From Gammaproteobacteria bacterium (GTDB taxonomy: Bacteria; Pseudomonadota; Gammaproteobacteria; Xanthomonadales; Rhodanobacteraceae): a stretch of DNA of 32,000 nucleotides. The stretch spans positions 1 through 32,000 of the forward strand of contig JAJPJT010000005.1 in assembly GCA_021324095.1 (NCBI GenBank), in the 5' to 3' direction. Below, piece after piece: positions 1 through 32,000 of this stretch. The notes under the pieces were generated by a model. The model ran no database searches. It saw only the letters and a list, made by a program, of their open reading frames with translations, and had not been told where the DNA came from. The first letter of the stretch is position 1. Each line of letters starts with the position of its first letter. The position numbers were made by a program, and so were the translations under genes.

Positions 1-2546
1 TCTTCCTTCAGGTATTTCTCGACCTGCTGGTCGATCGCGGTGTTCATGAACATCGCGAGGATCATCGGCGCGGGGCCGTTGATGGTCATCGACACGCTGG
101 TCTTGGGGTTGCACAGGTCGAAGCCGGAATACAGCTTCTTCATGTCGTCGAGCGTGGCGATGGACACGCCGGAGTTGCCGATCTTGCCGTAGATGTCCGG
201 GCGCGGCGCCGGGTCTTCGCCGTACAGCGTGACCGAATCGAACGCGGTGGATAGCCGCGATGCGGGTTGTCCGCGCGAGACGTAATGGAAGCGGCGGTTG
301 GTGCGCTCGGGCGTGCCCTCGCCCGCGAACATGCGGGTCGGGTCTTCGCCGGAGCGACGGTACGGGTACACGCCGCCGGTGTAGGGATACGCGCCCGGCA
401 GGTTTTCCAGCATCAGGTATTTGAGCTCCTCGCCCCAGTCGTTGGTGGTGGGCGGCGCGATCTTGGGCACCTTCTGGTGCGACAGGGTTTCCCAGTAGTT
501 CTGGACCTTGATGGCCTTGCCGCGGACGGTGTATTCGTTGAATTCGTTCTGCACCGCTTCGCGGGAAGCGGGCCAGGCGCGAAGCAGGTTGATGGCTTCG
601 GCGCTGAGTTCCTTGACGGCTTCGTTGTAGCGTTGGCGGAGGGTGAGCAGCGAGCGGTCGGGGTTGTCTCCCCTCTCCCCTCGGGAGAGGGGTTGGGGGT
701 GAGGGTTCGGGTCTTGCGCGGAACTGGAGTGAGCGGCTGACCTCGCTTCGCCCGTACCCTCACCCTCGGTCCCTCTCCCGGGGGGAGAGGGATGCAAAGC
801 TGCTTCGGCCGGAGAGGGATGCAAAGCTGCGGCATCGTAGAGATCCAGCGCGCGGGGCAACGCTGGATCGCCGAGTTCCTTCAACGACTCGTAGTAATGC
901 TGCGCCTTGGACGCGGCTTCGGCCATGCGCCTCGCATCGGCGTTGATGCCCCTGCCCTGCTCGGCGATTTCGGCGAGGTAGCGGACGCGCTTGCCGGGGA
1001 TCAGCACGGTGGCGCGGGGTTCCTTGAGGGTAGTGTCGACTTGCGGGTTGAAGTCGCAGCGGGGGCTTTCTCCCCTCTCCCCTTGGGAGAGGGGTTGGGG
1101 GTGAGGGTTCGGGGCTTGCGCGATGTTGGGGTGAGCGGCTGACCTCGCTTCGGTCGCACCCTCACCCTCGGTCCCTCTCCCGGAGGGAGAGGGATGCAAA
1201 GCTGCGGCCCCGGCGGCGTGCTCTGCGAGTCCCGAGTCCCGAGCCCCGAGTCCCGGGATCTTCTCCCGCAACAACCGGCACAGGTTCACGAACATCCAGG
1301 TGACGCCGGGGTCGTTGAACTGGCTGGCGATGGTGGGGTACACCGGTACGTCTTCGTCCGGGGTCTGGAACGCGGTGTGGTTGCGTTTCCACTGCTTGCG
1401 GACATCCCTCAAAGCATCCTCGGCGCCGCGACGGTCGTACTTGTTGAGCACGACGAGTTGCGCGAAATCCAGCATGTCGATCTTCTCGAGCTGGCTGGCT
1501 GCGCCGTAGTCGCTGGTCATCACGTACACGGGGAAATCGACGAGGTCGACGATCTCGGTATCGGCCTGGCCGATGCCCGCGGTCTCGACGATCACCAAAT
1601 CGAACGGCAGCGATTTCAGGAACGCGATGCAGTCGTGCAACACGGTGTTGGTGGCCGCGTGCGCGCGGCGCGTGGCCATCGAGCGCATGAACACGCGATG
1701 CGAACGCAGCGCGTTCATGCGGATGCGGTCGCCCAGCAGCGCACCGCCGCCCTTGCGCCGGGTCGGATCGACCGCCAGCACCGCGATCCGCATTTCGGGG
1801 AAGGAATGCAGGAAACGCAACAGCAGTTCGTCGACGACGGAAGATTTGCCCGCGCCGCCGGTGCCGGTGATGCCGATCACTGGCGTGATCGGCGGGGGCT
1901 GGGGGCTGGGGGCTGGGGACTGCGAAGCCCGCGTCCATTGTTTGCGCAGCAGCTTCAATTCGCTTTCGGAGAATTCGCCATCTTCAATGGCCGAGAGCAT
2001 CCGCCCGATACTTATTTCGTCGTCGATATGCGCGGCGCTGGCGAGCTTCGCCGTGTCCCCAGTCCCCCGTCCCCAGCCCCGCGCGCGAGCCGCGCTCGCG
2101 CGCTGCACCACATCCTCGATCATGTGCACCAGCCCCATGTGCATCCCGTCGTTGGGGTGGTAGATGCGTTCGACGCCGTAGTCTTCGAGTTCCTTGATTT
2201 CCTCGGGCGTGATGGTGCCGCCGCCGCCGCCGAACACGCGGATGTGGCCCGCGCCGCGGTCGCGCAGCATGTCGACCATGTATTTGAAGTATTCGACGTG
2301 GCCGCCCTGGTAGCTGGACAGCGCGATGGCGTCGGCGTCTTCCTGCAGCGCGGCGCGCACCACGTCCTCAACCGAGCGGTTGTGGCCGAGGTGGATCACC
2401 TCCGCACCCTGCGACTGGATGATGCGCCGCATGATGTTGATGGCGGCATCATGCCCGTCGAACAGGCTCGCGGCGGTGACGAAGCGAAGCGGCGTGGTGT
2501 CGGTGCGCGGCTCGGTGGCTGGAATCTCGATGGCAGTCTGGCTCAT
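1..2546 (-). CDS. icmF: Fused isobutyryl-CoA mutase IcmF (B12-binding domain, MeaB-like GTPase, beginning of mutase barrel); 3' end runs off the window
   Basis: Absent from the ORF track because no stop lies in the window. My minus-strand translation from the ATG at 2546 reads MSQTAIEIPATEPRTDTTPLRFVTAASLFDGHDAAINIMRRIIQSQGAEVIHLGHNRSVEDVV...SSYQGGHVEYFKYMVDMLRDRGAGHIRVFGGGGGTI. It continues with the P-loop GITGTGGAGKSS (Lys codon 1845-1847), FDLVIVETAGIGQ, and near position 1 TRMFAGEGTPERTNRRFHY...SMTINGPAPMILAMFMNTAIDQQ. The frame (coordinate mod 3 = 2) agrees at 2546, 1847, 1295 and 836, and I saw no stop. Confidence 0.85.
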   Translation of the reverse strand, partial: MSQTAIEIPATEPRTDTTPLRFVTAASLFDGHDAAINIMRRIIQSQGAEVIHLGHNRSVEDVVRAALQEDADAIALSSYQGGHVEYFKYMVDMLRDRGAGHIRVFGGGGGTITPEEIKELEDYGVERIYHPNDGMHMGLVHMIEDVVQRASAARARGWGRGTGDTAKLASAAHIDDEISIGRMLSAIEDGEFSESELKLLRKQWTRASQSPAPSPQPPPITPVIGITGTGGAGKSSVVDELLLRFLHSFPEMRIAVLAVDPTRRKGGGALLGDRIRMNALRSHRVFMRSMATRRAHAATNTVLHDCIAFLKSLPFDLVIVETAGIGQADTEIVDLVDFPVYVMTSDYGAASQLEKIDMLDFAQLVVLNKYDRRGAEDALRDVRKQWKRNHTAFQTPDEDVPVYPTIASQFNDPGVTWMFVNLCRLLREKIPGLGARDSGLAEHAAGAAALHPSPSGRGTEGEGATEARSAAHPNIAQAPNPHPQPLSQGERGESPRCDFNPQVDTTLKEPRATVLIPGKRVRYLAEIAEQGRGINADARRMAEAASKAQHYYESLKELGDPALPRALDLYDAAALHPSPAEAALHPSPPGRGTEGEGTGEARSAAHSSSAQDPNPHPQPLSRGERGDNPDRSLLTLRQRYNEAVKELSAEAINLLRAWPASREAVQNEFNEYTVRGKAIKVQNYWETLSHQKVPKIAPPTTNDWGEELKYLMLENLPGAYPYTGGVYPYRRSGEDPTRMFAGEGTPERTNRRFHYVSRGQPASRLSTAFDSVTLYGEDPAPRPDIYGKIGNSGVSIATLDDMKKLYSGFDLCNPKTSVSMTINGPAPMILAMFMNTAIDQQVEKYLKE
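667..830. repeat. Compound palindromic REP/MITE-like element, copy 1 (137 nt, 667-803) plus a 27-nt partial re-duplication (804-830), inside icmF
   Basis: Reads tctcccctctcccc-tcg-ggagagggg ttgg GGGTGAGGGTTCGG ... ACCCTCACCCTCGG t ccctctccc-gggg-ggagaggg atgcaaagctgc. It has two terminal hairpins and an internal inverted pair, and is near-identical to 1069-1205. Confidence 0.85.
1069..1205. repeat. Compound palindromic REP/MITE-like element, copy 2 (137 nt), inside icmF
   Basis: Same length, orientation and architecture as 667-803. The differences lie mostly in the central ~20 nt. Confidence 0.85.
1227..1254. repeat. Heptanucleotide tandem array (GAGTCCC x4, one variant GAGCCCC) inside icmF
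   Basis: Direct reading: gagtccc gagtccc gagcccc gagtccc. Confidence 0.9.
1894..1921. repeat. Heptanucleotide tandem array (GGGGGCT x3 + GGGGACT) inside icmF
   Basis: Direct reading. It encodes SPAPSPQPPP just upstream of the P-loop. Confidence 0.9.
2055..2082. repeat. Heptanucleotide tandem array (GTCCCCA-type, ~3.7 units) inside icmF, inverted relative to 1894-1921
   Basis: Reads gtcccca gtccccc gtcccca gccccgc, the reverse complement of the 1894-1921 unit family. Confidence 0.85.
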
Positions 2547-2680
2547 TCCCGCATTCTAACGCGTGCTGAACGAGGACCCGGACTCCAACCGAATGCGTGA
2601 TCCGCAAAACATTTGCCGGGACGATCACATCGCTATGCTCCGCAGCGAGGCCAGCCGGCCGGTCAGGACGGAGGTGGATT

Positions 2681-3079
2681 GTGCATATTCGCAATGTTGC
2701 ATTGCTCGCCGCGCTCGCGGCGGCAGGGGGAGCGGCCGTGGGCTTCACGCCGGCGGCATCCGCGCAGGTCAGTTTCAGCCTCAGTGTGGGCGTTCCACCG
2801 CCGCCGCCGCGTTACGAGGTGGTGCCCGCGCCGCGACCCGGCTACGTGTGGGCGCCGGGTTACTGGAACTGGAACGGCGGAGCGTACGTGTGGGTGGCCG
2901 GCGTGTGGCAGCCCGCGCGACCCGGCTACATCTATTACAGCCCGCGCTGGGTGCACTACGGCGACCGCTGGGAATATCGGCGGGCCTACTGGGGTCCCGA
3001 CCCGCACTGGCGCGGACGCCACGACAACGGGTGGCATCGCGGCTGGGATCACGACCACGGGCACGGTCACGATCACTGA
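2681..3079 (+). CDS. Secreted YXWGXW/WXXGXW-repeat protein with His-rich C-terminal tail
   Basis: GTG at 2681 lies 6 nt after GGAGG (2670-2674). The signal peptide is VHIRNVALLAALAAAGGAAVGFTPAASAQ. Also present are a PPPPP tract, GYVWAPGYWNWNGGAYVWVAGVW and the tail GWDHDHGHGHDH. The track ORF 2597-3079 is the same frame with an extended start. Confidence 0.8.
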   Translation: MHIRNVALLAALAAAGGAAVGFTPAASAQVSFSLSVGVPPPPPRYEVVPAPRPGYVWAPGYWNWNGGAYVWVAGVWQPARPGYIYYSPRWVHYGDRWEYRRAYWGPDPHWRGRHDNGWHRGWDHDHGHGHDH

Positions 3080-3101
3080 GCACCGCGGGTTCTTTCATCT
3101 G

Positions 3102-3128
3102 GCCCGGCGCGCAAGCGCCGGGCTTTTT
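3102..3128 (+). terminator. Rho-independent terminator
   Basis: gcccggcgc-gcaa-gcgccgggc followed by ttttt. Confidence 0.8.
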
Positions 3129-3181
3129 CATGCAGGTGCGGAGCTCCGGCCGAATGCACAGGAATGCTGATCAACTCGCCT

Positions 3182-3215
3182 CGTCATGCCAGCAAAGGCC
3201 GGCATCCAGCTCTTG
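3182..3215. repeat. REP hairpin family 'cgtcatgccggcgaaggccggcatccagc', copy 1
   Basis: The sequence is cgtcatgccagcaaaggccggcatccagctcttg, with stem ATGCC(A/G)GC / GCCGGCAT. This is the source of MPAFAGMT-type spurious ORFs. Confidence 0.8.
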
Positions 3216-3378
3216 TCCAAGGCTTGCGCGCTTCGCGACGTATTTGGCTGCGCCAACACGTGCTGAATCAATCCCGACGTGATGTGAATGAACGAGCGGT
3301 GAAAATGCGGGTTTGCGGCGCCTCGTGGGTATGCTCGGATCGAGGCCGGGATTCGGCCGACCACGATGGAGGTGTCTC

Positions 3379-3744
3379 GTGCACACACGCAACCTTGCAT
3401 TGCTTGCCGCGCTCGCGATGGCAGGTGGAGCCGTCACGGCCTTCGCGCCGACAGCATCCGCGCAGGTGAGTCTCGACATCAGCGTTGGCAGACCGCCACC
3501 GCCACCACGTTTCGAACGTCCGCCGCCGCCGCGCCCGGGCTACGTCTGGGCGCCGGGCTACTGGAATTGGAACGGCGGAAGCTACGTATGGGTGCGCGGC
3601 AGTTGGCATCGCGACCGGCCGGGCTACATCTACTACGGCCCGCGCTGGGTGCACCGCGGCAATCGGTGGGTCTATCACCAGCCGTACTGGGGCCGTAACC
3701 CGCACTGGCGTGGGCGCCGTGACTACGACCGTCACGGACACTGA
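3379..3744 (+). CDS. Secreted YXWGXW/WXXGXW-repeat protein, tandem paralogue
   Basis: GTG at 3379 follows GGAGG (3369-3373). It reads VHTRNLALLAALAMAGGAVTAFAPTASAQ...PPPPP...GYVWAPGYWNWNGGSYVWVRGSW...DYDRHGH. It is in frame with track ORF 3313-3744. Confidence 0.8.
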   Translation: MHTRNLALLAALAMAGGAVTAFAPTASAQVSLDISVGRPPPPPRFERPPPPRPGYVWAPGYWNWNGGSYVWVRGSWHRDRPGYIYYGPRWVHRGNRWVYHQPYWGRNPHWRGRRDYDRHGH

Positions 3745-3781
3745 CCATGACGGCCACCGATCGAGCTTCCATCTGAAGCCG

Positions 3782-3809
3782 GCCCGGCGCGCAAGCGCCG
3801 GGTTTTTTT
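3782..3809 (+). terminator. Rho-independent terminator (duplicate of 3102-3128)
   Basis: gcccggcgc-gcaa-gcgccggg followed by ttttttt. Confidence 0.8.
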
Positions 3810-3861
3810 CACACGAGCACGGAGTCCCGGCATGTGCGCCGGGACGCTGACCAACACACCT

Positions 3862-3895
3862 CGTCATGCCGGCGAAGGCCGGCATCCAGCTCTTG
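3862..3895. repeat. REP hairpin family 'cgtcatgccggcgaaggccggcatccagc', copy 2
   Basis: cgtcatgccggcgaaggccggcatccagctcttg. Confidence 0.8.
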
Positions 3896-3983
3896 ACCAG
3901 GTTTGCGTGCTTCGCACGACGTATTTGACTGGGCCCCGGCCTGCGCCGGGCGACGGTTTTGCAATTCAGGCGGGGCGCGGCGC

Positions 3984-5255
3984 TCAATGCGATGCGCCAT
4001 GCAGGCAAATGCCGGCATCCAGTGACCGCGAAGCCGGCGTATGCACGTGTTCCTGCCGCAAGCCGTAGCCGAACAGGCGCGCGGGTCGGTGCCGGATCGC
4101 GCGGAAGCGGAACAGGAAGCGCAGCAGCGCCGGCACGCGTGGCGCCTCGCCGGAAGTTTCCAGCACGCGCGAAATCAGGCGTTTCTGGATCGCGATCTGG
4201 ATGCGCTGCACGACCTTCACCGGCCACTCGCGCCGTCGCTGGATTGCGGCGAGCACCGATTCGTCGATCGCGCGGCCGTCACGCAACGGCTGTGCCAACG
4301 CATTCGCGGCGGCCACCGCGTCCTGGATTGCGAGATTGATGCCGACGCCGCCGATCGGCGACATCGCGTGCGCGGCATCGCCGATCAGCAGCAACCCCGG
4401 CTTGTGCCAGCGCTCCAGCCGATCCACCTGCACGGAAAGCGTGCTGACCTTGTCCCACGACTCGATGGCGCCGCGCCGATCGGCGAGGAAAGGCGCGAGT
4501 TGCACCACCGTTTCCCGCAAGGCATCGATCGAGCGTGCGCGCAGCGCGGCGTCGCTGCCCTTCGGTACCAGAAATGCGATCTGCCAATAGTCGTCCCGGT
4601 TCAGCATCACCATCATGTGCCCGCGATCGACGATGCCGAAGGTGTCCTGCGGATCCGATTCGCTGCGCGGCATCCGGAACCACAGCACGTCCATGGGCGC
4701 GCCGTATTCCCGTGCCTTCAGGCCAGCGGCATCGCGCAACGTCGAATGGCGGCCGTCGCAGGCGACCACCAGATCCGCGCGCAATTCGTAATCGGCTTGC
4801 GGCGATTTCACGCGCACGCCGACCACGCGACCGCCCTCTTCGATCAATCCGGTCGCGGCGTGCTGCATGCGCAGGTCGAACGTCGACAATCTGCGCCCGG
4901 CGTCGGCCAGCATGTCCAGGAAATCCCACTGCGGTACCAGCGCCAGATAGTCGTAAGGCTTCAATCCGCGAAAATCGACGATCTGTTGCTCGCGCCCGGC
5001 GACGATGCCGGCGAGGTGATCGACCCGGCGTTGCGGCAGCTTGTCGAATCGATCACGCAGACCGATCTCGTCGAGGATCGCGAGGGTCGAAGGATGCACG
5101 GTGTCGCCGCGGAAATCGCGCAGGAAGTCGCCGTGTTTTTCCAGCACGGAGACCGGAACGCCGGCGCGCGCAAGCAGCAGTCCCAGCATCATTCCGGCGG
5201 GACCGCCGCCGACGATGCAGCAGCGGGAATGGTTCTGCGTCTGCGTGGCGGACAT
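3984..5255 (-). CDS. FAD-dependent monooxygenase/oxidoreductase (UbiH/PHBH-fold family)
   Basis: The dinucleotide-binding N-terminus is CCIVGGGPAGMMLGLLLARAGVPVSVLEKH, followed by ...DLVVACDGRHS...LLIGDAAHAMSPIGGVGINLAIQDA. ATG 5255 (MSATQ) has GGAG 7 nt upstream. The track start at 5267 is an alternative. Confidence 0.85.
   Translation of the reverse strand: MSATQTQNHSRCCIVGGGPAGMMLGLLLARAGVPVSVLEKHGDFLRDFRGDTVHPSTLAILDEIGLRDRFDKLPQRRVDHLAGIVAGREQQIVDFRGLKPYDYLALVPQWDFLDMLADAGRRLSTFDLRMQHAATGLIEEGGRVVGVRVKSPQADYELRADLVVACDGRHSTLRDAAGLKAREYGAPMDVLWFRMPRSESDPQDTFGIVDRGHMMVMLNRDDYWQIAFLVPKGSDAALRARSIDALRETVVQLAPFLADRRGAIESWDKVSTLSVQVDRLERWHKPGLLLIGDAAHAMSPIGGVGINLAIQDAVAAANALAQPLRDGRAIDESVLAAIQRRREWPVKVVQRIQIAIQKRLISRVLETSGEAPRVPALLRFLFRFRAIRHRPARLFGYGLRQEHVHTPASRSLDAGICLHGASH
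3994..4027. repeat. Degenerate third copy of the same REP, overlapping the 3' end of the monooxygenase CDS
   Basis: gcgccatgcaggcaaatgccggcatccagtgacc. Confidence 0.6.
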
Positions 5256-5322
5256 CGTGCGCTCCATGATCGGTTCGGGGCGCGCATCCTGCCGCGCGAG
5301 GTGTCAAAGCCGCAATAGGCAC

Positions 5323-5356
5323 GGTACAAATGTTCTGGAATTCAGCCGGTTGTACA
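5323..5356. promoter_or_regulatory. 34-bp extended palindrome centred on GAATTC; candidate operator in the divergent monooxygenase/ldh region
   Basis: Reads GGTACAA-atgtt-CTGGAATTCAG-ccgg-TTGTACA. It is locally AT-rich in a GC-rich spacer. Confidence 0.35.
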
Positions 5357-5536
5357 CCCTTCTTCACGGCCAGAATACGGCCACGCCTGCGTTCGGTCCC
5401 GTTGTCCGGCTACACTAGGCGGCTGCGAACGCGAGACGGAGCCGTCCAGAAGCCCCGCCGTCGTTCCATTTGCGGTGTTTCGCGCCGCGTCTTTCGACAA
5501 TCCGCGCCCGATTCGAGCGCAACTGGAGCCAACCCG

Positions 5537-6640
5537 ATGATTTTCGAAACCCTAGCGACCACCGGTCACGAGCAGGTCGTGTTCTGCCAGAGCAAGGATG
5601 CGGGCCTCAAGGCCATCATCGCCATCCACAACACCGTGCTGGGACCGGCGCTGGGCGGCCTGCGGATGTGGCCGTACAGGAACGACGAGGAAGCACTGAA
5701 CGACGTGCTGCGGCTGTCGCGCGGGATGACCTACAAGAATGCAGTGGCAGGTTTGAACCTCGGCGGCGGCAAGGCGGTGATCATCGGCGACCCCGCGAAA
5801 GACAAATCCGAAGCGCTGTTCCGCGCGCTGGGGCGTTTCATCAACTCGCTGCACGGCCGCTACATCACCGCCGAGGACGTCGGCATCGACGTCAACGACA
5901 TGGAATATGTGTATCGCGAAACCGAGTACGTGACCGGCGTGCACCAGGTGCACGGCGGGTCGGGCGACCCCTCGCCGTTCACCGCGTACGGCGCACTGCA
6001 GGGCGTGATGGCGACGCTGAACTACAAGCATGGCAACGAAGACATCGGCAAATACCGCTTTGCCGTCCAGGGTGCCGGTCACGTGGGCTCGGAGTTCATC
6101 AAGCTGCTGCGCGAACAGGGCGCCAAGGTGTTCGTCACCGACATCAACAAGGAAGCGGTGCAGCGCTGCGTCGACGAGCTCGGCTGCGAAGCGGTCGGCA
6201 TCGACGAGATCTACGACGTCGATTGCGACGTCTACAGCCCGTGCGCGCTGGGCGGCACGGTGAACGAACAGACCATCGATCGCATCAAGGCGCCGATCAT
6301 CTGCGGCATCGCGAACAACCAGCTTTCCACCGACCAGATCGGCGACGAGCTGATGAAGCGCGGCGTGGTGTACGCGCCCGACTACGCGGTGAACGCGGGC
6401 GGCGTGATGAACGTGTCGCTGGAAATCGACGGCTACAACCGCGAGCGCGCGATGCGGATGATGCGCAGCATCTACTACAACGTCGGCCGCATTTTCCAGA
6501 TCGCCGACCGCGACGGCATACCGACCTACAAGGCCGCCGACCGCATGGCCGAGGAACGCATCAACGCAGTGGGCAAGATCAAGCTGCCGACGATGGGCAG
6601 CGACGGCACGCGCTTCAAGGGCAGGATGCGGGGGCAGTGA
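5537..6640 (+). CDS. ldh: Leucine dehydrogenase (Glu/Leu/Phe/Val dehydrogenase family)
   Basis: MIFETLATTGHEQVVFCQSKDAGLKAIIAIHNTVLGPALGGLRMWPY...GMTYKNAVAGLNLGGGKAVIIGDP...YITAEDVG matches Bacillus-type Ldh almost motif for motif. ATG 5537 is internal to track ORF 5330-6640. Confidence 0.92.
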   Translation: MIFETLATTGHEQVVFCQSKDAGLKAIIAIHNTVLGPALGGLRMWPYRNDEEALNDVLRLSRGMTYKNAVAGLNLGGGKAVIIGDPAKDKSEALFRALGRFINSLHGRYITAEDVGIDVNDMEYVYRETEYVTGVHQVHGGSGDPSPFTAYGALQGVMATLNYKHGNEDIGKYRFAVQGAGHVGSEFIKLLREQGAKVFVTDINKEAVQRCVDELGCEAVGIDEIYDVDCDVYSPCALGGTVNEQTIDRIKAPIICGIANNQLSTDQIGDELMKRGVVYAPDYAVNAGGVMNVSLEIDGYNRERAMRMMRSIYYNVGRIFQIADRDGIPTYKAADRMAEERINAVGKIKLPTMGSDGTRFKGRMRGQ

Positions 6641-6646
6641 TGCAGC

Positions 6647-6752
6647 AGGGGCGAGGGGTGAGTAGCGGGGGTGCATGGATGCCGCGTCTGCGCGAGCCCG
6701 GAACTTGCGAGACAATCCAGTTCCGCACCCTCACTACTCGTCCCTAGCCCCT
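6647..6752. repeat. Inverted-repeat element, family 'GAGGGGTGAGTAGCG' (arms 6647-6674 and 6725-6752)
   Basis: The left arm aggggcgaggggtgagtagcgggggtgc pairs with the right arm gcaccctcactactcgtccctagcccct. The right arm ends one base before the ivd ATG. Confidence 0.75.
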
Positions 6753-7910
6753 ATGTCCCCCTTCCAACTCGGCGAAGACATCGACCTGCTGCGCGAAAGC
6801 GTGCACGCCTTCGCGGAGAAGGAGATCGCGCCGCGCGCGGACCAGATCGACCGCGACAACGTTTTTCCGCACGACCTCTGGAAGAAGCTCGGCGACATGG
6901 GGCTGCTCGGCATTACCGTCGCCACCGAATACGGTGGCAGCGGGATGGGCTACCTCGCGCACCTCGTCGCGATGGAAGAAATCTCGCGTGCGTCGGGTTC
7001 GGTGGGCCTGTCGTACGGCGCGCACTCCAATCTGTGCGTCAACAACATCTTCCACAACGGCAACGAGGCGCAGCGCAAGAGATACCTGCCGAAGCTTTGC
7101 TCGGGTGAATACGTAGGCGCGCTGGCGATGAGCGAACCGGGCGCGGGTTCGGACGTGGTCGGTTCGATGAAGTGCAAGGCCGAAAGGCGCGGCGACCACT
7201 GGATCGCGAACGGCAACAAGATGTGGATCACCAACGGCCCGGATGCGGACGTGGTGCTGGTCTACATGCGCACCGCCGATCGCACCGCGGGCAGCCGCTG
7301 CATCACTGCCTTCGTGGTCGATAAAGGCATGAAGGGTTTCACCACCGCGCAGAAGCTCGACAAGCTCGGCATGCGCGGCTCCAACACCTGCGAGCTGGTG
7401 TTCGAGAACTGCGAGATTCCCGACGCCAATCGCATCGGCGAAGTCAACGAGGGCGTGCGGGTACTGATGAGCGGCCTCGACACCGAGCGGCTGGTGCTGT
7501 CCGGCGGCCCGGTCGGCCTGATGCAGGCGGCGATCGACGTCGTTCTGCCCTACATCCGCGAACGCAAGCAGTTCAATGCGCCGATCGGCAGTTTCGAGAT
7601 CATGCAGGCGAAGCTCGCCGACATGTACACGCTGCTGCAGTCGGCGCGTGCGTACGCCTACCTGGTCGCGCAGCAGTTTGATGCCAATGTGAAATCGCGC
7701 ATCGACCCGGCGTCGTGCCTGTTGTGCGCGTCACGCAACGCCGTAGACGTCGCGCTCGAAGCCATCCAATCGCTGGGCGGCAACGGCTACATCAACGAAT
7801 TCCCGACCGGCCGCATCCTGCGCGATGCCAAGCTGTACGAGATCGGCGCGGGCACCAACGAGATCCGCCGCATGCTCATCGGGCGCGAGCTGTTTTACGG
7901 CAACGCGTGA
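6753..7910 (+). CDS. liuA: Isovaleryl-CoA dehydrogenase
   Basis: [56 protein letters not shown]...[20 protein letters not shown]. This is an acyl-CoA dehydrogenase of the IVD type in a liu context. ATG 6753 is internal to track ORF 6675-7910. Confidence 0.92.
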
Positions 7911-7945
7911 AGCCGTTGGGCTTCCGCCGGAAAAGCACCGGCCTC

Positions 7946-7997
7946 AGCCGAACCTACCAAAGCCGTGTAGGTTGGCGCTGAGCGCAGCGAAGCCCGA
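7946..7997. repeat. REP element, family 'gtaggttggcgctgagcgcagcgaagcccgac'
   Basis: ccgaacctac...gtaggttgg forms a hairpin, followed by gcgctgagcgcagcgaagcccgac. It lies between the convergent ivd and autotransporter 3' ends. Confidence 0.6.
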
Positions 7998-8006
7998 CAC
8001 AAGCAA

Positions 8007-10820
8007 TCAGAACGAAACGGATCCCTGGAGCATCACGCTGCTCGCCTGCAACCGCTGGCCCTGCTCGCGCGTGTAGCCAAGCCGCAGGCCGAAATCACGG
8101 GTTGGCCACAACGACACGCCGGCGCGCAGCACGGATACGTCACGTGACAGGCCGACGCCATCGACCGGCATCCATTCGTCGAAGCCGGTGAAGCTGGCGT
8201 CGAATGCGTCGCCGTACTGGTGCAGCGCGTGCCGCCACGCTGCGCTGCCGTCGAATTCCATCCGCATGCCATTGCCGAGCCACCACCCACGATCCGCGCG
8301 CAGGCCGATGCCGGTTTGCAGGCGGCCGACGGTACGCGCGTCCGCCATCAAGCCGAAGCCGTAACCGCCCAGCTCCGAGAACGCGCCCTCGTTGATGCGC
8401 TGATAACGCACATCCACGAACGGCGTGATGTGCGTCGCGCCCATGCTTAGCTGGTAGCCGCCTTCCACCGAACCGGCCAGATAGCTTCCGGAAAATCCGC
8501 TGCCGACCGGGGCGGTGAGCCCGCCAAGCAGCAGTAGGCGCTGCATGTCCTCGTGGAACCAGCCGCCACCCACCCTCGCGCTCGCATACCACGGGCCGCG
8601 CCACACGCCGCCGTACATCATCGCGTCGTTGGTCCAGGTCTGGTTGTGGTCCCACGACGTGTCGAGCTGTCCGTAGCCACGGCTTGCAGAAACTGCGTAG
8701 CCAAAAAGTCCATGCGTCCCCACTGCGAAATCGGTGCCGACGACGCCGCCGTCGCTGCGGAAGGTCGTGCCTGCATAGCCGCTGCGCTGCAAGTCGCCTT
8801 GCCAACCGGTGTTCGCGTACCACGTACCCGGTTTGGTGCGCCCGTTCAACAGATCGTCGAAGTGTTCGGACAATGCGTCGCCCGTTGCATCGATGCTGTC
8901 GAGCAACATCGCCGCGCTGGCGGCGTGAAGCTGCCCGGACAGGCTTTGCAGCGTGGCTTGCGCGGACGCGACCGTCGCCGTGTGCTGGATCGCGCTCGCG
9001 CCCTGCAGCACGCCTGGCGCGACGCTTCCGCCCGTCGAGAGCTGCGAATTGATCGAATCGAATCCGCTCTGCACGCGCACTGCGGCGCCGGCCGTAGCCG
9101 GGGTCACGATTCCCATGGTGGCCGCCGCCTGCGTGACGCTGAGGCTGGTCGTATCCAGCCATACGGTGGTCGGCGTGTACTGGACGGTCGTGCTGAGGAA
9201 TACCCCGGGTGAAGTCGTGAGTTGTGCGAACGTGCCGGTAACGCCGGCGCCGGCGGCCAGGACGTTCTGATGGGAGTTGTTGACGTAGCCCGAATCCTCG
9301 CCGAGCACGTTCAATGTGCCGGCGATTTGCGCGTTGCCGGTGACGTTGAGGATCGAACCCATGCTCACGGACAACGTGCCGGTGCCTGCCTGGATGTAGT
9401 TGCCGCCCACGTTGGTGTTGCCGCCCTTCACCACCACGGTTCCCGAATTGTTCAACGCGCCCGCGACGCCCGGTGCGGCATCCAGCGTGCCGGCCGCGCC
9501 GACCGCAACGTCCCCGGGCAAGGGATTCGCTGCCTGCAGCGAGCCACCCAGGACCTGCGTGCCGCCGGTATACGTGTCATTGCCGGAGAGGATCAGCGTG
9601 CCCGTGCCGTTCTTGATCAGGCCTCCGGCGCCCGAAATGTCATTGCTCCATGTCGAGGTCAGGTTGTCGAACGACACCGACACGTCGCCCCAGTTGAATT
9701 GCGCGGGACCCTGCACCGCCCGGCCGACATCGAGTTCGCCGTACCCGAACGTCGCGTTGGGCTGCGATCCGCCCAGCGGATCGGCGGTGCCGAGGATGGT
9801 CTGGCGAACCAGGTCATTGGTGAAATACGGGAACGCCTGCCACACCAGCGCCGCGGCGCCGGAAACCTGTGGCGCCGCCAATGAAGTACCTTCCACGACG
9901 TAATAGCTCGGGTTCGTCGTGCCCGCGGTGGTGTCCTTGTCGAGCACGATCACGTCGCCCGGCGCGGCGAGGCAATAATCCATTGCGATACCGCACTTGT
10001 TGGAATAACTGTCCAGTTGCGTCGGATTGTTGCTGTTGATCGCTACCACCGTCAGCCAGCCCTTTTCGAGGTCGGGCGCGTAGCTGGGCAGGGAAGCGAT
10101 GGTGCTGGGGTTGGGGTTGGAATCGTTGCCGGCCGCAAACACCACCAGCCCGCCCTGCTGGTTGACGAATGGGCTGTACGCGGCGTCGAACGCCTGGTTC
10201 AGACTGGCATTCGTGGTGTCCCAGGTGATGCCTCCCCAGGAATTGTTCATCACCTTCACGCCCGAACTGATCAAGTGCTGGTTGACCTGGCCGAAGAATT
10301 GCGCGTCCTGTCCGGTGACCGTCGATGGTGGCGTGCTGCCGTTGTCGTCGGGCGCGTTGTCGTCGATGATGCGGTCGGACACCAGGTCGGCGCCCGGTGC
10401 GATCCCGCCCGGAAACTGCGCGAACGGCGCGCCGGCGGCGATCTCCGACACCCAGGTGCCGTGGCCCACCACATCGTCGATGCTGGTGTTGTTGGTGCTG
10501 GGGTCGACGTCAATGTATTCCTGCAGGACGCGCCCGGCGACGGTCGGGTTGCTGCGCATGATCCCGCTGTCCACGACACCGATCGTGACGCCCGCGCCGG
10601 TGTAGCCCGCGGAATGCGCTGCGTACGTGTTGGTGATCGACAACTGCGCATCGATTGGCGGCTGTTGCGTGGCCGGCGCCGGGGTCGACGGCGTGGTAGA
10701 CGGCGATGTCTTGATGCCGCCATTGCCGCCACCGCCGCAGGCAGCGAGCGCGCATGCCAGCAGTGCCGGAACCAGCCATTTGGCGCTGCACCAAGTCCTA
10801 CTTGTCGCGTGATTCAACAT
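8007..10820 (-). CDS. Autotransporter subtilisin-like (S8) serine protease with lipoprotein signal peptide
   Basis: Lipobox LLACALAAC|GGGG. The S8 triad motifs are GVTIGVVDSGI (Asp), HGTWVSEIAAG (His) and GTSLAAPQVSGAAALV (Ser). There is a G/T/N-rich passenger and a C-terminal beta-barrel ending ...MLQGSVSF. ATG 10820 (MLNHATS); the alternative start is 10859. Confidence 0.88.
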   Translation of the reverse strand: MLNHATSRTWCSAKWLVPALLACALAACGGGGNGGIKTSPSTTPSTPAPATQQPPIDAQLSITNTYAAHSAGYTGAGVTIGVVDSGIMRSNPTVAGRVLQEYIDVDPSTNNTSIDDVVGHGTWVSEIAAGAPFAQFPGGIAPGADLVSDRIIDDNAPDDNGSTPPSTVTGQDAQFFGQVNQHLISSGVKVMNNSWGGITWDTTNASLNQAFDAAYSPFVNQQGGLVVFAAGNDSNPNPSTIASLPSYAPDLEKGWLTVVAINSNNPTQLDSYSNKCGIAMDYCLAAPGDVIVLDKDTTAGTTNPSYYVVEGTSLAAPQVSGAAALVWQAFPYFTNDLVRQTILGTADPLGGSQPNATFGYGELDVGRAVQGPAQFNWGDVSVSFDNLTSTWSNDISGAGGLIKNGTGTLILSGNDTYTGGTQVLGGSLQAANPLPGDVAVGAAGTLDAAPGVAGALNNSGTVVVKGGNTNVGGNYIQAGTGTLSVSMGSILNVTGNAQIAGTLNVLGEDSGYVNNSHQNVLAAGAGVTGTFAQLTTSPGVFLSTTVQYTPTTVWLDTTSLSVTQAAATMGIVTPATAGAAVRVQSGFDSINSQLSTGGSVAPGVLQGASAIQHTATVASAQATLQSLSGQLHAASAAMLLDSIDATGDALSEHFDDLLNGRTKPGTWYANTGWQGDLQRSGYAGTTFRSDGGVVGTDFAVGTHGLFGYAVSASRGYGQLDTSWDHNQTWTNDAMMYGGVWRGPWYASARVGGGWFHEDMQRLLLLGGLTAPVGSGFSGSYLAGSVEGGYQLSMGATHITPFVDVRYQRINEGAFSELGGYGFGLMADARTVGRLQTGIGLRADRGWWLGNGMRMEFDGSAAWRHALHQYGDAFDASFTGFDEWMPVDGVGLSRDVSVLRAGVSLWPTRDFGLRLGYTREQGQRLQASSVMLQGSVSF

Positions 10821-11002
10821 CGCCGTCTCGTAACCCGTGTGGCCTGCTGCATTCTGCACCCAACGCGGCCGGGTGGGCCATAGCCCGTTTGCGGCGACGC
10901 AGCAATCAACGCATAATTCGGTTGTAGTGCGTTTTCATTCAAGCCTACGCCGCTTGGCGGCGAGGCTTAATTCAAACGCGACACCTATTTGGGAGCAAAT
11001 TC

Positions 11003-12178
11003 ATGCCCGACATCGTGATCGCCGCCGCAAAACGCACGCCGATCGGCGCATTCCTCGGCCAGTTCACCGGTTTTCCCACGCCGAAACTGGGCGCCGCCGC
11101 GATTGCCGCGGCGCTGCAGCAATCCGGCATCGCGCCGGGCGATATCAGCGAAGTGCTGATGGGCTGCGTGCTACCCGCCAACCTCGGCCAGGCGCCCGCG
11201 CGTCAGGCGGCATTGGCGGCGGGCTTGCCGCCGTCCACCGGTTGTACCACCCTCAACAAGGTGTGCGGCTCGGGCATGAAGGCGATCATGCTGGGCCACG
11301 ACCTGATCAAGGCCGGTTCGGCCAGCGTGGTCGTGGCCGGCGGCATGGAATCGATGACGAACGCGCCCCACATGGCGGCCGTGCGTACCGGGATCCGTTA
11401 CGGCGACGGCCCGTTGGTCGACCACATGGCGTGGGACGGCCTGACCAATCCGTATGACGGCAAGTCCATGGGCGTGTTCGCCGAATCCTGCGCCGACAAG
11501 TATCACTTCACGCGCGAGGACCAGGACGCATTCGCCGCGGAGTCCGTGCGTCGCGCGCAGGAGGCCGTGAGATCCGGTGCATTCGCGGACGAGATCGCCA
11601 CCGTCACGGTGCCCTCGCGCAAGGGCGACGTGCAGGTGTCGGTCGATGAAACGCCCGGCAAAGTCGATCCCGCGAAGATTCCGACGCTGAAACCGGCGTT
11701 CCGCAAGGAAAACGGCACGGTCACGGCGGCCAGTTCGTCGAGCATTTCCGACGGTGCGGCTGCCGTCGTGCTGCTGTCCGCAGATGATGCGAAGGCGCGC
11801 GGCGTGAAGCCGCTGGCGCGGATCGTCGCGCACGCCACGCATTCGCAGGAGCCGCAGTGGTTCACCACGGCGCCGGTCGGCGCGATCGAGAAGGTGCTGC
11901 AGAAGGCCGGCTGGAAGGTCGGCGACGTGGACCTGTTCGAAGTCAATGAAGCGTTCGCGGTCGTCGCGATGGCCGCGATGAAGGAGCTTTCCATCCCGCA
12001 CGAAAAGCTCAACGTGCACGGCGGCGCCTGTGCGCTCGGCCACCCCATCGGCTGCACCGGCGCACGCATCGTCGTGACACTGCTGCACGCGATGATCCAT
12101 GCCGGCGCGAAACGCGGCGTGGCATCGCTGTGCATCGGCGGCGGCGAGGCGACTGCCATCGCGATCGAGCGCGTTTGA
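11003..12178 (+). CDS. Acetyl-CoA C-acetyltransferase (thiolase II)
   Basis: MPDIVIAAAKRTPIGAFLGQF...LNKVCGSGMKAI...NVHGGACALGHPIGCTGARI...LCIGGGEATA. GGGAG lies upstream of the ATG. Confidence 0.92.
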   Translation: MPDIVIAAAKRTPIGAFLGQFTGFPTPKLGAAAIAAALQQSGIAPGDISEVLMGCVLPANLGQAPARQAALAAGLPPSTGCTTLNKVCGSGMKAIMLGHDLIKAGSASVVVAGGMESMTNAPHMAAVRTGIRYGDGPLVDHMAWDGLTNPYDGKSMGVFAESCADKYHFTREDQDAFAAESVRRAQEAVRSGAFADEIATVTVPSRKGDVQVSVDETPGKVDPAKIPTLKPAFRKENGTVTAASSSSISDGAAAVVLLSADDAKARGVKPLARIVAHATHSQEPQWFTTAPVGAIEKVLQKAGWKVGDVDLFEVNEAFAVVAMAAMKELSIPHEKLNVHGGACALGHPIGCTGARIVVTLLHAMIHAGAKRGVASLCIGGGEATAIAIERV

Positions 12179-12326
12179 TCGATCCACCTGCGCAGGGTTG
12201 TACCGGCACTGACGACTGAACGGCGCAGGGTGTAAAAACGGTCGGTGCTGGCGTTATTCAGCCAGACGCGGTTTAATAGCGCGGCCACTTCCGTGGCTAT
12301 CCACGGCCCAATCCAGGAGATCTCCA

Positions 12327-12728
12327 ATGAAGTTCACCCGTACAGTAGTTGTGGCCGCCATCGCTGCGGCGATGGCCCTGTCGTTGACGGCCTGCGGCCA
12401 TTCCGGCGAAAACAGCCAGTCGACCGCCAACGAAGCCCAGCAGAACGCGGCCAGCGCAGCTTCGGCAGCGGCGAGCGCCGCGAGCCAGGCGCAAGGCGCC
12501 GCTGCTTCCGCGGCAAGCGCCGCAGCCGAAGCGGCCAGCGCCGCCCACTCCGGTACGGCGGCGCCCGCATCGACGGCCGCGATGCCTGCCAGCAGCGGCA
12601 CCTCCGCCCCAGCCTCCAGCGGCGAAGATGCAATGGCCGCAATGAAGGATGCTGCCCACAAGGCAGGCCAGGCTGGCACCGCGATGAAGGATGCCGCCAC
12701 CAAGACCAAGGTTGCGATGAAGCACTGA
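12327..12728 (+). CDS. Small Ala/Ser-rich lipoprotein of unknown function
   Basis: AGGAG lies ~8 nt upstream. The lipobox is ALSLTAC. There is a long A/S low-complexity region and a duplicated AMKDAA(H/T)K motif. A strong terminator follows. Confidence 0.65.
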   Translation: MKFTRTVVVAAIAAAMALSLTACGHSGENSQSTANEAQQNAASAASAAASAASQAQGAAASAASAAAEAASAAHSGTAAPASTAAMPASSGTSAPASSGEDAMAAMKDAAHKAGQAGTAMKDAATKTKVAMKH

Positions 12729-12753
12729 TCCACTGCATAGCGCTGCAAACCCG

Positions 12754-12782
12754 AACCGGCCGCCTCGCGCGGCCGGTTTTTT
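12754..12782 (+). terminator. Rho-independent terminator
   Basis: ccggccgc-ctcgc-gcggccgg followed by tttttt. Confidence 0.85.
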
Positions 12783-12846
12783 GTCCGCGTTGCAGGCCAG
12801 ATAGAATGCGGAGTTCGTGCGTTCCCGCAACGCCATGGACCCGAAG

Positions 12847-14454
12847 ATGCCCGTCATTCCCACCCGCATCGACAGCAAGAGCGAAACGTTCCGCGGCAAT
12901 GCGGCCAGTCTGCGCCGGCTCGCCGACGAGCTGAAGTCCGAACTTGCCCGCACCGCCGAAGGCGGCGGCGAGAAGGCGCGTTCCAAACATGTCGCGCGAG
13001 GCAAGCTGCTGCCGCGTGAGCGCATCCGCGCCCTGCTCGATCCCGGCTCTCCGTTCCTGGAATTGTCGCCGCTGGCGGCGCACGGGATGTACGACGGTGC
13101 GGCGCCCGCAGCGGGAATCATCACCGGTGTTGGCCGCGTCCACGGCACCGAAGTGGTGGTGGTCGCCAACGACGCGACCGTGAAGGGCGGCACCTACTTC
13201 CCTATTACGGTGAAAAAACACCTGCGGGCGCAGGAAGTGGCGCTGGAAAACCATCTGCCGTGCATTTACCTCGTCGATTCCGGCGGCGCTTTCCTGCCGT
13301 TGCAGGACGAAGTGTTTCCCGACAAGGAACACTTTGGGCGTATTTTCTACAACCAGGCGCGGATGAGCGCGCTCGGCATTCCGCAGATCGCCGTGGTGAT
13401 GGGTTCGTGCACCGCGGGCGGCGCCTATGTGCCGGCGATGAGCGACGAGGCGATCATCGTGAAGAACCAGGGCACGATCTTTCTCGGCGGCCCGCCATTG
13501 GTGAAGGCCGCGACCGGTGAAGTCGTGGACGCGGAGACGCTCGGTGGCGCGGACGTGCACACGTCCATCTCCGGCGTCGCCGACCACTTCGCGGAAAACG
13601 ACGCGCATGCACTGTCGATCGCGCGCGACGTCGTTGCTTCGCTCAATCGCAAGAAGACCATGCCGCTGGCGCTCGCCGAACCGCGCGAGCCCAAGTATCC
13701 GCCGGAAGAACTCTACGGCGTGATCCCCGAGGACACGCGCCGTCCCTTCGATATCCGTGAGGTCATCGCGCGCATCGTCGACGCTTCCGAGTTCCACGAA
13801 TTCAAGGCGCGCTACGGCAAGACCTTGGTCACGGGCTTCGCGCACGTCCACGGCTATCCGGTCGGCATCGTCGCCAACAACGGCATCCTGTTTTCCGAAA
13901 GCGCGCTCAAGGGCACGCATTTCATCGAATTGTGCAACCAGCGCAACGTGCCGCTGGTGTTCCTGCAGAACATCACCGGCTTCATGGTCGGCAAGAAATA
14001 CGAGCAGGCGGGCATCGCGAAGGACGGTGCCAAGATGGTCACGGCTGTCGCCTGTTCGCACGTCCCGAAGTTCACGGTCGTGATCGGCGGCAGCTTCGGC
14101 GCCGGCAATTACGCGATGTGCGGCCGCGCGTACGGCGCGCGCTTCCTATGGATGTGGCCGAACGCGCGGATCAGCGTGATGGGCGGCGAGCAGGCCGCAT
14201 CGGTGCTGGCCACGGTGAAGCGGGACGGCATCGAAGCGCGTGGCGCCGAGTGGTCTACCGAGGAAGAGAACGCGTTCAAGGCGCCGATCCGCGAGCAGTA
14301 CGAGCGCCAGGGGAATCCATACTACGCGAGCGCGCGGCTGTGGGACGACGGCATCATCGACCCGGTCGATACGCGTCGCGTGCTGGGGCTCGCAATCTCC
14401 GCATCGATGAATGCGCCGATCGAAGCACAGCGTTACGGCGTATTCCGGATGTAA
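12847..14454 (+). CDS. liuB: Methylcrotonyl-CoA carboxylase beta (carboxyltransferase) subunit
   Basis: [25 protein letters not shown]...[33 protein letters not shown]... is collinear with Pseudomonas LiuB as I remember it. Possible earlier starts are 12835 and 12817. Confidence 0.9.
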
Positions 14455-14457
14455 CGG

Positions 14458-15336
14458 TCACGCAGCCCGCGCTGCGGGCTTGGCGCCGTCACGCCGCAAA
14501 CGTGTGGTGCGTTGCGCATGCCGCTTCTGCGCGGCCATCCGCATCGACACGAGGCGCATGCCGATCACCAGCACCACGAAGGTGACGATCCAGAACACGA
14601 GTTGCATGCCGGCCGGCCGTGCCTCGTAACCCGTCAGGATATGCAGCGCCTGACCCACGATCGAACCGTTGGTGAGCAGCCACGAGGTATCCCAAAGCTG
14701 GTTGCCCCAGGCCGGCAGCAGATTCGCCTGGATGAGATAGCCCGCCGCAGACGAAGCCAGCCCGCTCGCGAGCACCACGAGCATCCAGTTCGTCGCGCTG
14801 AAGAAGTAGCGGATCGGAATGCGCAGCAGGCCGAAATACAGCGCAAAGCCGGTGCCCACGCCGAATGCGAGCCCCAGCGGTACGCCGCCGAGAAAACCGA
14901 GTTTGCCGGCCCCGCCCGCCGCCATTCCGAACAGGAACAACACGATCTCCGAACCTTCGCGCATGACCGCGAGCGCCACCACCACCAGGAGGACCATCAC
15001 CGAACTGGAACCGGCCTTCACGGAATCCGTGACGCGCTGCATCTGCTGGACCATTTCCTTGCCGTGGCTCGACATCCAGGTGACGTGCCAGCCAAGCATC
15101 GCCACGGCCACGAGCAATACCGCGGCCTCGAACACTTCCTGCCCGATCCCGCCCAGCGAGCCCTCGATGAATCCCATGCACAGCGCGACGACGCTCGCGC
15201 CCAGCGCGCCCAGCGCGATGCCGCCGCCGATGAACAGCCGGCGGTGCGGCACGCCGCGCGTGGCCGCCGCGACCACGGTCACGATCAAGGCCGCTTCCAG
15301 GACTTCGCGGAACACCAGCAGCGCGATACCGAGCAT
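14458..15336 (-). CDS. FTR1-family high-affinity iron permease
   Basis: Polytopic membrane protein with two REXXE-type motifs (FREVLEAAL, MREGSEIVLF). Confidence 0.88.
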   Translation of the reverse strand: MLGIALLVFREVLEAALIVTVVAAATRGVPHRRLFIGGGIALGALGASVVALCMGFIEGSLGGIGQEVFEAAVLLVAVAMLGWHVTWMSSHGKEMVQQMQRVTDSVKAGSSSVMVLLVVVALAVMREGSEIVLFLFGMAAGGAGKLGFLGGVPLGLAFGVGTGFALYFGLLRIPIRYFFSATNWMLVVLASGLASSAAGYLIQANLLPAWGNQLWDTSWLLTNGSIVGQALHILTGYEARPAGMQLVFWIVTFVVLVIGMRLVSMRMAAQKRHAQRTTRLRRDGAKPAARAA

Positions 15337-15345
15337 GTCAGGGCC

Positions 15346-15684
15346 TCAGTCCACCACCAGCACACCGGTGGTGGCGTGGTCGAAATCGTCGTAGAACTTG
15401 TAGGTGCCCTTGTCGAGCGGACCGATGAACACGGTGATGGTCGAATTCGGCAGCACGATCTTCTCGCGATTGAAATCGGTGCTCTCGAATTCCGACGGCG
15501 TCGTGTTGCGGTTGGTCACCAGCACCTTGAACTTGGTGTTGGCGGGAACCTTGAGCGTCGCCGGCTCGAACTTGTGGTTCTGCAGGAGCAGGTGGAACTC
15601 GGGCGCCGTCTCGGCGTGCGCCGCCACCGCCACCACCGCGGCACCCAGGAAAGCCAGAACGGGCACGAATGCAAACCGACGCAT
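15346..15684 (-). CDS. Periplasmic cupredoxin-like protein (FTR1 partner)
   Basis: The signal peptide is MRRFAFVPVLAFLGAAVVAVAAHA. The fold signature is a small beta-sandwich (FKVLVTNRNTTPSEFES...KGTYKFYDDF). It lies 9 nt upstream of the FTR1 gene. Confidence 0.75.
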   Translation of the reverse strand: MRRFAFVPVLAFLGAAVVAVAAHAETAPEFHLLLQNHKFEPATLKVPANTKFKVLVTNRNTTPSEFESTDFNREKIVLPNSTITVFIGPLDKGTYKFYDDFDHATTGVLVVD

Positions 15685-15725
15685 GTGAAATTCCAGCGGC
15701 TATCGCCGATCACCAGACCTCGATA

Positions 15726-15744
15726 GAAAATGCTAATCGTTCTC
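15726..15744. promoter_or_regulatory. Fur box upstream of the cupredoxin/FTR1 operon
   Basis: GAAAATGCTAATCGTTCTC matches the consensus GATAATGATAATCATTATC at 15 of 19 positions. It lies 42-60 nt upstream of the cupredoxin ATG. Confidence 0.65.
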
Positions 15745-15778
15745 ATTTATGAATGCAACCGTGGGCAGGATGACCACG

Positions 15779-15900
15779 CCCCGGACAGCACATGGACGCG
15801 CGGCGACCCGGGGCCCATTGTCAGGTCAAAACGCCCCAGCCCCGGACGGCACATGGACGCGCGGTGATCCGGGGTCCATTGTCCGAACAACTGACTCCAC
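15779..15900. repeat. Two tandem 61-bp units with a ~45-bp conserved core
   Basis: ccccggacAgcacatggacgcgcggCgaCccggggCccattgtc compared with ccccggacGgcacatggacgcgcggTgaTccggggTccattgtc. Each core has a CCCCGG(A)/(T)CCGGGG stem. Confidence 0.85.
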
Positions 15901-15951
15901 CCAACTCTCACGTGCAACCCGGCTATGCTTGTGCTTTTGGCCAAGCACGCC

Positions 15952-16746
15952 ATGGGCGAATCGATCCGACTGGAACGCAGCGGCACGCTGGCGACGCTGA
16001 CGCTCGACCGACCTCAGGTTCACAACGCCTTCGATGACGCGCTGATCGCGAGCGCCACGGCGGCGCTGGAGTCGCTCGCCGATGATCGGGGTGTACGCGC
16101 GCTGGTGCTGACCGGGGCGGGCGCCACCTTTTCCGCCGGCGCCGACCTCAACTGGATGCGGCGGATGGCCAAATCCGGCGCGCAGGAAAACCGCGATGAC
16201 GCGCTGCGCCTCGCAAAACTGCTGCGCACGTTGCAGTTTTTTCCGAAGCCGACCCTCGCTCGCGTCAACGGTTCCGCTTACGGCGGCGGGGTCGGGCTGA
16301 TCGCCTGCTGCGACATCGCGATCGGCGTCGAAAGCGCGAAATTCGCGTTGAGCGAAGTGAAGCTCGGGCTCGTTCCAGCAACGATCGCGCCCTACGTGGT
16401 GCAGGCCATCGGCCCGCGTCAGGCACGCCGGCTGTTCGTCAGCGCGGAGGTCTTCGATGCTGCCGAGGCCGCGCGCGTCGGCCTGCTGCATCAATGCGTA
16501 TCCGCCGGCCAACTGGACGAAGCGGTCGATCGGCAATTGCACTTCCTCGCCAAGGGAGGCCCCGTTGCCCAGCATGAAGCCAAGCGCCTCGCGCTGCGCA
16601 CCGCCGGCACGACGCCCGAATCGGCCGAACGGATGGATGCCGAAAATGCCGAGTTGATCGCGCGCCTGCGGGTGTCTTCCGAGGGACAACAGGGTCTTGC
16701 CGCGTTCCTTGAAAAGCGTTCGCCCGCATGGGTGCAGCCGCATTGA
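15952..16746 (+). CDS. liuC: Methylglutaconyl-CoA hydratase (enoyl-CoA hydratase/crotonase family)
   Basis: MGESIRLERSGTLATLTLDRPQVHNAFDD...TGAGATFSAGADLNWM...GSAYGGGVGL...EGQQGLAAFLEKR. The alternative start is 15925. Confidence 0.88.
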   Translation: MGESIRLERSGTLATLTLDRPQVHNAFDDALIASATAALESLADDRGVRALVLTGAGATFSAGADLNWMRRMAKSGAQENRDDALRLAKLLRTLQFFPKPTLARVNGSAYGGGVGLIACCDIAIGVESAKFALSEVKLGLVPATIAPYVVQAIGPRQARRLFVSAEVFDAAEAARVGLLHQCVSAGQLDEAVDRQLHFLAKGGPVAQHEAKRLALRTAGTTPESAERMDAENAELIARLRVSSEGQQGLAAFLEKRSPAWVQPH

Positions 16747-16806
16747 ACGAACGGCGGCACCATGCCGCCGGTTACGCGGCGCTGCTGCCTACCGAAGGAG
16801 GAAATC

Positions 16807-17328
16807 TTGAACCCAATCCTCAACATTGCAGACGCGCAATACGCTGACCTGGCCGAAGGCTCGCGCCGAATGGGTTCCGAAATGCCCGCCGAACGTTTCG
16901 GCGGCCGTCGCGCGGATCTCGGTCGCGCCATCGGCGCGCGCAAACTCGGCTACAACGTCACCGTGATCGCACCGGGGAAGCGTGCGTTCCCGCGCCACAA
17001 CCACCGCGTCAACGAAGAAATGTTCTTCGTGCTGGAAGGCCATGGCGAAATCCGCATCGGCGATGGGCTTTTCCCTGTTCGCGCGGGCGATTTCGTCGCC
17101 TGCCCGGCCGGCGGCCCGGAAACCGCGCACCAGTTTCGCAACACGAGCACCGCCGACCTGAAGATACTCGCGGTCAGCACCATGGAATCACCCGAAATTT
17201 GCGATTACCCGGATTCGGGCAAGTTCGGCGTGCTGGCGTTCTTCGGCGCAGACGCCGAAGGCCGTCCGCAGATGTTCGCGCACATTGGCCGGCCCGGCGA
17301 ATCACGCGACTATTGGGAAGGCGAATAA
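16807..17328 (+). CDS. Cupin-domain protein (paralogue 1)
   Basis: TTG at 16807 lies 5 nt after GAAGGAGG (16794-16801). The N-terminus LNPILNIADAQY aligns with MYANILNLADLE of the neighbour. The metal motif is PRHNHRVNEEMFFVLEGHGEIRIGD...AHQF. Confidence 0.8.
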   Translation: MNPILNIADAQYADLAEGSRRMGSEMPAERFGGRRADLGRAIGARKLGYNVTVIAPGKRAFPRHNHRVNEEMFFVLEGHGEIRIGDGLFPVRAGDFVACPAGGPETAHQFRNTSTADLKILAVSTMESPEICDYPDSGKFGVLAFFGADAEGRPQMFAHIGRPGESRDYWEGE

Positions 17329-17330
17329 CG

Positions 17331-17849
17331 ATGTACGCCAATATCCTGAATCTCGCCGACCTCGAACTGCGCACCGAAAGCCCCGAACGCGCGCCGCATG
17401 GGGAAGGCGCAGGCAAGTACGACATCCGCTGGGCCGAAATCGCCAGCCGCATCGGTGCGCGCAAGCTCGGCTACAACCTTACGGTGGTCGCGCCGGGCAA
17501 ACGCAACTGCCCGTTCCACAGCCATCGTGCGGAAGAAGAAATGTTCTTCATCCTCGAAGGCAGCGGTGAACTGCGTTACGGCGACCGGCGTTACCCCTTG
17601 CGCAAAGGCGACGTGATCGCCTGTCCCACGGGCGGTCCCGAAACGGCACACCAGATTATCAATACGGGCGATATCGAGCTGCGGTATCTGGCGGTCAGCA
17701 CCCTCGCGCCCATCGAGATCTGCGAATACCCGGATTCCGGGAAGTTCGGCGTTTACGAGGATTTGCCGGACCCTGCCCATGCAAGCCATCCACGCTTGCG
17801 CCATGTCGCACGACATGAAGATTCACGCGATTACTGGGAGGGTGAATAG
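17331..17849 (+). CDS. Cupin-domain protein (paralogue 2)
   Basis: The ATG lies 2 nt after the stop of paralogue 1. It reads GYNLTVVAPGKRNCPFHSHRAEEEMFFILEGSGELRYGD...AHQI...SRDYWEGE. It is internal to track ORF 17199-17849. Confidence 0.85.
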   Translation: MYANILNLADLELRTESPERAPHGEGAGKYDIRWAEIASRIGARKLGYNLTVVAPGKRNCPFHSHRAEEEMFFILEGSGELRYGDRRYPLRKGDVIACPTGGPETAHQIINTGDIELRYLAVSTLAPIEICEYPDSGKFGVYEDLPDPAHASHPRLRHVARHEDSRDYWEGE

Positions 17850-17864
17850 TGTCATGAGTTGCAC

Positions 17865-18328
17865 TTCGGCAAGAGCAGTCATCGTTGACACGGATAAACA
17901 CGGATGAACACGGATACAGCACTGGCAGAAGCAGACCTGACGGAACGTGTGATTGGCGTCTTCTATGCCGTATACAACGAACTTGGGCATGGATTTCTGG
18001 AGAGTGTGTATGAAAACTCGCTTGCGCCCGCACTCCGCGAAGCCGGCATTGCCGTCGTGCAACAGGCACCTTTGCGCGTGGACTTTCGTGGACGTACCGT
18101 AGGCGAGTTCCGTGCAGACCTGCTCGTAGAAGATCGGTTGATCGTGGAGATCAAGTCCGTGTCACAGTTGGCGCCTGTCCACGAAGTTCAACTCGTCAAT
18201 TATCTGAAGGCAACTGGCATTCGCGTCGGGCTGTTGATGAACTTCGGTTTGCAGCCTCAATTCAAGCGCCGGATCTTCGGGACTGTTGCATCCCATCCGC
18301 TTTGATCCGCTTTTATCCGTGTCCAAAA

Positions 18329-18331
<3 letters not shown>
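17865..18331. mobile_element. Inverted-repeat-bounded unit carrying the GxxExxY gene (putative selfish or mobile cassette; no transposase)
   Basis: GACACGGATAAA (17887-17898) is the exact reverse complement of TTTATCCGTGTC (18312-18323). Both arms consist of three ~10-bp sub-repeats (ACACGGAT / ATCCGC). Flanks (ttcggcaAGAGC ... gtcCAAAAATG) are shared with the gene-less copy at 23424-23562. Confidence 0.6.
17904..18305 (+). CDS. GxxExxY protein (PD-(D/E)XK nuclease-like superfamily)
   Basis: It reads ...VIGVFYAVYNELGHGFLESVYENSL...RADLLVEDRLIVEIKSV...QLVNYLKATG...GLLMNFG, which includes the GxxExxY and D...E-x-K signatures. Third codon positions are visibly more A/T-rich than in neighbouring genes. 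Confidence 0.88.
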   Translation: MNTDTALAEADLTERVIGVFYAVYNELGHGFLESVYENSLAPALREAGIAVVQQAPLRVDFRGRTVGEFRADLLVEDRLIVEIKSVSQLAPVHEVQLVNYLKATGIRVGLLMNFGLQPQFKRRIFGTVASHPL

Positions 18332-20317
<1,986 letters not shown>

Positions 20318-20329
20318 TCCTTCGAACTG

Positions 20330-21919
20330 TCAGTGACCGCCGACGATGTCGACGTACCCCAACGCCGCTTTCAACGGATCGAGCAAGGCACCGTAGCGTG
20401 CCGCGCGTGCGGTATCGTGCCGCAGCGGCTCGCGCACCTGTGCCGCGCTGGGCGAACGCACGGCGCGGTCGTTGCGATCGAAATCGGCCCAGATGCGCTC
20501 GACACGCAACTCGCAGAACGCCAGCAATGCGCGGGTGTTGCGCTCCGGGCCGGCGAGCAGGTCTTCGTAGACCTGCTCATGGACAAAGCCGGGATAGGAC
20601 GCCCGCCATTGCCGCACGGCGCGATCGAAACCATTCCAGTACGCGGCAAGATCCTCGAAGCGGTGCGTCCAGCCCTGCCCGTCCGCCGTCATGTACTGCC
20701 TATAGCACGAGAAACAGGTTTCGAGCGGATCGCGGCGGCAGACGACCACCTTGGCGCCGGGCAGCATCGCGCAGATCGCGCCCACGAGCAGCCAATTGCC
20801 GGGCAGTTTGTCGGTGAAGAAGGATTTGCGCGCACGCCAGCGCGCGGTGCGTTCCAGATAGCGCTCGCCCAGCCGCTGCCAGTCGCCGGATGACATCGAG
20901 CCGACCCAGTCCGGATAATGGCGCCCCCGCCGCCGTGATTCCTCGGCCAGCACCTGCGGCAGATCGGGCAGTTCGCCGGATGCTTCGACCTGGGAATGCG
21001 AGGCCAGCATTTGTTCGGTGAGGGTCGATCCGGAGCGCGGCAGGCTGGCGATGAAGATTACGCCGCGGCCGAGTTCTGGTTGCGCCGCCATTTTCGGTGG
21101 CGTCGAAAACGCCGCCAGGATTGCGTCCAGGCCACGCGCGAAAACACCCGGATCCCACTGCTGCGTTCGACGGGCGTGAGCATGGGTTTCCTCCAGCACA
21201 TGCATGGCTTCCGCATACCGATCATTCCTGTCCAGCACCCGTGCGATCGCAAAGCCCAGTGCGATGCGGTCCTGCTCGCCGGCCCGCGGGTCGCGGAGGG
21301 CGGCCTGCATCGCGGGCACAGCATCGCTGCCGGGATCCGCGGCCCTCATTTCTGCAAGCCCCCACCATGCAGCACCACACGCAGGGTGCACGGCCAGCAC
21401 TTCACGATACGCAGCCGCCGCGGCATCGGTACGACCGGCCATCTTCCAAAGATCGGCCAGCTGCAACTGCGCGCGCAGGTTGCCCGGAGCAAGTTCGAGT
21501 GCCTTGCGGAGTGCCGCTTCGGCATCGTCGAACCGGACTGCGCGGACACACAGCACGCCGAGGTTGTACCAGGCCGTCACACGATCCGGCGCCAGCGAAC
21601 AGGCCCGTTCCAGCGCATCGAGTGCGTCGTCGAGTCGCCCTTGCACGGCAAGCTCGTGGCCCAGCGCGCAGCAGAATTCGGCGTCGTCCGGCCGGGCGCC
21701 CAGCGCGCGCTGGATCGCGTCCACGGCACCGGCATGATCACCCAGCCGTCCCCGCACCGCGGCGACGAGGCGCAGCACATCCGGATCTTCAGGATGACGT
21801 TCGTTCAATGCGCGCGCGATAGCTTCCGCTTCACGCACGTTGCCGGCAGTGAGCGCCGCGCCGGCACGTGCAAACCGCACCTGCGAATCCGCGTCGAGAT
21901 CTTGCAAACGGCTTGCCAT
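20330..21919 (-). CDS. TPR-repeat sulfotransferase-family protein
   Basis: The N-terminal half is TPR-like helices. The C-terminal half has the PAPS-binding-type motif FIASLPRSGSTLTEQMLASH and ...VVVCRRDPLETCFS. The start is uncertain: 21919 (MASRLQ) avoids overlap with divergent hmgL, and the track gives 22033. Confidence 0.8.
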   Translation of the reverse strand: MASRLQDLDADSQVRFARAGAALTAGNVREAEAIARALNERHPEDPDVLRLVAAVRGRLGDHAGAVDAIQRALGARPDDAEFCCALGHELAVQGRLDDALDALERACSLAPDRVTAWYNLGVLCVRAVRFDDAEAALRKALELAPGNLRAQLQLADLWKMAGRTDAAAAAYREVLAVHPACGAAWWGLAEMRAADPGSDAVPAMQAALRDPRAGEQDRIALGFAIARVLDRNDRYAEAMHVLEETHAHARRTQQWDPGVFARGLDAILAAFSTPPKMAAQPELGRGVIFIASLPRSGSTLTEQMLASHSQVEASGELPDLPQVLAEESRRRGRHYPDWVGSMSSGDWQRLGERYLERTARWRARKSFFTDKLPGNWLLVGAICAMLPGAKVVVCRRDPLETCFSCYRQYMTADGQGWTHRFEDLAAYWNGFDRAVRQWRASYPGFVHEQVYEDLLAGPERNTRALLAFCELRVERIWADFDRNDRAVRSPSAAQVREPLRHDTARAARYGALLDPLKAALGYVDIVGGH

Positions 21920-22022
21920 GGCATCATTACGGGCGTCGAGACCCGCATCCTGATGCGTCGAACGGGGTGCCTGCAAGCGCACCCACGCACGCCAAACCGC
22001 CATCTGGCCAACCGGACCACAC

Positions 22023-22919
22023 ATGCTCCCCAATCACGTTCGCATCGTAGAAGTCGGCGCCCGCGACGGCTTGCAGGACGAGAAAACCGTGGTCCCGACG
22101 CCGGTGAAGATCGAATTGATCGACCGGCTTTCCGCGTGCGGACTGCAAACCATCGAGGCGACCAGTTTCGTGAGCCCGAAGTGGGTGCCGCAGCTCGCCG
22201 ATGCCGAAGAGGTGTACGCCGGCATTACCCGCAAGCCGGGCGTCGATTATCCCGCGCTGGTTCCCAACATGTACGGCTACGATCGCGCGCGCGCCGCGGG
22301 CGTCACCAGCATCGCGGTGTTCACGGCCGCCAGCGAAGCGTTCAACCAGAAAAACGTCAACGCTTCGATCGAGGAATCCATCGAACGCTTCCGCCCGGTG
22401 CTGGAGCGCGCGCGTTCGGAAGGCGTGCGCGTGCGCGGCTATGTCTCCACCGTGCTCGGATGTCCTTACCAGGGCGAAGTGCCGGTCAGCGACGTGGTGC
22501 GCGTTTCGAAACGACTGTACGACCTGGGCTGCGACGAGATTTCACTGGGTGACACCATTGGCGTCGGCACGCCCGTGAAGGCGCGCGCGATGCTGCACGC
22601 GGTCTCAGACGAGGTGCCGATGAAGGCGCTGGCCGTGCATTTCCACGACACCTACGACCAGGCGCTTGCGAACATCCTCTCCTGTCTCGAGGAAGGTGTG
22701 CGCGTGGTGGACAGTTCGGTGTCCGGCACCGGCGGGTGCCCGTATGCCAAGGGCGCGACCGGTAACGTCGCCAGCGAGGACGTCACCTACATGCTGCAGG
22801 GCATGGGCATCGAGACGGGCGTCGACCTGGACAAACTCATCGAAACCGGCTGGTGGCTGGCGCAGCAACTCGGCAAACCGACCTCAAGCCGCGTGACGCG
22901 CGCACGCATGGGAGAGTAG
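22023..22919 (+). CDS. liuE: Hydroxymethylglutaryl-CoA lyase
   Basis: VRIVEVGARDGLQDEK...FVSPKWVPQLAD...GDTIGVGTP...HFHDTYDQALANI...GGCPYAKGATGNV. Confidence 0.92.
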   Translation: MLPNHVRIVEVGARDGLQDEKTVVPTPVKIELIDRLSACGLQTIEATSFVSPKWVPQLADAEEVYAGITRKPGVDYPALVPNMYGYDRARAAGVTSIAVFTAASEAFNQKNVNASIEESIERFRPVLERARSEGVRVRGYVSTVLGCPYQGEVPVSDVVRVSKRLYDLGCDEISLGDTIGVGTPVKARAMLHAVSDEVPMKALAVHFHDTYDQALANILSCLEEGVRVVDSSVSGTGGCPYAKGATGNVASEDVTYMLQGMGIETGVDLDKLIETGWWLAQQLGKPTSSRVTRARMGE

Positions 22920-22920
22920 C

Positions 22921-23409
22921 TTGGCCAACAGCTTCCTGATCCGTCCCATCGAACCGCGCGACGACGCCGCGATCGCCGCCATCATCCGCAGCGTGATGCC
23001 GGAATTCGGCGCCGATGGCGCGGGCTTCGCGATCCACGATGCCGAGGTCGACATGATGAGCACGGTGTATGCGCAACCGCGCAGCGCCTACTTCGTGCTC
23101 GAAGTCGAGGGCAAAGTCCTCGGCGGCGGCGGGGTGGCTCCGCTCGAAAATGCCGAGCCGGATGTGTGCGAACTGCGCAAGATGTATTTCCTGCCCGAGG
23201 CGCGCGGGCTCGGCGCCGGCAAGGCGATGATCGCCCGTTGCATGGACGCCGCGCGCGGGTTCGGGTTCAAACGTTGTTATCTGGAAACCCTCACCGGGAT
23301 GGACGCGGCACAGGCGCTGTACCGCAAACACGGCTTCACGCCCCTGTGCGCGCCGATGGGCAGCACCGGCCACCACGGCTGCGATCGCTGGTTCATTCGC
23401 GAGCTGTGA
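22921..23409 (+). CDS. GNAT-family N-acetyltransferase
   Basis: The TTG start lies one base after the hmgL stop. The acetyl-CoA motif region is ELRKMYFLPEARGLGAGKAMI. The fold length is typical at 162 aa. Confidence 0.8.
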   Translation: MANSFLIRPIEPRDDAAIAAIIRSVMPEFGADGAGFAIHDAEVDMMSTVYAQPRSAYFVLEVEGKVLGGGGVAPLENAEPDVCELRKMYFLPEARGLGAGKAMIARCMDAARGFGFKRCYLETLTGMDAAQALYRKHGFTPLCAPMGSTGHHGCDRWFIREL

Positions 23410-23423
23410 TGCTGTTATTCCGA

Positions 23424-23562
23424 TTCGGCAAAGAGCGAAAATCCTTTGACACGGATCAAAGCGGATGAACACGGACAGATACGGAGATGACTCCTGCTCC
23501 TGACAAGACGGCAACGGTTTTTGATCCGTTCTGATCCGCTCTGATCCGTGTCAAAAATGCTT
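23424..23562. mobile_element. Gene-less (internally deleted) derivative of the GxxExxY element
   Basis: The perfect 13-bp termini are TTTGACACGGATC / GATCCGTGTCAAA. The arms consist of CGGAT / ATCCG sub-repeats. It retains ATGAACACGGA (MNTD), the first codons of the GxxExxY gene, then stops after 12 codons. It shares the outer flanks ttcggcaaAGAGC and CAAAAATG. Confidence 0.65.
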
Positions 23563-23609
23563 GTGCTGCGCCGTTACAATGACCGGTTTTCGCTGGGCGG
23601 GGCAAACGC

Positions 23610-24377
23610 ATGCAACTCGATCAAGTCAGGGCCATCGTCACCGGCGGCGCGTCCGGTCTCGGCCATGCAGTGGCGAAGCACATCGTTGCGCATGGCGGCA
23701 AGGCCGCGCTGTTCGACGTCAATGAGGAAAAAGGACAGGCAGCCGCGAAAGAACTTGGCAACGCCGCGCGCTTCTACAAGACCGACGTGACCAGCGAGGA
23801 TGGCGTCGCCGCCAACGTCGCCAAGGCTCGCGATGCCATGGGTGGACTGAATTTCGTGATGAACTGCGCCGGCATCCTCGGACCGGGCCGCGTGCTCGGC
23901 AAGGAAGGCCCCATGAAGCTCGCCAACTTCCAGACCACCGTAATGGTGAATCTGGTCGGCAGTTTCAACGTCGCCAAGGCCGGTGCCGCGCAGATGCAGT
24001 CCAATGAGCCCGGAGAGGACGGCGAACGCGGCGTGATCGTCAACACCGCTTCGGTCGCGGCCTACGAAGGGCAGATCGGTCAGGCCGCGTATTCGGCCTC
24101 CAAAGGCGGAGTGGTCGGCATGACCCTGCCGATGGCGCGCGAACTGTCGCGCTTCGGCATCCGCGTGATGACCATCGCTCCCGGGATTTTCTGGACACCG
24201 ATGGTGGACGGCATGCCGCCGCAGGTCCAGGAATCGCTGTCGGCATCGATTCCCTACCCTTCGCGCCTCGGCAAGCCGGAAGAGTTCGCCGAAACCGTCG
24301 CGTTCATCCTCGCCAACCGCTACCTCAACGGCAGCGTGATCCGCCTCGATGGTGCGGTGCGGCTCCAACCAAAATAG
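23610..24377 (+). CDS. Type-2 3-hydroxyacyl-CoA dehydrogenase (SDR; HSD17B10-like, 3-hydroxy-2-methylbutyryl-CoA dehydrogenase)
   Basis: AIVTGGASGLGHAVA...NCAGI...NTASVAAYEGQIGQAAYSASKGGVVGMTLPMARE...IAPGIFWTPM. Confidence 0.88.
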   Translation: MQLDQVRAIVTGGASGLGHAVAKHIVAHGGKAALFDVNEEKGQAAAKELGNAARFYKTDVTSEDGVAANVAKARDAMGGLNFVMNCAGILGPGRVLGKEGPMKLANFQTTVMVNLVGSFNVAKAGAAQMQSNEPGEDGERGVIVNTASVAAYEGQIGQAAYSASKGGVVGMTLPMARELSRFGIRVMTIAPGIFWTPMVDGMPPQVQESLSASIPYPSRLGKPEEFAETVAFILANRYLNGSVIRLDGAVRLQPK

Positions 24378-24381
24378 AGCA

Positions 24382-24484
24382 AGGGACGAGGGGTGAGTAG
24401 CGAGGGAGCATGGTTGCGTTCTTCGAGTGTCCCACCCCACCTCGTCCTCCGGCCTTGCGCCCACGCTACTCGACCCTAATCCCT
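24382..24484. repeat. Second copy of the 'GAGGGGTGAGTAGCG' inverted-repeat family
   Basis: agggacgaggggtgagtagcgaggg ... cccaccccacctcgtcc ... cccacgctactcgaccctaatccct. Confidence 0.7.
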
Positions 24485-24495
24485 GCGGTTTTTTC

Positions 24496-25059
24496 ATGAA
24501 AGCCTCCGACATCAAGAAAGGCAACGTGGTCGAACATGAAGGCACCGTTTATCAGGTGCGCGACCTCGAGCGCAGCGCGCCGACGGCCCGAGGCGGGAAC
24601 GTCACCTTCCGTTTCACGTTGTATTCGATTCCGGGTGGGCGCAAGTTCGACTTGAGCCTGCGCGCCGACGACGACCTCAAGGAAATGGACCTGGTGCGCC
24701 GCGCCGCGAACTATTCGTACCGCGACGGCGACGCCTTCGTATTCCTCGACGCCGAGGATTACACCCCCTACACGCTCGGACTGGATGTAGTCGGCGACAG
24801 CGCCGCATACATCGTCGAAGGCGTGGAAGGTTATTACGTGCAGTTGATCGACGACGCCCCCGTCGCGCTGCAGGTCCCGACCAGCGTCGCGCTGACGATC
24901 GTCGATACGGCACCCGAGCTGAAGGGTGCCTCCGCGACCAAACGCACCAAGCCCGCGAAGCTCGACACCGGCATCGAAATCCAGGTGCCGGAATACATCA
25001 CCACCGGCGAGAAGGTTTGGGTGAACACCCTGACGGGCGAGTTCGCGGGTCGAGCTTGA
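24496..25059 (+). CDS. yeiP: Elongation factor P-like protein YeiP/EfpL
   Basis: [21 protein letters not shown]...SAPTARGGN...[10 protein letters not shown]...[13 protein letters not shown]...[13 protein letters not shown] is collinear with E. coli YeiP as I remember it. Confidence 0.9.
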
Positions 25060-25060
25060 C

Positions 25061-25460
25061 GGCGCTTGCGACGGTCCGGGGAACTGTCGCGCCGAACGCG
25101 CGGGTGAGGCGGATGCCGAACGGGCAGCGCGCCAGGGATGGCTGCTTGCCTCAGGCTACGACCGCACTTGCGTCAAGCGAGCGCGAGGCAGGAGCCGAGC
25201 GGCTGCGCGCCATGGATGGCTGCTTGCATCAGTCCTTCCGCGCGCTTGCGACAGCCCTGGGGACTGTCGCGCCGAACGCGCGGGTGAGGCGGATGCCGAA
25301 CGGGCAGCGCGCCGGGGATGGCTGCTTGCCTCAGGCTACGACCGCGTTTGCGCGATGCGAAGAACCGCATCGCGCGCGTCCAGCAAGGATGAGCGCGGAG
25401 CCCGAACGGCTGCGCGCATCCGACGGCTGCTTGCTCGAACCGCCAAGGCGGTTACGCGCC
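25061..25460. repeat. 180-bp tandem repeat, two full units and a degenerate third
   Basis: 25061-25165 and 25241-25345 are ~95% identical with a period of exactly 180 bp. The sub-motif gcgcgcc-N4-ggatggctgcttgc recurs four times. Confidence 0.85.
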
Positions 25461-25651
25461 GGCCGCGATTGCGAGAAACGTACCTCCGACGCTTGTCGCG
25501 GAAGCAAAGGGCCGGTATGGTACGGCGACTCGCGCCCGGGGCGCGGGCACGCGTGGCTTCGAGGGGAAGCCGGTGCAGGATTCCTTCAGGGGCGCACGAT
25601 GTGCCCGCCCACGGTTCCCCCGCCGCGGACCCATCGTGATTCGGAGTGCAA

Positions 25652-27184
25652 ATGATTTTTTGGCGCGTCAAGCCTCTCGACCAGATCCTCGCCACCGCCG
25701 AAAAGAAATCGCTGAAACGCCAGCTTGGGCCCATCCAGTTGACCCTCCTTGGCATTGGCGCGGTGATCGGCACCGGCATTTTCGTGTTGACGGCCGAAGC
25801 CGCGCAGAAGGCCGGCCCCGGCATGATGCTTTCGTTCGTGATCGCGGCGATCGTGTGCGGACTCGCCGCCCTCGCCTACGCCGAACTCGCGGCGATGGTG
25901 CCGGTGTCCGGTTCCGCGTACACCTACTCGTACGGCGTGATGGGCGAACTGGTCGCGTGGATCGTCGGGTGGGCGCTGGTGCTTGAATACGCGATCGGCG
26001 CAACGGCCGTATGCGTCGGCTGGTCCGGCTACGTGAACGGATTGCTCAACAGCGGCGTCTTCGGGTTGGTCAAGCCGGGCGCGTTGTCGCTCCCGCATTG
26101 GCTGCAGGTCGGCCCGACGCTTGGCGGCGGCTTCAACCTGCTGGCGTTCCTGATCGGCGTTGCAGTGACGGGCCTGCTGGTGATCGGCACGTCCAAGAGC
26201 GCGCGCGTGAATGCGGCGCTGGTGGCGATCAAGATCATCGCGCTCACCGCGTTCGTCGTGATTGCGGTACCGGCGGTCAGGAATGCGAACCTGCACCCGT
26301 TCCTGCCGACTGGCTGGGGCAATCCGCTCGGCAGCAATGGCATAGGCGTGCTGGGCGCGGCGGCGTCGATCTTCTTCGCCTATGTCGGGTTCGACGCGGT
26401 CTCCACCGCGGCCGAGGAAACCCGCAACCCCAACCGCAACATCCCGATCGGCCTGATCGGCGCGCTGCTGATCTGCACCATCTTCTACCTGCTCGTGGGT
26501 TACGGCGCGGCGGGCTCGGTCGGCGCACAGCCACTGACGAACGCGGCCGGTGCGTTCCTGGACCCGGGCACGCCTTCCTTCGCAGCGGCGTGCGGCAATT
26601 CGCAGGCGCTGGTCTGCAGCCGCGAACCGCTGGCTCAGGTGATGAGCACGCTCGGGCATCCGTGGATCGCCATCTTGATCGAGGCCGCGGCAATCGTGGC
26701 GCTGCCCTCGGTGATCCTCGTGATGATGTTCGGGCAGACCCGCATCTTCTTCACGATGTCGCGCGATGGGCTGCTGCCCAACATGTTTTCCAGGGTCCAC
26801 CCGAAGTTCTTCACGCCGCACGTGATCACCTACATCACCGGCACCGTGGTGTCGCTGTGCGCGGCGCTGTTCCCGGTCGGGAAGCTCGCCGACACGTCCA
26901 ACGCCGGTACCTTGCTCGCTTTCGCGATGGTTTCGGTGGGCGTGATGATCCTGCGCCGCACGCAACCCGGCCGGAAGCGGCCGTTCCGCACGCCGCTGGT
27001 CTGGATCGTGTGTCCGCTCGCCGTCGCCGGCTGCCTGTTGCTGTTCGTCAACCTCAGCGGCGTCGCCAAGGGTGTGTTCCTGGCGTGGGCCGCGATCGGG
27101 CTGGTCTTCTACCGCCTGTACGGCTACCGTCGCAGCCAGATGTCGCCCGAACAGATCACCCAGGCACTGGAAGACGTGGCGTGA
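25652..27184 (+). CDS. APC-superfamily amino-acid permease (cationic amino-acid transporter-like)
   Basis: LTLLGIGAVIGTGIFVLTAEAA...YAELAAMVPVSGSAYTYSY, about 12-14 TM segments. ATG 25652 lies 5 nt after GGAG; GTG 25646 is an alternative. Confidence 0.88.
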   Translation: MIFWRVKPLDQILATAEKKSLKRQLGPIQLTLLGIGAVIGTGIFVLTAEAAQKAGPGMMLSFVIAAIVCGLAALAYAELAAMVPVSGSAYTYSYGVMGELVAWIVGWALVLEYAIGATAVCVGWSGYVNGLLNSGVFGLVKPGALSLPHWLQVGPTLGGGFNLLAFLIGVAVTGLLVIGTSKSARVNAALVAIKIIALTAFVVIAVPAVRNANLHPFLPTGWGNPLGSNGIGVLGAAASIFFAYVGFDAVSTAAEETRNPNRNIPIGLIGALLICTIFYLLVGYGAAGSVGAQPLTNAAGAFLDPGTPSFAAACGNSQALVCSREPLAQVMSTLGHPWIAILIEAAAIVALPSVILVMMFGQTRIFFTMSRDGLLPNMFSRVHPKFFTPHVITYITGTVVSLCAALFPVGKLADTSNAGTLLAFAMVSVGVMILRRTQPGRKRPFRTPLVWIVCPLAVAGCLLLFVNLSGVAKGVFLAWAAIGLVFYRLYGYRRSQMSPEQITQALEDVA

Positions 27185-27297
27185 TGCCGCGCGCAGATGA
27201 TCACGCGGCGAGCCTGCCGGCTCGCCCGCGCATGCTTGCTTTGTCCCGTCTGACGGTCACCGCGTACGCGGCTGGCCGACGCGCGTAACCGGAATCC

Positions 27298-28779
27298 GTG
27301 GCCGTCCTGCAACAACTGCTGGCGCGCAAGGCGGTCGGCGAAATGGCCGAATCGGGCGACGCGCACGGCGTGCAGTTGCGCCGGACGCTGGGACCTTGGG
27401 GCCTGACGGCGCTGGGAATTGGCGCCGTCATCGGCGGCGGCATCTTCGTGATCACCGGACAGGCCGCGGCCGAGCACGCCGGCCCGGCCGTGCTGCTGTC
27501 GTTCGTGATCGCGGCCGTCGTCTGCAGTTTCACTGCGCTTTGCTACGCCGAGTTCGCGACGCTGATCCCGATGTCGGGCAGCTCGTATTCCTACGCGTAC
27601 GCGACGCTGGGCGAGTTCGTCGCCTGGTTCATCGGCTGGAACATGGTGCTCGAGTACGGCGTGTCGGCGTCGGCGGTCGCGGTGAGCTGGACGGGCTACT
27701 TTCGGAGCCTGGTGGAACACCTCGGCTTCCATCTGCCGGCCGCGCTCACCAACGCGCCCATCGCGTTCGTGGACAAGCACCTCATCGTCACAGGCGCCCT
27801 GTTGAACCTGCCCGCCGTGGTGCTCGTGCTGCTGCTGACGTGGCTGTGCTATGTCGGCATCCGGGAGTCCAGCGGCGTCAACAGCGCGATCGTGATGTTG
27901 AAGGTGGCCTTGATCATCATCGTGATCCTTGCCGGCTGGCACTATGTCAAGCCGGAGCTGTGGCATCCCTTTATCCCCCCGGCCGTGGGACCGGAAAAAT
28001 ACGGTTGGGGCGGGATCATGCGTGCCGCGACGATCGTGTTCTTCGCTTACATCGGCTTCGAAGCCACGTCCACCGCCGCGCAGGAAGCCAAGAACCCGCA
28101 ACGCGATTTGCCCATCAGCACCTTGGCGTCGCTCGCGATCTGTACGGTCTTGTACGTTGCGATGGCGGCGGTACTCACCGGCCTGATTCCGTTCGTGAAA
28201 CTCGGCACGGCCGAACCGGTCGTGACGGCGGTGGCCGCGCACCCGCAACTGAACTGGCTCCGCTGGCTGGTGGAAGTCGGCGCGTTGTTGGGGCTGGGGT
28301 CCGTGGTTCTGGTGATGGTCATCGCGCAACCCCGCATCTTCATGATGATGGGCGCCGACGGCATGCTGCCCCCGGTATTCTCGAAACTGCACCCGCGCTA
28401 CCGCACCCCGCACATCAACACGCTGATCACCGGCGCCGGCATCGCGCTGCTCGCCGCGGTGTTTCCGCTGGACGTGCTGGGCGACCTAGTGTCGATGGGC
28501 ACCCTGCTGGCCTTCGTCGCAGTGTGCTCGGGCGTGCTCATCTTGCGCTATACCCGTCCCGACCTGCCGCGTCCGTTCCGGGTGCCATGGGCCCCTTTGA
28601 TCTGTACTCTCGGGGTGCTCGGCTGCATCGGGCTGCTGTGCTACGAAAATTGGTACAACTGGACCTTGATGGGCCTGTGGACGCTGCTCGGCTTCGCGAT
28701 CTATTTCGGCTACGGCTTCCGGCACAGCAAATTGCGCGGCGCCGCGGAGAGCCCCCGCGTCCAAGCGGTTCGCGAGTAG
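27298..28779 (+). CDS. APC-superfamily amino-acid permease, paralogue
   Basis: LTALGIGAVIGGGIFVITGQAA...YAEFATLIPMSGSSYSYAY. GTG start. Confidence 0.85.
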   Translation: MAVLQQLLARKAVGEMAESGDAHGVQLRRTLGPWGLTALGIGAVIGGGIFVITGQAAAEHAGPAVLLSFVIAAVVCSFTALCYAEFATLIPMSGSSYSYAYATLGEFVAWFIGWNMVLEYGVSASAVAVSWTGYFRSLVEHLGFHLPAALTNAPIAFVDKHLIVTGALLNLPAVVLVLLLTWLCYVGIRESSGVNSAIVMLKVALIIIVILAGWHYVKPELWHPFIPPAVGPEKYGWGGIMRAATIVFFAYIGFEATSTAAQEAKNPQRDLPISTLASLAICTVLYVAMAAVLTGLIPFVKLGTAEPVVTAVAAHPQLNWLRWLVEVGALLGLGSVVLVMVIAQPRIFMMMGADGMLPPVFSKLHPRYRTPHINTLITGAGIALLAAVFPLDVLGDLVSMGTLLAFVAVCSGVLILRYTRPDLPRPFRVPWAPLICTLGVLGCIGLLCYENWYNWTLMGLWTLLGFAIYFGYGFRHSKLRGAAESPRVQAVRE

Positions 28780-29003
28780 ATCGCAGTCTTCAGCTGCGAC
28801 TGTCCGGCGCGCGTTTGAAGCGACCGTCGGCTGTTTGTTCCCTCTGCTCACCAGCTCGCGACTGCGGGTCGGGCGAGTCTTGGTTGCAGTCGAAATGTAC
28901 GCGCGCGTACTGTGGATAAGTCTCGAATCAACGAAACATTAACTCTTCAAGTTACTGAAAAACAAAGCAAAAAAATTTCACCTCGAAAACCGGTTTGTCA
29001 ATC

Positions 29004-29032
29004 TTGGCCACTGCTGATCCCCGCGCTATGAT
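29004..29032 (+). promoter_or_regulatory. Candidate sigma70 promoter with an A-rich UP-like tract upstream
   Basis: TTGGCC-17 nt-TATGAT, preceded by aaaaacaaagcaaaaaaattt (28958-28978). No ORF follows it. Confidence 0.3.
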
Positions 29033-29383
29033 GCGTCCTCCGAGGGATTTCCCATTGGCAGTGGACCCCGGACCGTTGCCCGGTGCGGCAGGCGTAGTCA
29101 GCTCCTCCGCTTGCCGTATCCGGGCAGCAACTTCTCAAGCGCTCCCGACCGGTCTTCGCGCATTCGCATCGCATGCGCAGTGACTGCTTTGCGCGGAGCA
29201 GCCGGGACGACTACCGCACCTGCGAAGCGCGGGGCGAGAATGTCGTTCTTGGGTTCGACTGAACGAAGCATTCGCGAAATGGTGGTGGCATTCCGCGAAC
29301 GCGGGACTCTCAGACGCGTTGTCGGAAATCTGTTGCGTTTACGCGGGTGCAAGCGCACCCGATCCGGCAGGCCTACAAGGCCA

Positions 29384-29710
29384 TCAGCTCTTGGCTTGAT
29401 ACCCGGAACACCAGCCTTTGGCGTTGACGTCGAACCCCGGGAAAATCGCGCAGGGACCCCAAGCCTCGCCGGCCTTGCCCTGGAAGTGCACGCATTTCGA
29501 ACACTCCTCCCCCGGCTTGTGCGGCGCCACCGCCTTGGTGTTGTCGTCGACGTAATGCAACGCCTTGGCCGTGGCGTTCGTCGAGGCACTGAGGTGGGGC
29601 AGTGCTGCCCATACACGGCGTGGCAACGATCCCAGCAATACCATCGCCGCCGCGGCGCCACCCGCGAGTTTCAGAAAGCGACGGCGGGGAGATGCGGTTT
29701 CCTCACTCAT
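29384..29710 (-). CDS. High-potential iron-sulfur protein (HiPIP) with Tat signal
   Basis: Twin-arginine motif SPRRRFLK. The Cys pattern is C-x2-C...C...W-C (ECSKCVHF...GPCAIF...GWCSGY). AGGAG lies 7 nt upstream. Confidence 0.88.
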   Translation of the reverse strand: MSEETASPRRRFLKLAGGAAAAMVLLGSLPRRVWAALPHLSASTNATAKALHYVDDNTKAVAPHKPGEECSKCVHFQGKAGEAWGPCAIFPGFDVNAKGWCSGYQAKS

Positions 29711-29839
29711 TTTCGGCTCCTCTCATGACTGATGACACCGGGCACTCCGCGCATGGTACGCCCGCAGCGCCCGGACCGCATCGTTTTTCGACCGTAAGCG
29801 CGTGCTACATTCAGACGCCTGAACGAGCCTCGCGCCAGC

Positions 29840-30487
29840 ATGCCCCTCTCGTCCGCACGACTTGCCAAGCGTCTGCGCGCATGCGGTGAGGAAATTGCCC
29901 GCACCGGCGCCGAGTTGGCTGCACGCGGATGGACGCCTGCTACCAGCAGCAATTTTTCGATGCGGATCGACGACACCACGGTCGCGGTCACCGTGTCCGG
30001 TCGTGACAAGGGCACGTTGACGCCCGATGACGTCATGGCCGTGGATCTCGATGGCCAGCCGCTCCTCGCGAACCAGCGTCCTTCAGCCGAGACCGCCTTG
30101 CATCTGCAGCTCTACCGACGCCAGCCGGGAACCGGCGCCGTATTGCACACGCACTCGCACAACCAGACGGTCGCCTCGCGGCTGTTTGCGTGCGAGGGCG
30201 TGGTCGCACTGCAGGGATGGGAATTGCAAAAGGCGCTGACCGGCTACACCAGCCACGCCAGCCGGCTCGATCTGCCGGTGTTCCCGAACTCGCAGGAGAT
30301 GCCGGAAATCGAGGAGAAGGTTTCCGCCTGGCTGGACGCGGGTAATCCGTTGTACGCCTACCTCATCGAGGGTCACGGGCTTTACACTTGGGGACGCAGC
30401 ATGGCGGAAGCCAGACGCCATCTGGAAGCGCTGGAATTCCTCTTGGCCTGCGAACTCGATCTGAAACGTCTCCGAGGTGTTCCATGA
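29840..30487 (+). CDS. mtnB: Methylthioribulose-1-phosphate dehydratase (class II aldolase/adducin fold)
   Basis: GWTPATSSNFSMRID...VSGRDKG...SAETALHLQLY...AVLHTHS. It is in operon context with mtnD/mtnC. Confidence 0.88.
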   Translation: MPLSSARLAKRLRACGEEIARTGAELAARGWTPATSSNFSMRIDDTTVAVTVSGRDKGTLTPDDVMAVDLDGQPLLANQRPSAETALHLQLYRRQPGTGAVLHTHSHNQTVASRLFACEGVVALQGWELQKALTGYTSHASRLDLPVFPNSQEMPEIEEKVSAWLDAGNPLYAYLIEGHGLYTWGRSMAEARRHLEALEFLLACELDLKRLRGVP

Positions 30488-31029
30488 GCCGCCTGCGCGT
30501 TTATGACCAGCACGATCCCGGGCACCCGGTCGCGACCCACCTGGACCACGCCGCGATCGCGCGCACGCTGGGCGAAGTCGGTGTGCGCTTCGAACGTTGG
30601 GAAGCGAACAAACCGGTCGCTCCGGGCGCGTCGCAGGACGCGGTCATCGCGGCCTATCACGACGATATCGAACGCCTCAAGCTCGAAAAGGGCTATCGGG
30701 CCGTGGATGTCATATCGCTTACCTCCGACCACCCGCAAAAAGATGCCTTGCGGCAAAAGTTCCTCTCCGAACATACCCACTCGGAGGATGAGGTGCGCTT
30801 CTTCGTGGCCGGCCAGGGCCAATTCACCCTGCACATCGGCGAACGCATCTACGACGTGTTGTGTGAACAAGGCGACCTCATCGGCGTGCCCGATGGTACC
30901 CGTCACTGGTTCGACATGGGCCCGAATCCGCATTTCGTCGCGATTCGCCTGTTCACCAACCCGGAAGGCTGGGTGGCGAATTTCACGGGTGAGGACATCG
31001 CGGAACGCTTCCCGCGCCTGGAGAACTGA
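30484..31029 (+). CDS. mtnD: Acireductone dioxygenase
   Basis: The start overlaps the mtnB stop as ATGA. ARD motifs are FLSEHTHSEDEVRFFVAGQGQF...GVPDGTRHWFD...IRLFTNPEGW. Confidence 0.9.
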   Translation: MSRLRVYDQHDPGHPVATHLDHAAIARTLGEVGVRFERWEANKPVAPGASQDAVIAAYHDDIERLKLEKGYRAVDVISLTSDHPQKDALRQKFLSEHTHSEDEVRFFVAGQGQFTLHIGERIYDVLCEQGDLIGVPDGTRHWFDMGPNPHFVAIRLFTNPEGWVANFTGEDIAERFPRLEN

Positions 31030-31040
31030 AGAGCAATGGT

Positions 31041-31124
31041 CCGCGAAGGACGCCAAGTACGCGAAGAAACATCAACCGCCTGGATCCATTCGAAGCGTTT
31101 TCGCGTTCTTCGCGTCCTTTGCGG
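31041..31124. repeat. Inverted repeat whose arms are three ~9-10-bp sub-repeats (CGCGAAG-type)
   Basis: ccgCGAAGgaCGCCAAGtaCGCGAAGaaac ... gttttCGCGttCTTCGCGtcCTTTGCGg. Confidence 0.75.
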
Positions 31125-31170
31125 ATAAACGCTCCTTGCGGGCTGAAACACGAGATCGAGAAATCAGGGC

Positions 31171-31665
31171 ATGTCCTATTTGCGAAAATCGCTGGCCCCG
31201 GGCGAAACCATCGTGGCGATTTTCCGGCTGCACTGGTCGATGTGGATCCGCTTCTGGATCGTGGTCGTGCTGGGGATCATCGCCGTGGTGGCGTTGCTTT
31301 GGATACGGCTCCAGTGGGCGCAGTGGGGCGCATTGGCCGCCGCGATCATCGCCATTCTGATTGCCGGATATCAATGGCTGTGGTTGCGTGGAATCGAGCA
31401 GGCGGTCACCAACCGCCGCGTGGTCCGCAAGACGGGCATCGTGTCGCGCACGACGACCGAACTCAGGCTGGCCTCGATCGAAACCGTCGATCTGCGCCAG
31501 AGCTTCTGGGGCCGCATCTTCGGGTTTGGCAACGTGGAAATCACCGGCCGCGGGGAGACGGCCATGGTGCTCGACCGCATCGCGCATCCGATCCAGGTGA
31601 AGCGCGACATCGAGAGCGCCTACTCCAGCCATATCGGAACGCAGCAAGCCGGCGCCGTGGCATGA
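31171..31665 (+). CDS. Membrane-anchored bacterial PH-domain (bPH_2/YdbS-like) protein
   Basis: Two N-terminal TM helices are followed by ITNRRVVRKTGIVSRTTTELRLASIETVDLRQSFWGRIFGFGNVEI. Confidence 0.75.
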   Translation: MSYLRKSLAPGETIVAIFRLHWSMWIRFWIVVVLGIIAVVALLWIRLQWAQWGALAAAIIAILIAGYQWLWLRGIEQAVTNRRVVRKTGIVSRTTTELRLASIETVDLRQSFWGRIFGFGNVEITGRGETAMVLDRIAHPIQVKRDIESAYSSHIGTQQAGAVA

Positions 31666-32000
31666 GCAGTGCGCAGGCAAGCGGCGTGCGCGCCGTTCTC
31701 ACCGATATCGAGGGCACCACCAGTTCGATCAAGTTCGTGAAGGACGTGCTGTTTCCCTATTCGCGCCAGCATCTGCCGCGCTTCGTGGAGACCCACCGCG
31801 ACGATCCTGAAGTCACCCGCTGGCTCGACGCCACCGCACGCCGGGCAGGCATCGACGACCCGCATTCGCGGCGCGTGATCGACACCCTGCTGCGCTGGAT
31901 CGATGAGGACCGCAAGTTCACCCCGCTCAAGGCATTGCAGGGAATGATCTGGAAAACCGGCTACGAAGCCGGAGATTACCGCGCACACGTCTACCCTGAG
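31662..32000 (+). CDS. mtnC: Enolase-phosphatase E1 (HAD family); 3' end runs off the window
   Basis: The start overlaps the upstream stop as ATGA. It reads AVLTDIEGTTSSIKFVKDVLFPY...LKALQGMIWKTGY. It is not in the ORF track because no stop lies in the window. Confidence 0.88.
   Translation, partial: MSSAQASGVRAVLTDIEGTTSSIKFVKDVLFPYSRQHLPRFVETHRDDPEVTRWLDATARRAGIDDPHSRRVIDTLLRWIDEDRKFTPLKALQGMIWKTGYEAGDYRAHVYPE

Follow-up and report, generated by a model that had tools for sequence, protein, structure and literature searches.

Inverted TM/BoxC motif pairs as in-frame, probably tolerated linker insertions in an icmF gene of Rhodanobacteraceae

Introduction

Palindromic repeats that lie in frame within genes have a precedent in the RPE of Rickettsia. 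RPE, in-frame ERIC, YPAL and Correia-107 (Ogata 2000 as reviewed in PMC2229807, PMC10969869) are palindromes of 100–170 bp with a stop-free frame, they sit in frame in conserved metabolic genes and their transcripts fold into long stem-loops, all features that recur in the units described here. The products of RPE-type host genes are thought to remain functional (PMC2229807, PMC10969869). A second group is the TM or TMECO motif, which in E. coli has been reported as strictly intergenic and sometimes occurs as inverted pairs (PMC4666352, PMC5100583), these pairs always joining a type A and a type B copy that differ in loop 2 (PMC4666352). Short GC-rich palindromes of the extragenic type, often in inverted pairs, are also known as REP/BIME with RAYT transposases (GTAG/CGTC-tagged, PMC3733652), and 7–11% of the G-rich heptamer repeats of xanthomonads are intragenic (PMC4692102).

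Here we describe two repeat units in an icmF gene that lies at the beginning of a 32 kb stretch of Rhodanobacteraceae DNA, called the window from here on. As with RPE, a palindromic repeat lies in frame in a conserved gene whose flanking domains are under purifying selection. In contrast to RPE, the units belong to an unrelated sequence family and host lineage and are conserved as arm nucleotides rather than as peptides, and while RPE is present in many dispersed copies per genome the icmF-type units are shown inside icmF alone.

Results and Discussion

The host gene encodes a fused isobutyryl-CoA mutase, as a B12-binding domain, a MeaB-type GTPase and the mutase barrel are joined in a single polypeptide (Pfam families B12-binding, MeaB and MM_CoA_mutase) and the product matches the PDB entry for IcmF, 4xc6, with E = 1e-211. 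The gene runs past window position 1, and an identical full-length protein of 1343 aa with all four Pfam families (P0001) is found on a 75 kb metagenome contig from JGI. The alignment with 4xc6 covers residues 5–426 and 646–845 of our protein, so that the inserts sit between the end of the G-domain at residue 426 and the beginning of the barrel at residue 646. This linker comprises 220 aa vs 89 aa in 4xc6, and the whole protein is about 250 aa longer than characterised IcmF. A previous sequence-only reading had traced the icmF frame through both repeat copies, and machine translation indeed reproduced both quoted peptides and found 0 stops in the 848 codons. It had also pointed to a TGA in one of the three phases, which appears in translation as G-stop-G while the other phase is stop-free; both copies have the same orientation and are read in the same phase, one of the two that are free of stops. 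The features of the locus are collected in Table 1.

Table 1: Features of the icmF locus, given in window positions.
Feature	Position	Strand	Place in gene or protein	Details
icmF 5' part, 848 codons	1–2546	minus	ATG at 2546; B12 domain, MeaB-type G-domain, linker, start of mutase barrel	translation, Pfam and PDB match
TM-pair copy, protein site 2	660–803		residues ~581–628, just before the conserved DRSLLxLRQRYN helix
Arms of the site-2 copy	670–704 and 758–791	+ and -
In-frame 27-nt (9-codon) partial duplication	804–833		TTGCAT-CCCTCTCC end of the element	peptide LHPSPAEAA
TM-pair copy, protein site 1	1062–1205		residues ~447–493, just after the last G-domain helix
Arms of the site-1 copy	1072–1106 and inverted 1160–1193	+ and -		loop 2 TTGG and loop 2 ACCGA (on coding strand); spacer ~50 nt
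Heptamer array CGAGTCC x4.3	1226–1255			GGGACTC on coding strand; four G-tracts; peptide GLGARDSGL
Heptamer array GGGGGCT x4.1	1894–1922		B12-to-G-domain linker, in frame	peptide SPAPSPQPP
Heptamer array GTCCCCA x3.7	2055–2080		B12-to-G-domain linker, in frame	peptide GWGRGTGD

The two copies, described before as 667–803 and 1069–1205, proved to be slightly longer, with 144 nt each and 91% identity in the same orientation. The internal palindromes that had been noticed in them were recovered as arms 671–711/751–791 and 1073–1111/1155–1193, and these also serve as terminal inverted repeats of the kind expected for a MITE (41 nt at 85% and 39 nt at 79% complementarity). The proposed 27-nt partial duplication was found as well, with 28-nt copies at 779–806, 806–833 and 1181–1208 and a spacing of 27 nt (9 codons) for the tandem. 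Both copies contain the 22-mer GGAGAGGGGTTGGGGGTGAGGG without a mismatch, and it occurs twice in the window vs 0.00 times in 100 shuffles. The encoded insert peptides are rich in Pro, Gly, Ser and Glu. A 46-aa insert peptide gave no match in a set of 5.8 billion proteins, in a search where a single candidate had index words in common with it, so that this result does not bear on the spread of the peptide.

Judged by its blocks, each unit of ~137–144 nt consists of two inverted copies of the GC-rich TM motif (TMECO, BoxC, PIT), which is widespread. The arms are laid out as CCCTCTCCC-loop-GGGAGAGGG-loop-GGGTGAGGG and follow the TM consensus CCCTC(T/G)CCC...GGGAGAGGG...GGGTGAGGG, and all four of them show the three blocks of the motif, namely a C-rich block of 9–10 nt and, after loop 1, the G-rich block complementary to it, followed beyond loop 2 by another G-rich block as a mirror of the first, a layout that corresponds to a class II purine triplex design (comparison with Table 1 of PMC4666352). 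They also match the HPG1/HPG2 G-quadruplex-hairpin motif (PMC5100583). In every icmF copy an ACCGA-type arm pairs with a TTGG-type arm. With TM/TMECO (Holder et al. 2015, PMC4666352; Kaplan et al. 2016, PMC5100583) the units thus share the blocks, a near-identical sequence, inverted pairs with unlike loop 2, an occurrence in many phyla and an association with locally hypervariable sequence; the 22-mer itself recurs in many phyla, with at least 120 stretches that contain it. They differ from the E. coli motif in loop 2 (ACCGA/TTGG vs TTA/CCG), in the inter-arm spacer of ~50 nt and in a TTGCAT extension before the left arm. The main difference is the location, which is exclusively intergenic in E. 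coli, whereas the pairs described here sit within the reading frame of a conserved enzyme gene and are kept across genera. We took the intergenic location as a reported property and not as part of the structural definition of the motif. At least nine other TM matches also lie in frame within Pfam-supported genes. Among the genes of other phyla that are interrupted in this way are those for HisF, urease alpha, an ABC ATPase, GH38 and MmeI-type enzymes.

This identification also modifies the assignment as REP/MITE architecture made earlier, which was right in seeing in-frame, intergenic-type palindromic repeats but has to be replaced as to their class, as they are inverted TM/BoxC/PIT pairs and not a classical REP or MITE. 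Although they resemble REP/BIME in being short, GC-rich and paired, a GTAG or CGTC head was not found at the arm ends and a third block follows beyond the hairpin. A search against Rfam gave sub-threshold miRNA-hairpin look-alikes and no known RNA family. The absence of a T-run after the hairpins led us to reject an intrinsic terminator, and an intein or intron was rejected since the inserts are too short and the product shows no Hint or other extra Pfam domain.

The same gene contains three further in-frame repeat arrays, all of heptamers (Table 1). In the protein the array at 1226–1255 immediately precedes the site-1 TM pair, and the other two are inverted partners. They resemble the G-rich heptamers of xanthomonads and Nostoc (GGGNATC type; Rehm et al. 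2015, PMC4692102) in their period of 7, the approximately four units and the four G-tracts, but their units GGGACTC, GGGGGCT and GGGGACT differ from the GGGNATC type, and it is unusual that a single gene holds three arrays of which two form an inverted pair.

The alignment with orthologues that the earlier reading had called for showed that both segments are insertions relative to 4xc6 and other IcmFs and not conserved IcmF sequence. Among 86 classifiable Xanthomonadales orthologues the element is present in 12 at site 1 and in 30 at site 2, and at least four different repeat families fill the two sites, whose lengths vary from 5 to 91 aa and from 15 to 118 aa. IcmF from C. metallidurans and some orthologues are without the inserts; in the orthologue L126 (protein P0033) site 1 is empty (REK-ELHCDF) and site 2 holds an unrelated sequence, and in L124 the element is absent from site 2. 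Many Rhodanobacteraceae orthologues carry the same element at the same sites, showing that it is not private to this genome, and the presence of elements broadly tracks relatedness. This also applies to the 27-nt duplication, which is not private to this copy or genome since an extension of the same type is found at site 1 in L124 and L125. In all site-2 carriers examined as DNA or in the alignment the element begins exactly four residues after LDLY. The site-2 copy appears to be old, as suggested by its identical position in Rhodanobacter and Fulvimonas and in orthologues labelled Frateuria, Dyella and Metallibacterium by their sources, while the site-1 copy seems to be mainly confined to a closer subclade. 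The paralogous identity of 91% equals the orthologous identity of 88–90%, and in different genomes a given spacer allele or the 27-nt extension is found now at one site, now at the other, which suggests sequence exchange between the two copies or the origin of one from the other.

The structure predicted with AlphaFold2 for the truncated 848-aa protein from an alignment of 40 sequences was weak (mean pLDDT 50.6), and of it we used the relative pattern alone. Residues 434–494 and 580–629 have a pLDDT of ~30 and no secondary structure, and these coil segments lie between the predicted helices 413–429, 518–556 and 631–646. On this model the inserts fall into linker loops, a point that the earlier reading had proposed to check by structure prediction, and they are probably disordered surface loops, a description that rests mainly on their hypervariability and on the alignment with 4xc6 as the overall model is poor.

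Compared to seven orthologues, the enzyme domains evolve under purifying selection with dN/dS (omega) of 0.09–0.27, and their catalytic-domain columns are invariant in the alignment of 40 sequences. For the inserts omega is 0.83–1.0 in the three comparisons with an aligned family-A element (L121, L127 and L128), and their identity is equal across codon positions 1, 2 and 3 (for example 0.85/0.88/0.86). Across genera the repeat arms are near-invariant whichever codon position is considered, whereas the spacers and hairpin loops diverge. Site 2 of the window and that of Rhodanobacter fulvus differ in 3 of 84 arm nt, all at the three hairpin-loop positions, and the third codon positions of the arms are identical in 27 of 28 cases, compared to a third-position identity of 0.68 in the domains (binomial P ~3e-4). 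Synonymous divergence between genera with such near-identical arms amounts to dS ~0.55. This pattern suggests that the element is kept as DNA, through its arm nucleotides, and that the peptides are not under selection.

Taken together, the TM pairs are probably in-frame, repeat-encoded linker insertions that are tolerated in an apparently working B12 enzyme gene. Of the three readings offered earlier, that of repeat-encoded linkers tolerated in a B12 enzyme is the best supported. The two pairs occupy two hypervariable loops between the G-domain and the mutase barrel of IcmF and are predicted to be transcribed and translated together with icmF as loops that the enzyme tolerates, a prediction which presumes that ribosomes can read through hairpins of -72 to -85 kcal/mol. 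The linker loops would act as a sink in which in-frame, stop-free insertions of several repeat families survive selection, frame-breaking ones presumably being removed, and the arm sequence would be kept either via selection on a nucleic-acid property or via homogenisation.

The near-invariant arms could also reflect repeated recent insertion at a sequence-specific target instead of ancient inheritance. That the element is mobile and that its copies are independent recent insertions at a preferred linker target is rather unlikely, even if it would account for arms that are close to the consensus everywhere and almost identical between genera at the synonymous divergence given above, as well as for the several repeat families at the same two sites. 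Site 1 is flanked by TTGCAT on the left and (T/C)(C/G)GCAT on the right, a duplication-like TTGCAT...GCAT structure beside the native TTGCAT of the empty site in L126, which reads GAGTTGCAT and then TGCGAT. At site 2 the element is also preceded by TTGCAT and no target duplicate was seen there. In addition, TM-DUF559-TM cassettes occupy the same position of the N6_Mtase profile (235 of 311) in two phyla, making site-specific insertion possible for this class of motif. Inheritance is favoured by the site-2 left junction, identical in register in all carriers examined, and by the agreement between presence and relatedness. Moreover, the window contains just the two TM-pair copies in icmF, in ~77 kb of DNA from Rhodanobacteraceae the TM motifs were confined to icmF, which is odd for a dispersed repeat, and tblastn covering the window revealed no transposase or nuclease nearby. 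The 22-mer specific for the spacer had two metagenome matches, the icmF orthologue L121 and an unrelated locus (L122) without TM arms, and by these alone the composite is not demonstrably a dispersed MITE.

TM motifs flank genes for DUF559, a Vsr-like nuclease, across phyla including a Rhodanobacter, and TM-DUF559-TM cassettes were found in frame inside HsdM and MetRS genes. DUF559 has been grouped with Vsr (PMC3424549), and in having a small nuclease ORF in frame at the same conserved host position in unrelated phyla these cassettes resemble homing endonuclease cassettes and inteins including the Vsr-fold I-Bth0305I (PMC3239194). In contrast to inteins and introns they show no Hint or intron signature and the cassette appears to stay in the protein, and unlike homing cassettes the icmF units carry no nuclease. 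From the flanking motifs and the in-frame cassettes we conclude that the icmF units may be cargo-less miniatures of a TM-DUF559-TM cassette. A candidate autonomous relative is present in Rhodanobacter sp. BL-MT-08, where a TM-DUF559-TM' cassette has the same arm order and similar loop-2 types. As a comparison by eye of the icmF spacer with the inner ends of this cassette gave short GC-rich matches alone, we do not claim the spacer as a cassette remnant. Tentatively, TM/BoxC might not be a free-standing structural repeat but mark, as terminal repeats, the two ends of a mobile cassette which carries the gene for the DUF559 nuclease (Vsr-fold, PD-(D/E)XK) and inserts site-specifically and in frame into conserved genes, homing-like without splicing, with the inverted TM pairs of icmF and of E. 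coli BoxC as cargo-less derivatives.

A function at the level of RNA or DNA, where the hairpins or the triplex- or G-quadruplex-capable arms act inside the icmF transcript or gene and the peptides are a by-product, is also unlikely. It might consist in pausing of the ribosome or RNA polymerase between domains that aids co-translational folding, in RNase III-type cleavage sites or in a tuning of expression. The conservation of the arms at every codon position while spacers and loops drift would fit such a role, but is explained equally well by homogenisation among the repeat copies. The mRNA-strand folds of the two units are very stable (-84.6 and -71.8 kcal/mol; z-scores -6.7 and -4.8), both units lie exactly at domain boundaries and the four G-tracts per arm fit a published G4/hairpin switch (PMC5100583). 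Against this, the motif acted neither as a promoter nor as a terminator in published tests, which also gave no stable triplex in vivo (PMC4666352), the hairpins are followed by no U-run, and many orthologues are without elements or have unrelated repeats at the same sites, showing that no element is required for IcmF.

It is even more doubtful that the Pro/Gly-rich segments have become useful flexible tethers which determine how far apart or how mobile the G-protein chaperone and the barrel are. Their inter-domain placement and their persistence at site 2 across several genera would be expected for such tethers, but an omega of ~1 without codon periodicity and the freely varying length and content would not, and orthologues with 82–83% identity such as P0033 manage without the elements. 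A decaying or assembly-corrupted gene, as might be suspected from the metagenomic source and the unusual length of the protein, is essentially refuted by the intact frame without stops or frameshifts, by the purifying selection that also speaks against the earlier idea of a cryptically inactivated gene, by the invariant catalytic-domain columns and by the same elements at the same sites in independent NCBI, ENA and JGI assemblies including the isolate Rhodanobacter fulvus Jip2.

Conclusion

In summary, TM/BoxC, which has hitherto been treated as an intergenic structural oddity tied to genome instability, also occurs within the frames of conserved enzymes. In icmF the element has been retained in several genera, with conservation limited to its nucleic-acid arms. 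Repeats appear to account for about 250 of the 1343 residues of this IcmF, and such segments should not be annotated as lineage-specific 'domains'. IcmF orthologues with zero, one or two inserts represent a natural experiment on the effects of hairpins, triplexes or G4 on the way in which a multidomain B12 enzyme is translated and folds, and the same series bears on the tolerance of the chaperone-mutase coupling for foreign linkers. If the link to DUF559 holds, the cassette would show where an orphan repeat family known for 30 years comes from and which enzyme mobilises it, and would explain the near-identity of the motif across phyla. It would then offer a testable mechanism for the origin and mobility of a very widespread orphan repeat.

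Results and Discussion

A repeat search of the window showed that the linker of the fused isobutyryl-CoA mutase gene icmF contains a 144-nt direct repeat with 91% identity between its two internally palindromic copies (see the table). This bears out the sequence-only reading, in which two near-identical palindromic copies of the same orientation had been described within icmF together with an extra 27-nt partial duplication beside the first of them, recovered here as repeat D15. Machine re-translation of icmF gave 848 codons without a stop and reproduced both peptides quoted in that reading, so the frame is indeed open across both copies; the second phase is likewise open, whereas the third carries a TGA in each copy, the TGA-containing phase having also been noted. 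Pfam assigned B12-binding, MeaB and MM_CoA_mutase domains to the product, which matches the solved IcmF from Cupriavidus metallidurans (4xc6, E = 1e-211). The units are located after the G-domain (site 1) and before the mutase barrel (site 2). Three G-tract heptamer arrays also lie in frame in the icmF linkers, two of which form the inverted repeat I21 (88% complementary) enclosing ~45 residues of the B12-to-G-domain linker, and related arrays (peptides GIGSGESGI and GTGNGERGL) fill site 1 in Rhodanobacter and Fulvimonas orthologues.

The arms of the units follow the layout CCCTCTCCC(C)-loop-GGGAGAGGG(G)-loop-GGG(G)GTGAGGG, blocks that a full-text literature search traced to Holder et al. 2015 (PMC4666352) and Kaplan et al. 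2016 (PMC5100583). The icmF arms are the TM/TMECO intrastrand-triplex motif, alias BoxC, PIT and HPG1/HPG2. E. coli K-12 contains 23 copies of this motif, which is present in >260 genomes, shows triplex or G-quadruplex formation in vitro, is accompanied by locally variable sequence and has no link to known mobile elements; in E. coli both studies found it exclusively in intergenic regions, with inverted pairs at five loci that always unite both loop-2 types (PMC4666352; PMC5100583). No promoter or terminator activity was observed for it (PMC4666352). The icmF units share the inverted-pair design of E. coli, with an ACCGA-loop arm on the coding strand followed by a ~50-nt spacer and a reverse-complement TTGG-loop arm. 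TM/BoxC is thus the closest sequence family, of which the icmF units show all structural features but not the intergenic-only location reported. The REP architecture proposed from the sequence alone did not hold up, as the units have no GTAG or CGTC head and do not belong to REP/RAYT. Of the features of a MITE, the units possess inverted repeats, the signs of a target duplication are ambiguous, and no dispersed copies were seen, the core 22-mer occurring only twice in the 32-kb window (0 in 100 shuffles). No Rfam family matches the units. A 22-mer scan with one genome per species gave at least 120 stretches, and the matches listed come from Planctomycetota, Chloroflexota, Cyanobacteria, Proteobacteria, Acidobacteriota and others, where the motif stands alone or in an inverted pair. 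The 22-mer GTGAGCGGCTGACCTCGCTTCG from the icmF spacer has a single occurrence, not flanked by TM arms, in an unrelated metagenome contig, and the spacer itself may be derived from another small repeat.

The alignment with 4xc6 covers query residues 5-426 and 646-845, and the linker in between comprises 220 residues versus 89 in the structure. The best 120 homologues listed are all Xanthomonadales-type IcmFs (1166-1348 residues when complete), and their linker alignment shows two hypervariable sites separated by well-conserved blocks, site 1 after ...NLCRLLREK and site 2 between ...LDLYxxxx and DRSLLxLRQRYN. Among the 86 orthologues with locatable anchors, site 1 is occupied by the TM family in 12, by a second hairpin family (EPSPSRGGQGGDG...) in 15 and by G-rich heptamer arrays in 18, and site 2 by the TM family in 30 and by a third family (LPPLAGEGA...) in 7. 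The orthologue P0033 (locus L126) is insert-free at site 1, reading REK-ELHCDF, with unrelated sequence at site 2, and P0005 (L124) carries a TM element at site 1 only. At the DNA level the site-2 elements of Rhodanobacter fulvus Jip2 and Fulvimonas soli start at the same codon position, 4 residues past LDLY, with the left end TTGCAT-CCCTCTCCC as in the window, and in the protein alignment the element is at the same place in orthologues named Frateuria, Dyella and Metallibacterium by their sources. Compared with IcmF generally, the units are thus insertions; they are shared within a clade, in which they are probably long-lived, and both loops admit several repeat families. The residues of both copies are therefore not conserved IcmF sequence, and the insertions are clade-shared instead of private. 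That the elements were inserted many times independently at a hot spot would agree with the arms being near-consensus and with many repeat families sharing the same sites, but seems doubtful to us, as the left junction is identical and presence tracks relatedness.

Further variable segments were observed in and around these sites. At site 1 of P0003 a ~96-nt palindromic segment (GGCGATCTGCCAGTGGCAGATCGC...) splits the left hairpin of the TM unit, and in the right arms of L121 and L125 loop 2 of one arm has given way to a small hairpin, GTCGCGAAGCGAC (peptide PHPSLRDTLS); these segments are nested insertions inside TM units. The C-terminal variable region of IcmF, which has two copies of the repeat-type peptide SVRPERSSxxxSxVEGQ in the full-length protein P0001 and the peptide GRGxEGEG in some Lysobacteraceae-type orthologues (P0089-P0091), would be a fourth permissive site. 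The former motif is also present at site 2 of P0007, P0008 and L121.

Pairwise codon alignments of the window icmF with seven orthologous loci gave dN/dS values of 0.09-0.27 for the enzyme domains, with identities at codon positions 1/2/3 of 0.95/0.98/0.81 for the closest orthologue, and these domains are under ordinary purifying selection. For the inserts, where the family-A element (the TM-family insert as in the window) could be aligned (L121, L127, L128), dN/dS was 0.83-1.0 with identities of 0.85/0.88/0.86 (L121) and 0.81/0.76/0.81 (R. fulvus). As all three codon positions are equally conserved, the insert peptides are not under selection. At site 2, window and R. fulvus show 3 mismatches in 84 arm nt, all at three hairpin loop positions, and the third codon positions of the arms are identical at 27/28, compared to a third-position identity of 0.68 elsewhere in the gene (binomial P ~3e-4 by our own arithmetic). 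Thus, it is the nucleotide sequence of the palindrome arms that is maintained, while spacers and loops drift. The paralogous copies in the window are 91% identical versus 88-90% for orthologous copies between genomes, and spacer alleles as well as the 27-nt extension occur at different sites in different genomes, which points to sequence exchange between sites 1 and 2 by copying or gene conversion.

On the mRNA strand the units form long hairpins (-84.6 and -71.8 kcal/mol, z-scores -6.7 and -4.8), which are not intrinsic terminators because no U-run follows 3' of either hairpin in the window sequence. That the hairpins function in RNA or DNA is unlikely, since many orthologues are without the elements and published reporter tests were negative (PMC4666352). 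AlphaFold2 with a 40-sequence alignment of the 848 residues gave a weak model (mean pLDDT 50.6), in which the inserts (residues 434-494 and 580-629) are the lowest-confidence stretches (pLDDT ~30, all coil) and are flanked by helices 413-429, 518-556 and 631-646, consistent with exposed loops. An exaptation of the inserts as a tether is very improbable given an omega of ~1 and the freely varying insert length. A pseudogene, which the sequence-only reading had considered as cryptic inactivation, or an assembly artefact is refuted by the open frame, the dN/dS of the domains and independent assemblies.

The best reading among those considered, and in our opinion probably the correct one, is that the TM units are tolerated repeat-encoded linkers, as had also been suggested from the sequence; it agrees with insertions in hypervariable loops and with purifying selection on the enzyme domains. 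The anatomy of the units, their frame, their status as insertions, their sharing among relatives and the pattern of selection are established by these results. From them we infer that inverted TM-motif pairs became inserted in a stop-free phase into two linker loops that tolerate insertions, first at site 2 and later at site 1, and that they are translated together with the gene as loops which are free of selection and probably disordered. They would persist because they are harmless to the protein, and their arms would be kept intact by something acting on nucleic acid.

Of 126 TM matches sampled from other phyla, 39 lie in a stop-free frame that extends for 60 codons or more on both sides of the motif. 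Pfam analysis of the 20 longest open frames revealed in-frame TM motifs within or between the domains of bona fide genes, including two HsdM methylases, one methionyl-tRNA synthetase and the genes with a single motif listed in the table, in which TM often lies inside the domain envelope and typically encodes LPSPSGRGVGGEG or PLTPNPSP..GEG. As these are Pfam-supported genes of other phyla, we regard this as a general phenomenon and not a peculiarity of icmF. Its kind is already known from Rickettsia palindromic elements and the in-frame ERIC, YPAL and Correia cases, which are closest to the icmF units in behaviour and are the subject of a review by Delihas and of another from 2024 (PMC2229807; PMC10969869). 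The literature searched contains no description of the TM family inside reading frames, of TM-motif retention across genera or of nucleotide-level-only conservation.

In both HsdM genes (Akkermansiaceae, Bryobacteraceae) DUF559 is found in frame between inverted TM motifs, inserted both times at position 235 of 311 in the N6_Mtase profile, and a similar TM-DUF559-TM cassette is located in frame within the betaproteobacterial MetRS. A DUF559 ORF is present in 7 of the 120 TM loci listed, with TM within ~100 nt in 6/7, and TM-encoded peptides occur at the ends of 19 of the 120 DUF559 homologues listed. All four DUF559 loci picked irrespective of TM have a TM-like motif within ~150 nt; one of them, from Rhodanobacter sp. 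BL-MT-08, has the structure TM(ACTGA loop)-DUF559-TM'(CTGG loop) and matches the icmF units in arm order and loop types. The E. coli K-12 gene ycjD, whose product RefSeq annotates as a DUF559-domain protein, is followed 168 nt downstream by one TMECO motif (NC_000913 and Table 1 of PMC4666352). TM-flanked DUF559 ORFs come from Proteobacteria (including Rhodanobacter and E. coli), Planctomycetota, Bacteroidota, Verrucomicrobiota, Acidobacteriota and Cyanobacteria. In the PD-(D/E)XK classification, DUF559 is grouped with Vsr (PMC3424549) and with a Vsr-fold homing endonuclease (PMC3239194). We found no paper on a link between DUF559 and TM/BoxC. These data suggest that a nuclease cassette may have given rise, by loss of its cargo, to the inverted TM pairs. 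The window itself holds an independent parallel to this idea, a gene of the GxxExxY family (a PD-(D/E)XK family) framed by inverted repeats and, 5.5 kb away, a miniature with the same inverted ends, which by sequence resemble a gene cassette of nuclease type and a derivative of it without cargo.

Coordinates of the features described (window positions unless a locus or protein is named)
Feature	Position	Remarks
Site-2 TM unit	660-803	arms 671-711 / 751-791, 85% complementary
Site-1 TM unit	1062-1205	arms 1073-1111 / 1155-1193, 79% complementary
Repeat D15	779-806, 806-833, 1181-1208	adjoins the 660-803 copy
icmF	ATG at 2546	minus strand, continues beyond window edge
G-tract heptamer arrays	1226-1255, 1894-1922, 2055-2080	~4 units each; last two form I21
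Paralogous small ORFs	2656-2955, 3354-3653	77% over 300 nt, signal-peptide-like starts
Repeat downstream of small ORFs	3155-3219, 3835-3899, 3984-4022	39-65 nt
Tandem 61-mer	15763-15884	80%
GxxExxY-family gene	17904-18305	TIGR04256, E = 3e-39
Inverted repeats framing GxxExxY gene	17885-18323	ACACGGAT-like units
Miniature	23445-23555	111 nt, 49 nt between ends
Direct repeat	25062-25434	180-nt period, 92%, nested 33-53-nt units
icmF spacer 22-mer	L122:4037-4058	
Segment splitting TM hairpin	L123 ~1125+1300	
SVRPERSSxxxSxVEGQ copies	P0001 residues ~1255-1290	beyond window
HisF	L031	single in-frame TM motif
Urease alpha	L070	single in-frame TM motif
ABC ATPase	L048	single in-frame TM motif
GH38 mannosidase	L060	single in-frame TM motif
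MmeI-type enzyme	L056	single in-frame TM motif
PSD1/LamG protein	L095	single in-frame TM motif
DUF559 ORFs flanked by TM/BoxC	L038:2819-3262; L115:5514-6052; L001:2110-2650; L130:3917-4378; L131-L133	
DUF559 ORF with TM/BoxC	L129, NC_000913 1351204-1351760	E. coli ycjD

Conclusion

The icmF element belongs to a known motif, found here in a setting that had not been described. The possible link between DUF559 and the TM motif is the lead most worth following and is possibly more important than the icmF case.

Follow-up and report, generated by a model that had tools for sequence, protein, structure and literature searches.

A GxxExxY nuclease gene between phased inverted repeats at a cupin–liuD junction, and its association with a widespread family of small palindromic elements

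Results

Organization of the cassette at the cupin–liuD junction

In the window (the whole 32,000-nt stretch of DNA analyzed here), a 133-aa GxxExxY gene (positions 17904–18305, + strand) is flanked by 29-nt inverted arms, outside which lie a cupin gene and liuD. The host operon around this cassette is that for leucine degradation (liu). The left host flank is a Cupin_2 gene (17331–17849, + strand; Pfam PF07883, E = 2e-17) with its TAG stop codon at 17847–17849. The three nucleotides that follow, TGT at 17850–17852, are what is left of the start of liuD in its ancestral state (TAGTGT...), and all four occupied loci keep TAGTGT. The left outer segment of the insert (17853–17886, + strand), which is absent from empty sites, contains the box TTCGGCAAGAGC at 17865–17876; this box recurs at 23424–23436, in a gene-less copy of the element described below.

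The left arm (17887–17915) was identified by a repeat search and consists of three phased, direct 10-bp units of the form (G)ACACGGATnn (ACACGGATAA, ACACGGATGA and ACACGGATAC). As the initial annotation had stated, the ATG of the nuclease gene lies inside this arm, and an SD-like GGA is found one unit upstream of it. The right arm (18295–18323), obtained in the same search, mirrors the left one with the units ATCCGCTTTG and ATCCGCTTTT, then ATCCGTGTC, and is untranslated here except for its first 11 nt. It is followed by the right terminal box CAAAAATGTTTG (18324–18335), which is also found after the gene-less copy and fits the outer box of the family. This box holds both the present liuD start codon (18329–18331), 6 nt past the right arm, and a second TGT (18330–18332), so that the right end of the cassette runs into the ATG of liuD, again as previously noted. 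The right host flank, liuD or mccA (18329–20317, + strand), encodes the alpha subunit of methylcrotonyl-CoA carboxylase, with the Pfam domains Biotin_carb_N, CPSase_L_D2, Biotin_carb_C, BT_MCC_alpha and Biotin_lipoyl. The TGT at 17850–17852 and 18330–18332 is compatible with a 3-bp target duplication or, alternatively, with microhomology to the terminal box of the element.

A promoter and terminator scan of positions 17600–18600 found none; no –10 element matches the TTGACA formed at the boundary of the arm. Rfam models at their gathering thresholds gave no match in the whole window. The PDDEXK_3 gene is the sole ORF in the cassette. Consistent with the initial annotation, neither a transposase nor an integrase was found inside the cassette or in the set of genes called for the 20-kb source locus, and the arms show no association with a classical recombinase. 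We rejected an integron gene cassette because the 20-kb locus has no integrase and phased decamers, not a single 3΄ attC, are present on both sides.

Features of the predicted nuclease

The 133-aa protein matched PF13366 (PDDEXK_3; E = 1.3e-39, 135.6 bits with a cutoff of 22) and TIGR04256 (GxxExxY; E = 3e-39, 134 bits with a cutoff of 35), in both cases above the curated cutoff, and the Pfam profile scan gave no family besides PF13366. It is thus a clear member of PF13366/TIGR04256 by HMM score and motif. The GxxExxY motif corresponds to G30-F-L-E33-S-V-Y36, and the D...(D/E)xK signature to D72 and E82-I-K84. Across 63 homologues, conservation of the motif and catalytic residues was complete or at least 90%, with E33, D72, E82 and K84 invariant or nearly so. 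An AF2 model (pLDDT 90.8) has the order H-H-E-E-E-H-E-E of a PD-(D/E)XK fold, and Foldseek matched it to Cas4 SSO0001, the lambda exonuclease family and Hjc (probability 0.98–1.0, TM 0.4–0.57); I-Ssp6803I was absent among the best 50 matches listed. A sequence search of the PDB returned no homologue, only a spurious match at E = 0.35. The dN/dS values of the gene (0.08–0.26) indicate purifying selection. Judged from its residues, the structural model and dN/dS, the predicted enzyme looks intact.

The base composition of the gene differs from its surroundings, with a GC content of 0.545 compared with 0.647 for the window. Its GC3 is 0.59 compared with 0.71–0.84 for eight neighboring genes, which bears out the earlier remark that its third codon positions are A/T-richer. 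PADLOC gave sub-threshold Cas4 matches only (E = 0.02–0.07) and PHROGs gave none; we accordingly set aside a defense-system or phage-protein reading.

GxxExxY/PF13366 is one of the larger bacterial families without an assigned function, with 12,664 clusters at E ≤ 1e-10 and 30,424 clusters at 50% identity. In a survey of PD-(D/E)XK proteins, the function entry for PF13366/TIGR04256 is 'Unknown' (PMC3424549).

Phased repeats of the arms and a gene-less copy in the window

The exact 12-bp inverted repeat reported in the initial annotation (GACACGGATAAA at 17887–17898 and TTTATCCGTGTC at 18312–18323) and its extension by three ~10-bp sub-repeats per arm are all present in the sequence, and the 29-nt arms were 83% complementary in the repeat search. 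The sequence ACACGGAT occurs six times in the window compared with 1.1 expected, a count reached by none of 100 shuffles, and the two-unit pattern occurs seven times compared with 0.25 expected. Because the shuffle counts are far below the observed one, the arm match does not arise by chance.

All of these occurrences are confined to two places, the nuclease cassette and a gene-less copy (arms within 23448–23552) that the initial annotation had not included. The gene-less copy (23424–23563), delimited by repeat and pattern searches, lies between a GNAT gene (stop codon 23407–23409) and an SDR gene (start 23610). It is composed of an outer box, a left arm (23448–23486), a 37-nt spacer, a right arm (23524–23552) and an outer box, CAAAAATGCTTG at 23552–23563, that matches the right terminal box of the cassette. 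Its arms (31 nt, 87% complementary) form an RNA or ssDNA hairpin with a ΔG of –57 kcal/mol (z = –6.2). The two copies in the 32-kb window are diverged from each other, and the interior of the gene-less copy has no significant similarity to the nuclease gene; a 'MITE by internal deletion' was not adopted on the latter ground.

The arms are conserved among orthologous cassettes (89–97%, compared with 64–71% for the adjacent non-coding outer segment): the left arm is 97% identical to that of locus L003, and the right arm is 89–92% conserved. The left arm of locus L006 is short by exactly one 10-bp unit. Even at a protein identity of 63%, orthologues have CGGAT cores at 10-bp phase to the left and right of the gene, irrespective of translation of the right arm. 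The Xanthomonadales outer-box consensus is CAAAAGCnTTTT followed by GACRCGGAT, and the reverse complement of the right arm, GACACGGATAAAAGCGGATCAAAGCGGAT, is the typical arm flavor of this order.

The source of the window is a metagenome-assembled genome, the one point in favor of a chance feature or an assembly artefact, to which we give practically no credence. Besides the shuffle statistics, it is refuted by the recovery of the same cassette from NCBI, JGI and Logan assemblies that are independent of one another, and by the presence of arms in isolate genomes.

Insertion history at the liuD locus

We compared occupied and empty loci among related genomes. In the closest cassette-free relatives, the cupin stop codon overlaps the GTG start codon of liuD (TAGTG), and the empty sites read GAATAGTGTTCGAG; examples of the empty cupin–liuD junction are TAGTGTTCGAG and GAATAGTGTTCGAGCGC. 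At least 13 close relatives lack the cassette and have this overlap, and relatives with a 70–83% identical cupin gene read ...GAATAgtgttcgag, with no cassette within 2.5 kb. When empty, the junction holds no palindrome. The cassette is therefore an insertion into a formerly overlapping cupin-stop/liuD-start junction, in accordance with the insertion at the liuD (mccA) start proposed earlier.

The liuD gene of the occupied locus L006 is 87.7% identical to that of the empty locus L141 and only 80.5% identical to those of other occupied loci, and its nearest neighbor was an empty locus in 500 of 500 bootstraps. Indeed, occupied and empty loci are interleaved in the liuD tree. Among occupied loci, nucleotide identity is 0.86–0.88 for the nuclease gene, 0.79–0.81 for liuD, 0.76–0.79 for the cupin gene and 0.78–0.80 for ECH, and dS is 0.31–0.62 for the nuclease gene compared with 0.68–1.14 for the flanks. 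These results show that the cassette is polymorphic, and less diverged than its flanks, in the clade to which the window belongs. In another lineage, the cassette occupies a different junction of this operon, that between glyoxalase and cupin genes, which is 3–4 nt wide when empty, and a decayed copy of the cassette was also found.

The host positions segregating with occupancy are liuD nucleotides 1 and 10–12 only; none of the final 120 nt of the cupin gene does so. The co-converted host tract is at most 12 nt, a poor fit to classical homing; a homing-like manner of spread had been one suggestion of the initial annotation.

Across a wider range, Arenimonas, Rudaea and other Xanthomonadales have the gene immediately 5΄ of liuD, with 63–75% identity, and its pairwise identity tracks that of liuD and ECH across the order, so that it roughly co-diverges with them. 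These comparisons show that the cassette is old: across Xanthomonadales it has stayed immediately 5΄ of liuD, with purifying selection on the gene and conservation of the arms. Its history at this locus looks largely vertical. The earlier view of a mobile cassette holds in part: it is supported by insertion, by the interleaving of occupied and empty loci, by additional copies of the arms and by the second occupied junction, but at this locus the cassette is not a recent hop. A plasmid- or phage-borne vehicle was rejected for the Xanthomonadales clade owing to near-absence from the corresponding collections: in 72,556 plasmids the arms are all but missing (one weak match), and the nuclease gene is present on only eight plasmids and in one IMG/VR locus.

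This persistence raises the possibility that the cassette at liuD is a long-domesticated, immobile component of the operon, with a host function for the protein and with arms serving as cis RNA or DNA signals, for example in nuclease–liuD translation initiation or coupling, in mRNA processing by RNase III of the kind seen for rRNA intervening sequences, or as an autoregulatory binding site. The constant position 5΄ of liuD, the co-divergence with liuD and ECH, purifying selection, and the lack of an own promoter or terminator would all agree with such a role, as would the finding that in many lineages the nuclease ORF continues across the right arm as far as an overlap with the liuD ATG (ATGTTTGA). 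The arms are also paired in the MFE fold of the cassette RNA. However, the fold of the full cassette RNA is no more stable than those of shuffled sequences (z = –1.24), which led us to abandon a strong RNA-structure interpretation of the form that carries the gene. Furthermore, many relatives do without the cassette, close relatives with and without it are interleaved, the cassette is less diverged than its flanks, its GC3 is still foreign, and the same architecture is found in unrelated operons and phage genomes (see below). We therefore consider domestication rather improbable as the explanation of the cassette.

Distribution of the repeat family across phyla

We searched for family loci using the pattern GACACGGAT-N5-CGGAT-N5-CGGA, whose counts represent lower bounds. 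The core ACRCGGAT at 10-bp phase was detected at more than 118 loci from ~12 phyla, isolate genomes included, and the unconstrained N positions of the pattern were A in 75%, C in 78% and A/G in 99%. Examples of complete genomes with the arms are those of Desulfosarcina variabilis (CP159846), Magnetospirillum aberrantis SpK and Gemmatirosa kalamazoonensis. Arms of the family comprise 2–4 phased ~10-bp units, each with the core ACRCGGAT and two variable bases, and are capped by a terminal box with a T-run or A-run. The ~10-bp spacing emphasized in the initial annotation extends beyond the window to many genomes, as do additional copies of the arms, the 10-bp phasing of the 8-nt core being a property of the whole family.

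Among 78 arm pairs, the spacer was shorter than 40 bp in 47, and a gene was carried in two, both of them GxxExxY. The gene-less palindrome, not the cassette, is the dominant form. Several copies may be present per genome: four near-identical ones occur in different contexts in the Anaerolineae MAG Zod_Metabat.1210, and several other genomes have 3–4 loci each. An alignment of the four Anaerolineae copies defined no ends or target duplication. The elements are depleted from long ORFs (48% compared with 91% of random placements), by a test that is crude because GC-rich DNA is full of spurious ORFs. At the 118 loci listed, the DNA up to 1.5 kb from the arms contained a single recurrent ORF family outside housekeeping functions, GxxExxY, and no recurrent transposase family. 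A Mo-oxidoreductase neighbor recurs at three loci, probably by coincidence within a large family. The best explanation of positions ~17853–18335 is that they belong to a very widespread family of small palindromic elements and represent its gene-carrying form.

Co-variation of motif and nuclease

Among the 120 closest homologues of the 133-aa protein, ~100 begin with M-N/D-A/T-D, the translation of the arm sequence, and in most of them a translated right arm forms the C-terminus. Arm-flanked nuclease genes were found in Phycisphaerae, Anaerolineae, Gemmatimonadota and Proteobacteria. The same architecture also occurs with other motifs, namely ACGCGAAG in Sphingomonas, where the gene lies between fabD and fabG, CACAGAGG in Bacteroides, and CGCAGAAA, ACAGAAT and ACACGAA in phage-like contigs, and it is found downstream of radA as well. 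In a small NJ tree without support values, nucleases associated with ACRCGGAT from four phyla clustered together, apart from the others. By these sequence comparisons, the motif appears to follow nuclease phylogeny, not the host, across phyla. The present analysis adds to PF13366/GxxExxY the genomic association with phased-repeat palindromes; in the literature searched we found no prior description of this association or of the repeats themselves.

Alternatively, a conserved host factor could be the reason why ACRCGGAT is nearly invariant across phyla. If phased ACRCGGAT arrays were binding arrays of a conserved host protein, such as a nucleoid or replication factor, the link with GxxExxY would be secondary, and a conserved DNA-binding protein would explain the constancy of the core. 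Indeed, an 8-nt core that is nearly invariant over ~12 phyla is unusual for REP or MITE families, the motif rather than the hairpin is kept (interunit spacer bases are only 63% complementary between arms), and long head-to-tail arrays are found at loci L045, L046 and L092. However, other GxxExxY clades have quite different motifs in the same architecture, and the patchy, multi-copy distribution is that of a mobile repeat. The core matches no host-factor site known to us, and we regard a host-factor array as very unlikely.

Discussion

Comparison with known systems

REPIN–RAYT systems consist of REP doublets and a REP-associated tyrosine transposase (PMC3116915, PMC5581495, bioRxiv 10.1101/2021.07.10.451892). 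The elements described here resemble them in comprising many short, mostly intergenic palindromes built as repeat doublets, in having one small enzyme gene with inverted copies of the same repeats on both sides, and in the co-variation of repeat sequence and enzyme lineage. Long persistence of the gene at a fixed locus is likewise common to both. Synteny and co-divergence across Xanthomonadales are those of vertical inheritance, but in the clade of the window occupied and empty loci are interleaved and the gene is younger than its flanks. Whereas RAYT is a HUH/Y1 transposase of the IS200/IS605 type, the enzyme here is a predicted PD-(D/E)XK nuclease of ~130 aa; the arms are made of phased 9–10-bp direct sub-repeats instead of a single REP hairpin; one core motif is common to many phyla; and the gene is embedded in host operons and is present in phage-like genomes as well.

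IS/MITE pairs share with these elements terminal inverted repeats (29–31 nt, 83–87% complementary), an excess of gene-less over gene-carrying copies, and near-identical copies in different contexts of one genome. The ends of Tn7 and Mu carry several phased transposase sites, and several phased sites per end are likewise found here. Unlike IS/MITE pairs, the present elements have no DDE, serine, tyrosine or HUH transposase and no secure target-site duplication, their gene-less copies are not recognizable deletion derivatives, and the whole element is only ~70–480 bp in length.

Free-standing homing endonuclease genes, such as those for the PD-(D/E)XK enzyme I-Ssp6803I and the seg and mob genes of T4-like phages, offer a third comparison. 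The similarities are a small, co-directional nuclease gene without a promoter between conserved genes, presence or absence at the same site in close relatives, lower divergence than the flanks and a foreign base composition. The differences are the structured repeat arms, which are also numerous on their own, the short co-converted host tract, and the lack of detectable sequence similarity to solved structures. Finally, 23S rRNA intervening sequences, which RNase III excises, carry a small ORF of the S23p four-helix-bundle family. The cassette is similar to them in that a small ORF lies within long-stem inverted repeats inside a host transcription unit; however, the operon here is protein-coding, the ORF belongs to a different family and the arms also exist as dispersed DNA repeats. 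An element of this type was rejected on the basis of the protein-coding cupin–liuD location and the lack of an Rfam match in the window.

A possible role of the nuclease

These comparisons point to a previously undescribed repeat-plus-nuclease system, selfish or domesticated. Our best reading, to which we assign about an even chance, is that the system is REPIN/RAYT-like or MITE-like, with a stand-alone PD-(D/E)XK nuclease as its enzyme. The nuclease, probably as a multimer, would recognize the arms either by their phased units along one DNA face or in the hairpin or cruciform form that they can adopt, and would nick or cut there; host replication or repair might then copy the element. If arms are recognized, cut and copied in this way, the nuclease could act in trans on gene-less copies in addition to its own, functionally as RAYT does for REPINs or an IS for MITEs. 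Lacking its own promoter, the gene would be read from the liu operon mRNA, with the left arm supplying its ATG and an SD-like GGA and the right terminal box holding the liuD ATG. The proposed dependence of mobility on the PD-(D/E)XK protein is inferred from association and from motif–protein co-variation, and we know of no strand-transfer activity for a PD-(D/E)XK nuclease of 133 aa.

The palindromes might instead be an independent REP- or MITE-like family moved by another enzyme or by host processes. GxxExxY, as a selfish homing or targeting gene or as a passenger, would then be found in or beside palindromes without mobilizing them. For instance, the gene adjoins complete palindromes, and is not inside them, in Gemmatirosa (L239), a phage-like contig (L227) and Fusobacteria (L241). 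In addition, gene-less copies outnumber gene-carrying ones by ~40:1, the gene-less copy in the window has an interior unrelated to the nuclease gene, and the right arm of the cassette has the local, Xanthomonadales flavor of gene-less copies. However, no other enzyme family recurs near the arms in the 118 loci listed, the motif type tracks the nuclease clade and not the host taxon, and arms and gene arrived together at a palindrome-free cupin–liuD junction. Independent palindromes thus seem an unlikely explanation, if one with several observations on its side.

Extending the nuclease-driven reading to the whole family, GxxExxY/PF13366 may be the dedicated enzyme of bacterial and phage palindromes with phased 9–10-bp units, recognizing them as a multimer and propagating or maintaining them in at least a dozen phyla as lineage-specific pairs of motif and nuclease. 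We put this forward tentatively, as somewhat short of an even chance. The comparative data nevertheless provide GxxExxY with a candidate, testable substrate, the phased-decamer arms, and a candidate role as the enzyme partner of palindromes. Should the proposal be wrong, the locus would still clearly exemplify a selfish or domesticated gene embedded in an operon, with its empty site resolved.

If correct, the proposal would provide a second, mechanistically different example beside REPIN–RAYT, the only well-studied persistent repeat-plus-enzyme system in bacteria, and would imply sequence-specific small nucleases with modular 8-nt recognition units. It would also show that such elements can settle in essential or catabolic operons without breaking them, the element supplying the start codons of its own gene and of liuD. 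In addition, it would account for a frequent origin of the contig breaks and of the spurious N- and C-terminal extensions that are met with in environmental genomes.

Organization of the cassette and of its gene-less copy

A repeat search, with positions 17600–18600 read, placed a left arm at 17887–17915 and a right arm at 18295–18323 (29 nt each, 83% complementary). They contain the exact 12-bp inverted repeat of the initial annotation (GACACGGATAAA at 17887–17898 and TTTATCCGTGTC at 18312–18323), and the direct sub-repeats described there were also recovered: the left arm comprises three head-to-tail 10-nt units, each ACACGGAT plus 2 variable bases, and the right arm mirrors it. The GxxExxY nuclease ORF (17904–18305, + strand, 133 aa) has its ATG within the left arm (…CGGATGAACACGGAT…), as had been proposed, and its third positions are indeed richer in A/T than those of its neighbors (GC3 of 0.59 versus 0.71–0.84). 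The right end meets the start of liuD (mccA), whose ATG (18329) lies 6 nt past the right arm. ACACGGAT occurs six times in the window (1.1 expected) and the two-unit arm pattern seven times (0.25 expected); beside these counts, we regard chance or artefact as a virtually negligible explanation of the cassette and arms.

The cassette lies in the leucine/isovalerate catabolic (liu) cluster, in which an enoyl-CoA hydratase gene, two tandem cupin paralogues, the cassette, liuD and, further on, the HMG-CoA lyase gene are all on the + strand. The cupin_2 paralogues (16762–17328 and 17331–17849) are 68% identical over 300 nt, and in the closest occupied relatives their place is taken by a glyoxalase gene and one cupin gene.

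All pattern matches outside the cassette fall at 23448–23552, with a GNAT gene on one side and an SDR gene on the other. This gene-less copy reads GACACGGATCAAAGCGGATGAACACGGAC…(37 nt)…GATCCGTTCTGATCCGCTCTGATCCGTGTC and forms a strong hairpin on either strand (ΔG of –57 kcal/mol, z = –6.2). It shares with the cassette a left outer box, TTCGGCAA(A)GAGC, approximately 10 nt 5΄ of TTGACACGG, and a right outer box, GTC(C)AAAAATG(T/C)TTG; in other Xanthomonadales copies, the outer box takes the form CAAAAGCnTTTT|GACRCGGAT. Because the likeness of cassette and gene-less copy reaches beyond the arms, the liuD start codon lies within the terminal box of the element and not in host sequence.

The GxxExxY protein

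A profile search unambiguously assigned the cassette protein to PF13366 PDDEXK_3 / TIGR04256 GxxExxY, with G30xxE33xxY36, D72 and E82-x-K84 invariant or nearly so. The AlphaFold2 model (pLDDT 90.8) is predicted to be a generic PD-(D/E)XK core; closest to it in structure are Cas4 SSO0001, enzymes of the lambda exonuclease family and archaeal Hjc resolvases (TM 0.4–0.57), and the PDB gave no sequence-level match to the nuclease. Clustering at 50% identity gives 30,424 clusters for the family (12,664 at E ≤ 1e-10), which also includes tandem two-domain fusions. Plasmids seldom carry a member (8 of 72,556 records), and the family is likewise rare in IMG/VR with the profile of the cassette's clade. 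A survey of PD-(D/E)XK proteins lists its function as unknown (PMC3424549), and another paper mentions it solely as something that may be mistaken for Cas4. Within an incomplete coverage of the literature, we found no description of GxxExxY function, of the arm repeat sequences or of the association of GxxExxY genes with phased-repeat palindromes.

Insertion at the cupin–liuD junction

When metagenomes were scanned for the protein of the neighboring cupin gene, 80 loci were obtained. The comparison of empty with occupied sites bore out the suggested insertion at the liuD start: the closest empty loci (cupin 70–83% identical), which contain no GxxExxY gene within 2.5 kb of the junction, have the cupin stop overlapping the liuD start (…GGGAGGGCGAATAgtgttcgag…), and the window and its three occupied relatives carry a relic TAGTGT followed by an insert of approximately 480 bp. 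A second TGT, at 18330–18332, may have arisen by a 3-bp duplication or may reflect microhomology to the terminal box of the element. In another lineage (L187, L189 and L205), the site occupied by the cassette is the glyoxalase–cupin junction, 3–4 nt wide in relatives, and a further locus (L206, approximately 2160–2500) retains at this position only a decayed cassette, reduced to the left arm and ~25 nt from the 5΄ end of the GxxExxY gene. After this remnant, L206 has an unrelated palindromic repeat (GTCATGCCCGCGCAAGCGGGCATCC…GGATTCCCGCTTGCGCGGGAATGAC).

Other states of the cupin–liuD junction were also observed. In yet another lineage (L181, metagenome contig Ga0210383_10067156, 1341–1900), it holds a DUF559 gene (PF04480, E = 1.3e-35; a family of unknown function according to Pfam) bounded by its own inverted repeat (CCCTCCCTTTCAAGGGGAGGGTTGGGTGGGGATGGTG / CACCATCCCCACCCTAACCCTCCCCTTGAAAGGGAGGG), a parallel class of repeat-bounded small nuclease gene. 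A third state (L162–L180 and L186) is a conserved spacer of approximately 100 nt, …GCTGCGCCGCGCATCGGC…ATCTGCTAGTTTTAC.GGCTTTGCATCGACACGAACG…, which is unrelated to the arms and might have a regulatory role or encode a small RNA.

Age, constraint and recent movement

In Arenimonas, Rudaea and other Xanthomonadales, the homologues at 63–75% identity are all encoded immediately 5΄ of liuD and follow a hydratase or glyoxalase gene; in many of them, the ORF extends across the right arm as far as the liuD ATG, which it overlaps (ATGTTTGA). Pairwise nuclease identities track those of liuD and hydratase. Both gene and arms are under constraint, with a nuclease dN/dS of 0.08–0.26 and, among the three closest cassettes, conservation of 89–97% in the arms compared with 64–71% in the adjoining non-coding outer segment; one occupied locus (L006) has lost exactly one 10-bp unit. 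A domesticated operon component whose arms act as cis-regulatory sequences, a reading favored by this constancy and disfavored by the polymorphism within the window's clade, seems to us quite unlikely.

Within that clade, occupied and empty loci are interleaved. The liuD gene of L006 is 87.7% identical to that of an empty locus (L141) and 80.5% identical to those of other occupied loci, and its nearest neighbor was an empty locus in 500/500 bootstraps. Nuclease genes show 0.86–0.88 nucleotide identity (dS 0.31–0.62), as against 0.76–0.81 (dS 0.68–1.14) for the flanking liuD, cupin and hydratase genes. Given this interleaving and the closer nuclease genes, the cassette has been exchanged or re-inserted after the lineages split. 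Only liuD nt 1 and nt 10–12 co-segregate with occupancy, and almost no flanking host sequence moved with the cassette. As the alternative to an element, the initial annotation had named an ancient feature fixed in all relatives, with neither empty sites nor additional copies; empty sites and extra arm copies were found, although occupancy of the locus is old. The cassette is thus both old and dynamic, with age and constraint across Xanthomonadales and recent movement in the window's clade.

Arms as a widespread repeat family

We scanned one genome per GTDB species with the pattern GACACGGAT-N5-CGGAT-N5-CGGA and obtained at least 118 loci, compared with approximately 17 chance matches estimated from 18 specified bases and ~1.2e12 scanned positions under an assumed uniform base composition. 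Hosts among the matches listed belong to Alpha-, Beta- and Gammaproteobacteria, Desulfobacterota, Acidobacteriota, Chloroflexota, Planctomycetota, Verrucomicrobiota, Bacteroidota, Nitrospirota, Omnitrophota, Calditrichota and Cloacimonadota, and include the isolates Magnetospirillum aberrantis, Azospirillum doebereinerae, Geobacter argillaceus and Desulfosarcina variabilis. The N positions are also conserved (A 75%, C 78%, A/G 99%), and the claimed spacing of one helical turn holds across the family, the unit nnACRCGGAT being an 8-nt core plus 2 variable bases.

The family is widespread and mostly gene-less. Of 78 forward/reverse arm pairs among the matches listed, 47 have spacers of <40 bp and 22 have spacers of 40–150 bp, and only two of the 78 enclose a gene, in both cases GxxExxY (the window and a Phycisphaerae MAG, L118); several genomes contribute 3–4 arm loci apiece. 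One Anaerolineae MAG has four near-identical copies of ~135 bp, each in a context of its own; three lie at the ends of contigs, where a high-copy repeat would be expected. In a crude test, the elements avoid long ORFs (48% fully inside one, versus 91% of random placements). When the two arms of an element are compared, only 63% of the bases that separate the units are complementary (null 40 ± 5%), and the arm motif is under stricter conservation than the hairpin. That a conserved host factor binds the arms as arrays, a reading favored by their range of hosts and disfavored by the variation of their motif with the nuclease, is very improbable.

Head-to-tail decamer arrays in one orientation, of at least eight units, were observed in Saprospiraceae, Planctomyces and Bacteroidetes MAGs (L045, L046 and L092, 2200–2330), that of L092 beginning directly after a GxxExxY gene. 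A single arm match in an ANME-2 archaeon MAG (L105) may be an element or contamination. In three phyla (L022, 7684; L094, 6775; L100, 369–860), arms lie directly 5΄ of an FdsA-like molybdopterin oxidoreductase gene, accompanied in L100 by a GxxExxY gene; as the oxidoreductase family is large, the recurrence may be fortuitous.

Association of nuclease and arms

Approximately 100 of the 120 closest homologues begin with M-N/D-A/T-D, from ATGAAC(G/A)CGGAT, and most end in a translated right arm (…(S/H)IRV…, …DPRxSVA… or similar). In DNA flanks, the architecture was found in Arenimonas, Rudaea, other Xanthomonadales, Anaerolineae, Phycisphaerae and an unclassified proteobacterium, and in Gemmatirosa a complete gene-less element adjoins a GxxExxY gene. 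The same architecture, built of other units, surrounds more distant GxxExxY genes between fabD and fabG in Sphingomonas (ACGCGAAG ×3), 3΄ of radA in Bacteroides finegoldii (CACAGAGG ×3) and on phage-like contigs (CGCAGAAA ×3, ACAGAAT, ACACGAA). In a small NJ tree without support values, nucleases with ACRCGGAT-type arms, from Gammaproteobacteria, Chloroflexota, Planctomycetota, Fusobacteriota and Gemmatimonadota, form one clade, and those of Sphingomonas, Bacteroides and phages fall outside it. The arm motif thus co-varies with the protein, and the link to arms is family-wide.

An all-against-all comparison of ORFs located ≤1.5 kb from the arms in the 118 matches listed recovered GxxExxY as the only recurrent non-housekeeping family, and no recurrent transposase family; the association with this nuclease family is exclusive. 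That the nuclease targets, or rides in, palindromes moved by something else, a reading favored by the gene-less majority and disfavored by this result, is rather unlikely.

The annotated Sphingomonas gene (L240; S. parapaucimobilis plasmid NZ_CP155749.1, 482837–483265) is co-directional with fabD and fabG, at gaps of 33 nt and 2 nt, and is another core-operon junction insertion. In gut metagenomes (L227–L238), GxxExxY genes occupy a conserved phage-like context that includes DNA ligase and ParA-like genes, and have on their flanks complete small palindromes of other short units (ACAGAAT, ACACGAA); two of these loci (L233 and L236) have a ~60-bp unit four times in tandem upstream, and in L231 a 3-kb stretch contains two GxxExxY genes.

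Proposed mechanism and comparison with known systems

We rate the cassette and arms as a repeat-plus-enzyme system, selfish or domesticated. The chances seem evenly balanced that the nuclease is a trans-acting enzyme, expressed from the liu operon, that promotes the copying of its own and gene-less elements. It would bind cooperatively to the three phased 8-nt cores of each arm, on a single helix face or in the stem of an extruded palindrome, and nick or break DNA at or beside the element, which host replication or repair would then copy, so that its own copy and gene-less copies would be served in trans. At the window locus, it would be expressed from liu operon mRNA, with an SD-like GGA provided by the left arm 9 nt 5΄ of the nuclease ATG and the liuD ATG provided by the right terminal box; the insertion would replace the stop/start overlap without breaking the operon.

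The closest system in its working is REPIN-RAYT, which likewise combines scattered palindromes with one flanked enzyme gene, persists for long and shows co-variation (PMC3116915, PMC5581495, bioRxiv 10.1101/2021.07.10.451892); however, the cassette fails its defining feature, the enzyme not being an HUH/Y1 transposase. Inverted ends and a gene-less majority recall IS/MITE pairs, but the cassette has neither a transposase nor a secure target duplication. As with free-standing homing endonuclease genes, it is operon-embedded, polymorphic and younger than its flanks; unlike them, it has no co-conversion tracts, and arms also exist on their own. Identity as an integron cassette or as an rRNA intervening sequence was rejected.

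Other repeats in the window

The window also contains a 680-bp tandem duplication (2656–4022) with GTCATGCCGGCGAAGGCCGGCATCCAG hairpins at 3171–3209, 3851–3889 and 3984–4022, a 144-nt repeat (660–803 / 1062–1205, 91% identical), two tandem 61-mers 5΄ of the hydratase gene (15763–15884) and a 119-nt repeat (25062–25180 / 25242–25360, 92% identical).

What the first reader, a model, noticed from the sequence alone, without database searches (positions are those of the whole stretch)
23424..23562. Gene-less miniature derivative of the GxxExxY cassette 5 kb downstream
This ~140-bp unit has perfect 13-bp termini (TTTGACACGGATC / GATCCGTGTCAAA) and the same CGGAT-periodic arms. It shares the outer flanks ttcggcaaAGAGC (left) and CAAAAATG(c/t)TTG (right) with the full copy.

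It still contains ATGAACACGGA, the first four codons (MNTD) of the GxxExxY gene, followed by an early stop. This is the relationship expected between an autonomous element and its MITE-like deletion derivative, and it is direct evidence that the cassette has duplicated within this genome. It may also act as the terminator or leader between the GNAT and SDR genes.
Basis: seen in the sequence. Interest (0 to 1): 0.62.

Follow-up and report, generated by a model that had tools for sequence, protein, structure and literature searches.

The report
Gene-less copy of decamer-armed hairpin repeat
The 130-base hairpin between the acetyltransferase and dehydrogenase genes is one of at least 54 gene-less copies of a dispersed palindromic repeat; its arms are rows of 10-base units that also bracket this genome's only GxxExxY nuclease gene, and I found no published description of such a repeat-plus-nuclease system.

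Summary
A perfect 13-bp inverted repeat (23445-23457 / 23543-23555) closes a hairpin whose arms are 3-4 decamers phased at exactly 10 bp (TTGACACGGAT, then nAAnnCGGAT).

It is not a lone derivative of the cassette at 17.9 kb. The genome holds 119 such termini: 54 convergent gene-less pairs (78-190 bp) and one pair enclosing the only PF13366 gene.

The strict "deletion derivative" reading fails:
- The loop has no similarity to the gene.
- ATGAACACGGA is a common decamer variant: 9 copies, all inside family members.
- The shared flank is largely a family-wide outer motif (GGCArrrGC).

Eleven congeners have a 41-65 bp empty GNAT-SDR spacer. Four congeneric genomes that carry the CGGAT-armed gene have the site filled, with differing interiors (the G000 and G002 loops tested as unrelated).

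Across 57 congeners, hairpin number tracks the presence of the cognate gene. All seven gene-bearing genomes exceed their nearest gene-less relative on an mccA tree.

Arms do not covary and show no G-U strand bias, and there is no terminator consensus. I therefore favour protein-binding arrays served in trans by the nuclease (REPIN-RAYT-like, but with an unrelated enzyme).

This scan has noted the same system before, on this window (e1-3784881) and in at least 14 genomes.

The parts
23436..23445 (.). Outermost degenerate decamer of the left end (GAAAATCCTT). It matches the family's outer consensus rAArsyTTT.
   Evidence: Position counts over 44 termini and the nhmmer terminus model.
23446..23486 (.). 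Left arm: four phased units, TTGACACGGAT / CAAAGCGGAT / GAACACGGAC / AGATACGGAG. The last two are decayed.
   Evidence: Sequence; terminus model hit 23438-23476, E = 1.7e-8.
23465..23503 (+). Pseudo-ORF MNTDRYGDDSCS*. Its ATG lies inside the decamer junction GGATGAAC. It is not a gene remnant.
   Evidence: ATGAACACGGA occurs 9 times in the genome, always inside family copies. The loop has no similarity to the gene.
23487..23522 (.). Loop or central region, unrelated to other copies and to the GxxExxY gene.
   Evidence: The loop at the same site in G002 is also unrelated.
23523..23555 (.). Right arm: GATCCGTTCT / GATCCGCTCT / GATCCGTGTCAAA, with three phased ATCCG cores.
   Evidence: Sequence; terminus model hit 23522-23562, E = 7.1e-9.
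23556..23564 (.). Right outer unit (AAATGCTTG; reverse complement CAAGCATTT), matching the family's outer consensus.
22921..23409 (+). Upstream GNAT acetyltransferase gene. Its stop is TGA here and in the three other filled alleles, and TAG or TAA in 17 of the 18 alleles without the element (G019 has TGA).
   Evidence: Pfam PF00583, E = 4.9e-18; spacer comparison.
23575..23580 (+). TACAAT, part of the conserved 3' half of the spacer (TACAAT...GTTTGC...GGAG), retained in filled and empty alleles. It is a possible -10 box for the SDR gene, by inference only.
   Evidence: Alignment of 12 orthologous spacers. The consensus scan did not call a promoter.
23610..24377 (+). Downstream short-chain dehydrogenase gene.
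   Evidence: Pfam PF00106, E = 2.3e-46.
17875..18335 (+). The only gene-bearing family member: the same arms enclose the GxxExxY gene (17904-18305). It is inserted exactly at the cupin stop / mccA start.
   Evidence: PF13366 E = 1.3e-39 and TIGR04256 E = 3e-39; single PF13366 hit in the genome; empty sites in congeners.

Best explanation
The unit (about 23436-23564) is one non-autonomous, gene-less copy of a dispersed palindromic repeat family.

Architecture. Each copy has two inverted arms. Each arm holds 2-4 direct decamers phased at exactly 10 bp. The terminal unit is T(T/G)GACACGGAT and the inner units are nAAnnCGGAT. The arms surround a loop of arbitrary sequence.

Origin at this site. 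It is an insertion in a spacer that is 41-65 bp long in 11 congeners. It lies directly after the GNAT stop codon and leaves the conserved SDR-proximal half of the spacer intact.

Relation to the cassette. It is a sibling of the GxxExxY cassette, not a deletion product of it.

Inferred mechanism. The invariant CGGAT cores fall on one face of the helix and are binding sites. The single-copy GxxExxY PD-(D/E)XK nuclease, encoded inside one family member, recognises them in trans. It either multiplies the gene-less hairpins or keeps them from decaying, much as RAYT transposases do for REPINs.

What is shown: family membership, copy number, insertion polymorphism, and the association of copy number with the gene.

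What is inferred: binding and cleavage by the nuclease, and the route of copying.

Any effect on GNAT-SDR expression (read-through block, RNase III site) would be a by-product.
For: Family:
- 119 termini form 54 convergent gene-less pairs plus one pair with the gene.
- TTGACACGGAT occurs 45 times against 0.7 expected.
- There is one PF13366 gene in the genome.

Position-specific conservation:
- The CGGAT cores in unselected units 2 and 3 are near-invariant.
- The spacer positions between them vary freely.

Insertion at this site:
- Eleven congeners have a 41-65 bp spacer. Seven carry other sequence or other repeats.
- G002, G042 and G057 carry a CGGAT-armed element at the same spot with differing interiors; the G000 and G002 loops tested as unrelated.

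Context: elements lie between co-directional (21) or convergent (3) genes and never between divergent ones (0).

Link to the gene:
- The seven congeners with a CGGAT-armed gene have 17-100 two-core hits.
- Gene-less genomes whose mccA locus is assembled have a median of about 1-2 and a maximum of 26.
- On an mccA tree the seven are scattered. Each exceeds its nearest gene-less relative: 7 of 7, sign test 0.008.
- Mann-Whitney P = 5e-5 on the 11-mer counts, not corrected for phylogeny.

A second gene lineage in the genus has different decamers (GCAAATGAAC) and its own gene-less hairpins.

Wider taxa:
- The exact three-unit arm occurs in 10 or more phyla, mostly without a gene.
- Remote genomes show GxxExxY genes bracketed by lineage-specific decamers.
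- N- and C-termini of homologues are encoded by the arms (MNTD/MNADK......IRV...).

Protein:
- Confident PD-(D/E)XK model, pLDDT 91, nearest to Cas4, lambda exonuclease and Hjc.
- D72, E82 and K84 are invariant.

No Y1 transposase is present in the genome.
Against: - No binding, cleavage or transposition was observed.
- No target-site duplication could be defined at this site, because the spacers are too diverged.
- Loops of dispersed copies are unrelated. That is not what recent copy-and-paste of whole elements predicts.
- Hairpins persist without any PF13366 gene. G018, a complete genome, has 18 CGGAT two-core hits and 13 class-B hits. G067 has 26 with an empty mccA site.
- The genomes with the highest and a high count (G006 at 175, G059 at 41) lack a detected gene. 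However, their mccA locus is not assembled.
- The tree rests on one gene that lies next to the cassette.
Confidence: 0.58

Rival explanations
1. The hairpins spread or arise by some other route (host recombination or replication slippage, or an unidentified enzyme). On this view the GxxExxY gene is a passenger or parasite that lodges in the loop of such hairpins, rather than their mobiliser.
For: - Loops tolerate any sequence.
- Gene-less hairpins exist in genomes with no PF13366 gene: G018 (complete) and G067.
- In the genus the CGGAT-armed gene abuts the mccA start in all seven genomes, and the second lineage sits between carA and carB. Gene-bearing genomes also carry a distinct mccA 5' end (MFEK... 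against VF(E/Q)R...). That looks like homing or recombinational spread of the gene, not of the hairpins.
Against: - Seven of seven sister contrasts show more hairpins where the gene is present.
- Each gene lineage has its own decamer type together with matching gene-less copies.
- No other candidate enzyme was found. No Y1 transposase is present.
Confidence: 0.22
2. The hairpin is a host-selected structural signal that acts as RNA or DNA. Possible roles are a terminator, an mRNA 3'-end stabiliser or RNase III site between GNAT and SDR, or a binding array for a nucleoid protein.
For: - The hairpin is very stable.
- The family lies only in co-directional or convergent spacers, that is, in transcribed 3' regions, as REPs do.
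- The cores are conserved position by position.
Against: - There is no terminator-like stem with a T-run and no promoter consensus.
- The arms do not covary at variable positions. They are anti-correlated at positions 1 and 11 (P = 0.0004 and 0.0018).
- G-U-compatible transitions show no sense-strand bias (66 against 52).
- The site is empty in most congeners.
- Copy number ranges from 0 to 175 within one genus.
- No Rfam family matches.
Confidence: 0.1
3. One reading: a full GxxExxY cassette, either this one or a copy once present at this site, lost its gene by internal deletion and left this miniature.
For: - It shares arm architecture with the cassette and has an ATG in the same decamer.
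- The left outer match TTCGGCAA(A)GAGC falls in the top 2% of family flank pairs.
Against: - The loop has no similarity to the gene.
- ATGAACACGGA is found in 8 other family members.
- The outer motif is family-wide.
- None of the three other filled alleles at this site holds a gene.
- There are 54 gene-less copies with mutually unrelated loops.
Confidence: 0.05

Closest known systems
REPIN-RAYT systems (REP doublets with a single-copy REP-associated tyrosine transposase; PMC3116915, PMC3337134, PMC5581495)
   Same: - Short intergenic hairpin-forming inverted doublets are present in tens of copies.
- One enzyme gene per genome is itself flanked by the repeats.
- Repeat number tracks presence of the gene.
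- Within the genus the gene stays at one position, abutting the mccA start.
   Different: - The partner is a ~130-aa PD-(D/E)XK nuclease (PF13366), not a Y1/HUH transposase. No PF01797 is present in the genome.
- The arms are arrays of phased decamers, not a single REP palindrome with a GTAG/CGTC tag.
- The loops are unrelated between copies.
- The same decamers occur across 10 or more phyla, whereas REPIN-RAYT systems are described as mostly vertically inherited (abstract of bioRxiv 10.1101/2022.05.22.493013, listed).
MITEs as deletion derivatives of insertion sequences (Correia, ERIC, RUP, Nezha; from general knowledge)
   Same: - Terminal inverted repeats.
- No coding capacity.
- Many copies.
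- Presence/absence polymorphism at orthologous sites.
- Location in intergenic spacers.
   Different: - It shares no internal sequence with a parent element.
- The interiors of copies are unrelated to each other.
- The 'parent' encodes no recognised transposase.
- No target-site duplication could be defined.
REP/BIME extragenic palindromes acting as mRNA stabilisers or terminators (general knowledge; PMC3733652 for REP classes)
   Same: - Position downstream of genes, in co-directional or convergent spacers.
- Strong hairpin potential.
   Different: - There is no evidence here of selection on pairing.
- There is no T-run.
- The sequence motif and the 10-bp periodic design differ.

Membership tests
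Decamer-armed palindromic repeat family of this genome (undescribed) | Two inverted arms, each with 2 or more direct units phased at 10 bp, with CGGAT cores and a T(T/G)GACACGGAT terminal unit | tested here: met
   Both ends are hit by the terminus model at E = 1.7e-8 and 7.1e-9. Register and cores are shown.
MITE (deletion derivative of an autonomous element) | Internal sequence derived from the autonomous parent | tested here: not met
   Loop against gene interior scores 17, against 15.7 +/- 2.2 in shuffles; 82 of 300 shuffles score at least as high.
MITE (deletion derivative of an autonomous element) | Terminal inverted repeats plus presence/absence polymorphism at orthologous sites | tested here: met
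   A perfect 13-bp inverted repeat. Eleven congeners have a 41-65 bp empty spacer.
MITE (deletion derivative of an autonomous element) | Target-site duplication | tested here: inconclusive
   The spacers of different species are too diverged to place the junctions. For the gene-bearing copy, TGT is present on both sides, which is suggestive only.
REPIN-RAYT | Associated single-copy Y1 (HUH) transposase of the IS200/IS605 type | tested here: not met
   PF01797 has no match in the genome, which is 96% complete. The enclosed gene is PF13366.
REPIN-RAYT | GTAG or CGTC tetranucleotide at the REP 5' end | tested here: not met
   The terminus consensus is rAArsyTTTTGACACGGAT.
REPIN-RAYT | Repeat population size tracks presence of the enzyme gene | tested here: met
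   7 of 7 sister contrasts. This shows analogy, not membership.
Intrinsic (rho-independent) terminator | G+C-rich stem with a short loop, followed by a T-run | tested here: not met
   No terminator-like site was found in 23200-23800 on either strand. The hairpin is followed by AAAATGCTTG.
Rfam RNA families | A match to a curated covariance model | tested here: not met
   Only a chance miRNA hit (E = 0.42) in 17000-25000.
GxxExxY / PDDEXK_3 gene (PF13366, TIGR04256) or its pseudogene | Residual coding similarity to the protein | tested here: not met
   There is one PF13366 match in the whole genome in six frames, at 17934-18269. The only frame in the unit is 12 codons, encoded by decamers.

The most novel reading that the evidence does not exclude
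Decamer-armed hairpins and GxxExxY genes together form a previously undescribed, cross-phylum class of selfish or domesticated DNA. A minimal PD-(D/E)XK nuclease binds phased 10-bp sites and propagates or maintains gene-less hairpins in trans. The gene itself spreads by site-specific homing with co-conversion of neighbouring codons. This would be a functional analogue of REPIN-RAYT built on an unrelated enzyme fold.
Probability: 0.4. Interest if true: 0.85.

Novelty: new variant of a known kind. Interest (0 to 1): 0.64.

Why it matters
**Function of an uncharacterised family.** PF13366 / GxxExxY is a large protein family whose function the 2012 PD-(D/E)XK survey listed as unknown (PMC3424549). 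I found no paper in the library assigning it a role, and the double-decamer repeat sequence itself does not appear in the searched literature. If the nuclease services these hairpins, that would give the family a function.

**Scope of the repeat.** The same explanation would account for a repeat that litters intergenic spacers and operon junctions in many phyla. It would also add a second, mechanistically independent example of the REPIN-RAYT kind of long-term repeat/enzyme partnership.

**Practical annotation points.** The hairpins break assemblies. They create spurious short ORFs (MNTD..., ...IRVHP...). They can replace neighbours' stop and start codons, so recognising them improves annotation.

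Tried and rejected
- **Deletion-derivative test.** Local alignment of the loop against the gene interior was not significant.
- **Flank homology test.** The mini-versus-full flank match is not special within the family.
- **RNA-structure selection.** There is no left/right covariation and no G-U strand bias. There is also no orientation bias relative to transcription.
- **Terminator or promoter role.** Consensus scans found nothing.
- **Rfam.** Nothing relevant.
- **Solved structures by sequence.** No homologue. Only a fold-level match to generic PD-(D/E)XK nucleases, TM about 0.5.
- **RAYT as alternative mobiliser.** No Y1 transposase in the genome.
- **Shared ancestry of the G000 and G002 insertions.** The loops are unrelated. 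The two genomes are not sisters on the GNAT+SDR tree or the mccA tree. The question of hot spot versus old insertion is left open.
- **Strain-level polymorphism.** The other assemblies that carry the identical SDR protein hold an identical spacer, so they give no information.
- **Site sharing for ten other G000 hairpins in five gene-bearing congeners.** Judged from BLAST gap sizes only, most sites are not shared. A few are shared pairwise (C77 with G042; C122 and probably C8 with G002; C35 with G049). This is approximate.

Full report
**1. What is at the coordinates**

The sequence shows a perfect 13-bp inverted repeat: TTTGACACGGATC at 23445-23457 and GATCCGTGTCAAA at 23543-23555.

Inside it the left arm reads TTGACACGGAT / CAAAGCGGAT / GAACACGGAC / AGATACGGAG. 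The right arm reads GATCCGTTCT / GATCCGCTCT / GATCCGTGTCAAA. The CGGAT (or ATCCG) cores therefore recur every 10 bp.

As a single strand the unit folds at -64.2 kcal/mol, z = -6.7.

It lies between a GNAT acetyltransferase gene (22921-23409) and an SDR gene (23610-24377), both on the + strand.

The identical 3.7 kb, hairpin included, is present in two other public assemblies. The unit is therefore not an assembly artefact.

**2. It is one of many copies**

- TTGACACGGAT occurs 45 times in the 3.25-Mb genome, against 0.7 expected.
- A profile of the terminus finds 119 termini.
- These form 54 convergent pairs of 78-190 bp without a gene. One further pair (C21 17875-18335) encloses the GxxExxY gene. 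Eleven termini are unpaired.
- That gene is the only PF13366 match in the genome.

The consensus end is rAArsyTTT-TGACACGGAT-mAAAGCGGAT-nAAnnCGGAT. The cores are near-invariant even in units that were not used to select the sequences, while the positions between cores vary freely.

**3. Test of the 'miniature deletion derivative' reading**

- Similarity between this unit and the gene-bearing copy is confined to the arms and a short outer stretch.
- The loop is no more similar to the gene interior than shuffled loops are: score 17 against 15.7 +/- 2.2, with 82 of 300 shuffles at least as high.
Every occurrence is in a family member. The gene's start codon is part of the decamer, not the reverse.
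- The left 'flank' match ranks in the top 2% of all flank pairs. Its core GGCArrrGC is a family-wide outer motif, in 6 of 103 flanks against 0.3 expected. GCArArGC is in 13 of 103 against 0.4. The TTCGG part is not enriched.
- The right-flank match is unremarkable, at 22%.
- Loops of dispersed copies are unrelated to one another. Only adjacent tandem copies share loops.

The unit is therefore a sibling of the cassette. It is not demonstrably its deletion product.

**4. Empty sites**

GNAT and SDR are adjacent in the congeners searched, with these spacer states:

| State of the GNAT-SDR spacer | Genomes |
|---|---|
| 41-65 bp, empty, keeps the conserved 3' half (..TACAAT..GTTTGC..GGAG..ATG) | 11 genomes |
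| A different G+C-rich palindromic repeat, or other sequence | 7 genomes |
| A 1.4-kb insert | 2 genomes |
| A CGGAT-armed element at the same spot | G002, G042, G057 |

The three filled relatives have interiors of different length and sequence, and the G057 allele is rearranged. The G000 and G002 loops are no more alike than shuffles.

All four filled alleles end GNAT with TGA, whereas 17 of the 18 others use TAG or TAA (G019 has TGA).

G000 and G002 are not sisters on a GNAT+SDR tree or on an mccA tree. Either this spot is a hot spot for palindromic inserts, or the insert is old and was repeatedly lost. I could not decide between these, and the junctions are too diverged to define a target duplication.

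**5. Context and structure tests**

Where both neighbouring genes could be called (by a rough GC3-based ORF heuristic), the elements lie as follows:
- between co-directional genes: 21
- between convergent genes: 3
- between divergent genes: 0

The two arms of an element do not match at variable positions more often than arms of different elements. At positions 1 and 11 they match less often, with permutation P = 0.0004 and 0.0018.

Transition mismatches show no sense-strand G-U preference, at 66 against 52.

No terminator-like or promoter-like consensus and no Rfam family was found.

What is conserved is the core sequence and its 10-bp phase, not the pairing. That points to protein recognition of DNA rather than a selected RNA fold.

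**6. Link to the nuclease gene**

PF13366 is present in 11 of 57 congeners. Two gene lineages exist:
- One has CGGAT arms and abuts the start of mccA. It is found in G000, G049, G002, G042, G062, G003 and G057.
- One has GCAAATGAAC-type arms (GCAAAGGAC in G041 and G014) and sits between carA and carB, except that the downstream gene in G014 was not identified. It is found in G002, G042, G063, G001, G041 and G014.

Two-core hits (CGGATNAANNCGGAT; the reversed control gives 0 everywhere) number 17-100 in the seven genomes with the CGGAT-armed gene. In gene-less genomes whose mccA locus is assembled, the median is about 1-2 and the maximum is 26. The two high-count exceptions, G006 (175) and G059 (41), lack the mccA locus in their assemblies.

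On an mccA tree the seven gene-bearing genomes are scattered. Each has more hairpins than its nearest gene-less relative:

| Gene-bearing genome (hits) | Nearest gene-less relative(s) (hits) |
|---|---|
| G057 (60) | G046 (18) |
| G042 (100) | G061 (1) |
| G003 (55) | G019 (1) |
| G049 (17) | G056 (1) |
| G000 (72) | sister clade (0-13) |
| G002 (58) | G070 (0) |
| G062 (46) | G004 / G071 (2 / 0) |

That is 7 of 7 contrasts, sign test 0.008.

Counter-examples exist. The complete genome G018 has no PF13366 gene, yet holds 18 CGGAT and 13 class-B hits. Hairpins therefore outlive the gene, or do not strictly need it.

**7. Wider distribution**

- In 150 high-quality genomes from 62 other genera of the same order, the two-unit arm occurs once each in two genomes.
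- The exact three-unit arm nevertheless occurs in MAGs and isolates labelled Usitatibacteraceae, Desulfobacterales, Anaerolineae, Caldilineaceae, Xanthomonadales, Verrucomicrobiota, Acidobacteriota, Planctomycetota, Nitrospirae, Latescibacteria and others.
- Only 2 of 80 fetched loci hold a GxxExxY gene between the arms.
- Five such remote genomes all carry PF13366 genes. Two are bracketed by CGGAT decamers and others by different decamers (CAGAT, GCAAAG).
- Close homologues (60-90% identity) start MNTD / MNADK / MDTDK and often end ...IRV..., so both ends of the protein are encoded by the arms.

**8. The protein**

- The model is confident (pLDDT 91.4, pTM 0.85) and has a minimal PD-(D/E)XK core.
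- Its nearest solved folds are Cas4 SSO0001, lambda exonuclease / LHK-Exo and Hjc, at TM about 0.4-0.58.
- D72, E82 and K84 are invariant in 27 homologues.
- No solved sequence homologue exists.
- No Y1 transposase is present in the genome.

**9. Literature**

The searched library lists PF13366 / PDDEXK_3 as a family of unknown function (PMC3424549). It holds no paper linking GxxExxY to repeats. The double decamer does not occur in any paper. REPIN-RAYT is the nearest described system.

**10. Verdict**

The unit is an ordinary member of an unusual family. My best reading, at 0.58, is a non-autonomous hairpin whose phased decamers are binding sites for the GxxExxY nuclease acting in trans. Binding, cleavage and the copying route are inferred, not shown.

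This scan had already flagged the same system on this window (e1-3784881) and in at least 14 genomes.

Noticed in passing
Window 18320-18345, compared with loci L171-L210: Genomes with the CGGAT-armed cassette start mccA with ATG TT(T/C) and a changed run of codons 3-5 (five of the seven read GAA AAA, MFEK(V/I)L). Cupin-context genomes without it start GTG TTC (G/C)A(G/A) CG. (VF(E/Q)RVL), with the GTG overlapping the cupin stop. The cassette thus brings a new start codon and seems to travel with the first few mccA codons, like a co-conversion tract. Caveat: empty genomes with a different upstream gene also start ATG, and G016 and G046 read MFEKIL without the cassette.
   Followed up: partly
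L022, L023, L025, L026, L028 and L030 (congeners G002, G063, G042, G041, G001, G014): A second GxxExxY lineage sits between carA and carB (in G014 the downstream gene was not identified). Its arms are built from a different decamer: GCAAATGAAC, or GCAAAGGAC in G041 and G014. Gene-less hairpins of that type are abundant in G042 (48), G006 (29) and G002 (22). They are at background level in this genome (1).
   Followed up: partly
Orthologous GNAT-SDR spacers L010, L013, L018, L214 and L215: A different G+C-rich palindromic repeat (TAG-GAGCGnGCG...GCTCC) occupies the same spot just after the GNAT stop in five other congeners. This spacer therefore collects palindromic inserts of more than one family.
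   Followed up: no
L213 / L217 (G057 GNAT-SDR spacer, 628 bp): The filled allele in G057 carries a tandem duplication of the GNAT 3' end together with the left arm, followed by several right arms. These elements seem to promote local rearrangement.
   Followed up: no
All 54 paired elements of G000: The two arms of an element differ at positions 1 (T or G) and 11 (A or C) more often than chance allows. Most elements therefore have two non-identical ends and a built-in mismatch near the base of the hairpin. The copy under study is one of the few symmetric ones.
   Followed up: partly
G000:C21:104021-104104 (same contig, outside the window): A third family copy on this contig, 84 bp long, with a doubled terminal unit (ATCCGTGTCAATCCGTGTCAA).
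   Followed up: no
G000:C77:12922-13248 and G000:C50:9299-9506: Clusters of adjacent or overlapping copies with near-identical loops. These are the only cases where loops are shared, which suggests local tandem duplication as one mode of increase.
   Followed up: no
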